This document shows, one piece after another, positions 1-64,000 of a stretch of 64,000 bases of DNA; the first letter of the stretch is position 1; the number at the start of each line of letters is the position of its first letter. This DNA is from Negaprion brevirostris (taxonomy: Eukaryota). Both the position numbers and the translations under genes were made by a program. Location: the NCBI GenBank assembly GCA_030324005.1, contig JARDVH010000001.1, positions 89,833,210-89,897,209 of the forward strand. The letters run 5' to 3'. A model generated the notes under the pieces. That model was given only the letters and a program-made list of their open reading frames with translations. It made no database searches and had not been told where the DNA came from.

Positions 1-2146
1 AAGTCCTGTCTTTCTCATGAGGGTGTTCAGTTCCATTTGCAAAATTCACTTTGGAATTCTTCCCCAAGTGATGTTTTCTCTTGGATGTCTTCAGTGAGAA
101 TCCACTTCCAGGGTTTCAAGCTCTCTTTTTCTGATGTTCCTTCCCATAGATATCTTCATGCATCCAAGTTTCACCTTGTACATGCACTGCAGTGCCAAGC
201 AGAACACCATTGCTCCAAAAGCCCATAGTCCCTGAACTTCGGCTGCCTCCTTGGATCTTTTGATGTCTCTTAAGTCTCTTGAAAAGTTTTTTTCTTTCTG
301 GATCTCTGTCTCTTTAATTCAGAGTCTTCTATTCTGCTTCATACTTTCAATTTTGCTAAATAGGACTTGTTCCACATTCTTGTTCTTATTCCTTGACCTT
401 TGTTTTTTTTGTCCCATCCCCTGGTTTGGGGATTTCCTTTCTGTTTTGGGACCTGTTCTTGTTCTTATCCCTCTCCCATGTCTAGTTTCTTTGAGCATAT
501 TTTTCTGAATGGCATTCTGTTCTCAGTCATCTGACGTTTTTTGTGCTGTTTTGTTTTGTTCCATTTCTCTTATGTGCAGGCTCCCGGAATCTTCTCTTTG
601 AAAAAAGAGACAAGCCGTACATGTGCGCAGGGCTGTTTACGAGCTTGCAGATGTTAACATGAATGTGTCTAACTGAGCACGTGTAGCTGTTATACAGCCA
701 ATGCATGCACAGAAGATAAAGATCTTTTTTAAAAAAGAACAATCTGTGCATGTGCAGTCTTTTTGTTTTCAAATATTTTTTTTCCCCTTTTGTGGGCTTC
801 ACCAGAGTAGGTGGCATAGCCTTCTATTCAGCCTTGAATGTCTGTTGGAATTAAACTCCTTCCCATGCTGTTCATTGTTCTGAGCATTGACGTTTCCTTT
901 TTTTCCCCCAAAGTTCAGCAACATTGTCTCAAATGACATTTTTGGACCCTTCACAAATTAAAACTGCATTTTACTGAAGTGGTAACCAAGATTCTGTGGT
1001 ATGTTGTAGAGTTTCAGCCTACCAATTTCTGATTGAGAGAAGAGAGCATTACCTGTGCACCAAGGCTGACAGCAATCTTCCACATTTTGTTCTTGGAAGC
1101 CTTCAGTATGAATGGACTTGCAAGAATCATGATGTGACATGGTTCATGACTTGCCCAATTATTTGTATCAAAATTAGATCAACAGGCAAGGCACACATTC
1201 AGTTCTTGGAGGCAATTCATGGTAATCTGATCCTGAGCATCATTTTTTTCCAAAATTCCTATTTGTTTATGGCATGAAAGTAAAATAAATCTTCACTCCA
1301 TTCTGCCTTGTCCACCTAGGACACATCTTGCAGCTTCTTCCCTACTCAAGGACTAATCTGTTTATTGACGATTCCAGAGCTTTATTCCAGTACTTACTTC
1401 TGCCCACGTCCATTCCATATGTTAACACCAACAGCTTAGTGGCACAATCAATTTTTTATTGGCTAGTTCGGCACCTTTCCCCCAATATCTTGGTTTAATT
1501 TGAAAGTGTTCTGGACTCAACTTTTTAGATCACTCGCCATCTTTGCACCTTTTCACGTCCCTGCTTGGTCATTTCCTTTTGTGGCTACCAGAACCCAGGT
1601 GTTTCCAGTGATTTTTTTTTCCCTTATGACTGATGCTAGGGATCAACTTTATGGTATTTCCTTGAATTGCCCCGAAGGTTTGAATGTGCCTGTTTTATGT
1701 TGATCAAAGCCACAGTATTCAAAGCGCAGTGTTTATTTGAGCTGCAGTCTGTCCAGAGTATTTTACAATTTTAGCATGCCTGCCTCTGACTTTTGCGCTC
1801 CTGTGTAGTTCAGCTTTGTTTGATACTCTTGCAGTGATTGAGCATGTTGATTCCTTTGATCTCTTAACTTGTCTGTTTTTGCCATACAAAACTTAAAGGA
1901 ATGTTTTGTTCTAAAGCCTAATTGAAAATGGCATGAGCAAGGCATCCAGCTTTTTTTTTGTTGGATTGAAGTGTGATTTTAAATAGCTGACATTTGGTCA
2001 ATATTTGTCACATTTTACAACATTATGTCAAATAATAACTTGCTAATACACAAATTATAATCTTTGAAATATTGTATTCATTATTTGTCCTTGCTCTTCT
2101 AGCGCATTGGTGCTGATTTTAAGAACATAAGTACCTGACAATTTAA

Positions 2147-2548
<402 letters not shown>

Positions 2549-3119
2549 TAGCTGGTGTGAAATTAATTATGCAAAAAAATACAAGCATCTGTATGAGGAG
2601 CAGTAGTAGGGTGCTCAATCTAGTCTTATATACAGGTTCCAGGGTAATGTTCAATGATGTGTGAATTAATTGACTTGAATTTGAGTAGATAGTACTTAAC
2701 TGATTTGCTAATGACTCAATAATCTAACATGGCATACAGCTGAAATCTTGGGAGAAGGAATTGGATTGAATTCTGTCTAATAGCATGGTTTGGTTGTAAT
2801 GCAGTATTCGAGTGGTGATAGGCTAGTGAAGGCCTTTTAATCAACGAACCCATTGAGCCATGGACCAAATTGTAGTTTCTTGAAGTACTTCAGCATACAT
2901 GTTGCATAGACATTAAGTTTAATCTGCTTGACCTCGATGGTGGGTGATATGTATGAATCATTAAAGAACTAAATTTGAGAAACTGGGTGTGTATAATAAT
3001 GGAGTTGGGGCCTGTTTCCTCCCAATGCACATTTAATGATGGGAAAGGATGGACAGATAACTTGCCATACTGACAGCTGGCCAGAATTCTAATGCCAGTT
3101 AGAAGTGTGAACATGTGAT

Positions 3120-3372
3120 AATAAATAAACTTTAACAAGTAGGCTTACATTAACACCGCAATTAAGTTACTGTGAAATTTCAGCCCCTGTTCGGGTCAGT
3201 GCACCTAACCAGCACATCTTTCAGACTGTGGGAGAAAACCAGAGCACCTGGAGGAAACCTATGCAGACATGGGGAGAACGTAAATGCGGAGTCTGCATGG
3301 TGACCCAAGCCAGGAATCGAATCCCGGTCCCTGGCACTGTGAGGCAGCAGTACTAACCACTGTGCTGCCCCA
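3120..3372 (-). mobile_element. HE1/V-SINE-like tRNA-derived SINE
   Basis: Reverse complement reads gggcagcacagtggttagtactgctgcctcacagtgccagggaccgggattcgattcc...ggtttcctccaggtgctctggttttctcccacagtc (A/B boxes plus V-domain). Many homologues in the window. Confidence 0.8.
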
Positions 3373-3710
3373 GGATGCTTTGCAGGAACTTACCATGGCT
3401 CCTTTGACAGCACCTTCCAAACCTACAACCTCTACCAGCAAGAATGACTAGTGCAATTGCATGTAAAAACCAACACCTGAAAGTTCCCCACCAGGCCAAA
3501 CACATCCTTACTTGGGATTATATCGCTGTTCCTTTACTGTTGCTGGGTCAAAACCCTGGAACTCCCTCCCTAACAGAATTGTGAGTGTATCTACACCACA
3601 GGGACTGCAGAGTTCAAGGCAGCGGCCTACCACCACCTCCTCAAGGGCAATTAGAGATGGACAATAAATGCTGGCCTAACCAGCGATGCCCATATCCTTT
3701 GAACGAAAAG
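3373..3710 (+). mobile_element. 3' end of a CR1-clade LINE
   Basis: ctggaactccctccctaacag...ttcaaggcagcggcctaccaccacctcctcaagggcaattagagatggacaataaatgctggcct tail. Homologous to 21225-21600 and to the SINE tail at about 33875. Confidence 0.6.
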
Positions 3711-4461
3711 ATTATAGTCAGTGCTCCACTCAAATGTTACCTCAACTGGAATGGATAAAGTTTTGCATGCAAATCTGAGCTCAATAGCTGAACTGAGTTT
3801 ACCTGAGAGGTCCCATGGTGAATGGTCAAATAACCAGGTAATCTCTGGGCTTACACATGAAGATAAGCCAATCCAGTGATTGTCAAATGGCAGCCAACAC
3901 TCTGCATACTGTAAACCAACACACATTAGATCTTTCAGAAAACAGGAGAAAGAAAATTCAATGTAATAACAAAAACATCTCCTTAAGGGCTGAGAGAATG
4001 CATGAGCAGCAACATGGCATCATTAGCGGAGTATGATAGTTCCTGAGCTTGGAACTCGGTGCAGGAAGGATCCAGTAAGGGTTAAATAATACAGGTTGAA
4101 ATACTTGACTAAGAAGCAGAATCCTTGCTAAATTGCTTGGAGATCAGAGAGAAATGTTAGATTTTTAGTATCTTAGATGTTTTTAAACTGTAATTAGCCA
4201 ACTCTTAAGTACAGCAGATAAAAGTCTCATCACTTTGATCTTATTTTTGATCGTGCTTTTCTTGAATGTAAATTGATGCAATCCGAAAGATCAGGCATTT
4301 TGTTTGTTTTATGAAATCCCTCAGTATTTTGCAGGAAAACTCATTGCTCCCTCTTCATATGACTTTATGTTTGATATAGCTCAACGATTTGCAAAGATGT
4401 AAGGAACTGAATGAAAGAAAATCCATACATGGATCTTTCCAATCTTCACAATTAAAATTAC

Positions 4462-4723
4462 ATGAACATAAGAGTTTGAAGTAGGCCATCTGGTCCCTCG
4501 AGCCTGCTCCGCCATTCAATAAGATCATGGCTGATCTTTTTGTGGACTCAGCTCCACTTACCCACCTGCTCATCATAACCCTTAATTCCTTTACTGTTCA
4601 AAAATTTATCTATCCTTGTCTTGAAAGCAAGGAATAAGTAGCCTCAACTTCAGATCAGCCATGATCTTATTGAATGGCGGGGCAGGCTCGAAGGGCTAGA
4701 CGGCCTACTCCTGCTCCTATTTC
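4462..4723. mobile_element. Two CR1/HER1 3' tails in opposite orientation
   Basis: 4480-4540 (minus) is the reverse complement of 4652-4710 (plus): agatcagccatgatcttattgaatggcgg..gcaggctcga. Confidence 0.75.
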
Positions 4724-5759
4724 NNNNNNNNNNNNNNNNNNNNNNNNNNNNNNNNNNNNNNNNNNNNNNNNNNNNNNNNNNNNNNNNNNNNNNNNNNNNN
4801 NNNNNNNNNNNNNNNNNNNNNNNTGAGAGGCAGCAGTGCGAACCACTGTGCCACCGTACTGCCTCTTGTACTGCTCCAGTAGTGCATGCAGGCAATAATG
4901 TTGGATTCAAGATGGTAAAGACTAAGGCTGGCATTTGGCCTGTGTTAATTCACTCATCCAGTGATGCTGTACAGATCTCTTCCTTCCCCATATCATCCCC
5001 AACTGTTGAGTTATTTAACTGACTCCAGTTTGGTAACTGCTGCAAGTTAACAGTACATGCGCTGTTTCTCCCTGCGTCTGTCTCTCTTCACCTTTTTTGT
5101 TTTGCTTGTTCTCTTTTGGCTTTTCTTCCTCNNNNNNNNNNCGACTCATTTTATAAATGCGTCAAGTAGGAGATTCTGGTTTGTCTGTGTCATCAAACCA
5201 AAATTACATTACAGGTGTCTTCTTGAAATTGAGATACTTGAATTGTAGGAAGAGATGAATAATTGAGGCCTAACAGCTGACTTTCTTATTACTGATGTGC
5301 CTGTGGCACCTTTGGAGCACCATTAGAGCCACAAAGCATTTTATACCTTCAAGTGGATGCAGCTTAGAAACAGCTGTTGTTTTATCTGGTACTGAGTGTT
5401 TTTGTCCTGATTGAAAACTGCTGAATATTGTATTTGTATTTCTTTTTCGTAAAATGCCATCTGCATTTCAAATTATTGCAGTTTGCTGTAATCTTAACTT
5501 AGAATTTTACTACCACCTGTGCCTTGAAAGACAGCTATGAAAGAAGGAAAGGAAAAAAATTAAAAGCCAACTGCACTGTTTGATCTCATACCCTGTTTAT
5601 GCTGCTTTGCTGATGCAGGACTGAATCTATTGAGGNNNNNNNNNNNNNNNNNNNNNNNNNNNNNNNNNNNNNNNNNNNNNNNNNNAATAGATTTCAGGTT
5701 ACTGTGAATGTTCCATGCTGATCCAGCCAGTATGCAGCTGATGGGCGAGTTTTCAGCTA

Positions 5760-6100
5760 CAAAAAGAGAAAAATGTTGGAAAATTTCAGTAGGCCTGACC
5801 GCATCTGTGGGGAGAGAATAGAGCCAACATTTCGAGTCTAGATGACCCTTTGTCAGAGCTGAGAGGAAAGAGAATCAGCAGAAATTTACACTGCTGGTAG
5901 GGAGGGGTGGTGAAATTGGACAAAGGGAATGTAAATGAGCATGTAGAGGGCTGAGAAGGTGTTGAAAGTGTCCATTAACTGATGAGAATGCGTGAATAGC
6001 AAAACAAAGATACAGTTTGGCAAAAGATTGCTTAAGGAATGTGCAGTTGGCCTGAAGAATGGTTTGGGGGCAGGGAGATTGGAGGGAGGGGAGGGTGGCG
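5760..6100 (-). mobile_element. Penelope-like element fragment
   Basis: Reverse complement ctctgacaaagggtcatctagactcgaaatgttggctctattctctc...cagatgc; same family as 9871, 16900 and 46912. Confidence 0.6.
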
Positions 6101-6574
6101 CTGCTTTTTCAGCTGTGGGTCTAATGGTTGTCCTGATGTTTTAAAAACTCTTGATGTTTGCATTGAGTTTAGTATCTTGCAGATTTTGCCTGAGAAAGTA
6201 CAAAGCTCTTAAGTTTTTTTTTGAGGATATTGTTTAATTTACTGATATAGCAACCTCAGCTTCCTTGATTTAATAGAATGGCTGTTAGGACCTCTAATTA
6301 CTTTGCCTTTTGAGTCTCCTTGTCATATTCAATTTCCCAGTTTACGATAAAGGGTCAGCCCTCTGCTGATAACTCCCCATTGCTCCCGTAACCATGTGAA
6401 TTCCTGGATTTTTTTTCGTGCCTAGTAATAAATGCTTCCTGTGTCTACCTGCCCTGAAGGAAGTCCAAACTTGTGTATCCACTAGGCCACCTACTGAATG
6501 GAACAAATCCTAGCATCTAAACCTCAGCTCCAGCTGCCAAGCTCTTGATTTGCCATCGCTGTGGAGCATGGCAT

Positions 6575-7172
6575 ATAGGCAACATGGTAGTAGAGATTAG
6601 CACTGCTCCTTCACAGTGCCAGGGACCCAAGTTCAATTCTGTCCTCGGTTGACGGTTCAGAGTCTGCACGTTCTCCCTAAGCCTGCGTGGGTTTCCTCCG
6701 AGTGCTCCAGTTTTCTCCCGCAGTCCAAAGTTGTGCGGGTCAGGTTGATTGGCCAGGATAAATTGCCCCTTGGTGTCAGGGAGACTAGCAGGATAAATAA
6801 GTGGTGTTACAGAGTAGGGCCTGGGTGTCAGGGTGGCACGGTAGCAGAGTGGTTAGCACTGCTGTTTCACAGCTCCAGGGACCTGGGCTCGGTTCCCAGC
6901 TTGGGTCACTGTCTGTGTGGAGCTTGCACATTCTCCTCGTCTCTGCATGGGTTTCCTCCAGGTGCTCCAGTTTCCTCCCACAGTCCAAAGATGTGTGGGT
7001 TAGGTTGATTGGCCATGCTAAATTTGCCCTTAGTTTCCTGAGATGCTTAGTTTAGAGGGATTAGTGGGTAAATATGTAGGAATATGAGGGTGTGGTCTGG
7101 GTGGGATTGTGGTTGGTGCAGACTCGATGGGCCAAATGGACTCTCTCTGTACTGTAGGGTTTCTATGATTCT
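6575..7172 (+). mobile_element. Two tandem or nested HE1-like SINEs (about 6575-6825 and 6830-7172)
   Basis: Two successive copies of gtggttagcactgctg..cacag..ccagggacc..ggtttcctcc..ctcccacagtccaaag; the second ends in a CR1-type tail. Confidence 0.85.
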
Positions 7173-7774
7173 GCACTGTAGATTCTGTGATTCTACGGAG
7201 AATAGTTTTTAACCAGCTTTTGCTTGGTGAAACCACCCATTAAAGGCACTAATTTTTTTCCTGAAAAATTGCATACATCTGGAGCATAAAAAACTTAGTT
7301 GACAAATGAGATAACTGGAATTGAATGAACTGTAAATCAATCTATGATTTTCTATTCTGCATTCTCTACCTCCTCAGTGTATGTTATTTAGATTCAGTTG
7401 CTTGCAGCCAGAGTTTGATGGTTTACAAAAAATAAAACAAATACTGCTGGCTACATTTTTATGTAAGCCTTGGCAGCAGTGACTCCACTTATTTGTTTAG
7501 CATACAGGAAGCATACTTGTTAAACACCACATCACAGTGGGATGGGGGGTTGTTCTGTTTTTAGAGAAGAAAAGTACTTCAGGCAGCGCAGTGGAGACAT
7601 AAAATGCCAAGTCAATGGTGCTTGGGTTTAATCCTCTCCATGGAGTTGCTGGTTTCTACTGCTTTGATAAGTGGAATCATGGGGTTCAAGAGTAATGTGT
7701 TTGGGAAAGTCCAATATGTGTAATGCTTGTGTTGTAGTTGATGTTGAAGATTCAAGCCAATGATTTGTGATTGA

Positions 7775-7981
<207 letters not shown>

Positions 7982-8394
7982 TAAGTGAACTTTTGGAGTT
8001 TTTCTTTTGCGTTAGTCAGCAAGTTTTGTTGAAGTGTCCGTTGTCTAAAAACAACTCGAGCCTTGTTTATTCAATACATTTTCATTGTTTCTTATTGAAA
8101 AGATTGAGTAGCTTTGGTAATTCTTCAATCTCCTATCCATACTACACTTGCTGCTTGAATTTCCCTGACCTTTGGAATAAGTTTATTCCTGACTCCTCTG
8201 CAGTGAATAGAGAGTTCATCAGAGTGCCATAGGTTCAGTTAAGATTCAAGCCCTAGAATTCTGGTACTGATTTTTGCAGGGTAGGCCGAAGCCGTTGCTC
8301 CATCAGTAGAACTTAGTGGATGCGTTTAAGATGCACTCCTTAAAATTGGCAGGTGATCTTAAGCCAGATTAACTTTTGTTTGCGTAAAGTCTGC

Positions 8395-9075
8395 TGAAAG
8401 TAGGCGCGCAGATGCAGCAGGCAGTAAAGAAGGCAAATGGTATGTTGACCTTCCTAGCAAGAGGATTTGAGTTTAGGGTTAAGGATGTTTTGCTGCAATT
8501 GTGTAGGGCATTGATGAAGCCACACCTGGAGTATTGTGTGCAGTTTTGGTGTCCTTATCTGAGGAAAGATGTCCTTGGTCTCGAAGGAATACAGCAAAGG
8601 TTTACCAGGCTGATTTCTGGGATGGCTGGCCTGGCAAATGAGGAGAGACTAATCTGCGTAGGATTGTATTCACTGGAGTTCAGAAGAGTGAGAAGGGATC
8701 GCATAAAAATTATAAAATTCTAGTAGGGTTAGACAGGGCAGATTGAGAAAAAACATTCCCGGTGGTGGGGGAATCCAGAACTATGGGTCATAGTTTGAGG
8801 AAAAAGGGTAAACCTTATAAAACTGAGGTGAGGAGAAATTTCTTCACCCAGAGGGTGGTGAATGTGTGGAATTCACTACCATAGAATGTTTGGGCCTCAA
8901 CTACATTGTCTAATTTCACGAAAAAATTAGATACAGCTCTTGGGGCTAAAGGGATCGAGGATATGGGGGAGAAGGGGGGATCAAGATATTGAATTTGATC
9001 AGTTATGATCAAAATGAATGGTGGAGCAGGCTCAAAGGGCTGAATAGCCTACTCCTGCTTCTAGTTTCTATGTAA
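8395..9075 (+). mobile_element. CR1/HER1 LINE, ORF2 C-terminus plus 3' UTR
   Basis: ORF 8412-8723 KKANGMLTFLARGFEFR...LMKPHLEYCVQFWCPYLRKD...LYSLEFRRVRRD is the typical CR1 ORF2 tail; it ends in cctactcctgcttctagtttctatg. Confidence 0.9.
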
Positions 9076-9870
9076 CTAATTTGATCTAAATCTTAAAATG
9101 CTGAACTAAACTTGGCAAAGGAAAACTTGAGCTTAAAATTACTAAACATAAAAAAGGCCTAAAATGTTTTCTTTGAATTTCAGCAGCTGTGGAGAGGCCA
9201 CTGTGTAGTCCATGAGCACCGTTGATTTTTTTTTTTAAAAATTACACGAGGACTAACTTGCATTGAAGTAGCCATTATGAATTCTGAGGCTTTAAAGTGG
9301 ATAGCAATTGTGCCGCACAACTTATAATTTGGGTAATAAGCTGGTAATCTGTTTTGTGTGACGCAAACAGTTTTTAAAACAAAATTAGTGTACATATTCT
9401 TAGATGTACGCATGATAAAGATGCAAAATAGTTCAACTCAGGTACAGTATGGGTTGAAGCAGCACCAGCAATGAGACTGAGATCAATTTTGCTAAAACAC
9501 CACACGACAAGAATTGTGAAACTTGGGTTTCCTCCCAGGAATAAGAAAAATGAGTTTTAATGGTTGCTGTTGATGTGAAAATAAATGTACGGAATGTACC
9601 CAACCAGTAAGTGAGGCCATATGGCAAAATTTAGTCATCTATTTGGTTTTGATGTGTAATTTAATAAAAGTTTAATAGTGATCATAGACTATATGGCAGC
9701 CTCGTCAGAGCTACTGAAATTTAAAGAAAACCATTTAAGTTTATTGAGTATTTGTTGTCGAGTTTAGTTCCTTGTTTTTAGATTTAGACCAAGTTAGTCC
9801 ATGCAACCAAATTTAGCTGCCTGAATTGCCTAAATATTCAACTGCTATTGTTTCATATGGATGACTTGTG

Positions 9871-10000
9871 GCAGCTCTGATGAAAGGTCATCCAGACTTG
9901 AAATGTTAGCTCTGTTCTCTCCAAGATGCTGTCAGAGCTGCTGAGATTTTCCAACATTTTCTGTTTTTGTTTCAGATTCTAGCATCTGCTTTTGACTTGT
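9871..10000 (+). mobile_element. Penelope-like fragment containing a hammerhead-like core
   Basis: agctCTGATGAaaggtcatccagacttGAAAtgttagct followed by the shared family tail gatgctgtcagagctgctgagattttcc. Confidence 0.6.
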
Positions 10001-10096
10001 TGCTGATTTAGTGTTTTGGTCCTTGGAATAGCGCTTAGTGGGAATTTTAAATTGCATCCCAAAAAAATTATTGGTCCTATTGGTTTCAAGTTGTGC

Positions 10097-10382
10097 TGGG
10101 CACCATGGTGGCCTCAGTGCCAGGGACCTGGGTTCAGTTCCCGGCTTGGGTCACTATCTGTGTGAAGTTTGCACGTTCTTTCCGTGTCTGTGTGTTTCCT
10201 CCCCGTGCTCTGGTTTCCTCCCGCGGTCCAAAGATATGCAGGTTAGGTTGACTGGCCGTGGTGTCATGGGATTAGCAGGGTAAATATGTGGGGTTACAGG
10301 AATAGGGCCCACTTGGGATTGTGGTCAGTACAGGCTCAATGGGCCAAATGGCCACACTCCTGCACTGTTGGGATTCTATGTT
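10097..10382 (+). mobile_element. HE1-like SINE
   Basis: cagtgccagggacctgggttcagttcccggcttgggtcac...gtttcctcccgcggtccaaagatatgcaggttagg. Confidence 0.8.
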
Positions 10383-10453
10383 GAAAGTACATCTGTGGTA
10401 TGTCATGGCTGTGAAACTTTGAACAGTTTGCCTCTTTGGGTGGTGCTCAATAG

Positions 10454-10744
<291 letters not shown>

Positions 10745-11326
10745 TAAGTTCAGACCAATGTTGAGTAGTGGTCATTTGTCAGTCATGAGAATGTTCCAGC
10801 CTGAAGAATAAGGAAAGGAGTTCTCTTTCCTGAACGTTGAACACCCCAAAGCACATTACTGGATCAGGTTTTTTTTAAGTGATGTTCACTGAGGGACAAA
10901 TATTTAAGTCAGCTGCATTTCTTTGGTGCCACAGAGTCTTTTATGTCNNNNNNNNNNNNNNNNNNNNNNNNNNNNNNNNNNNNNNNNNNNNNNNNNNNNN
11001 NNNNNNNNNNNNNNNNNNNNNNNNNNNNNNNNNNNNNNNNNNNNNNNGATCAGCAGGCTACATATTTGGCATTATTGGGTTGCTGCCTCATTGTGGTGAC
11101 ATTGCATGAGTGCAGCTGCTTTCAGCTTAGGAACAATCAGATCAAAGTTACTGTTCATTGTAATGAAACTACTGTGAATTTTCTGAACATCAATGGGAAT
11201 CGTCTTGTATCATCTGCCTCCAAAGAAAATACTGTGTTAGCGTGAGTATATACAGGATTCATACTGGCTTCCAAGAGCTGCCTGTCAGTTCATGAGGAGT
11301 ACTTTAGCAGTGCTTCGTAACTTTCA

Positions 11327-11913
11327 GTTCATTGCTATTGAAATGCATTGGAAGTACTAAACTGCTCATTGAGATAAATAATCTCACCACATATTTACTT
11401 TCTAAAGTTCTTTGGTGTTGATGTGTTACAGAGCACTCAGGAAGTCTGAGTTCCTGTGGCAATATGTACATTGTGGCCCAGAGCTATGGACAGTGATGGC
11501 AGCGGCTCCAAATTGCTTTCCCTCACATGACTAACCAGACACCTCTCCTGCTCTTACCACCTGCCATAGGCATGAGTTGGCAGGATTTGTCAGTGGATTA
11601 TCAGCCTGTTTGGCCATGTTATAAACACACCTTCTTTGGCCATCAGAGGGACTTGAGCCTGGAGCTTCTGATACAGAGGCAGAGGTGTCACCTAATGCAC
11701 GAGAGAACCTCTTGAAATGCTTTAGTTGGGATCAATCAGTCTGTCCTACATTGTAGTTCTGGGCCACAATGTAATAGTGTATGTTGCCACAGGAACTCGT
11801 ACTTCCTGAGTGCTCTGCACCACCAAAGAACTTTAGAAGGTAAATATGTTGTGAGATTATTTATCTCAATGAGCTCACTATTGTACTTTTAGTACACTTC
11901 AGTAGCAACGAGC
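11327..11913. repeat. Long imperfect inverted repeat (arms about 11327-11486 and 11754-11913)
   Basis: gctcattgagataaataatctcaccacatatttactttctaaagttctttggtg recurs in reverse complement at about 11821-11874, and tacattgtggcccagagcta recurs at 11754-11773. Confidence 0.9.
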
Positions 11914-12139
11914 AGAGGAAACCATCCGATTTTGGAAGCTTTGCAGCAATGTACAAATTGGCAAATTATCTCATTAAATTATTCTGCTGCATACTTCAAT
12001 CATATAATTCTAGATGAAAATCTTTGCTAATTCTTCCATAAATTTAAGAAATACACATATAAAATGAGCACCAAAACATTCAAAATGGTGGGTGGCTTGT
12101 ACGTGCAGGTAAAGGTACCAAGGACTCATTCCCGAAACA

Positions 12140-13130
12140 GGAGATAGGCCTTTTGCACCCTGAAGGTTGTTCCATCATTCAAGGAGATCGTGGCTGTTCT
12201 GTGACTTAACTTCCTACTCATTTGCCCCATATCCCTGAAGAGTTCCATCTTCAGCGACCCTCTGCATGAAGAAATGTTTCTAATGATGCTCTGAAAATAG
12301 GGCCAGTTTGATCAGTGCGTGTTGCTCAGTAACACTACAGCAAGCGTTTACTCCCCATATTGACTGTGCTACTTGGAGCCAGCCTTTTATTTACAGCATT
12401 GTGATAACATGGCATAATTGAACCATGATTTAGCAACCCTTGGGCAATGAGGATGTGACATGAAGAGAGAGAAAGATGTGCCTCTAATTCTTATACCCTT
12501 CCCAGTGACGACCTCACCCCAGCCCTAGATTCCCCAGCCAGAAAAGATTTTCTGTCTCCCTATCCATCCTGCTTAGGTTCTTAAACTTAGATCAAATCAG
12601 CCCTGAAACTTGTAAATTCTAGGAAATCTTTTGTTATGTAATCTCTTCTCATAAATTAATCCTTGCAGTAGTTATCATTCTGTAAACAGTTCTTGCGCTC
12701 CCTCAGCACATTTTTCCTAAGATGTGATGTCCGATACTGCTCACGATACTCCAGGTGTGATCCAACCAGGATTTTATACAACTCAGACATGACTTCCACA
12801 CTTGTATTCTACTCCTTTGGAAATAAATAAAAGACAACATTTCTTTTTGATTATTTTGTGGACATGCACGTGGTTCCGCCCTCTGCCATTTTGACATCTG
12901 TTCCATCCCTTTTGGGTCCTTATGTTTGTCTACATCAAAATCCATTTGCCACAGATTAGCCCATTCGCTTAACCTACCAATGTAATACCTCCTAGTAATT
13001 TTAGCTTCTGCCTACTGCGTATAATATCACCGATTTTTCTGTCATTGCCAAATTTAGATGTGCGACTGCCTGCCCCATCATCAAAGTCATTAGTGAATAG
13101 GGTGAATGGTTAAGGCCCCAGTTGGAGGAC
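12140..13130 (-). mobile_element. Decayed CR1 LINE
   Basis: The minus strand carries the ...LDHTWSIVSSIGHHILGK frameshifted equivalent of RPHLEYCVQFW and a CR1 3' tail near 12140-12240. Confidence 0.7.
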
Positions 13131-13859
13131 CTGCCTATTATCCCTACTCTAATTTCCTCAGCAGATGAATAATTAGCCTTCAGTCCAATCAGTGCACCTT
13201 TCCCTCAGTGCTATACCAGATTGTTTGCCTGGATTGCATGTCTCTGGAGTGGGACTTGAACTGTAACCTCTGTCTCTGAGGCATGAGTGTTACCATGGAG
13301 CGAACTTTGTTAATAGATCTCCATCATTTAACTTGGGCTTTTGAATGTATCAGTGTGGAAAATTTTAATCATGCGTGGAAACAGCTCTAAAAGAAGCACA
13401 GGTGGTTCAGTTGGTGGCTCTCCTGCCCCTTTCTCAGTGCTATCACAAGGTTTAACATTATTCACAAAACTAAATTCAAGAAACATGGAATTGAAATCCA
13501 GGTGGTTTGCAACAGGATGGATTCAAATGCATTCTTAAAGAAATATTGCTATCCATTCTGACCAATAGACACGATTTCTTTGTACTGTTGCAAATTACAT
13601 GATATGAGGGGAAAAGACATACATTAAATAAATGTTGCTTTTTGGGATTACAGATTCAATCTCTGTTTAATTACATCCTCTTGGGTTCCTGAAGAATTTT
13701 TATTTAGCAGCTCTTTATGATTTAACAAGTAGCCAGTTCATTTTGCTATTTGGTTAGCAAAACCTGCATATTAGATGCATCGTCGTGCTTCATACTGCGT
13801 GGTTAGCTTGTTCTGTTCTGCAGGTAGTAGAAACTGAGAAACCTGAAGGTTTACTTTGA

Positions 13860-14243
<384 letters not shown>

Positions 14244-15599
14244 TAGCAGCTCAAAATTGATTTCTGTCACTAGTGCAGCCATGTACTTTTGTCCTTGCAA
14301 TAATGATGGGCTGTAATGAAGCTGATTCCTGAAGGTTTCCGACTCATGGACCAAGTAAAAAGTCAAGAAGCTGAAAAATTGACATGGAACGATTAACATA
14401 ACAAAGCCCAGAATTGTGCTTGGATATCCATGGTCCCGAGTAGAGACAATTTTTTTCTAATATCATTTTGTGAAGATTATAGATGCTAAACTAATGCTAA
14501 GTCTAGGTTAAAGGCAGGCAAATAAATCCGCTTTAATGTGATTACTTTTGCTTGAAGGTTGAATTTAAAGGTACTGTGATATTTTCTGCCTTGCCATAAT
14601 TATCAGTAATAGCCAAATTACCGCTCTTTCTACCCTTGGCTCAACCCAGACAGTGGCCAGGGGACGTGATAAAATCCCTGATGAGATGCAGAATTTGTGG
14701 TGGAAACTGAAGAGGGTGGCTTCAGTTTTCACATCATTTAATTGAAGAAAATTACAGCTCACCCAAGATTGAGTGACTACAGCAATGAAGGTGGAGAAGG
14801 GAAGATCAATAAGCGAGGAGGGCAGAGCATTTGGGGTTGCTACTCAGTGGGGCAGCCATGGTGCCTCAATGAACTTTTTAAACAGCGCTATGAGGTAAAG
14901 AGAGCAGCTGGCAAGCTGATCTGAGGGGAATCCAAACCCAGAAGACAGGAAAGTAAAGGTAGTTTGGCATCAGGCTAAGGAAGTGATTTTAAGGAAGTGG
15001 GCTGAGTACTTCTGGGGGGGACAGCTCATCTGAGGGAGGAAACGGTGGCCAAGGCTCTGGAGCTGAGCCAGTGAGCCANNNNNNNNNNNNNNNNNNNNNN
15101 NNNNNNNNNNNNNNNNNNNNNNNNNNNNNNNNNNNNNNNNNNNNNNNNNNNNNNNNNNNNNNNNNNNNNNNNNNNNNNGTTGGTAGGTGTTGATGTGATC
15201 GGTACAACTCGTGGGCCGAAGGGCCTGTTTGTGCTGTAGTGTTCTATGTTCTAAAAGATGACACACACGGATGAGAGCAAGGGGAGGAGACAGACGAGGA
15301 GGACCTGAGAGAGGCCAAGACAGCAAAAGAGAAATATAAGTAGTGACAGTCAGAGAAGAGGTTACCACAGGTATAGTAGAGATTAAAGAGTCACACAAAT
15401 CAAGACTTATTGCAAGTGGAATTTTTCCACCTCACCCGCCACGGGAATCGTATCAGGCAGAACATAGACCTTGCAAAGGTCTGTTGACCTCAGGCAGGAT
15501 TTTCCAGCCTTGGGGTGAGTGTGGCTGGAACATTCTTCGTCTTCGTCTTCTTCTCCTTCTCCTCCCCCCGAGTGTTCGAAGCTAAATGTTCAAGGCTCG

Positions 15600-16160
15600 C
15601 GTGAGATTGTCATGTAGACCAGGTGGATTCAGCTGTGAAGATTGTCAAACTAAAGTCCACGTCCAGGTTCAGAGACTGTTTTGGACAATGAATGAATCCA
15701 GATTTTTGAGAAAAGTGTCTGAGATTTGGTATACCAATGTGGAGTAAAGAGCAGTGAGACTGAAACCAGTGGAACTGGAACAGTGAAACACGGAGAGAAA
15801 GGTCAGGTTGAGAATAGGGAGCTGGTCCAAGGAGTAACCGTTTGGAGGTGAGGAACAGGAGTAATAATGATATTGCCCAGTCCCTGGAGGGGTCACTTGA
15901 AAATTTCTGATAGTTGAGTGGAGTCAATAGCTACAGGGAGCAACAGAAAGTTGCAAGATTAGTGGCAAGGCAGCAGGATCCAGACCTGGATGGCAACCAG
16001 CAGGAATAGATGGAAGCTTGCTGCAGAGTGAGAAGTTCCCAGCTGATACAGGAAACAGACCAGCTGTTGAAGTAGAAGAGGCCAGTGAGAATAGCTTTCA
16101 CCGTCAATGGTGGAGATCACATTCAAGAGGAGAAACTACTGAAGAAATGGATTCCAGCCC
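15600..16160 (-). mobile_element. Highly decayed L2-like LINE RT fragment
   Basis: Purine-rich + strand; the minus strand weakly resembles the L2 RT region around GS.LGP.LF. A related fragment lies at about 14590-14930. Confidence 0.35.
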
Positions 16161-16289
16161 ATGGCTCCAATGAACATGACTGTCTCTTTAGGGTCCAAGG
16201 CTACAGAGTAAAGGCAACAGTGCAAAACCTTAATATGTGAAATGTAAAAGATTCTAAAAGGGGCTTCACGGACACTGAAGTTCTTTCAC

Positions 16290-16560
16290 CTTTTTGTCAA
16301 GTCTAAAACCAGGATTCAATCTCAAGGTAAAGGGTTGATTATTTGCAAGTTAGATGAGGAACAATTTCTTCACTCGGAGTTGTGGATGCTCACTTTTTGA
16401 GTATTTTCGGGGTTGAGATTGGTATTTAAGGGGATTGAGGGAAATGGGTTTTGGGCAGGTAAGAAGAGTTGAGATCAGAGATCAGCCATGATCTTACTGA
16501 ATGTCAGAGCAGACACCAGTGGCAAGATGACCCATTTTGGCTTCAATTTCATATATTTTT
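16290..16560 (+). mobile_element. CR1 3' end fragment
   Basis: gatgaggaacaatttcttcactc...gatcagagatcagccatgatcttactgaatg, homologous to the other CR1 tails in the window. Confidence 0.7.
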
Positions 16561-16899
16561 AACTTCCATTTGCAGTCATTATATTCATCTTAATTGAAGG
16601 CACCCATCAATAAAAGTAGACATTACTGTCTGCACATGTTTTCTTTTTAATTAAACAGCAACTTGCATTTCTAAACTCCCTCCTTAATGTAATAAAACGT
16701 GTCAAGGCATTTTAGAGGAACATTAGCAAACAAGGTTTAAGCCTGATTTTAATCTTGCAAATGAGGCTGTGGACTGTGATATCATTAGAACTTTGCAGTT
16801 TTGTTCACTTGGAAAATAAGACCATCTGTGATTTTCTTTTTAAAAAGACACTTTTTTTTATTGTCTTCCTTAATTTCCCTTTTTCCACCTTATTTTATT

Positions 16900-17250
16900 C
16901 CCCCTTTGCTTCTCCTTTCCCTCTTCTCAATTTTGCCTCTCCCACTCATCTCCCTCCTCCCCCCCCCCCACATCTTCATCTGTCACAACTTACCCTCTGA
17001 TTTCAACTTCTCTGCTGAATTGGCTATTTACACCTTCTATTCTTGCTATGAGCTGCCATTAGCAGCCTTTCCAATTGTTTTTGTAGCTCTGACTCATCTT
17101 TCATTCCCTCACCTACAGTGTAAATATCTCCCACTTTCTATGCCTTTTAACTTTGACAAAAGGTCACCTGGACGCAAGATGTTAGCTCTTTTCTCTCCTT
17201 ACAGATGCTGCTAGAGCTGCTGAGATTTTCCAGTAATTTCTCTTTTGGTC
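16900..17250 (+). mobile_element. Penelope-like fragment
   Basis: Pyrimidine-rich run then tttgacaaaaggtcacctggacgcaagatgttagctcttttctctccttacagatgctgctagagctgctgagattttccag. Confidence 0.6.
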
Positions 17251-18039
17251 CCATTTCCAATCTCCCTTTTTTTTTTCAAATGTTGAATGGAACACACCCC
17301 CTCCCAAATTAATGCCCATCTTCCCTGGGACTCGATGTTGAATCGCTCTCTAAGCAGGTTTCAGCTCTGACCACAGTAACAAAAAAAATGTTGTTTATGA
17401 CTTTGAGATGTGACAGTGATGAATCTCTCTGCAGCCTTTTGATGTGGTTGACCACNNNNNNNNNNNNNNNNNNNNNNNNNNNNNNNNNNNNNNNNNNNNN
17501 NNNNNNNNNNNNNNNNNNNNNNNNNNNNNNNNNNNNNNNNNNNNNNNNNNNNNNNCGGCACATCATCCAACTGGGTTACCTCTTTTTAGTCTAAGATATC
17601 TAAGCGTAGCCAGAGAATCTCCATCAATGGATTTTTTTTTTCCCCCTGCATTCCCACAGTTATCTCTGGTATCCCCCGGGTTCTAGCCTCAGAGCCCTTG
17701 TCGCTTGCACGCTCGCCCCCATCCAGATATTGCGTCTTGGTGATTTCATCTGAAAACACACGCAGTTTTTACCCATAGACTGAAAACATCCCATTCAGCC
17801 TCCTCACACCTGTCCCAACCCTCTGTCTTTAAACCTGGAGACTTATCCAGAACCCAGAGCAAGATGAGATGGGAGGAGATGTACTCCAATTAAATATTGT
17901 GAGGACTGATGATATTGCTTTTAGTGGCCACCACAACCTTCACTGATTGCATCCTCCTAGCAACTCTGTCATATTTGATAAACAAAACAGACTTTTAACC
18001 CATGTACCCTTATTGACACCAAGACCAGCTATTTCTATC

Positions 18040-18585
18040 TCCAGCCTTCTCCTGTGCCATTCATATCTCAGTTGCCGAAATCCTCATTAATGTTCTTTGT
18101 TACCTCTGGACTTGACTGTTCAAGCACATTCCTGACTGACCTCCAAACCCAGCAGCCCATTTCCTAATTCACAACAGATTATCCCTGTCCTCATTGACCT
18201 ATCCTGGCTCTTAGCCCTGATTTTTAAAGTTTGCATCGTTGTTTCCAAATCCACTGTGCCCAGCTCCTTTCTAGCTCTGAAATCTCACCAGCCGTAAAAC
18301 CGTTCCGATAATTGCAATCCTCTCATTCTGGCCTTAAGCCTCCCTAATTCTAATAGCCCCTCCATTGGTGACTGCCTTCAGCTGCTTAAGCTTGAAGCCC
18401 AGGAATTTCCTCCCCCAACCCTCCCCACCTCATTTACTCCTTTTTAAGACACTTTTAAAACCTATCTCTTGACCTGGTTTTTGGTCAATTGCCTTATTAT
18501 CATATGTTGTGCAATGTTATATTTCCTCTGTAGTGCCTTGGGTGTTTTATGTTAAAGGCACTATATAAATACAAGATGTAATAAA
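18040..18585 (+). mobile_element. L2-like LINE 3' end
   Basis: tttgttacctctggacttgactgttc resembles the FVTSRLDY motif; tail ttttaaaacctatctcttgacc..ttttggtca..gttaaaggcactatataaatacaag is shared with 44810-45490 and 55125-55780. Confidence 0.65.
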
Positions 18586-20539
18586 AATCATAGCATTACT
18601 GCCATGGGAATTTGGCTGGAGTGAAATAGATTAGCTGTTTCCTCAGGAGGTGGCAATAACACACGACAGCTGTTCCATTCACACTTCGTACCTTGTGTTT
18701 ACCAAGAATGGAACAATCAGTTCTGAAATGTAATGCTAAGGAAAGTTCTGCAAGGAGGATGCTGTATCCTTTTAGATGTTATGCATCTTGTCAGAACTGT
18801 TAAGTTTAGAGTTTGAGTCACAAGCAGGTTTGCATCAACACTGCATTGAAGTTACTGTGAAAATCTAGTTGCCACACTCCACGCCTGTTCGGATAAACTG
18901 AGGGAGATTCACCTAACCAGCACATGTTTCACAGCATAGATTGTCTAGAGTGTATTCATTGTGTTTAAACAAAAGCCCATTGGTTGCTTATTGATGTCCA
19001 AGTGAACTTCGGGGGTGTAGGTTTACCCATACTTAATATTTTAGACATTTTTGCATTTTTAAAAATCAACATGCTGTAAATTTGTACCCTTAATCTGTCT
19101 TTCCTTAGAACCAACATGAGGCTTTCTGCATCTGATGTGTTTTTTTGCAGTGTATGGTAAATTTGCATAACTTTAGTTCTGACTTATAATCCTCCTTCCC
19201 TTATAAGTAGCACTCCTAGATCTGTTGCGCAACATCTTTTTCAGGCTTTTGTAATGATTTTGCTGCTCTGACCAGGAGGTGGTGTATGAAAGCTGCCCTT
19301 GACTCTCTGAAGATTAGGAAGTTGTGAGAGTAAATTTGACAAACCTGAATAGTGTTACTTAAGGAACAGCATGCCCAAGACAATACCAAACTGGGGTGAG
19401 ATGACCTAGATAGTGTCAAGGAAAGCGGCAGCTGCCTTCAAATTTTGACCCTTCATTTATAAGCTAGAATGCTGGTGTTTTATTATTGAGTTGCATCAGA
19501 TGAGCAAGTCTCTGCTTGTTTCATTGTTTTCAGCTTGGCATCTTGCTAACTAGGATGGATGTTCTGTCAGGCAATTGCAGTGGGGTGATTTAATTCACTG
19601 TATTAAGATTTATATTTTATATTTAATTGTCAATAATCAATATTCTATTAACAAAAGTTATTGCTTCATTTAGTCCACATGTTAATTTCCTAAGAGTAAC
19701 TTTGACATACTGCTGCAAGATCTAACAAAAGGAATGTGATTTCCTATTTTTGGTACCAGAGAGATTAAGGTAGAGCGTGAGCTGACTCCATTAATTGTAG
19801 CCTGTCAGATTGAAGATAACTTTCATCTGGAGCATCACTGCAGCTATGATTGTCATTCTGTCCTAATTAAGCTTCAAATATTAATCATTTTCAGGAAAGA
19901 CCTTCTCTCAAGGGAGAGGAATTTCTGAAGAAAACTGGAAGTTTTATAGTTTCCTCATTCTGGTTACTGCAGTGTTAAAGAATTGTATTTCACAAAACTA
20001 CTTTGGGATTTGCAATAACTAAGTCTTCAGGTCAGAGGAAAAGCCTGATGTTCTGGGTGAATTGCTGTGAAATGTATTTTTAACCACCCTTGGGCCAAGC
20101 ACTTCCTGATTTTCAACTCTGAGTTTTATTAAGTGCGACTGGATTAATTGAAAGTGACTTAATCTTTCTTTCATCAGTGTGAATTATTATTTCCTGATGC
20201 TCTCCTGAGTACGTGGTAATAATTGCACCTTAGCCTTGGGTGTTTGTGGGACTAACTTGGGTGTTGGAACTTGATGTGCTCCCAATAAAGGAAGACATTT
20301 TTTACTTGTAGCTGTCTTCTGCTGTTCTCTTCCAATTATCAGCCCTCAGTGCATTGGTATGGACTTCATCCAAATCAGGTATCCTGTGCGCTCGCTTGCT
20401 CCTGCTTTACCCTCATTGTTTCCACCTCTATAGTGCAAACCTAATTAGCACACTGGTACAGAAAAGACAGTATTGATAGTTGGATGGTTACAGAATTATG
20501 TTTATTAAGTGGAAACTGGATATTGCACTATTTCTGGCA

Positions 20540-20850
20540 TTGGCAGTGGTCAAACAGTAACACTTTTTTTTGTCCCTTTTAGTCAGAAGATTGTGAATTA
20601 GAGTACCACCCCGCAAATTTGAATGAAAAGCCTAGGCTAACATTCCAGTGCAGTACCGAGTTACTGGCTTTCATATGAGATGTTAGGCTATATCACTATC
20701 ACTAAGAAAAACATGGGAGTCCTCACCAATATTTATTCCTCAATCAACATGATTGAGATAGATTTTCTGGTCATTATTGTGTTGCTGATTGTGCTTTGTG
20801 TGTACTGTCTTCTGTGTTATCTGCAGTCAGCAAGGCTGCATTTCAAGACA
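20540..20850 (+). mobile_element. Deu-domain SINE (decayed)
   Basis: atatttattcctcaatcaacat..gattttctggtcattattgtgttgctg, homologous to 42075-42482. Confidence 0.55.
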
Positions 20851-21600
20851 GTTACCTAATGAGGAACAGTTGAACAGGTTTGGCCTATACTCTGGAGTTT
20901 AGGAGAATGAGAGGTGATCTTATTGAAACGCTAAACTATGAGAGGGCTTGACTTGTGAAATGTTTCCCCTTGTGGGAGTGTGTAGAACTAGGAGACCTAG
21001 TTTAAAAATTAGGAGTCTGTCCTTTTAAGACTGAGATGACAATTCTTTTTCTCTTGAGGGGCATCAGTAAATGAAATTTTTTTTTCTGCAGAGAGTCGTG
21101 GAGTCTGGGTCACTGAATATGTTACAAGTCTGGATTTAGATTTTTGGTTGACAAGGGAGCTGAGGGTTATGGGAAATATACAGGAGAATGGAGTTAAAAC
21201 TGCAGTGAATTCAGCCATGATCTAGAAATTTGACACCGTCTGGGGGCCAAACAGTCTGCATGATTGGATTCTGAACACAACATTTGATTCCCTCTTCCAC
21301 CAGACCACAGTAGCAGCAGTACATATAAGATGCACTGCAGCAAGTCCCCAATGTTTCTTTAACAGCATCTACCAAACCTGTGACTGTGTGCATCTCATCA
21401 CCTGCAAGTTTCCTTCCGTCAGACAGAATCTGGATTTGGAAATCTATCACTGTTACTGGGTGAAAATCCTGGAACTCCTCTAACAGCAGGGCAGATTTAC
21501 CTAAATCTGAAAAACAGCAGCAGTTCAAGAGGCAGCTCACCAACTCCTTACAGGCATTAGTGGACAGTATATAAAGACAAGGGATGACTTGCATTTATGG
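20850..21600 (+). mobile_element. Two adjacent CR1-clade 3' fragments
   Basis: ctctggagtttaggagaatgagaggtgatcttattgaaac (LEFRRMRGDLIE) to about 21225, then a second family homologous to 3373-3710. Confidence 0.7.
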
Positions 21601-23820
21601 AGTGNNNNNNNNNNNNNNNNNNNNNNNNNNNNNNNNNNNNNNNNNNNNNNNNNNNNNNNNNNNNNNNNNNNNNNNNNNNNNNNNNNNNNNNNNNNNNNNN
21701 NNNNNNNNNNNNNNNNNNNNNNNNNNNNNNNNNNNNNNNNNNNNNNNNNNNNNNNNNNNNNNNNNNNNNNNNNNNNNNNNNNNNNNNNNNNNNNNNNNNN
21801 NNNNNNNNNNNNNNNNNNNNNNNNNNNNNNNNNNNNNNNNNNNNNNNNNNNNNNNNNNNNNNNNNNNNNNNNNNNNNNNNNNNNNNNNNNNNNNNNNNNN
21901 NNNNNNNNNNNNNNNNNNNNNNNNNNNNNNNNNNNNNNNNNNNNNNNNNNNNNNNNNNNNNNNNNNNNNNNNNNNNNNNNNNNNNNNNNNNNNNNNNNNN
22001 NNNNNNNNNNNNNNNNNNNNNNNNNNNNNNNNNNNNNNNNNNNNNNNNNNNNNNNNNNNNNNNNNNNNNNNNNNNNNNNNNNNNNNNNNNNNNNNNNNNN
22101 NNNNNNNNNNNNNNNNNNNNNNNNNNNNNNNNNNNNNNNNNNNNNNNNNNNNNNNNNNNNNNNNNNNNNNNNNNNNNNNNNNNNNNNNNNNNNNNNNNNN
22201 NNNNNNNNGTTAGTCAGAAGATGATCATTGCCAAAAGGTGCAAAACCTGAAAATGCAGTACAAGATCAATCAAATAAACAGCAAAGATTTATTGTTGCTA
22301 GAAAAGTGTATCCTTTGTTGCTGTAGCCATTTTGATCAAGGCTTGGAGGTAATTGAATAATTCAAATTCCATTTTATTATATAGGATTCTAGGCCTCTTA
22401 CAGGTGTCTTGGGAATCACATTCTGCAATTCTCTATTTCTGAGTGAACACTGCAAATCAATGGTTTCTCGTGACTAATGCCTATCGATTTTACTAATACT
22501 TCGTGCTGAAGTTTGAATTTGGTTGAGTGCTTTGTCATATAGCCGCTGCTTTTCTTATTATTGTATTTTGATGGAAGGAGATCAACTTGTAGTATTTCTG
22601 TAAAATTGGAAGAAGCGTTCGTAAAGGTAGAAAGGAATTTTCAGTTGGAACTGATCAAAAATTACACTGAGTCGGAATGTAGACTTTTCAGTCAAAGGGA
22701 TCAGCTATTCATATGCAGTTACAGGGACAGTGAAGGATACTTACGCAGTTGTGTGTGTGTGTGTATATAGAATTTCAAAACTGTTGTTAAGTTGGTAGAG
22801 ATCAGTGACATGTTCATAATTTTAGAATCCAAAAGTCAGGAATTTGCTGAAAGAATGAATTCACAAGGTTCACTGTTTAAAACAAAAGAATTTTGCAAAT
22901 CAAAAAAATCAATATGAATAAATCTATTATCTTAAATAGTCAGTTAAAGATTTATTAGATTTGATTTATTGTCACATGTATTGGGATACAATGTAAAGTA
23001 TTGTTTTTTGCGCGCTATACAGACATCATACCACCCATAGGGTACATAGGGCAGAATGAAAGGAGAGGAGCGTGCGGAATGAAGAGTTACAGTCATCCAA
23101 ACCTCAAAGATTGAATTAGTACATTGTTAGAGAGTTTGCAAGAATTAGAGTAGAGTTTTAGTAGCATAGACCAAAAGTGAAAGATAAAATTAGAGGGTAT
23201 GCCGGGCAGGGCTCATAAGAAATTGCCATGCTCCACCAACGCAGTTACCTGTACTCTGAACCAAACTTATCTAAAATTTCCTTCATCCATTTGACTTGCA
23301 CCTCCAGTAACTCAAGTCTGACTTGTATCAGAAATTGGAAGACGAACCGCTTGGTCTGATCACCTTTTAAGATTTCATAAAAGGATTGAGATTTCTTGAG
23401 CTTTGTGCTCCCTCCACTTGTGCCTCGATTATAGACTCTCCATTCAACAAAGGTATAATTAACTTCTTAATCATAGCCAACTCAACATGTTCAACTCTGA
23501 CATCTAAAACTCTCACTGTCCTACCCCCTTTCCCCCAGTCACACTCAGTTTGGTTATCCCTAGAAAATCAACTTACTATTAGGACTCCATCTGTTACTTG
23601 AAGATGGAAGTTGATCTGAACACTGCTTGAATGAGATGCTTCTTGTTATGCAGGCAGATTGTTCTAAATACCAACTAAACCTATCTGCAATGGAAACACA
23701 CCCAGGAGCCTACACATCCCTTTAATTAACTGGTTGACTCACTCATTTATTTCCTAGCCAATCTGGTCATATGATGCTTTTCTGGGAGTCAGCTGATTTT
23801 TACCAGAAATCTTTGAGAAA

Positions 23821-24128
23821 GGGTGGCACCATGGTTAGTACTGCTGCCTCATAGCTCCAGGAACCTGGGTTTGATTCCTGGCTTGAGTCACTGTGTGTGT
23901 GGGTTTCCTCCAGGTGCTCCAGTTTTCTCCCACAGTTCAAAGATGTGCAGGTTGGGTTGATTGGCCATGCTAAATTGCCCGTTAGTGTCCCGGGATGCGT
24001 AGCTTAGGGGGATCAGCGGGGTAAATGTGTGGGGTTCCGGGGATAGGGCCTGGGCGGGATTGTTGTCAGTGCAGACTCAATGGGCCGAATGGCCGCCTCC
24101 TACACTGTAGGGATTCAGTGATTCCATG
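23821..24128 (+). mobile_element. HE1-like SINE
   Basis: gggtggcaccatggttagtactgctgcctcatagctccaggaacctggg...cagactcaatgggccgaatggccgcctcctacactgtagggattc. Confidence 0.85.
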
Positions 24129-24139
24129 AGAAAACAAGT

Positions 24140-25555
24140 CCTTCAAGGGATTCTCGCCTCCAACATAAAATATAGCAGTTTTACCCCAACAATACGAGGG
24201 CCATAGACTGGGTCAGCTGAATTAAAACTCAGTTTATTCAATGGATAATTGCAGAGTAGACATGACATAGGCAGAAAGTATGATGAAGGATGATTTTCAG
24301 GCAAGAGGTAAGTAATGTAGTCATGTGCTAAGACCACTGCTATTGGTAGTGTACATATGTTAGTGACCTGAACTTTTAGAATGCGGGATACATTTTCAAA
24401 GTTTGAACATGGCCTAAAACTGGGAAGTATAGTAAAGAATGAATAGAATATAGACTGCAGATACAGACAAATTAAACTTAATGCAAAGGAGCATGAAGTG
24501 ATTTAGTTTGGCAGGGAGACCGAGGCAAGACCTCACTCTCCCTGCCAAATAAAAACATAGATATCATTTTAAAATGGTGCAGGAATCTAGAGGTGTATGC
24601 ACACCAATCTTTGAAGGTGGCAGGGCAGAGAGAAAATGCTACAGAATCAATTGAGATCTTTTGCTTTGTAAAGGGACATAGACAATAAAACCAAAAATTA
24701 AGCTAAATATTTTGAAATTCTGGTTCGGCCTCAGCTGGAATATTGTGCCCAATTTTGGGCACCGCACTTCATGAAGGGGTGGAAGAGATTTATGAGAATG
24801 AAACCGATGACGAATGCCTGAGTTTCATGGAGAGACTTGAGAAGCTATGGTTGCTATCCTTAAAGCAAGAGAAGATTCGGAAGAGATGATGGAAGTGTTT
24901 AAAATAGTGGTTTTGATCGTTTAAATGCAGTAAGTTGTCTTCTAAGACCAGGTTAAAGTCCGGCAGATTTATTTGTAGCACAAGCTTTCAGAGCACTGCC
25001 CCTTCATGAAGGGGCAGTGCTCCGAAAGCTCGTGCTACCCAATAAACCTGTTGGACTTTAATCTGGTGTTATGAGACTAACTCTACTTATCCCAGTCCAA
25101 CGCTGGCAGCTCCACATCATAATTTAAATAGGAATAGGTGCATTTACCCGAACAAGTGCCAGAGTGTGTTGACTAGGGGATTTTCACAGTAACTTCATTG
25201 CAATGTTAATGTAAGCCTCACTTGTGACTAATAAATAAACTTTTTTTAAAATAAAAGAGATTTTAGTGGTGGAAGGATTGGTAATCCGGAAATACAAATT
25301 TAAGCAGATTGAACTGGAGGCAATGTGAGGAAAGATTTCTTTACGCAACAACCTGTATTCTACTGTGCCCTACTTGAAAAGGTGTTGGAAACAGTTTCAG
25401 TAATAACTTTCGAAGAAGGAATTGGACAAATAATTGGAGGAAAAATTTTACAAGGTTTTGGGGAAAGTATAGTGGAATGGGATGAAATGGATAGCTGTAC
25501 CCAGAACACAGGCACAATGGACTGAATGTCCATCTGTGCTGCATCATATACAATA
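24140..25555 (+). mobile_element. Decayed CR1 LINE interrupted by a Penelope palindrome and a SINE tail
   Basis: ctggttcggcctcagctggaatattgtgcccaattttggg (VRPQLEYCAQFW) at about 24720; the 3' part resumes at about 25255. Confidence 0.7.
24945..25120. mobile_element. Penelope-like pLTR fragment with an inverted duplication
   Basis: Perfect 32-bp palindrome 24991-25022 inside roughly 62-bp imperfect arms. Family sequence gaaagctcgtgct..aataaacctgttggactttaa..ctggtgtt also occurs at 37905 and 61690. Confidence 0.65.
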
Positions 25556-28500
25556 TTCATTGAATGCAGTTTACATATGAGAAGGACTAGGTCATTTTAG
25601 CCCCTCAAGCTTATTCAGCCATTTAGTGATCATGACTGATCTGTGACTACCACTTTGCAGCTGCTACCAAGGGACCTATAGACATTTCCCATCACAGCCT
25701 TGAATCCTTTTCTATTTTTTAATTCTACCTGTGAACTCCCCACTGTCTGCTTAGCTCTGGTTGTATCCTTTTTTTTATCATTGAAGGGCTGTCAGCTATA
25801 ATCATTAATGCTAATACTTTCCCCATCTTTCCTCCAGGTCTTCATAACTTGGTATATTAATTCCCAGCCCTGCTGTCTTGTACCATGTCGCAGTCTTGTT
25901 ACTATGTCATGCCTTCCAAGTTGAATTTATGTTTCTTATACACACAGTGCATTTGTATGTAGAATCTTCATTTAGGTCAAACTCCCTAACCTATCCCGTT
26001 CTAATGTTTTGCTCTCGTGTTTCATGGAACCCCGGTTCAAGTTTTACCGAAAGTGCCCATACTTTGACCTTTCCATTACTCTGCTGGTGTTCATTTTATT
26101 TTTGAACTCAGTTAACTATCTTCTCTACCTGAGCCCTCCTCTCAATTCCACCTGCAAATGTTTCTTAATTCATACAGCCTACTTTCTTACTTTGAGAATA
26201 GATTACAAGTATGCTTTTTGAGGTAGGCAACTATGAACTAATTGGGCTAATTTGCATATATACATTCTAACAGCAAAAATGGACACAACTATTTTTGTAT
26301 GCCTGAAGTTGTCATGAAATAAAGGATAACTATAGGGCTTTGAGCTTAATGTGTTGGGTGGGGCACAGGGGGGAGAACAGAGTAAAATAGCAATTTGGGT
26401 AAAATCGCAATTTGGGTAAAATCAAGCACATTGTGTCAGGAAAGAACAGTATGTTGAATCAAATAAAATGTTAGTGATGAAGGCAACCTCTGGGAAAAGT
26501 AATAAATTGCTAAAATTAAAAGTGCAATGTCTGAATGCACAAAGCATTTGTAACAAAACAGTCAAGTCAATGGCGCAAACAGCAATGAGTAGGTGTGATT
26601 CAGTANNNNNNNNNNCCATCAAAGAGTTGGTTCTGAGGTGAACAACGTTGTGAGCTAGAATAGTTGATTTTTGGAAAAGGCGTCACTGACGGTGAGGGAT
26701 GAGATAATGATGGGGTAAAGGGATCTTGACCCAGAAAAACAGGATGTGAAATCAGTCTGAAGAAATGACAAAAGGCAAAAAAATCACTGGTGGGAATAGT
26801 TTATATGCCTCACCACCCTGACCATAATACAGTATTAGACCCAATAAAAGTTCAAAAGTTACAGCTGTACATAACAAGGGTAATGCAATAATTAATAGGC
26901 TTTAAATGTGTATACTCAAGGCAAACCAAATTGGCAAAGTAGCCTTGGAGAGGAGTTTGTGCCTGATGCCATGCAGTTAAACATTTGATATTGAGAGCAG
27001 TCACTCTCACTTAACCTCTGGCATTCAGCTGTTATATCCATGCTGGAACTAAGGCTGCAATGAGGTATTGAGCTGACTGGCCCCAGTGGAATCCAAACTG
27101 AGTATTGGTGAGTTGAGTAATCACTGCTTGATACAACTTCGCATCACCTGACTGATCGAGACTAGAGAGGTAATTGGCCAGTTCGGATTTGTTCGGTCTA
27201 ATGGACATAACCTGGGCAATTTCCTGCATTGTTGGATAGATGCCAATGCTGCATCTGTATCAGTAGTAAAGACAGAATATTATTTTGATGTACGTTTGCT
27301 GTTTTCTTAAAAAAAAACTAATTTCCAAGATGGCTGACTACCTGATTCTGTATCTTCTAAATCTGACAAGCTGCAGCACAGTACCTGAGAATGGAGCCGA
27401 AATCCAGTGTATTTTTGCATCCATCTTGTATGAGGTTAAATTTAATTTGCCTGAATTTGTGTGGTTGAACATACCTAGCCTTTTTGTGCTGAGTGATTTG
27501 TGAAGTTGCTATTTGTGCACTTATTTATGAAAGTGGTTAACTGCCTGAAGTGTTTTGAAACAAGGTCGGCATAATAAAGTGCCATATAAATACGTGCTAT
27601 TTTAAATAAATCCTCCTTGAAGGAGATCGACCGGGAGGAAACGAACAGCAATGTTGCACCTTTTGGAAATGTTGCTTTGTGTTGAATCTTTAGCCTGATT
27701 TGGGGGCTGAAACTTTAATATCCTGTGGGCACCTTTCCAAAAGTAACATCTTCCCGAGATTTTCTCCCTTACTTGTGATCTTTGAAATACAAGATTTGTT
27801 TTTCTTATGAAGGTTTGAGGCTGTTTACTAGAAAATGGCTGCAAATTCAGCACCCTGGTTTTGGCCATTCTTCTTTGCCATGTTTGATGTAATTGTTGTC
27901 TTTTTTTTCTTAACAAGCAACTTTCCCAAACCATCTAGCTCTTTGACTTGGGTTTTTTTGCACTTTGGATCTGGCGAAACACCAGCTGATTTTCCTGTGT
28001 TTTTATCTTTCTCACCTTCAGCCATTTGTGCATGAAGGAGCGTAAAACAGTTCAAATTTTTTAAAAGAATACACTGAACACAAACAGCATTTACTCACAT
28101 CTCACCAGAGCAAAACAGGTGACCAGGTTCAAAACTGAAGGACTGTTCTGCTGCTACATTGACTGCAATGACCTTGGCTTTGGGCCTCGAGGCACGAAAA
28201 TAATTTTCCGTTACTGAGTGTATTCGCTCATTTGGTGCATGCAAAACCAACAGCTGCTTCTGGATAACAAATATAAAAGCTAAGTGGCTGAGTTGTGCTG
28301 GCTGTGCTTCTGCAATTATGTTCAATTAGTTATTTACTTACATGTATGTCAAATTAGTTGTCCGTAATGTTCGTCAATTCCTTCCTACCTGTGAAAAATG
28401 GGCCAAATTGTTGTTTTCTGGTAAATATGGTGTTTTGGCATGCACGCACTTTTGCATCTACCATTGTGGAATTTTTTCCCAAGAACCCCCTGAGAATCCC

Positions 28501-28979
28501 AGTTTGGAAACACTGGCCTAATTTCCTAATCATTCATTCACTAGACATTCTCAATATGCTGGACAGTGTGTGTCCTGAATTCCATTTTGAATTTGAATTG
28601 ATTAATAGAAATCCCTTCCCCTGCCAGTTTTCTTCCTTTTTTTTATTTTCTTGCTGAACAGTGATTCATGGTGATGTACAGGGCTGTGGGCACAGTTAGT
28701 CCTCTTGTTCCTCACCTGAATGAACATTCTTTGTGTATGAGCTTCAATAGGGAATTTTGACTGTTTGCAGCTGAGCCTGAATGTTTTCTTAACATCTGTG
28801 CACTTGCATTTTCCAACAAGTGTTGCTATATAGTGACTGGGTGTGGATGCTGTTCGTTTTCTCCTTCATAGCCTGGGGTAATGAAATCTATTGCAATATC
28901 TTCATAGCTGTATTTTCTGATGAAAGTCGATATTGGTACCTTTCTGGAGTCTGCTGTTCAGTGTTTTGCTCTCTATTCT

Positions 28980-31710
28980 GGGAATTGGAGAATCCAGTTA
29001 TTGTGATCCATGTAGGTACCAATGACTTGGGTAGAAATAAGAGGTTCAGCCAGAAAATAAAGAACGGCAAAGAATGACTAAAAGGTTAATCAGGAGCAAG
29101 AAATAAGAGTACGAGAGGAAGCTGGCTGGAAATGTAAAAACGCGTAACAAGAGTTCCTACAGGAATTTAAAAAGGAAAGGAGTAAAATAAAGTGAGTGTT
29201 GGTCCTCCAGAATCACAAAACTGTTAGGGTACAGACAAAAGCCATTTGGCCCATTGTGCCTGTCTCTCATGTCTTTCATTCTTGATCCTTTTAGTGAGTG
29301 GGAGCAGTTTCTCTCTATCTACCTTGAACAGTCCCCTCACGATGGAGATTTTGAACACCTCTATCAAATCTCCTTTTACCTTTCTTCTCGCTAAGGAGCA
29401 GTCCCGACTTCTCCAATCTATCCTCATAACTTCTATTTTTGTGAACTTCTCCCACACTTTCTCCAATGTGTTCACTTCCTTCCTATAGCGTTAGCACCCA
29501 GAACTGTATACAGTTTCCCAGATGAAGTCTAACTGATGTTTTGAATATAATCAGCATAACCTCCTTGTTCTTGTACTCTATGCCACTGATAATAAAGCCC
29601 AGAATACTGTATGCTTTATTAACTGCTCTCTCCAATTGTTCTGTCATCTTCAATGATTATGCGTATGTACACCCAGGTCCCTCTATTTCCGCACCCCTTT
29701 TGGAATTTTATCCTTTAATTTGTATTGTCACTCCATGTTCCTCTTCCAAAATGCATCACCTCATACCTGTTTGCATTGAACTTCATTTGCCACCTATTTG
29801 TTGTTTTTGCTAACTTGTGTATTTCCTTTTTGAAGTTCTAGTAAGTGGCAATGGGGAGTTAATAGTAGATAATGAGGAAATGGCAAATGAAATGAACAAA
29901 TATTTTGCTTCTGTCTTCACTGTAGATGGTACGTTTGTAAAAGCGTTTTGTAAAAGCTGTAAATCAGGAGCTGGGAGGGAGAGAGAAACTTGGTGAAATT
30001 ACAAACGCTAGGGAAGCAGGGTACTGAGCAAACTGATGGAGCTGTGGACTGACAAGTCTGAGTCCACGTGGATTTCTTCCCAGGGTCTTGAGAGTTGGCC
30101 AATGAGGTACAAAGAACAGCCCAGCACGGGAAACAGGCCCTTCGGCCCAACGAGCCCACGCTGCCATTTTAACAAAGCATTTTCCTACACCTACCTTACC
30201 CCGTGTGTACGTGAATGGTACCCCTATTGTAGCCAGATTCAGGGGAGAATAGTGTAGGGTCAATTTGGTACACCAGTCAGCTTAAGAGCACATCTTTGGG
30301 GTGTGGGAGGAAACCGGAGCACCCGGAGGAAGCCCACGCAACCACAGGGAGAATGCGCAAACTCCCACAGACACTGGCCCAAATCCATGTATCTGCACAG
30401 CTAGCAGTGNNNNNNNNNNNNNNNNNNNNNNNNNNNNNNNNNNNNNNNNNNNNNNNNNNNNNNNNNNNNNNNNNNNNNNNNNNNNNNNNNNNNNNNNNNN
30501 NNNNNNNNNCCCCATAGCCCCTGCCATGTCCTGACCTCCCTTGGAATTATATATACCGAAATGGAACACAGGAAAGATGGAACCAGCAGCTCACCTTGCC
30601 TAAGCCTGCTCTCACCTAAGCCCAGCGAGCCAAAGCCCTTATAGCTCTCACTCAGCTCCCACTCATTCCGCTGCCCGCTCCTGATACTTCCCGCTGTCTA
30701 TTATGGCCTTCTTTTTATACCCCCCGGTCTCCCTTCCCGACTAGCCCCTTGCCTGACTTCCGCTATGGAAATAAAAAGTACTCACAAAAACCCCGCGAAC
30801 CGGAAATGCAGTCAAAAGCTTCCAAAGTAAAATCAAACACTCACCACAGCCACCAGGTACACTGCTCTGGAGAACAATGAGCAAGATGCATAGGTAGTAG
30901 ATGCATTATTAATTTTGCAAAGTTCACTAGATTCTGGAAAGTCAGACTGGAAAGTATTGCCCCCATTCGGGGAGGGAGGCACAAAACAAGAAACTGTAGT
31001 CAGATAGCTTGACATCTGTCATGAGGACGGTGTTAGAATTGACTATTAAAAAGGCTGGACATTTGGAAAGACTCAAGGCAAGCGTCAGAATGGTTTTGTG
31101 AAAGGGAAATCATATTAAACCAATTCACCAGAGTTATTTTAAGAAGTAACTTGTGCTGCGGATAAAGGAGAACCTGGAGTTGTACTAGATTGCCAGAAAG
31201 CATTTGATAAGGTGCCACATCAAAGGTTATTGCAGAAAATAAGAGCTAATGGTGTGCAAGGGGAAAAAGATTGGCTGGCAGAAAACAGAATATGCATAAA
31301 TGGGTCTCTTCTGATTATAAGGATGTAACACATGGAACCCTATCAGGGGTCTGCTGAGCCCTCAACTTTTTACAATTTACATAAGAACATAAGAAATAGG
31401 AGCAGGAGTAGGCCTTCAAGCCTGCCCCGCCATTCAATAAGATCATGGCTGATCTGTCGCATCAAAAGACTTGGATGGATGAGGGAAGTGAAGGCATGGT
31501 CACTGAATTTGTAGTCAACACAAAGGTAGGAAAGTATGTTGAGTTTGCAAATGTATATAGATAGGTTGGATTGATGGGCAAACTACTTGGCAGATGAAAT
31601 ATAATGTGGAAATTGTGAAGTTGTTCACTTTGGCAGTAAGAATAAAAAAAAGAGTATTACTTAAACAGAGATTTCTGAGATGCAGAGAGATCTAGATATT
31701 CTTCATTGAA
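28980..31710. mobile_element. Nested CR1 LINE cluster
   Basis: ORF1 esterase-like VIVIHVGTNDLG at about 29000; plus-strand ORF2 pieces (29840-30100 and 30870-31700, with AFDKVPHQRLL at about 31200); a minus-strand CR1 at 29220-29840; a short young minus-strand tail at 31381-31455. Confidence 0.75.
30104..30409 (-). mobile_element. V-SINE-like SINE (different subfamily), cut by a gap
   Basis: tgtgggaggaaaccggagcacccggaggaagcccacgca is the reverse complement of the V-domain. Confidence 0.75.
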
Positions 31711-33100
31711 GGCTGATGTTTCCTGTCTCGCGGAAGGATTGTGTCCTTTCTCCGCACTGGTTTGAAGCTTAGGTGTTGGGTCCATACATTGCCTTGATAT
31801 CACTGAAGAAGCCATGGTGTTGTGCTTGTTAGCAAGAAGTTACAGTTCCTTGGCTTTCTCAATCAACCACTGGTTCTTGATCTCCCTAGTTCTGCTTTGT
31901 ACTTCTCTTTGCTGTTGGATGAATTCTTCGCATTGCTGGCGATGTTGTTTTGCCAGACGCAGAGGGCTTTCTTCATCGATGACCTCATTCTCGTTGAACC
32001 AGTCTTGGTGCTTCCTAGTCTTGTAGCCAATAGTTTCTTCTCAGCTCGATGATGGCTGTCTTCGGCACTTTCCAGTTTTTATCCACTCCCATTAGAATAG
32101 ATACTTTGGAGATTTTGCTAAAGACATTGTTGAAAGTTCACTCGCAATGCTTGACTCTTAAATCACTCTATTGATCTTTTTCTGAGCTGTTCCTTCATCC
32201 TCACCACTTTTGGGAGTGGATGAGCTGGTGATCTGTCCAGCAGTCATATGCACTGGTCATTGCTTTGGTAATGCACTCATCCTTTTGGTCTTGGGATCGC
32301 ATAATGTAGTCGATCATTTGCCAGTGCTTTGATTGTGGATGTCTCCAGCAAGTCTTGAACTTGTATTTTAGTGGAACGATGTGGTAGTGATAAGCTGGTG
32401 TTCCATACATTTGGCGAGCAATTCCCAACTCCTTCCTTTCAAATGGTTCTGCTCCAGAGTTGGAAGTCTTTTCCAACCCTGGCACTGAAGTCCTCAAGGA
32501 GGATGACCTTATCTTCCTTAGGAATGTTGGAGAGTGTGATGTCCAAGGTGGAATATAAGTCTTCTTCGGACTTGTCGTCAACATCAAGGGTTGGGGTGTA
32601 GGCACTCACTACCATTGCTTGCTAACTCGTGGCAAGTTGTGGACGGAGGGTCATGAGGCATTCATTAATGTAGGTAGAGATCTGGGTCGGTTGAGTTTTT
32701 TGTTCTTGATAGTGAACCCAATTCCATGTGTCCTGAGCTGATCCTTGGACTTCCCCCTCCAGAAAAGGTGTAATCACTGCTGCCTTCCCTCAGTTGCTCT
32801 TCGCATGCCCTTCATGACTCTTGCAGGGCAGCAATGTGAATACTGAGTTCACAGGCATCAAGGACAGTTCTCCATTCTGGTCATCTGCTCTGCTTGTTAT
32901 CCATGAGGATTCATACGTTCCAGGTTCTGAGATTGAGTTTAGCATTGATTTTCTGACCGCGGGTAGACGAGTCTGCTGGACGCGGTTTTCTAACCGGGTT
33001 GAAAATGGAACAGACTTTTTTTAGGGCACCTTTTTTAGCCCCTTCCTCGTGAGGGTGAACAGAGTGGATCCTGAAGAGAGCTGCTCCGTTGTGAAGAAAG
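31710..33100 (-). mobile_element. RTE-clade LINE, 5' part with decayed AP-endonuclease domain
   Basis: Minus-strand translation gives LNLRTWNV (APE N-terminus), AYTPTL, and WRHPQSKHWQMIDYIM...CWTDH, characteristic of RTE endonucleases; multiple frameshifts. Confidence 0.8.
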
Positions 33101-33874
33101 CTGCTGAAAATTATTGGAGAATTATTGTGTGTACCGCACATCTTTTATTTGTGAGACTGCAAGTTACTATGAAAAGAAAACTAGTCTTGGTAAAATGTTG
33201 TAAATCTGCCTCTGCTATGGAGTTATTAGATTGTTGGCACTGTCGACGTTCGGATGAGATGTTTATCTGGGGTTTCATCTACTTGTTAAGGGAAATAAGA
33301 ATTTTTCAAAGAGGACCAGGAGAATTCTTCCTTTGTCCTGGGTAGCATTTCTTTTCAAACGTATTTATTCTTGTGCTACCTTAGAAAGGAGCTTTATTGG
33401 GTATAGATTTGAGGTAAAATTGCCTGTGGAACAGAGGTGATGCTTTGTAATTTATTGGCTGTAAAGAGCTTTGGAATGTCCTGAGGATGTGGAAGCTGCT
33501 GTATAAAATGTAGATTTATTTTTCATAGTCCTGTTTGTGAGACCTGAATGCTATTTGCTGGAGACCTTTTGACCATGTTTGGAAATTACAATTATTATTC
33601 AAGATGGGCAAGTTTTATTCCAAACTCAATACAAATTTCTAATGTGTATTCACTTCCCGTTCAACAGGTTAAAGGTTAACATAAACCTATTCAATTTGTC
33701 AAATAGGTTGTAGATGTAGTGATCCTTTTTTATCGTATTTAAAGTGTGTAAACATAAATGTCAATATTAAAGGTTTATAAGATTCCTTGGCATGTTTACA
33801 CCACTTTAATATCTGCAGTGATTGGCTCAGAATACAGAACTGTGTAATATACTATCAAAGATATTTTGGATGAA

Positions 33875-34237
33875 TTTTTTTTATTATTCATTTGTGGAAC
33901 ATGAGTGTCACTGGCTGGCCAGTATTTATTGCACTTCCCTAGTTGCCCTTGGAAGGCAGTTGATAGTCAACCACAGTGCTGTGGCTCTAGAGCCACATGT
34001 AGGCCAGACCAGGTAACGACGGCTGATTTCCTTCCCTGAAGGACATTAGTGAACAGATGGGCTTTTCTATCAATTAACAACAGATTCATGGTCATTTAGT
34101 AGATTCTTAATTCCAGATACTTGTAATTGAATTCAATTCCACCATCTGCCATAGCGGATTCCGAACCCAGGTCTCCAGAACGTATGGTGAGTTTCTGGAT
34201 TAGTAGTCTAGTGATAATACTACTAGGCCATTGCCTT
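33875..34237 (-). mobile_element. tRNA-derived SINE with a tail shared with the CR1-clade LINE at 3373
   Basis: Reverse complement starts ggcaatggcctagtagtattatcactagactactaatcc...gacctgggttcggaatcc (A/B boxes) and ends gggcaactagggaagtgcaataaatactggccagccag. Confidence 0.6.
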
Positions 34238-34647
34238 GTTTTTCTAGTAGGAAATGGTATTTTCAGCAGAGTGGTGGAAGGAGCCATCTATTTATAATTT
34301 GATAGAGGGTGATGAAGATGATTTATCGCCAGTGTGGTTATCTACAGATTAGAAGAAACATTTTTTCACTTTATCCTATTAATTTAAAACCTTTCTGACA
34401 GGCAAAAAATTTCAAACTACTCAGTGATTCACATTAAACAAAACAGTGCTTAATATTCCAAAAGAAATTAAACTGACTTGGAATTAGACTGGCATTCGTG
34501 TCTGGGTTCTTTGTACGGTTTTCCAAAAAAATCAGATCATCTCGATTTTATTGAGGTCTCATTTGAAAAATGGATTTTTTTTAAGAAGTAGTTCTGTCAG
34601 AGTTAATTACTGCTCAGCGTATAATGTTTGAATTTGTGTCATTGTGA

Positions 34648-34824
<177 letters not shown>

Positions 34825-36384
34825 TAAAATACGGAATGCTAGTGATCCTGGTGCATTATGTCTGGAAGCACTGGAATGAATTGTTTCGTACTGAACATTG
34901 TGCTGCATCAATTGGAGTGGTTCTTGGGGAATGAGATGGAAGAGTGCACATGTGGTTTTCAAACTGGTTTTGTCATGTTTTGCGTTACAACGTTCCTGTG
35001 AAGGGTCTTGAGATGCTTTGTTATGTTGAAGACTTTCTATAAATATAAAAGTTTTCATTTCTGATTAGTAGACACATTTTGTTCTTTCTATATGTTACTT
35101 TCTTCCTTTCTACCCTTAAAGCAATTATTCCTATTGTGCTATGGTTACATGTGGCGATCACTCTCTGGTATCTGATCCAAGTGACCACTCTTCAACAGTC
35201 AATCTTTGAGTGTTGATAGGCTGGTTAACAGTGCTAAGTATCACAACTGAACCCCCATAAATACACACCCACCATCTGCATATAGTGATAAGGAGCAGGA
35301 ATCCTGGCTGATGAAATGTTTTTCCCCTAGAGCTTAGTTGTTGTAGCCAGTTTTCACACCCATTCCGCTGCTTGACCAGTATCATCTAACTCAGCACAGT
35401 CCATAACTCAAACCTGGGGTATCTCTCCCTCCTTATGGCTCAACATCTGAGACTTCTTATTTCAGCTGTTGACAAGTTCTTAATTTTGTTTCTCGAAATA
35501 GATCTCAGATCTATTCATTCTTCGTACACCCTACTGCTTATTAAAAGAAGCTTGTTTTCTCCCCATCTTTCTCCATGCACTGTCATTGCCCGTGCATGAG
35601 AGAGTAGAAATTCCCTCTTCTGCTAATTGCAGCCTGAAATTACTGAACAATTGCCTAGGGAATGAAACTTGGAATCTTTTTCCTCATATCCAGTTTGGGA
35701 AAAAGCACCTTTTTTGTGCTTCAGCAGAGTAATGAATAATAGTTACACAGCATCTGTCTTGGGTCCTATTTCCTCTTGAACTCCTTCCAGTGTTAACCCA
35801 CCACCCAGCCCAAACTTTTGTGTTCTTACGCTCTTTGTCAAATATTTCTGTGAGTTCTCCTTTTACACGTGAGGGTGACAAAGTCATTGGTGCAATATTG
35901 AACTCATTGGAAAGCTACCTCCCATCATTGTCCCGCTAGTTTCCAACTAGATATTGTGGCACAATGCAGCACTTGGGGAAGAAAGGTCACAGCACTACAT
36001 GTACATGGTATAGTGAGCCACCACTGCTTGATTTCCTCCTTATCTTTAACTCTGAATATCAGACATGAACAAGTCTAAAGATTTATAAGTTGTTGGGTCC
36101 TCTGATAAATGCCCAATTGTATACCGTGCATTCACTGTGATCTCCTCTTCTTTAACATGTAAATTTGCAATATCTTTGCATTATCAAATCTTTATTCTGT
36201 CCATCTGTGATTTTTCTCACCAGTTGCCATTCAGCTCTCACTGAATTCCTTTATAAATCCTGTCTCTTGCACCTTCCACATCAACTTTTGATCCAAAGAA
36301 TGTGCACAACCAGCTAACTCTGACCTCCTTGTTCATATTAACTGACTGTGTGGAGTTGTTTTACTCTGAGTTGCACAAGGGTAA

Positions 36385-37118
36385 AAATACGCAAGGATAT
36401 TTTGGCCTTGGAGGGAGTGCAGAGGAGGTTTACTAGGCTGATGCCAGAGTTGAGGGGGTTGAGCNNNNNNNNNNNNNNNNNNNNNNNNNNNNNNNNNNNN
36501 NNNNNNNNNNNNNNNNNNNNNNNNNNNNNNNNNNNNNNNNNNNNNNNNNNNNNNNNNNNNNNNNNNNNNNNNNNNNNNNNNNNNNNNNNNNNNNNNNNNN
36601 NNNNNNNNNNNNNNNNNNNNNNNNNNNNNNNNNNNNNNNNNNNNNNNNNNNNNNNNNNNNNNNNNNNNNNNNNNNNNNNNNNNNNNNNNNNNNNNNNNNN
36701 NNNNNNNNNNNNNNNNNNNNNNNNNNNNNNNNNNNNNNNNNNNNNNNNNNNNNNNNNNNNNNNNNNNNNNNNNNNNNNNNNNNNNNNNNNNNNNNNNNNN
36801 NNNNNNNNNNNNNNNNNNNNNNNNNNNNNNNNNNNNNNNNNNNNNNNNNNNNNNNNNNNNNNNNNNNNNNNNNNNNNNNNNNNNNNNNNNNNNNNNNNNN
36901 NNNNNNNNNNNNNNNNNNNNNNNNNNNNNNNNNNNNNNNNNNNNNNNNNNNNNNNNNNNNNNNNNNNNNNNNNNNNNNNNNNNNNNNNNNNNNNNNNNNN
37001 NNNNNNNNNNNNNNNNNNNNNNNNNNNNNNNNNNNNNNNNNNNNNNNTTATTGAATGGCGGGGCAGGCTCGAAGGGCTAGATGGCCTACTCCTGCTCCTA
37101 TTTCTTATGTTCTTATGT
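36385..37118 (+). mobile_element. Young CR1 3' end spanning a gap
   Basis: RKDILALEGVQRRFTRLMPELRGLS before the gap; tail cctactcctgctcctatttcttatgttcttatg after it, near-identical to 4652-4723. Confidence 0.85.
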
Positions 37119-37904
37119 AAAAACTCTTCCCTTTCCCTCTTAGCTCTTAATGTAAGCTGATGACTCCATCTCTAGAATTTTTTTCACTTTCTGAATCTAG
37201 CAATTCTAAAATGGTTGTAACTTTTGGCTTTAGGCTTGCAGTGAATTACGTGGAATGTATAGCACAGAAACTTATCATTCAACCCAACTAGTCTGTGTGG
37301 CTATTTGTAATTCAGAGCTCCTCCCATTCCATTTACCTTATTTCAGCTTTTCGGAATATTCAATGTATTCACGTTCACGTGTCTCAGAAACATGGACGTT
37401 AAATAAAGATCTGTAGAAGAAAATAGGCCCTAGAATGGTGGATACTAAGACTTGTGCTAAAAATTCCACACTTGGCCCAATAGACAAATGAAGCAGTGCT
37501 TGAAATTGAGAGCAGAACCAACTCTTTAGTGACATCCAGAAAAATAAAATGCCAGTATTGTGATTGATCAGAGTTGAAAAGCTGCTACGATCTTTACCAG
37601 ACGGATAGGTGAAGGGCAGTAGAAAGAGGGGTCAACTCGGTGTAGTTGGATGACGGATGACACTCAGTGATTGCAGGTGGGCTAAAGTGGATGTGTCAGG
37701 ATGGTGCGGAACAGAGGAGTGTGACAGCAGATCTCCTGATAGAAGAAGCTACAAGTAGCAATAACAGCAACTCATCAGATTTCCTGTTTAAAGCTTCCAA
37801 GTTCCAAAATATATCCACTCTAGGAGTAAACAAATTTCTCCTTGTTTTCCTATTAGAGATGTTAATTTATTTATGAACCCTAATTTTGGATTCGTGCACA
37901 CAAG

Positions 37905-38025
37905 TCCAGGAGCTTAAGGTGCTGAAAGCTAGTGCTGCCAAACAACCGGTTGGACTTTAACCTGGTGTTGTGAGACTTCTTACTCTGCTTACCCCAGTCC
38001 AACACCAGCATCTCCATATCATAAT
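37905..38025 (+). mobile_element. Penelope-like pLTR fragment
   Basis: gaaagctagtgctgccaaacaaccggttggactttaacctggtgttgtgagacttcttact..ccccagtccaac, same family as 25020 and 61745. Confidence 0.6.
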
Positions 38026-38029
38026 TTTA

Positions 38030-38560
38030 AAGACCCCAGCAAGAGTGTGTCTTTTCTAACAAAATGAGTTCTTCAGTCTTTCCTGATGGAGGTACAATGT
38101 CTCAGTTATGGAATAACCTTATAATTTTTTTCACATTTTCTGTGTGCCTCTGCATCCTTTTTAATATTAGGATGGCCAGAACTGTGCACAGTACTTCAAA
38201 TGTAACCTGACGATGGCTTATATGCAAGTTTAACTTGAATTCACCACTCCTGTTTGCTATTCCCACTAGAAATAAATCTGTTTTAGCCTTTTTAATTGCT
38301 TTGTTGACCTGAAATGTTGGTTTTAATGATTTGTTCATCTGTCTATCTATTTCTTTTTGCTCTTCTACACTCAGTTTCTTTCCATGGTGCAGGTGATGTT
38401 TCTGTTTTTCCCCTTTACCTCACGTTTATCCATATTAAAGCCCCATTTGCCAGTTAATTGTGCATACTTCAGTTACTCCCATTTTGATTTATTTTTCCTC
38501 CTTTTTGATATTGGAAATAGCTGCTACATCTGCTTCAATTTTGTGTGGCAGTTGACTTAA
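38030..38560 (-). mobile_element. Decayed CR1 fragment
   Basis: ccagaactgtgcacagtacttcaa is the reverse complement of LKYCAQFW; minus ORF contains NKAIKKA. Confidence 0.65.
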
Positions 38561-39134
38561 AACTCTAAGTGATAACCTGATCCTGTTTTGTTGGGGGAGG
38601 AGATTAGTTACTTAACCCGTGGCACGAGAATAGATCATTTGGTCTCATTCAGTGTTGTGTTGGGATAGCTGCTACTCAATCTGTGTGCACCAGGTTTGGC
38701 CCAGTCTGATTTGTTGGGCTGACCTTTTTTGTTTGCCACCTGTGGAATTCCACATCTTCTGGGGCCTGGACACAAACCCACTTTATTTCCTTTTCTGTAT
38801 TGAGTTTTTGGATGGACTTTTGTTTCATTGCTTCAGGATAGAGCCATAGAAAATTTACAGCTCAGAAACAGGCCTTTTTTGCCTAGTCCCACTGACCTGC
38901 ACTTAGACCATATCCCTCCACACCCCTCTCATCCATGTACCTGTCCAAGTTTTTCTTAAATGTTAAAAGTGAGCCCACATTTANNNNNNNNNNNNNNNNN
39001 NNNNNNNNNNNNNNNNNNNNNNNNNNNNNNATTGCTAACTCTCAAATTTTCATTTTTCAAATGTTTATTTGCTCCCTTTTCGAATGGTATAGAATTTGTC
39101 TACACCGTGTCCAAAAAATTGCGAAAAGCTGCAA

Positions 39135-40250
39135 CGCAAAGGATCTTGGGAGCATTTGTGCATGAAAACACAAAGTTAGCACACAGGTGCAACAGGTAAT
39201 CAGGAAGGCTAATGGAATGTTGGTCCTTATTTCATAGGGGTTTGGAGTATAGAAGTAGGCAAGTCTTGCAAGGTGCAAGTGAGACCACACCTGGAGGTCT
39301 GAGAGCAGTTTTGGTCCCCTTTTTAAAGAAAGATATTATTTCATTAAAGGCAGTTCAAAAGAAGGTTCAGCCTGAAAGAATTGTCTTATGAGAACAGGTT
39401 AAACAGGCTGGGACTCTGCTCATTGGAATTTAGAAGAAAGGGAGGTGATCTCGTTGAAGTATATAGGATTCTTGAGGGGCCTGAGGTTCGATGCTGAGAG
39501 GACGTTTCCCCTGGTAGGAAAATTGAGAACCAGAGGGCATTCTCAGAATAAAGGGGCACCAATTTAAGACTGAGATAAGGAGGAATTTCTTCTGAGGGTT
39601 GAGGGCCTTTGGAATTCCTTGCCATAGAGAGCTGTGGGGCAGAGTCCTTGTGTGTATTTAAAGCTGAGATGGACAGATTTATTTGATTGGTAAGGGAATC
39701 GAGGGTTAAGAGAATAGGGCAGGAAAGTAGACATGAGGAATGTTGATTTGGCCATGATTTTGTTGAATGACAGAACAGCTTGAGGGTCTGAAGGCCTACT
39801 CCTGTTCCTATTTCTTATGGTTTTAGAGGTGACCTCTAAAATTTCTAAATTCCACAGAATATATAGACCCAGTTTAAAGGCTGAGTATATTCTTTGGAGT
39901 TTAGAAGGATGAGGTTTGATTTAAGATAACGAAGGAAGCTTGACAGATTAGGTACGGGGATATTGTTCTAAAAGAAGGGGGCACAGTTTCAGGATTAAAT
40001 TTGAGAGAGATGAGAAATATCTTCAACCAAAGGGTTGTAAACCTTTGAAATTCTCTGTCCCAGAGAGTTGTAGATGGTCCACCATCAATATTTAAGGTTG
40101 GGATCGATAAGGAGTTTTGATGTGGAGGATAATCAAGGATATGTGGAGCAGGTAGGAATGTGGATTTGACACGCAAGTTCAGCCACGACCTTATTGGATG
40201 GAGGTGCAGGCTCAATCATCCATATGGTCTGCTCCTACTTCTATTTCTTT
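39135..40250 (+). mobile_element. Two tandem CR1 3' fragments (39135-39822 and about 39860-40250)
   Basis: caggtaatcaggaaggctaatggaatgttg (QVIRKANGML), ttggaatttagaagaaagggaggtgatctc, and two cctactcctg-type tails. Confidence 0.8.
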
Positions 40251-41029
40251 TCGTGTGTCCCTTTTATGTCTGCTGGTTACTGACTCTCAACTGGAAATAG
40301 CATTTCTTGGTTGATGCATTAAAACTTCAGGTTGATTGAATGTTTGAAGATTGAGGGTTGTGTGGGTGAGCTTGTGGAAGTTAGTGTGAAAGAGTGTGTT
40401 ACCGAGGTGGTTCTGAGTAGAATATAGTTGAATGCAATGCAAATTGTGATAAAAGCTCCCTGAAAATAGTTTGAAGGCATGACTTCCAAACATCTTCACA
40501 TTAGTGGGCTGTGTATATTGGATGGGGTTTAAAAATTTGTTCTTTGGGTGTACACGACACTGTCACACCTGCAGCTGAGACTCAGATTCCCTGAGTAGGT
40601 GATGATGGGTCCACTCCTTGAACCACTGCAGTTTTTATGCTGGATGAAGAATGGCGATATGTGCAAGTCAGCATAGTGGGTGATTGAAAGCTATGACCTT
40701 CCCATGTTATTCCTGCTCTTGTCTGTCTTGAAAGAAGGTTGCAGGGTTAGAAAGATACTTTTGGAATTTTTTCCCGTACATCCTACAGAAGGATTGGACT
40801 TTGTACAAATTTAGTGTGCTTGTATTGGAGTAGCTGGACCACTGATCAAGTGAACTGCTTTATCTGGCTTGGTGTCACCGCTGTTTCAATTGCAGCTCCT
40901 TACCTGATGTGAGCTCTGTAAATGATGCAGCTGACTTACTGTGCCATGTTGTAGCATTGTGTTGATCTGGCTGGTCTAGATCACTGGTAACCTATGTTGA
41001 ATGGGCAAACTGTAAATGTGTTGCTGACA

Positions 41030-41367
41030 AGTATGGTGGCACAGTCGCACCTCAGTGCCAGAGAGCTGGGTTCAATTCTGGCCTTGAGTGAATATGTGAA
41101 GTTTGCACGTTCTCCTTGTGCCCACATGGGTTTCCTCCAGGCACTCTGGTTTCATTCCACAGTCCAAAGATATGCAAGGTTATTGACCATGTCAAATTGC
41201 CTCTTGGTGTCCAAAAATATGTTGGGTAAGTGGATTAGCCATGGTAAATGCATGGGGTTATGGGGATAGAGTGGGGGCCTGGGTGGGATGCTCTTTCAGA
41301 GTATTGGTGCAGAACCGATGGATTGAATGTCACCTTTCTGCACTGTAGGGATCCTATGGTTCTATGT
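41030..41367 (+). mobile_element. HE1-like SINE
   Basis: cagtgccagagagctgggttcaattc...tgggtttcctccagg..cacagtccaaagatatgcaagg. Confidence 0.75.
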
Positions 41368-42074
41368 TTTGAGGCTAGTTTGGACCTTAAAGAGATTCAT
41401 TGTTCAGCGCTTGGTGCAAATGTTACCCATCATTTTAGGAAACGCTTCTAGATGCAGAGGATGGGAGAAGTTTTGAATGAACTCAGGTAAACTGTAGATT
41501 TCAGATCTAAGAATTTATTATCTGAAGTTGTTTATGGATGTGGGTCAAAGATGGGGAAAAGAGTTGGGTAGATCAGTCATGATCTCGTTAAAGACTTGAG
41601 GTAGGCTAAATGGCCTACTGCTGTTCCTGTGATCCTGTTTGATTCCCTGGATACAATTGTCAGTGAACCATTCTACTGCTAATCTAATGCCAACCATAGT
41701 CATGGCTGAGACAGTAGGAGCTGCTTGGATAAGCTGCTTTCTGAAGTGTTGCGTTCTGATGGACCTCATAATCAACATTGTCTTCCTGTGTACAATATTA
41801 CTCCAGCAAAAGGAGAATCTTCAGAATGACACCCATTAATATCCATTTTGTTAGAGCTCCTTGGTGCCATACCTGATTAGGTTGAGCTTCGATCTTGAAG
41901 GGAATTACTCTCATCATGTATTGATTCTTGTGTCCATATTTGGATCAAGTTGCAACAAAATCTGGTGCTAAGTGGTTACGTCAAAGCCAAAACTGAGCAC
42001 TGTAAAGATGTGAGTAGACAATACCTACTAGGTATTGTTCTAATGTTGGCTGCTTTATTTGCTGTGCTCAGTTG

Positions 42075-42482
42075 ACAGAAGACCACTGAATTACAGGGTT
42101 CCAGATTCAAGTTATAATCCAGGGCTGGAGACCCAAAAATCAAGGCGGACACTTGGTACAGGAGCACAGCACTGTTTGGACATGGTGTTAAATAAAAGTC
42201 CCATCTGCCTCTTTGGATGGTTGTAAAAATTCCTATGGTGCTTCTTTAAATAAGAGCAGGGTAGCTATCCCCCAATATCTTGGTTAATATTCCTCAATCA
42301 ACATAAAAGTAGATTATCTGGTCATTATCACATTGCTGTTTAGTGGAGTTCGCTGTGCACAAATTGGCTGCTATGTTTCCTACATTACAACAGTGACAAC
42401 ACATCAGAAATACTTCATTGGCTGTGAAGAGCTTTGAGCTGCCTGGTAGCCTTGAAAAGCGCTCTTTAAATGCGTGTTTTTG
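42075..42482 (+). mobile_element. Near-full-length Deu-domain SINE (SacSINE1/AmnSINE1-related)
   Basis: gattatctggtcattatcacattgctgtt..ctgtgcacaaattggctgctatgtttcctacattacaacagtgac..tacttcattggctgt matches my recollection of the DeuSINE core. Confidence 0.7.
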
Positions 42483-44809
42483 TTGGCTGATTGGGTGAAG
42501 GTGAATCAAGCAAGAATTGGTCAGTTGGTTACACTTTTCCTGCATTTCAAGGGCGAGGCACACCTGGACAATTTTCCCCATTGTCCTGGTAGGTGTCAGC
42601 GTCATAACTGCACTGAAATAGCTAGGTCATTTAGACTGTGTGCAGAGGTGATCTTTGACTCTACATCTGGTATATTATCAGAGCCAACAGCTTTTGTTGT
42701 TTTCATTGCACCAACTGCCTCCTAACTTAATTGGCCAAGTCGTGCTGTCATCCGATGCCCAAATTGCTGCTGACTGGTCTGCGTGATGTTTCACTTCAAT
42801 TTCTGTCACAGTGGTTTTACAGCTTGTTGGCCTACTTTGGGCCATTAAGAGCCAGCCACCTAATGTGGGAGTGGAATCAAGTGTAGGTCAGGCTGGTTGA
42901 GGATGGTAAGTTCTCTTTATTTGGAGAATAATTAGCACTGTGCAAAAGAGGAAATGGGTATTCTGTCAACTGTCAAAATGATTGAAGGTTTCACTACAGG
43001 TTGCCTTTTAAGTGCTACCTTCTACTAAATAGATAATGTGGATTTAGAAAATATAGGTAGGCTTTTAAGCATTGGGAATATTTTCTCTGAAGACAACAGC
43101 AAGTCTCATGTTGGGTTGAGTAATAGCGAATGTTAAGGAGCTTGCATGTTTTCCAAAGGATTAAACAGCCAACTGGTGATGATACTTGATTACTTGTCTG
43201 CAATCTTGCATAACTCTGAAACATCAAATACTCAGCAGTGTCCGCTGCTTGCTTAAACTGCAGCAAAGTAAGTTTTTTGTTTAAATCAAAAATGTTGATA
43301 ATTTAGAGTGCAGAATTGCAGCAGGTTAAATTCTTAATGCAGATAGTTGTTAATTTCACACACAGATTTAAACTTCATTGCAGACTAAGCATTCTCTTTT
43401 ATGCTGGAGGTTTCTCATCAATTTTGAAGTAAATGTTCGAACTTTATCAAATGGATGTGCAAGCACTTTTAGAGAGGGAAAGGAAGGGAATGAATACAAA
43501 ATAACTGGCTTACATTGTTGATAGTGGGGTTCCAGAGATTAGTCCCATGTGTAAAAGGCACACGACTGAATATTTTAATGTTTAATCAGAGCGCAGCTGA
43601 GTCATGTATCTAAATCTCTCGGCGCTTTCACTAGAGAGTCAAGTGGTATTTATGGAAAATTCACGTGATTATTGACGTAAGGACACTTTGGGTTAATCTT
43701 CCAAGTTTGGATATCTGTTCATTGACAAAACTGCATTTACCATCAACTTATAATTTAAATGAGAAGTATTTTTATTTTAAAAACCTCCGTCTATAAAATA
43801 TATATGTGCAAACTATTTAGTAACTCTTTATTTAACCAACCCTGCAGCATGCAATGTTTATAACTGATTTCAAAATATTTATATGCCTTGAGGGGAAATA
43901 CTGTTTCTATTTGGTCGTGCTTAAAGTTCATGAATAACTAGAAATAGAAAGTAAAGAGGAATATGTACATCTGCAGTTTGGATTTGGAAAGGGATGAAAA
44001 CAATTTTCTTAAAAAATTGAAGGGCTGGGACTAAAAGAGACAATTGGGGGGGGGAAAAGAGAATGTAGTCAGTATTCTTGGCAAAATCACTGATTATACT
44101 GCAGATCATGGATATGTTAATTAAATATTTTCGATTTCCAAATGTGCCTTTCTCCTGGCCATTTTACTGCTATGGTGATGTTTGCCATACTGGATATGGT
44201 TTTAAAGGCACTTGCTTGCCAGCCCCTAGGACTTGGCTAAAATATACATTACGGAGTATTAATCAGTCAGCAGGATATTTCACACGGGGGGGAGGGGAAT
44301 GTTACCTATGATGTTCAACTGAACGAGAGACACTTCACAAAAAAAATTCTAGTATTTGTTGCTTCTCTTCCNNNNNNNNNNNNNNNNNNNNNNNNNNNNN
44401 NNNNNNNNNNNNNNNNNNNNNNNNNNNNNNNNNNNNNNNNNNNNNNNNNNNNNNNNNNNNNNNNNNNNNNNNNNNNNNNNNNNNNNNNNNNNNNNNNNNN
44501 NNNNNNNNNNNNNNNNNNNNNNNNNNNNNNNNNTTCGAATTACGTTCGCGGGTTGATACTGAACCTGTTATCCAACTGGCTCAGAATCCTATATTAGTGA
44601 TGTAATCTAGGGGCTTCCTAGCCTGCGAAGCTGAACTGCTGATTGAAGAAACTGTTGTTGGGTACTGCAGATTTAGGGTTTATCCCTGTGTATTTCTTGC
44701 TTTTATTTTCCTGCACTTTTCTGTATTTTGTTAGTGTAATCTCCTACTTGGCAACACTGTCATTGATTTTTCTCATACCTCTCGTCAGTCACCCAGTCTT
44801 GGACAAGGA

Positions 44810-45490
44810 GAAATTTTCTCCCAACTAAACATCAGGAAAGCCAAAGCCATTGCCTTTTGTCCCTCCCTCAAATTCCATTCTCTCAACGCCAGCACTGGAA
44901 ATCTCCCTGTTCACTATCTGAGGCTGAACCAGATGATTCATAATTCTAACATCCTATTTGACCTTGATGGGCTTCCGACCACACATCTGCTCCACTTCTC
45001 ATAAATTCAAGCTTATCAAAAACTCAGCTGCCCTTATTTGATATCGCACCAAGTCCTTTTCATCCTTTGCTTGCTGATCCACGATGGTCAAATCCATCAG
45101 TGCCTCAATTTTAAGGCTCTCAGCATTCCCTATCTCCGTTACTTTCTCAGCCCCATAATTCTCTAAGATCCCTGCACCTCCTCCAGTTCTGGCCCCTCGT
45201 GTGTCATCAGTTTTAATTGCTGCATTATTGGCCATGCCTTCAGCTGCCTGGATCCTATTGTCTGGACTTCCCACCCTCAACCTCTTGGTCTCTCTACCTC
45301 TCTCCTTGAAGATGCTCCTTAAGCTCATATCTTTAACCAGGTTTTTGGTCACCAGTGTCAATAATGCCATAATGTGGTCTGATAATAGCTTGGTGTTTGG
45401 TAGCATTGTTGTGAAGTGCCTGATTGTGTGGCAAGCAAAATTGAGACACGTGGGAAATATTAATATATTAAAGGTGCTATATAATTGTTC
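44810..45490 (+). mobile_element. L2-like LINE 3' portion
   Basis: ctaaacatcaggaaagccaaag (LNI.K.K-like), caaaactcagctgcc (QNSAA) and the L2-type tail ctccttaagctcatatctttaaccaggtttttggtcacc. Confidence 0.65.
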
Positions 45491-45998
45491 TATTTGGAAT
45501 TTGTGGAAACAAGATTTGACAGTGGCACTGAGATTCATCAAGTCAAAAACTTCTTGAAGATTCTTTTGCCCTTTCTTGAAAACCTAAGTACTTTTTAAAC
45601 ATGATTTGAATTTGTTTTACTTTTGTCATTAGGCTTGCTGAAGAGAGTTGTGTAATCACATCTGTGATCATTGTTGCAGGAACAGCTGTTGTCTCAAAGT
45701 GGGATCTGCTGTCCTATTCAGCTGGAAGTCTAAAGTTACAATCCTCCAATATATTTGATAGAAGAATTTAAGAAAATATATTGCAGAAAATATTTGAAGT
45801 CTTGATTTGCAAGCAAGTGTTCCCTTGATGTTTGTTTAAGTGGGGTAATTAGGACTCTATTCCCCAGTATTGGAATGGTCCTCATCGGCAGGAACTGTTT
45901 GTATTCAGCAATGTAGATGTGGTTTTCTCTTGCTCCCCTCTTATTCCTGGCAAACTGTATATGTTCTTGCATCCCCATGCATTCACTCTCTTTTTTAT

Positions 45999-46082
45999 TC
46001 TCTCTCTCTCTCTCTCTCGCGCACTCTCTTTCTCGCTCGTCCTCGCCTTCTCTCGCACGTGTGGTCTGTCTGTCTGTCTGTC
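45999..46082 (+). repeat. Compound (TC)n/(TCTG)n microsatellite
   Basis: About ten TC units from 45999, degenerate CT/CG units, then tctgtctgtctgtctgtc. Confidence 0.85.
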
Positions 46083-46911
46083 ACATTGAAAATGAAGTAT
46101 TTGTATGCTAAAGGATGCTTGTTGCATTAATGGACTATATCATTAATTTGAAGCCTTATTTTGACTGTGATGGTGTGTTTGAGCTCATTAACTGATGAGG
46201 CCACTTGTATACTGCAGCCTGAGATACTGGTATAACACTAATAAAATGGTTATCGTATGAAACAAAGTATTTTCTTATGAATGTCATAACTTAGTGAATC
46301 AATGTGTGTGCCTTGGCTGAATCTGCTGCACAGTAATTGCTGTTTCTTAGCAAGCTGCCATGTATGCAGAATTGATGAGAACATCAAGAGCCGTGAGTGT
46401 GCAATGAACGTCTCCTCGGGATATTTCATGAAACATCACCACCGGCTTTTTACTAACCTGTGAATACTACTTGTAGATCATTTTTAGTTTTTGCTGTCTC
46501 CGTTGGGTCAAATCAGAAAATTGTAATTCCATCAACACAGTCCACATTGTTTTGCTCTGTCCATTGTCACTGGGGCAGGTTTGTTTCTTCTAGGAGTTGG
46601 TTACACTTATTTTTATATTTACTGCTGGATCTTTCAAGCCATATTGTTGCCAACATTTATAGAAATGTGTCATGATGTAATTACACTCCTATGTCAGTGG
46701 TAGCGATGCGCTGGACAATTGAATGTCAAATTCAAGCTCCAGATTCTGGGAGAAGCTGAGGCTTTCGAGCAAAAAAGCAAGTCTACCTCTCAGATTGGGC
46801 AAACATTTTACTATTTAATATAAAATTGATATTTATTGTCTACTAACAATGTTTGAATGATTTGAGGATTCCAGAGGTATCATTCCTGAAGGTGATGCAA
46901 TGTAATGTGTG

Positions 46912-47008
46912 GGCTTTGACAAAGGGTCATCTGGACCAGGTCAGCTCTTCTCTCTCTTTACAGATGCTGCCAGACCTGCTGGGATTTTCCAGCATTTTCT
47001 CTTTTGGT
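46912..47008 (+). mobile_element. Penelope-like fragment
   Basis: tttgacaaagggtcatctggac...ttacagatgctgccagacctgctgggattttccagcattttctc. Confidence 0.6.
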
Positions 47009-47110
47009 AATAATATGTGATGCCTTGAATATATTGCAGAGGGGTCTAAATGTTTGCATAACTATCAATCACCTCTTTATCTGACCTCATGATGCGGCTT
47101 CTTGTACTTA

Positions 47111-47124
47111 CCACCAGATGGTAG
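47111..47124 (+). promoter_or_regulatory. Candidate CTCF core motif
   Basis: CCACCAGATGGTAG differs from the CCASYAGRKGGCRS consensus at one position. Motif match only. Confidence 0.3.
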
Positions 47125-47619
47125 TAAAACCAACTTATTTACTGGAGCGTGCCAGCCATCTTTGTGAAGGTTAATTAAATTGGTCCAAACTAATGGCCCA
47201 GACATCAGATATGTTTACTATCTTGGAATAAACTGCGTGGCTTTGCCGAAAGAAAGCGAGTCCACGTATTCCATGAATGTCAGGAATCTCTCTGAAGCAT
47301 CAAACTGAAATAAAACCAGAAAATCAATTGGAATGAACGAAAAGATTTTGAGAGTCAGCAAGTAACCTGAACTCCCATTCATAACTTGCTTACCGTCCTG
47401 CATTGACTCAAATGCACATTCATTCACTGTTGTCTAGAACTCTTCTCCCAACCCAGATACTGACTTCCAGTCCCTTCCCCAAACCATCTACTGGCTGCAT
47501 TTCGCCCTTGCAGCCCTGCTCCAAATATTTACCTGGTTTCCTGTTTTAAAAGAGAAAACAATGGCTGTTTCCTCAGCCTCTGTGTGGCAAAGCATTATAA
47601 TCTTCCAGTGACCCTTTTC

Positions 47620-47955
47620 AACAACAACACCCTCAATGTATTAAAGTACTCCAAGGTACCTCAGAGGCATTACAGATGTACCACTGAGCCTAATGTGGAG
47701 ATCCTAAGAAAGGTGACTAAAATCTTAGGTTAATGAGGTAGAGAAGAGAGAGAGGGTTGTTTAGGGAGGAATTCCAGAACTTGGGACCTGGCAGCTATAG
47801 GCAGGTTCTAAATCGCTCCACTGGTGGAGCGATTTAGAACCACCGGATGTGTGAGCATTTAATGTCAGGTTTGTAGGACTGGAGGAGATTAGGAATAGGG
47901 AGGGGCAAGGATTCAAAATCATTGAGAACATTAAAACTTAAAATGAGGCATTTCT
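47620..47955 (-). mobile_element. L2-like LINE 3' fragment containing a perfect palindrome
   Basis: Reverse complement of the L2-type tail seen at 18040 and 45200 (ttagggaggaattccagaacttgggacctggcagct). Confidence 0.55.
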
Positions 47956-48354
47956 TTCCCTCTGCCAATCTGGCTCTTCTTTGCTCCTTGCTATTTGTGA
48001 AAGCCTCTAATTTGATCATCCTGACCCTTATAGCACCCACAATGTCATGTCTGCTCTGAGTAGTTGTACACCCCTGGACCCTCAGCGGATGACCATACTA
48101 AACTCTGAGGTGGAGCCCCAATTCACCGCTAGGGACATTGCTCATAAACCTCCAAACTCTCAAAATGCTACTTCCAGCATTGCCCTGAGTGCTGTGTATC
48201 CAGGTTAAAGATTGAATGCACAGAGGGAAGAGTCAAAGTGTTTGATTTAGATTTCAGAGTATGCAAAGCCCAAAGTTTTGGTCACGATGCCATGTATTTA
48301 AAAGAAAAAAGATTTGTTGAAGCCATTGTAATGACTACATGCCATGTATCTTTA

Positions 48355-48890
48355 CTTAGAGTGGTTGGGGTGTGGAATGCACTGCTTGCTGTGATAGTGG
48401 AGTCGGACACTTTAGGAACTTTAAAGCAGTTGTTGAATAGGCACATGGAGCACACCAGAATGATAGGGAGTGGGATAGCTTGATCTTGGGTTCAAACATA
48501 GCTTGGCATAACATTAGGGGCCAAAGGTCCTGTACTGTGCTGTACAGTCCTATGTTCTATGTTCGTCACATAGCATGGGCGGCACAGCGCTTAGCACTGC
48601 TGCCTTTCAGCTCCAGGGACCTGGGTTCGATTCCCCGCTTGAGTCACTGTGTGTCATTCTCCCTGTGTCTGTAGGGTTTCCCCTGGGTGCTCCGGTTTCC
48701 TCCCAGTCTCAAGATGTATGGATTAGGTGGATTGGCCATGCTAAAATTGCCCCTTAGTGTCCCGGAATGCATAGGTTAGAGGGATTAGTGGGCTAAAGTG
48801 TGGGTTATGGGGATAGGGCGTGGGGGGATTGTTTCATTGCAGACTTGATGGGCCAAATAGCCACCACCTGCACTGTGGGGATTCTGTGAA
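48355..48890 (+). mobile_element. CR1 3' tail (48355-48565) followed by an HE1-like SINE (48577-48890)
   Basis: agagtggttggggtgtggaatgcactgc (RVVGVWNAL)...ctatgttctatgttc, then gggcggcacagcgcttagcactgctgcctttcagctccagggacctgggttcgattcccc. Confidence 0.8.
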
Positions 48891-50419
48891 GCATAACATG
48901 AGTTATAGTTGGGTTTCTGTTGCTGATTTTAAAGATTGATTTTCTGAATGTGTTCAGATTTTTATTTTTGCGATCAATTTAGTGGAATACATGTTGGGGA
49001 AGTTACCAAACGGTAATTCAGAGCTTTGGAAAAAACGGTTTAAGTCAGTAAGCCTGTTGCAATTTTGAATACCACAAAACCTTAAAGTGAGCATGAGACT
49101 AAAAGTACCATTCAGTCAAAATGATAGCCAGTACAATTCCATTAACGTCTGGTAATTCCAAAGCTTTTGCCAAGCATATTCTCCCAGGATTTGTTCAGAA
49201 TTAGAGACTTTTTTAAAGAGCTGTGGTATTGGATCACTTGACATTTTCTGTTCAATCTTCTCACCCTAACTGAATGAGTTTCCAATCATTAGGTAAGGCT
49301 TCCTTACGCAGCTTTACTGGTTATTGGATTTTCGCATTATGTTCCCAACATACGGCAGTACCTTTCACGTTTAATGATTTGCCAATGGGTTTGTCTGGAT
49401 GTGACCAATCCCACGCGAAAAAGTCTAAAGAAAACATCTACCCTCAATAAATAATGTCACCCAGCCTTGATTTTCATGGGGTGAGACCATTGACTATAAT
49501 TGTGAAGTTAATGCTTGGTTGCAGCCAGCTGGCTGGCCATCAGCTGCAGTCATGACTGTTTTTAAACCGGTGTCGTTTGTGGTAGGCGCCGTTCACAATG
49601 ACCGACTCATTCCCAAATCCTATCCCTGAAGAAAACAAATTATCTAAGATTCTAAAGTGCCATGAAGCCACTGATCCAGTTCCAATGCTGCCTTCCTGTG
49701 AGCTCCCTGGACTGCTAGGCAACGCTAATAAATCAGTGCAATACCATTTAGAAAAGATAATGTGTACTGATTCAAATCAACAGAGAACTGAAATGGACAG
49801 CAACTTTACCCTGCTTCCAGAAGGTTGTTGGAAAATAGTGTACTTACTACTGAATTGCCATGAATGATTCTCCACTCCATACATCTATCAGGTGCAACAC
49901 GTTAATAAGCTCAACAAATGAGTTTGGACCAGATCGCTGCTGATGCTAGCAGTACGATAATCATGGTGTAAGCTGGCACAAGTTAATCTGTTGGGCATGA
50001 GTTGTGTACAAAACCACAGTGGAGTTGGTTCAGTCTGACTCATTGCTTAGGTGAAGAACTATGGTTTTGGGATCACACCCTCAGGGTCTTGGTTTCAGAG
50101 AGTGTATCAATCTACACCACTGACTGCTAACTTTTCAGAATTTTCCAGTTCCCTGGTGTGCTGTTGATGTCATTGGGCATAAGGTTTATTTCAGGAAGAG
50201 AGAATCCGTCTTCCTGCAGAATTGGCCAGATGTTGTTCACTGGTGATCCATCATCCCAAAAAAATCGGGGAAACTGTTGGAGGAAAGTTGATTTGAAAGA
50301 CCTTCTATGTGCAGTGCTACTGTGTAGGATTCTCTATTTGAATCATATTAAGGATACTAGGACTTGACATTAGTTCATACTTGGATCCTTAAATCAGTGC
50401 ACTTAACATCTTTTCATCA

Positions 50420-50550
50420 TCATAGAATCCCTACAGTGTAGGAGGAGGTCATTTGACCCATCGAGTATGGACTAACCACAATCCCACCCGTGCCCCATCC
50501 CCTATCTCATGTACTTGCCTTACTAATCCCCTGACACTAAGGGGCAATTA
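50420..50550 (-). mobile_element. HE1-like SINE 3' fragment
   Basis: catagaatccctacagtgtaggaggaggtcatttgacccatcgag...ctaatcccctgacactaaggggcaatt. Confidence 0.7.
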
Positions 50551-50759
50551 TTAAATACCCAAAAAAAATTTCTGCATGATTAGTATGTTATCACATGAAG
50601 TGTGGGCATTTGGTTGTGTTTTTTTTTGCGGGAAGGTGCAAGTTAGGATAAGAGGCAGAACAAATTAAGGAGAAATTTAACTTTTCTAAGCTTTACTGGG
50701 TGTTTGAAGGGCTGGGTTGATAGGTTGCTTGTGTGCTTTCTCTGATGCCGTGACTTTGT

Positions 50760-51125
50760 CTCTAGACGTTCCTAATTAAAAGTTCTTGGCGTTGGGTAGC
50801 TCCTTAAATGAATCTCCTCCATTTGATCAGTCACAAGCGGAGATGTTTGTGATTTATTCAGGAAAGCTTTGAGGAATAAACGTTGGCAGTGTTGAATAAG
50901 TCCCGGTGTTTGGACCATGGGTGTTGAGGTCTTCTGCTTGTCTTGCTGGTGAAGCAGAGTGTTGGCTATGACAAGGTTGTGGCCTTGCCGGTTGAGTGGA
51001 GAAGGATACTGTGAGTTTGCCTTTCATACGACTTTGCCCATCATACCCTTTCAGAGATTCTTACCTTTCCTGACTCTGGTATTGAAATCTCCAAAGAGGA
51101 TTGGTTTGTGAGTTCACTGCACCTG
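50760..51125 (-). mobile_element. RTE-like endonuclease fragment
   Basis: Minus strand reads ILFGDFNTRVRK (GDFN motif) and a HPWSKH-like stretch, similar to the 31710-33100 element. Confidence 0.55.
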
Positions 51126-51850
51126 AAGGAGAAACCAGCGTGTGTATATTTCTTCAGCCCGCCCTTAAACTTCGGCGTTCAAGGTTGAATGGTTGGAAAT
51201 AGAGAGGTCGGGAAGGGGATTGTAATCAGACAAAGTACTGGGGGTATTTTTAACAGCCATGCCAGCTCAGAAAAGCTCCATGAGTATAAAAATAATATTT
51301 AATAAGGTATCAGAGCAGAGTGGTCTGATTTATCTCAACATTTTTAATGATTTTATCAGACTGGAATAGTAGCAAAATGTAAATGGACATGGTGGGCGTA
51401 ACTTGGCACTGATTTCCTGCCTGAGGCACACCCTTTAAGTTTGGAGTGGGCCATGATTTAAATAGCTAGCTGTCCTGCTGATTTCAGCAGAAGTTTCATG
51501 CATGTATTTGAAATGAATCTTGTGATTTAGTGCAATTTTGGGCTGCGCTATACACTAGGATTCCAATGTAGAACATTTATTAAGATTATTTAAGATTCCT
51601 CCTTTTTTCCTGTTTGCCTTTGTTGTCCTTTGCTTGTAAATATCATGTACTTATTGTTGCAAGCAAATAATGAACATATCAGATAAATTAAAACATCCAT
51701 TATGGATCAGTTTTGTTTTGGGTGGGTTTTGATTGGTTGACATTTCATTTTGACAGCCTAAAGCAAAACATTTATTTGGACAGTCTGAAAGATGCCAGTA
51801 TTGTTCAAACTTTGCTATGAATCTTCATTGTTTATTTTTCTACCTTTTAG

Positions 51851-51946
<96 letters not shown>

Positions 51947-52584
51947 TAAATCTGGCCTATTCCATATTGAACAAATGTTTGCATCCCTTCACCTGCCACT
52001 ACTTGGTAATTTTAACAAATGTTTCATGATATTTCTGCCCTTAAACCTTTGCATTTCTGCACTCCAGATTCATAAATGGTGTATGTTTCAATGCACTCTG
52101 CTTTGCGACCCTTTCCTCTTATAGAATNNNNNNNNNNCATCCAGCCTGCACTGAGTGCAATTCCACCCAGGCCCTGTTCACATAACCCCATACATTTACC
52201 CTGTTAATCCCCAGATGAGGGTCAATTTAGCATCACCAACCTCTCTACTGAAGGAGGCAGACTTCTCGTGCTTAGTCTACTAGTGTTGGCAACCCTCCAT
52301 ATCCGTGCATAATTGAATGAGCCATTATTGAATCCATCAAAAAAAGTGAGATCAAATTGATCACGGATGATATCAGTACCAATAATGAACTTGTATTCTC
52401 TCTGGTGAATGACTTGAGCGTTCCCAAACGTTGGGGGAAGCTAATCCAGGCTGCCAGTCACTGATGTGTGTCATCAACTCAGGACTCAGTCTGGCACACC
52501 ACACTGGAGTCGCCAGCTAATCCACGTGAAGGAGAGCCGGGGCTGGGAGCACAGTAGGCAGCCCATAACCAGTGACTCTCGCAT

Positions 52585-52667
52585 CCCAGTGTGGGTCAGT
52601 GTGTGTGGGACCCGTACCCCAGTGTGGGTCAGTGTGTGTGGGACCCGTACCCCAGTGTGGGTCAGTG
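52585..52667 (+). repeat. 33-bp minisatellite running into an assembly gap
   Basis: cccagtgtgggtcagtgtgtgtgggacccgtac repeated about 2.5 times, identical units, no spacers. Confidence 0.9.
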
Positions 52668-53703
52668 NNNNNNNNNNNNNNNNNNNNNNNNNNNNNNNNN
52701 NNNNNNNNNNNNNNNNNNNNNNNNNNNNNNNNNNNNNNNNNNNNNNNNNNNNNNNNNNNNNNNNNNNTAATATTGACTCGGATACATTTTAGACTTTGGG
52801 GCCATATTTGCACTTAACTGGAATGACAACGATGAGCAGTAGGTCATGTAGAGTAACCCTTAGAGCTAGATGTTACACCTGATCATGAGAAAATCTTGGC
52901 TATAGGGATCGCGCGCTCTCTCGTGCGCTCCTTTTTTCTGAAGCAATGAGTCATTATAATTTTACTCATCAGACTTTGCTATTGCTGTTTGTCACAGGGT
53001 CTTGCCACTTTTCAATTTAAAATAGAAATATTTTGCATCCCTACCTGTGCCCCCACTGGATGCCATTAGAAAGAAACACCTGCCAAGTGATGATTCCTCC
53101 CAGCAGAGTTTGTAATGACAATCTATTATCATCTTAAAGATAACTTCATGGGCATCTTCCATTTTTCAATCCGTGTAGCAGGCATGCTGGGCTCCGTAGA
53201 AGCTGTTTTAGCCCCTTGAACCTGTTCTGCCTTTTTATTAAATCATAGCTTATTGTGACCGAGCTTCATTTTTCAGCAATTTAGAATACTACTTGCCCTG
53301 TTTAATAATCTATGTTGACCATTTGAACCAAAATCTATTCAAAGCTAAATCTTGTTTGATGTGTCATTTCTTTTTAGCCTTTTGTTCCCCAGACACTGTT
53401 CTCAAACATAGAAAAAATATAGCTGGGGTTGAGGTGAATATTGGAGATGATTAATTTGAGAAAAGAGTAAAGAAGCCAAAACCATCTGAAAATGATGATG
53501 GACACAGAGTTCTATGCCAACACATATCTATTTCACTTTTACTGCTGAAATTGATGGACCAGAAAATTGATTTTTTTTTTAAAAATGATCCTCATTGTCC
53601 TTTTGTTATGGATTATTGTTATGTTGCACTTTAAAGAACCAATTCTTTCTCAGCATTTGACTTAATTGAGGAGAAAATATTTTCTTGTCCTGTGAACTTC
53701 TGA

Positions 53704-53979
<276 letters not shown>

Positions 53980-54227
53980 TGATATTTGTCTGGAACTAGA
54001 AAATTGTGATATTTATCTAGAACCACCCAATAGACGGTTAGTTGATTTTGTTTCACCATCTGAAGGAGTTTCCAAACTTTTAATCCTTTGACCTAGAAAC
54101 ATGAGTCTAGATTGGTTGGTCTACCCTACAGCCTTAGAACATCACTGAAATTGTACCGACTGTCGTTCCCTTCAGTGTAATTTTGGTCGTGAGTTTGCAG
54201 CTTTGTCGATTCCCATTTCAGGTTATT

Positions 54228-54580
54228 ATAGAATCCCTACAGTGCAGAACAAGGTTATTCCACCCATCAAGTCTGCACTGACTGAGTACCTAGTATCCTA
54301 CCCAGGCCCCCTCCTCTGCTCTATCCCCCAACTCCACAAATTTACCATGGTTAATTATTCTAATCCTACGCATTTTAGGAACCAAGGGGCAATTTAACAT
54401 GGCCAGTCTACCTAACATGCGCATCTTTGGACTGTGGGAGGAAACCAGAGGAGGAAGCCCGCGTAGACACGGGAAGAATGTGCAAACTCCATAGACAGTG
54501 ACCCAAGGCCAAAAAAGAACTTGGGTCCCTGGTGCTGTGAGGCAGCAATACTAACCATTGTGCTGCTGTGTTGCCCCCTG
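54228..54580 (-). mobile_element. HE1-like SINE
   Basis: atagaatccctacagtgcag...tttggactgtgggaggaaaccagag...ggtccctggtgctgtgaggcagcaatactaaccattgtgctgc. Confidence 0.85.
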
Positions 54581-55124
54581 TCTTCCACAATGCTGGAAAA
54601 TGCATGTGTGTGAATGCCGAATAAGGATGGCATCAGTTGCATTTGTGTTTTGTACATTCCCACCCTGTTCTGGATATTTGCTGTTTACCAAACGGGTGAA
54701 GTACAAAGAAAAGTTTGTGGATTCATCGTTATTCTTTGAATTGAAGAAACCTCTGTATTTTCCACTCATCTAGCTTCTGAACCCCTTTCATTGCCCCTTT
54801 TTGGGTTTGATAGTTTCCTTTGAGAAAAGCGTTGCTGTTGGCTGTGTTTGGGCTGTTTGTGTGTGATATCAGCAAAGGAAGCATCAGGCAAGGTTACCAC
54901 ATCATGAAGAGGTTGTTGAGGGAAATCGACTGTACAGGGCAATCTTGATTCTCTCTTGCAAAGGCAGCCTCTCACAGATAAGTAATTTTCATGAATAATC
55001 CAGTATTAGTTGCTATTTCCTAAGCATGACATGAAATGCAATACCAGTATTTTTAGTTAATTGGTCTACATAATATGGTTTGGTAATCATCTTGGTGTAC
55101 TGTAACTAAATTTGAGGAAGTTTT

Positions 55125-55780
55125 GACCAGACTATTCACAACCTTGGTGTCATAACTGATCCAGATTTAGCTTTTGACCACATAATCGTGCCATCACCAA
55201 AACCCCCTATTCCCAACATTATAGTTTTGCCTGACTATGTCCCTGCCTCTGTTCATCCACTGCTCAAACCCTTATCTATGTTACTTCCAGACTTGTCTAT
55301 TCCANNNNNNNNNNNNNNNNNNNNNNNNNNNNNNNNNNNNNNNNNNNNNNNNNNNNNNNNNNNNNNNNNNNNNNNNNNNNNNNNNNNNNNNNNNNNNNNN
55401 NNNNNNNNNNNNNNNNNNNNNNNNNNNNNNNNNNNNNNNNNNNNNNNNNNNNNNNNNNNNNNNNCAAGTCCCTCCCTGTCTCTGCAATCTTCTCTAGCCT
55501 TCTGAGGTAGCCATGCTCCTCCAATTCTGGCCTCATGAGAATCTGTGGTTTTAATTGCCCCACCATTACCTTTAATTGCATTGGCTTCAAGCTCTTAAAA
55601 CCCCTCTGTCCACTTTTAAGATGGTCTTTAAAACCCATCACTTTAACCAAGTTTTTGGGTCAACTGTGCTAATATCTCTTTGATGTGGTTTGGTGTCAAA
55701 TTGTGTTTTCAACTGCTCCTGTGACGTGCAGTGGGATGTATTATTATGTTAAACATGCTCCAAAAATACGAGTTTTCCAT
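55125..55780 (+). mobile_element. L2-like LINE 3' portion spanning a gap
   Basis: tgttacttccagacttgtctattcc (VTSRL.YS) and the shared L2-type tail. Confidence 0.6.
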
Positions 55781-55851
55781 TTTGTTAATGCAGTGGGAGA
55801 TTATTAACCTTGACATTATTTGAACTTCTATTTACTGTTTTAAATTTTTAG

Positions 55852-56061
<210 letters not shown>

Positions 56062-57089
56062 TGATCTCATTTAAATCTGTCTTGCCCCAGCTTAAGATTG
56101 TTGTTATGTCTACAAAATGTTGATGTTCCTCAGGTTGTTCCAGGGCTTGTGTAATTTACATTCTGCAGTTAGCCTGTTCTAATCTACCATTTGCGATATT
56201 ATAAAAGGATTGCTATATTTGGTCATTTTCTGTTGGAAATCTCTAGGTTATGAAATTGCCATGATAAGACAGGATCTGAGTTTTCTGTGCTTGACGTCTA
56301 AGAGCAGACAGATTTTCCTTCAGTCGTGCCCTGCGATATTTTACATTGACACGAACAGGCATTTGAGACCATGCTTTAATGTTGCGTGTGAAAGTCAGCA
56401 ACTCTTGCAGTGCAAGGTTCACTTAGTGCAGCAGTGAAGTATCAGCCCAGTTAATGTGTTGCATCTTTTGAAGTGGGCCAAACTGACTGTTTTAACCTGA
56501 ATTGAGAGTACCACCATTGAGCCCTGTGGACACTTCAGGTTAATAACACCAGCAGAATACTGAGAAAAGAAGGTTGAATAAAACTGCAGCATTTACTGGA
56601 AATTGGCAGTTGGTTTATTTTTCAGTTTGCTAAAGCTGGAAGTAACTTCTGTGGCCAGTTAAATTTTCAACCCTGAAGTCATAACATGCTCTATATGTAG
56701 AGCAAAAGGTTTCCAAAAATCTAGGCATGTGTTTGTATTTTGTAAAAGTGAGTCTGATGCATGGACAGGAAAGCAGCAATGATTGATGCTATACATTGCT
56801 CTCTTGTTGGCAGAATATATTGCTGTTAAAGTAAAAGCTCCCTTATCAATTTTTTTACATTCTTTTCCCCTGTTCTATTTGATGTGATTATTTGTTCTTA
56901 CGTCTTGAAAATTATTTGGACAGCAGCAGACATTGCTGAAAGGATATTATTCACTTCATGTCAGTTAAATTACATTGTTTGTGTTGGCACGAATGGTTTT
57001 GGGTTCAGATTGGCAAAAGACGATGTAGTCTAATTTAGATGTCAAGTTGCCTAAATTGAATTCAGGAGAAAGATGACACCACATTGTAA

Positions 57090-57524
<435 letters not shown>

Positions 57525-58627
57525 TAATGTTATATTTGAATGGTTATGGAAAATAGTGAAGTTTTGAGAACATTTTGAACTGAAGAATGTACAAGCTCAA
57601 GCAATTAATTCTGATTACAATTTTCCAGGTTTGATGCTTAATTTCAGGTATTTTTTAACCATTTTTAACATTTTATTCTGCCCGTAAATCACTTCTGTTC
57701 AAGCAGATATCTAGTAAAGGAGGAAAGTTTTTAATGAAGGGGAGATGTTGATGAATATCAAGACTGCTCAGCATTGTTAGGTTTACATTCTGTGCACAAG
57801 AAACTAATTTTCACCCCAGTCTTAGAATTTCATTGTAGAGAAATAATTATGCACTCCTACTCCCCAGGATCCAGACAGACAAAATATTTTGAATTTCCTA
57901 ATAGGCTAAAAGATAATGAAGACTTGTGTTAAATCTTAAAGTATTTGTGTAATTTAGCTACTAAAAGTAACATGGTTTGGCAGTTTACATTATTTTACTG
58001 TATCCCTTTGGCAGAGATGGGCGACACTAATGTTTGTTGTAACCCGAATATTGGTCATTAATTTAGGTAACTTGTGGTTTTGTATTTCATTAATAATCCT
58101 GATTCTACCCTGTATAATGCCTATACAAAACCATTAATGGGCTAATTACATTTTTGTAAGTAATGTTTAGCGAGGCGGCAGACTTGAACTGTGTCAGTAC
58201 AGTACTATAGATTAAATCAGATTCAGAGCAGCTGGGCAGGGCAGAGTTTCACCCTTGCTTCCTTTTTGTTCTTCCTGGGTTTTTAAACCTGTTTGCAAGG
58301 GTGAGATTCAAGTCATCTATTGTACGTTTCAAATACTAAACGTTTTACAGTTACATGTATCTTCAGGTTAGGAAAATGCTTGCAGAAGGCATTCAGTTAA
58401 TACATGATAATAGTTCTGTATTGCCCTATGCACCGCCTTTTTCACTAAAATTTGGTAATTGTGTAGCTTCTGAAACACTCTTGTCTTGCAGATGTGAGTA
58501 GGTGTTGATGTTTGGTACCAAGCCAAGGTAGTAGACAGTCCAAGATGCAGTTGGTGACCATGTCCCATCATGCCCTGCCCAATGCTCTCTGAACTGACCT
58601 AGCTAGGCCTTGTTCCTGTGTCTGTGA

Positions 58628-58810
<183 letters not shown>

Positions 58811-60039
58811 TAATTTTCTGAATTCCCATTTATCAAGGGCAGATTTTCAGATGGGCTTGATTTGTGGATATACACAACATTGTACAAGCTCCTGAATATT
58901 GAGCTTCAGCATACTCATCTGAGAATTGTTCACCAAGGATTTGCTATGCAGCTGTTCCTGTGCATGTTTTTATTATTTAAAGAGGTCTTCATACGAACAT
59001 AGCTGCAAGTCAAAGCCAAATGCTGGCCCAAATTTATATTGACATTTTGGTTTTAAATTACTGATCGTACAGGACTGTCGACAGTCAATCCTTATTGTCT
59101 TAATAATATGCTCTACCCTCTAAGACTAGCTTGTAAATGTACTTTGTGGCTTTTTCATGATGTATTTTATGCTGTTAAAGACAGTCACAGTGGACTAAGC
59201 TGCAACAGATTCAGAGGGAACAATCGAAAGTGGTATTGCAACATCCAAGCTTATGTGTTCATTTGCCTGAAAAACATTAATGTGATATTTCCACCATTTA
59301 AGAATTTGCAACAATTTTAGTATCAAAATGTCAAACTCTAGAAAGCACAGTCACTAAATTACAGCATTTGTTTCCATTATTTGGGAGGAGAAATCCTGCA
59401 GAGGGAGGATGTCACTTGTAAACAATTTAATATAAATTCAAAAATCAATAAGTTCTTTATATCTATCTGCTTCAATCTTTAAACTCTGTGCAGGAGGAGA
59501 TGCAAGTAATTCTAGGACATCTTTGTTTCCCAATTATAATTATACTCTTCAGATTTGTTATCAGTTTTCTTTCAGTACATAACCTTTGAATTCTCATTAG
59601 ACAGCCAGAAAGGAACAAGTAGCTGAATAGCTATACTTCCTGCATTCTAATTTGTAAAGGGAATAGTGTCTGAAGCTGTAGCTAGGACATTCATAATGGG
59701 GTGAACGAGGAATGTTTTTCTTAGGCTTATGTGCTGCATAAGGATATGCAGTTAATAGTTAGAAACCACTAGCTGGATTTTGGGCTCTCAACTGGGTGGT
59801 ACTCCTACTTGGTGGCTTATTGGTTGGAACTTTAGATATCATGCATTGGGGTGAGTTCTACACAAGCCTGGATTCACAGTTGCATGCACCTATGAGGAGG
59901 AACACTTGACGGGCATGAGAATTAGAAAATTTTAAATCCATGTTGCCCAATCTTTAGTGCATTCAAATAATTGGATACAAGTCTGTGGATCTGTGATAAA
60001 CTCCGATCAAAATGGCTTATTGACTGAGCAACAGCCTGC

Positions 60040-60480
60040 ACATTTGCACAGCACCTTTTACTGTGCACATCATTCTGACGCTGTACTAACATGTCACATA
60101 AAATTTAGACAGTAAACCAAAGGATGAAACATAATAGTCTTTAAAATGGAGGGGAAAGGAGGTGATATTACTGAGAAAATTCTAGGGTGTGTAATGTCAG
60201 ATAAACAATTCAACAGCACAGAGGCAGCAGGAGGGTGGAGATGAGTTGGAGAGGGGGAGAACCAGGTGTCGTTGGTGTACACGTACAAGTTTTGTCCTCA
60301 ATATGTTATCCTGGCGCAGTTCACAGCTGAGGAAATGGAGGATATCAAGGATATTGATTTGACTGAGGGAGGTGGAAGGGCTCGTTGTGCTTGCAAAAGT
60401 ACTAATTTGGGAACTGAGACATGGCCAATGGTACAATAGCTGTGATTTAATAGGTAGGAGTGGAAGAAAGAGCAAGGCTA
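60040..60480 (-). mobile_element. Decayed L2-like RT fragment
   Basis: Minus ORF YVYTNDTWFSPS resembles the YADDTQLY motif; LNCLSDI follows it. Confidence 0.5.
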
Positions 60481-61675
60481 TTAGTATTGAAATTGTACAA
60501 CAATCTTCTTAATTTGAATTGTGGTTAATTTAAAATTTGTTATTTGATTCAAATATATTTTAAAGAGATGGCTACTTTTCCTCATGCTAACTCTTACAAA
60601 GCTTTAGGATCCCAAAATGATCGGGTTAGAAAGTTCATTTCATTCCACCAAATGGATTCCCCACATCCCCTCCCCATGAAATTCCCAATTATTGCTTCCA
60701 GTCTTAATTTCAACTCGATTCATTGTCATAGAATCCCGACAGTGCAGAAGGAGACCCATTCAGCCTGTACTGACAACAATCCTACCCTATCTCCATTGTG
60801 TAGTTCTCGTTGTCCAGATCGTCACTATGATTCCAAATGGCTTTTGAAGTCCATTCTGAAAACTGAATGCTGCAACTTGGGGCAAACAGAAACTACTCAT
60901 TAGGTCAGTCGACATCTGAAAGAAAGATGGATGAATTTATGCAAAGTATTCCAGAAAGATTCCACCCAGAATATTTCCTTTTTAGAGGTATCCATCACCT
61001 GCTATCCATATCCAGTACTTTTGTTTTTTTATTCTGTAAGCATGTCACTTCGTTTACCTCCTTTAGGTCTAGATTACTGTTATGAATTTTAAATTGATTA
61101 TTCATTGCTGTTTGAATGACTTGGATGGTTTAATTATAAAAACCCAACGTTACACAGTGAAACAGTGCAAGTAACTAAATAGAGTCACATTTCCTTTTTA
61201 GCAAACAAAACATTTGAATGGCAGCTTGGCCCATTGGCAGCACACACACTGAATCCGAAGGTTATTCAAATTCTACTCCAGGGGCTTGTGAAAGTAATCA
61301 AGGTTAATATTTTACAGCAGTAGTGAGTGAATGTTGCATTGTCAGAAATTTCTTCTTTTTGAATGAGATGCTTAATCAAGAATGTTTGGTTGCAGAGGAG
61401 GGAGGGGAATTATTTGTTAAAATCCTACAGAACTAGCAAGAAAAGCTATGTTCTTTGCTGTCCTGATCAGCATTTATTGTTCAGTCTGTTTTGTGGTAAT
61501 GTCCTTGGCTAGTTGAATGCACTCTCTTAAGAGTCGGAATGTCAAGAGAGTAATCCATATTGTGGATATGAGCAGCAAAATCTAGGTTACATTATTGTGA
61601 CTGTGGCACACTGTTGGGCATGCTGAAAACCTGTTGCCCTAGCCACTATTCATCCCTCTGCCAACACCACCAAAA

Positions 61676-61847
61676 TAAGAACTCTCAACTTCAGGTTAAA
61701 GTCTAACAGGTTTATTTGGCAGCACTAGCTTTCGGAGTCTCAAGCTCTGAAAGCTAGTGCTGCCAAATTAACCTGTTGGACTTAACCTGATGTTGTGAGA
61801 CTTCTTGCTGTGCTTACCCAGTCCAATGCCAGCATCTCCACCTCATG
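61676..61847. mobile_element. Penelope-like inverted pLTR insertion with a 13-bp target-site duplication
   Basis: Inverted arms about 61683-61737 and 61745-61800, flanked by aacaccaccaaaa at 61663-61675 and 61848-61860. Confidence 0.7.
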
Positions 61848-62013
61848 AACACCACCAAAAACAGATTACCTAGTAAGTTATTTCCAATGTGGTTTAACTG
61901 GGGCATTGTAAATGACTTCTACCTCTTTGTACTCTAATCATCTAGAGATAAATGGCAGCACTACAGTGGCTTTTTTCAGTTATTGTTTGGACCTGTCTGT
62001 AACATTTTAATCG

Positions 62014-62490
62014 TAGAATCTTGCAGTGCAGAAGGAGGCCATTCGGGTAGGATTGTTGTCAGTACAGGCTCGATAGCTGAATGGGTCTCCTCCTGCACTG
62101 TTGGAATTCTGTGACTAAATGAATCGAGTTAAAATTAAGATTGGAAGCAATAATGGTAATTTCATGGGGAGGGGATGTGGGGAATCCATTCGGTGAAGTG
62201 AAATGAAATGAACCTTCTAACCTGATCATTTTGGGATCAAGTCTGCACCGACCACAATCCCACCCAAGCCCTATCCCCATAACCTCATACATTTACCATA
62301 GCTAGCTCCCCAACACTAGGGGGCAATTTAGCATGGCCAATTCACCTAACTGTCATATCTTTGGGCTGTGGAAGGAAACCAGAGCATCCGAAGGAAACCC
62401 ACACAGACAGTGACCCAAGCTGGGATTTAAACCTGGGGCCCTGACACTGTGAGTCAGCAGTGCTAACCACTCTGTCAATGTGCCGCCCTA
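62014..62490 (-). mobile_element. HE1-like SINE interrupted by an inverted local duplication (62045-62238)
   Basis: SINE tail at 62014-62044; the body resumes at 62239 (aagtctgcaccgaccacaatcccaccc) and runs to tgctaaccactctgtcaatgtgccgccc. Confidence 0.8.
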
Positions 62491-63180
62491 ATGACCTACG
62501 TATCTGGACGGTCAAGTCTTTTTGGACCATTATTTCTAGTTTTTCATCGTTTAGAAAGTATTGACATTTTTTCTTTGTAGATCTAAATGTGACCTGACTC
62601 TTGCCTACATGAAATCCATTCATTGCCAGTTTGTCCATTCATTTAATCTATTAATATCACATTGTAATTTTATGCTTTCTTCTACCTTTTGTGTCATTTG
62701 CAAACTTGATAATGTGACTCCATATCCTACTATCTAAGTTGGTAAGAAATACAATGAATGGTGGTTGAGGCCCCAACAATCTATAAGTAATATTGCAATT
62801 TAAATTTTTGAGTTGACTTAAAACTTAAATGTTATGATTTACGTTTATTGTAACAAGTGCAAATCAAGAAAAAGTTTCAACTGATTCATAGCACTGATCT
62901 TTTGGACAATTGCCAATTGCCAATATCTTTGTCACAGGAACTAGAAGCAGGAGAGGTCATCCAGTCCTTCAAGGCTGTTCCGCTGCATTCTTTGTAATCA
63001 TGGCTGATGATCAAATTCAGTGTCCTGATCTCTTCCCCAACCCCCCTCCTCGCCCTCATTGTTTGATCTCTTTTGCCTCGTGCTATATCTAATTTCTTCT
63101 TGAAATCGGACAGTATTTTGGTCTCGTCCACTTTGGTAGTGAATTCCACAGAGTCTCCGCTGTCTGGGTGCATTTTATTC
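62490..63180 (-). mobile_element. CR1 fragments (62490-62780 and 62935-63180)
   Basis: tttgtgtcatttgcaaactt is the reverse complement of KFANDTK; gaactagaagcaggagaggtcatccagtcc is a CR1 tail; minus ORF contains FKKKLD. Confidence 0.7.
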
Positions 63181-64000
63181 ATTTCACGTTGGCCATCTAG
63201 CACGAGCTTAGCCTGGATTGATGAGTTCTGAAGACACTATGTGCTGATAATGCACTGTGTTTTGATGTTGTAGATTAATGGTGCTACTGTGGTCTTTGCC
63301 ACTGAGACCTAGGAATTATACCATTCTGCCAATCCATTGTTTACCTTGATGGTTTAATGGTTACATTGGACCTTGAACACAGCAAAAAGTTTAGGACCAG
63401 TTCTTCAGCCTCTAAAGAAGGCATTAGGTAGTCTCAGAATGTTGACCATTTGATCTTTCTAGTCCGTCAATGATTTTTATGCTTTTTAGTTGCCGTATTC
63501 CCCCGTGGTGTTAATGCTGGGCATCAAAACAGGCTGTCATTTCCAAGAGATATGTAAAAACAGGAAGAAAAAGCCCATCCTTTTATTCACAAGGTAGTAT
63601 CATAATCCGATCATTTATTCCCTAAGCAGTGATATAAGGAATAAAGAGCAGATTGAAATAAATGGGATTGTAAATGTAAAAGGAATAAAACAAATTTTAA
63701 ATTTAGCTCTCTGGGTCCTAGGCCTTTGTTATACAATATATCCTTTGGCCCTGTCCCAGATGATACATTACAGGCATCAAAAACAAATCTAGCACTATAT
63801 TCTTTAAATACATTGGAAAAATTCACACTCGTTGCAGATGATCATCATATAAGTGTTGCACCACGTTTCCTGCAACATTCGGAACAAAATAGATGAGCTT
63901 AGAAAGCTGAAGAATCCAACAATACCCAGTCTGTCGGTTGATGGCTTCTGGGTTCAGGAGTTGGGTATTTCATTGCATTTGTGGAGGCATTTTGTTTTTC

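Follow-up and report, generated by a model that had tools for sequence, protein, structure and literature searches.

DHX15 is the enzyme that discards faulty spliceosomes. Conserved poison exons occur in the genes of SR proteins, SNRPB and SNRNP70; in the open-access literature searched, there is no description of how the level of DHX15 is held and no report of self-regulation of DHX15/PRP43 or of an element such as the one discussed here, and published surveys may list the intron. Introns repressed by human DHX15 combine weak sites with multiple, distally placed branch points, and depletion of the enzyme increases cryptic splicing (10.1101/2022.11.14.516533); the main text of that study does not mention self-regulation of DHX15. 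More generally, DHX15 determines how speed is traded against fidelity in splicing, and it has ties to SF3B1/SUGP1 missplicing and to AML mutations (PMC9894173; 10.1101/2022.11.14.516533).

Negative feedback of a helicase through a structured 3' splice site has already been proposed for the plant gene DRH1/RH46, the closest known system to DHX15 intron 10 as a possible self-proofreading intron. In this RNA-helicase gene, an intronic structure located at a 3' splice site, the DEAD motif, is proposed to sense helicase activity and to exert negative feedback via unproductive splicing; it belongs to a DEAD-box gene, is confined to land plants, and its 20-bp stem hides the unproductive site and is unwound (10.64898/2026.01.23.701338; PMC12218528). 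DHX15, in contrast, is a DEAH-box proofreading helicase; its predicted stem is short, lies at the productive site and is spread among bilaterians, and sensing would go by spliceosome discard. With its predicted 7-bp stem, productive site and DEAH-box gene, intron 10 may work like the DEAD-motif type without being a member of it; the one supplementary file of PMC12218528 contains no match to DHX15.

Three further systems bear comparison. The poison exon of SMNDC1/SPF30, conserved in mammals and plants, likewise concerns a core spliceosome gene, a candidate unproductive event and the same intron in animals and plants (PMC11357089), but at DHX15 the comparison yielded no conserved stop-bearing cassette, the conserved animal feature is a constitutive acceptor, and the plant cassette is in frame in five of seven loci; in the supplement of PMC11357089, file 13 being outside the search, the sole DHX15 row is a tandem-UTR event. 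Decoy exons, as in SF3B1 intron 4, OGT, ARGLU1 and DDX39B, lie in introns of more than 1 kb in which several cryptic sites, both 3' and 5', compete (PMC6097662). DHX15 intron 10 is also longer than 1 kb, contains multiple competing internal splice sites and shows indirect signs of retention in relatives; the described decoys are highly conserved and backed by junction and U2AF evidence (PMC6097662), and the shark cluster is a candidate read from the sequence. Finally, intron 10 resembles the DHX15/SUGP1-repressed introns and the distant-branch exons in that its acceptor is weak, its branch candidates lie at -44 and -86, and its AG-free zone measures 48 nt in the shark; those sources describe classes (10.1101/2022.11.14.516533; PMC1431707). 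A human table of pre-translational mRNPs holds one DHX15 event, a 19.8-kb exon skip, which because of its size is taken not to be intron 10 (PMC8091538 supplement).

The gene and its productive intron 10 acceptor

The window, a 64,000-nt stretch of Negaprion brevirostris DNA, encodes a cartilaginous-fish-like DHX15 with 95-96% identity to tetrapod proteins and a tree position basal to bony vertebrates. Spliced alignment to mammalian DHX15 gave 12 introns from exon 2 onward. On the plus strand, exon 10 (57202..57393) runs to reference residue 595 and closes in phase 1; intron 10 (57394..58682) comprises 1289 nt in phase 1, and exon 11 (58683..58805) has 123 nt and phases 1-1. Skipping of exon 11 is therefore in frame and invisible to NMD, an outcome that, like the weakness of the productive acceptor, is absent from the first-pass annotation. 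In the same alignment, introns 7 and 8 (window positions 51938 and 53920) begin with GC instead of GT and thus represent further non-standard sites in the proofreading helicase's own gene. Neither the window at 54000-64000 nor 12 orthologous loci match an Rfam family at gathering score, and three sub-threshold matches within 54000-64000 all lie outside intron 10; a snoRNA or other Rfam RNA inside the intron was rejected on these grounds. A palindromic hairpin at 61694-61786 has sub-threshold matches to microRNA families and forms part of a repeat that is present several times in the window; it is probably a small transposon.

The productive acceptor of exon 11 (58663..58682, plus strand) is the lowest-scoring of the 12 DHX15 acceptors, its leave-one-out score being 0.0 compared to 2.4-12.0 for the other 11, on small mixed-species matrices that here and below take the place of MaxEntScan. 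Its tract is also the poorest in the gene, with nine T in -30..-4 (11-19 elsewhere). An acceptor comparison including the exon side was discarded in favour of intron-only scoring, since its p=6e-8 is inflated by a codon-fixed T at +1. The nearest branch-point candidate in a motif scan is 58636..58640 on the plus strand (A at 58639), a further upstream candidate is a CTRAY match, and branching is predicted about 44 nt or more upstream of the acceptor. In place of a U-rich tract, the intron end has a predicted 7-bp stem-loop (58644..58668, plus strand; arms 58644-58650 and 58662-58668), which carries a TGGRC…GYCC core. The core has a predicted pairing probability of 0.82 with exon context and 0.22 without, since the sequence can also adopt an alternative fold. 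Over its last 60 nt the intron end is richer in GC than the rest of the intron (0.47 vs 0.36) and has the most stable fold of the 12 (-14.9 kcal/mol); the z-score against shuffles is -0.35 to -0.8. The AG-free zone is not extreme in this gene (22-50 nt).

The same intron in other animals and in plants

The position of intron 10 is common to invertebrate and land-plant DHX15/PRP43 genes and to a shark paralogue. A metagenome scan with exon 10 as query provided 80 loci, none of them vertebrate. An intron of the same codon position and phase is present in 34, out of the 50 loci with any detected intron. The carriers are cnidarian-, tunicate-, mollusc-, annelid- and arthropod-like genes as well as land plants, where placement is by protein similarity and several assignments are weakly supported. 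Fourteen loci (L012, L015, L020 and plant loci) have this position without the neighbouring one at about residue 531, and four show the reverse; several loci are redundant. In the shark's own genome, two DHX15 paralogues, presumably DHX32/DQX1-like, are 66% and 61% identical over exon 10 and share the intron position. In one, the intron has about 560 nt, an ordinary U-rich end and no TGGRC…GYCC motif; for the other, the next exon was not located in a stretch containing 7,458 N. Linear similarity between shark intron 10 and the fetched orthologous introns of invertebrates and plants was not found (best blastn E 0.079).

For the animals, 14 introns with complete 3' ends were compared (13 loci and the shark), leaving aside L048 and L069 with introns below 60 nt, the near-duplicates L024/L025 and loci lacking the intron 3' end; the numbers of control introns (50, 52 or 55) differ by minimum-length filter. 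The acceptor of this intron scores lower than those of other introns (4.85, n=14, vs 6.7, n=55; p=0.008), and its AG-free zone is longer (59 vs 34 nt, 14 vs 50 introns). Compared to 52 other introns of the same genes, the last 60 nt are GC-rich (0.51 vs 0.34) and fold more stably (-15.4 vs -7.2 kcal/mol, p=7e-4; mean z-score -0.51 vs 0.13). Within genes, the end of intron 10 ranks first in fold stability in eight of 11 multi-intron loci, where 2.7 would be expected (P=0.0007). Individual z-scores are modest (-2.2 to +0.75), so the stability of the intron ends is largely a matter of GC content. RNAalifold found no consensus structure in an alignment of 10 animal intron ends, and the accessibility of the last 20 nt and AG is not reduced relative to controls (8.0 vs 7.9, p=0.67).

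A core of the form TGGRC-N4-30-GYCC, with its last base 13-28 nt from the end of the intron, occurs in eight of the 14 animal introns and in none of the 52 others, the motif having been defined post hoc from the same sequences. Shuffles give an expectation of 0.21, and at other shark intronic YAGs the motif occurs four times in 2,226; with the shark removed and sister loci merged, the counts are 5/11 vs 0/41 (p=0.0002). One pair of the core covaries, the third, which is G-C, G-U or A-U depending on the locus, and the core is predicted to pair with a probability of at least 0.82 in six of the eight carriers (0.53 and 0.18 in the remaining two). Carriers group near vertebrate, bivalve, annelid and arthropod proteins. 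The motif is absent in the other six animal loci: the cnidarian-like L007, the tunicate-like L008 and L012, and L015, L036 and L041. In the deep-branching locus L069, the intron at residue 595 has 59 nt and folds over its tract along its whole length (z -1.3), the other two introns of that locus having z-scores of 0.5 and -0.2.

None of seven plant loci (L066, L067, L072, L076, L081, L084, L085) has the animal motif. Flowering-plant PRP43/DEAH2 genes have an element of their own, which occupies the final ~230 nt of this intron. Over the last 90 nt, identity among the six loci compared, from grass to eudicots, is 0.77-0.93, as against 0.47-0.68 for other plant introns in the same comparison. 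A strict branch motif lies at -43 to -48. In six of the seven loci, a cryptic acceptor at -190 to -198 opens a cassette of 66 nt, which is in frame and stop-free in five of the seven. The upstream acceptor lies at a similar distance in the shark (191 nt), which may be a coincidence, since the invertebrate candidates lie at 249-273 nt. The plant element is predicted to be closed by a stem, which is kept even in loci without the donor; an Rfam scan of four loci gave no match to the element, and RNAalifold reports no covariation term in the plant alignment. Gene predictors often draw the element into proteins. Among 117 new proteins from the plant search, 79 are canonical at the intron 10 junction, five skip the next exon in frame (Ipomoea, three from Musa, Camellia), 31 deviate and two lack the search motif; the deviating proteins change at or just after the junction, mostly by predicted inserts from the element. 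For Arabidopsis At3g62310, one alternative acceptor is listed in PMC545797, where the intron is unnamed.

Database proteins provide an indirect sign of what happens at this intron, given that contig ends and gene predictions can create read-through. A set of 156 further proteins comprises 139 canonical ones, two that skip exon 11 (platypus and Xenopus), eight that read from exon 10 into the intron (four Logan and four fish UniRef entries), two with trivial differences and five without the motif. Skips of other vertebrate exons are as common or more so (six and four vs the two of exon 11). In the first set examined, no Logan-only protein ended at introns 11-13, in a search biased against ends at intron 9. 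Of 11 Logan-only members of an oyster cluster, eight read into intron 10 after an unbroken frame spanning residues 115-595; judging from the bivalve-like L035, the oyster gene probably has upstream introns. Among 105 proteins from 10 clusters that have full-length representatives, read-through in spliced form occurs once at intron 10 and twice at the previous intron, the latter in mussel records. Read-through records thus come from oyster, tetrapod-like and fish entries and none from the shark, while rotifer-like, appendicularian-like and plant proteins of this kind were discounted as probably genomic. Sequencing runs presumed to be RNA contain 0.40-0.74 of the words of 57150-58850 and carry no weight here in either direction. 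Taken together, these indirect signs from proteins point to retention of intron 10 and do not show it to be particular to this intron.

A possible self-test through spliceosome discard

The analysis shifts the weight within the intron from 58330-58533 to 58636-58682. With even chances, in our estimate, this old intron, with its weak acceptor and predicted stem, is a self-test by which DHX15 limits its own output through its own proofreading. Spliceosomes would assemble slowly on the structured acceptor of intron 10, and slow assembly would make the intron a substrate for discard in proportion to DHX15/SUGP1 activity. At high DHX15, the intron would be retained, exon 11 skipped in frame, or splicing diverted to the stronger acceptors upstream (58491, 58366), in each case with no working enzyme as the result; at low DHX15, the intron would be spliced. 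Negative feedback by a helicase of this kind requires that the productive site be the poor one, and the bottom rank of acceptor 58682 in the shark gene fits. The wider claim is more tentative, and we would not bet on it at evens: that the feedback intron is as old as the animal-plant split, the helicase metering itself by spliceosome discard on its own poor, structured acceptor, with a stem-loop in bilaterians and a separate element in flowering plants.

Alternatively, the conserved stem and the weak acceptor may tune or limit splicing with a sensor other than DHX15, which we regard as unlikely but worth weighing. The stem may shorten the distance from branch to AG, its G runs may bind factors of the hnRNP F/H type, or another cue may be read, such as temperature, light/TOR or the state of SF3B1/U2AF. 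All conservation results fit this reading equally well; Arabidopsis PRP43b is among 18 light-regulated splicing targets, event and intron being unspecified in the source (PMC8547716), and distant-branch exons often bear regulatory elements (PMC1431707). A stem that purely promotes splicing, however, leaves unexplained why the site is weak in many phyla when the paralogue has an ordinary tract, and does not account for the read-through and skip isoforms.

The upstream cryptic sites and the meaning of the intron

The first-pass annotation had placed a possible control point in a cluster of cryptic splice signals at 58330-58533, a poison cassette through which DHX15 could sense its own activity. 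That the main control lies here, in a poison or decoy cassette conserved among vertebrates like those of SF3B1 intron 4, OGT and SNRNP70, seems improbable to us. Every splice motif named for the cluster is present where it was placed, but their strengths vary. The acceptor at 58491 (58472..58491, plus strand) is as strong as had been said: with an intron-side score of 9.4, it lies above nine of the 11 other real shark acceptors and far from the 0.0 of the real one 191 nt downstream. Splicing to it would give a stop after five codons, and it is a candidate competitor, decoy or poison outlet. The remaining candidate acceptors, both within 58349..58372 (plus strand), are weaker, 58366 being moderate (5.6) and 58350 weak (3.6); this stretch also holds an AG/GT donor at 58367 (9.9). 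The donors of the candidate 2-nt and 36-nt cassettes (58492..58533, plus strand) are weak, the one at 58494, called perfect, scoring 2.2 and that at 58528 scoring 4.1 against a training median of 7.8. The branch-point-like site (58334..58341, plus strand) exists but is one base off the TACTAAC consensus, and its enrichment is not beyond doubt (TACTAA occurs twice in intron 10 and 15 times in other introns). Outside the cluster, intron 10 holds two further AG/GT sites (57628 and 57647, within 57610-57655) and a strong-looking donor near 58157.

Two arguments that had been drawn from the cluster lose force against controls. All seven enumerated acceptor-donor combinations do lead to a premature stop or a frameshift, but among cryptic cassettes taken as controls from the remaining 11 introns, 211 of 234 do so too, so non-productivity is the default and the argument weak. 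As to the lack of a recognisable transposon, the intron is single-copy in an own-genome search, subject to the caveat of that tool, and without self-repeat; intron 9 is free of self-repeats too, and given how dense repeats are in the window, a stretch as long as this one would be free of them with P≈0.43. More in favour of the cassette are two rare micro-patterns, both defined post hoc: a pyrimidine tract with YAG and, within at most 5 nt, GTRAG occurs once in intron 10 and once in all other introns together (11 introns, 69,070 nt), and YYYNYAG/GTDAG once and not at all, respectively. Matrix-defined cassettes are also denser in intron 10 (four in 1,189 nt vs 65 in 68,630 nt), one of the four touching the cluster, and are found in six of 13 invertebrate orthologous introns compared to three of 36 controls; competing sites of this sort are, moreover, typical of decoys in retained introns of more than 1 kb (PMC6097662). 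Against it, no cassette position common to the invertebrates was found. By-eye micro-cassettes in L030, L035 and L041 were rejected (one in 6,056 nt vs three in 20,161 nt). No tail matching the shark cassettes occurred among the database proteins examined, and the teleost insert P0117 and other protein tails failed to map to the shark intron. DHX15 is absent from the supplement text searched for PMC6097662 (four of five files) and PMC6547761 (one file).

The sign of the proposed loop is a further obstacle: as DHX15 represses cryptic and suboptimal splicing, its repression of a poison exon in its own gene would be positive feedback, so that the sign known from the literature argues against a cassette simply repressed by DHX15 (10.1101/2022.11.14.516533). 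Regulation of DHX15 expression at intron 10, as a broad idea, gains support from the comparisons across phyla and plants and from database isoforms; a conserved cassette cluster gains none from them. Under the self-test by discard, the cluster at 58330-58533 would be a vertebrate outlet or decoy of the switch and not its sensor. That nothing here is functional, with chance cryptic sites in an AT-rich intron, a drifted GC-rich end and an over-fitted post-hoc motif, is very improbable: the modest z-scores, the lack of alignment-level structure, the limitation to 14 loci and the general lack of conservation of cryptic sites (10.1101/2025.07.16.665169) speak for it, but the motif's absence from all 52 controls at so low an expectation, the within-gene rank of fold stability and a plant conservation far above that of other introns speak against it.

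If the self-test is real, this single intron would serve as a natural reporter of how active splicing fidelity control is, and the feedback loop would sense catalytic quality control and not RNA binding. Compensation would then be expected after knockdown or inhibition of DHX15, together with an in-frame isoform lacking 41 residues, and the effect would be readable in existing RNA-seq data from DHX15-degron, SUGP1-knockdown and SF3B1-mutant cells.
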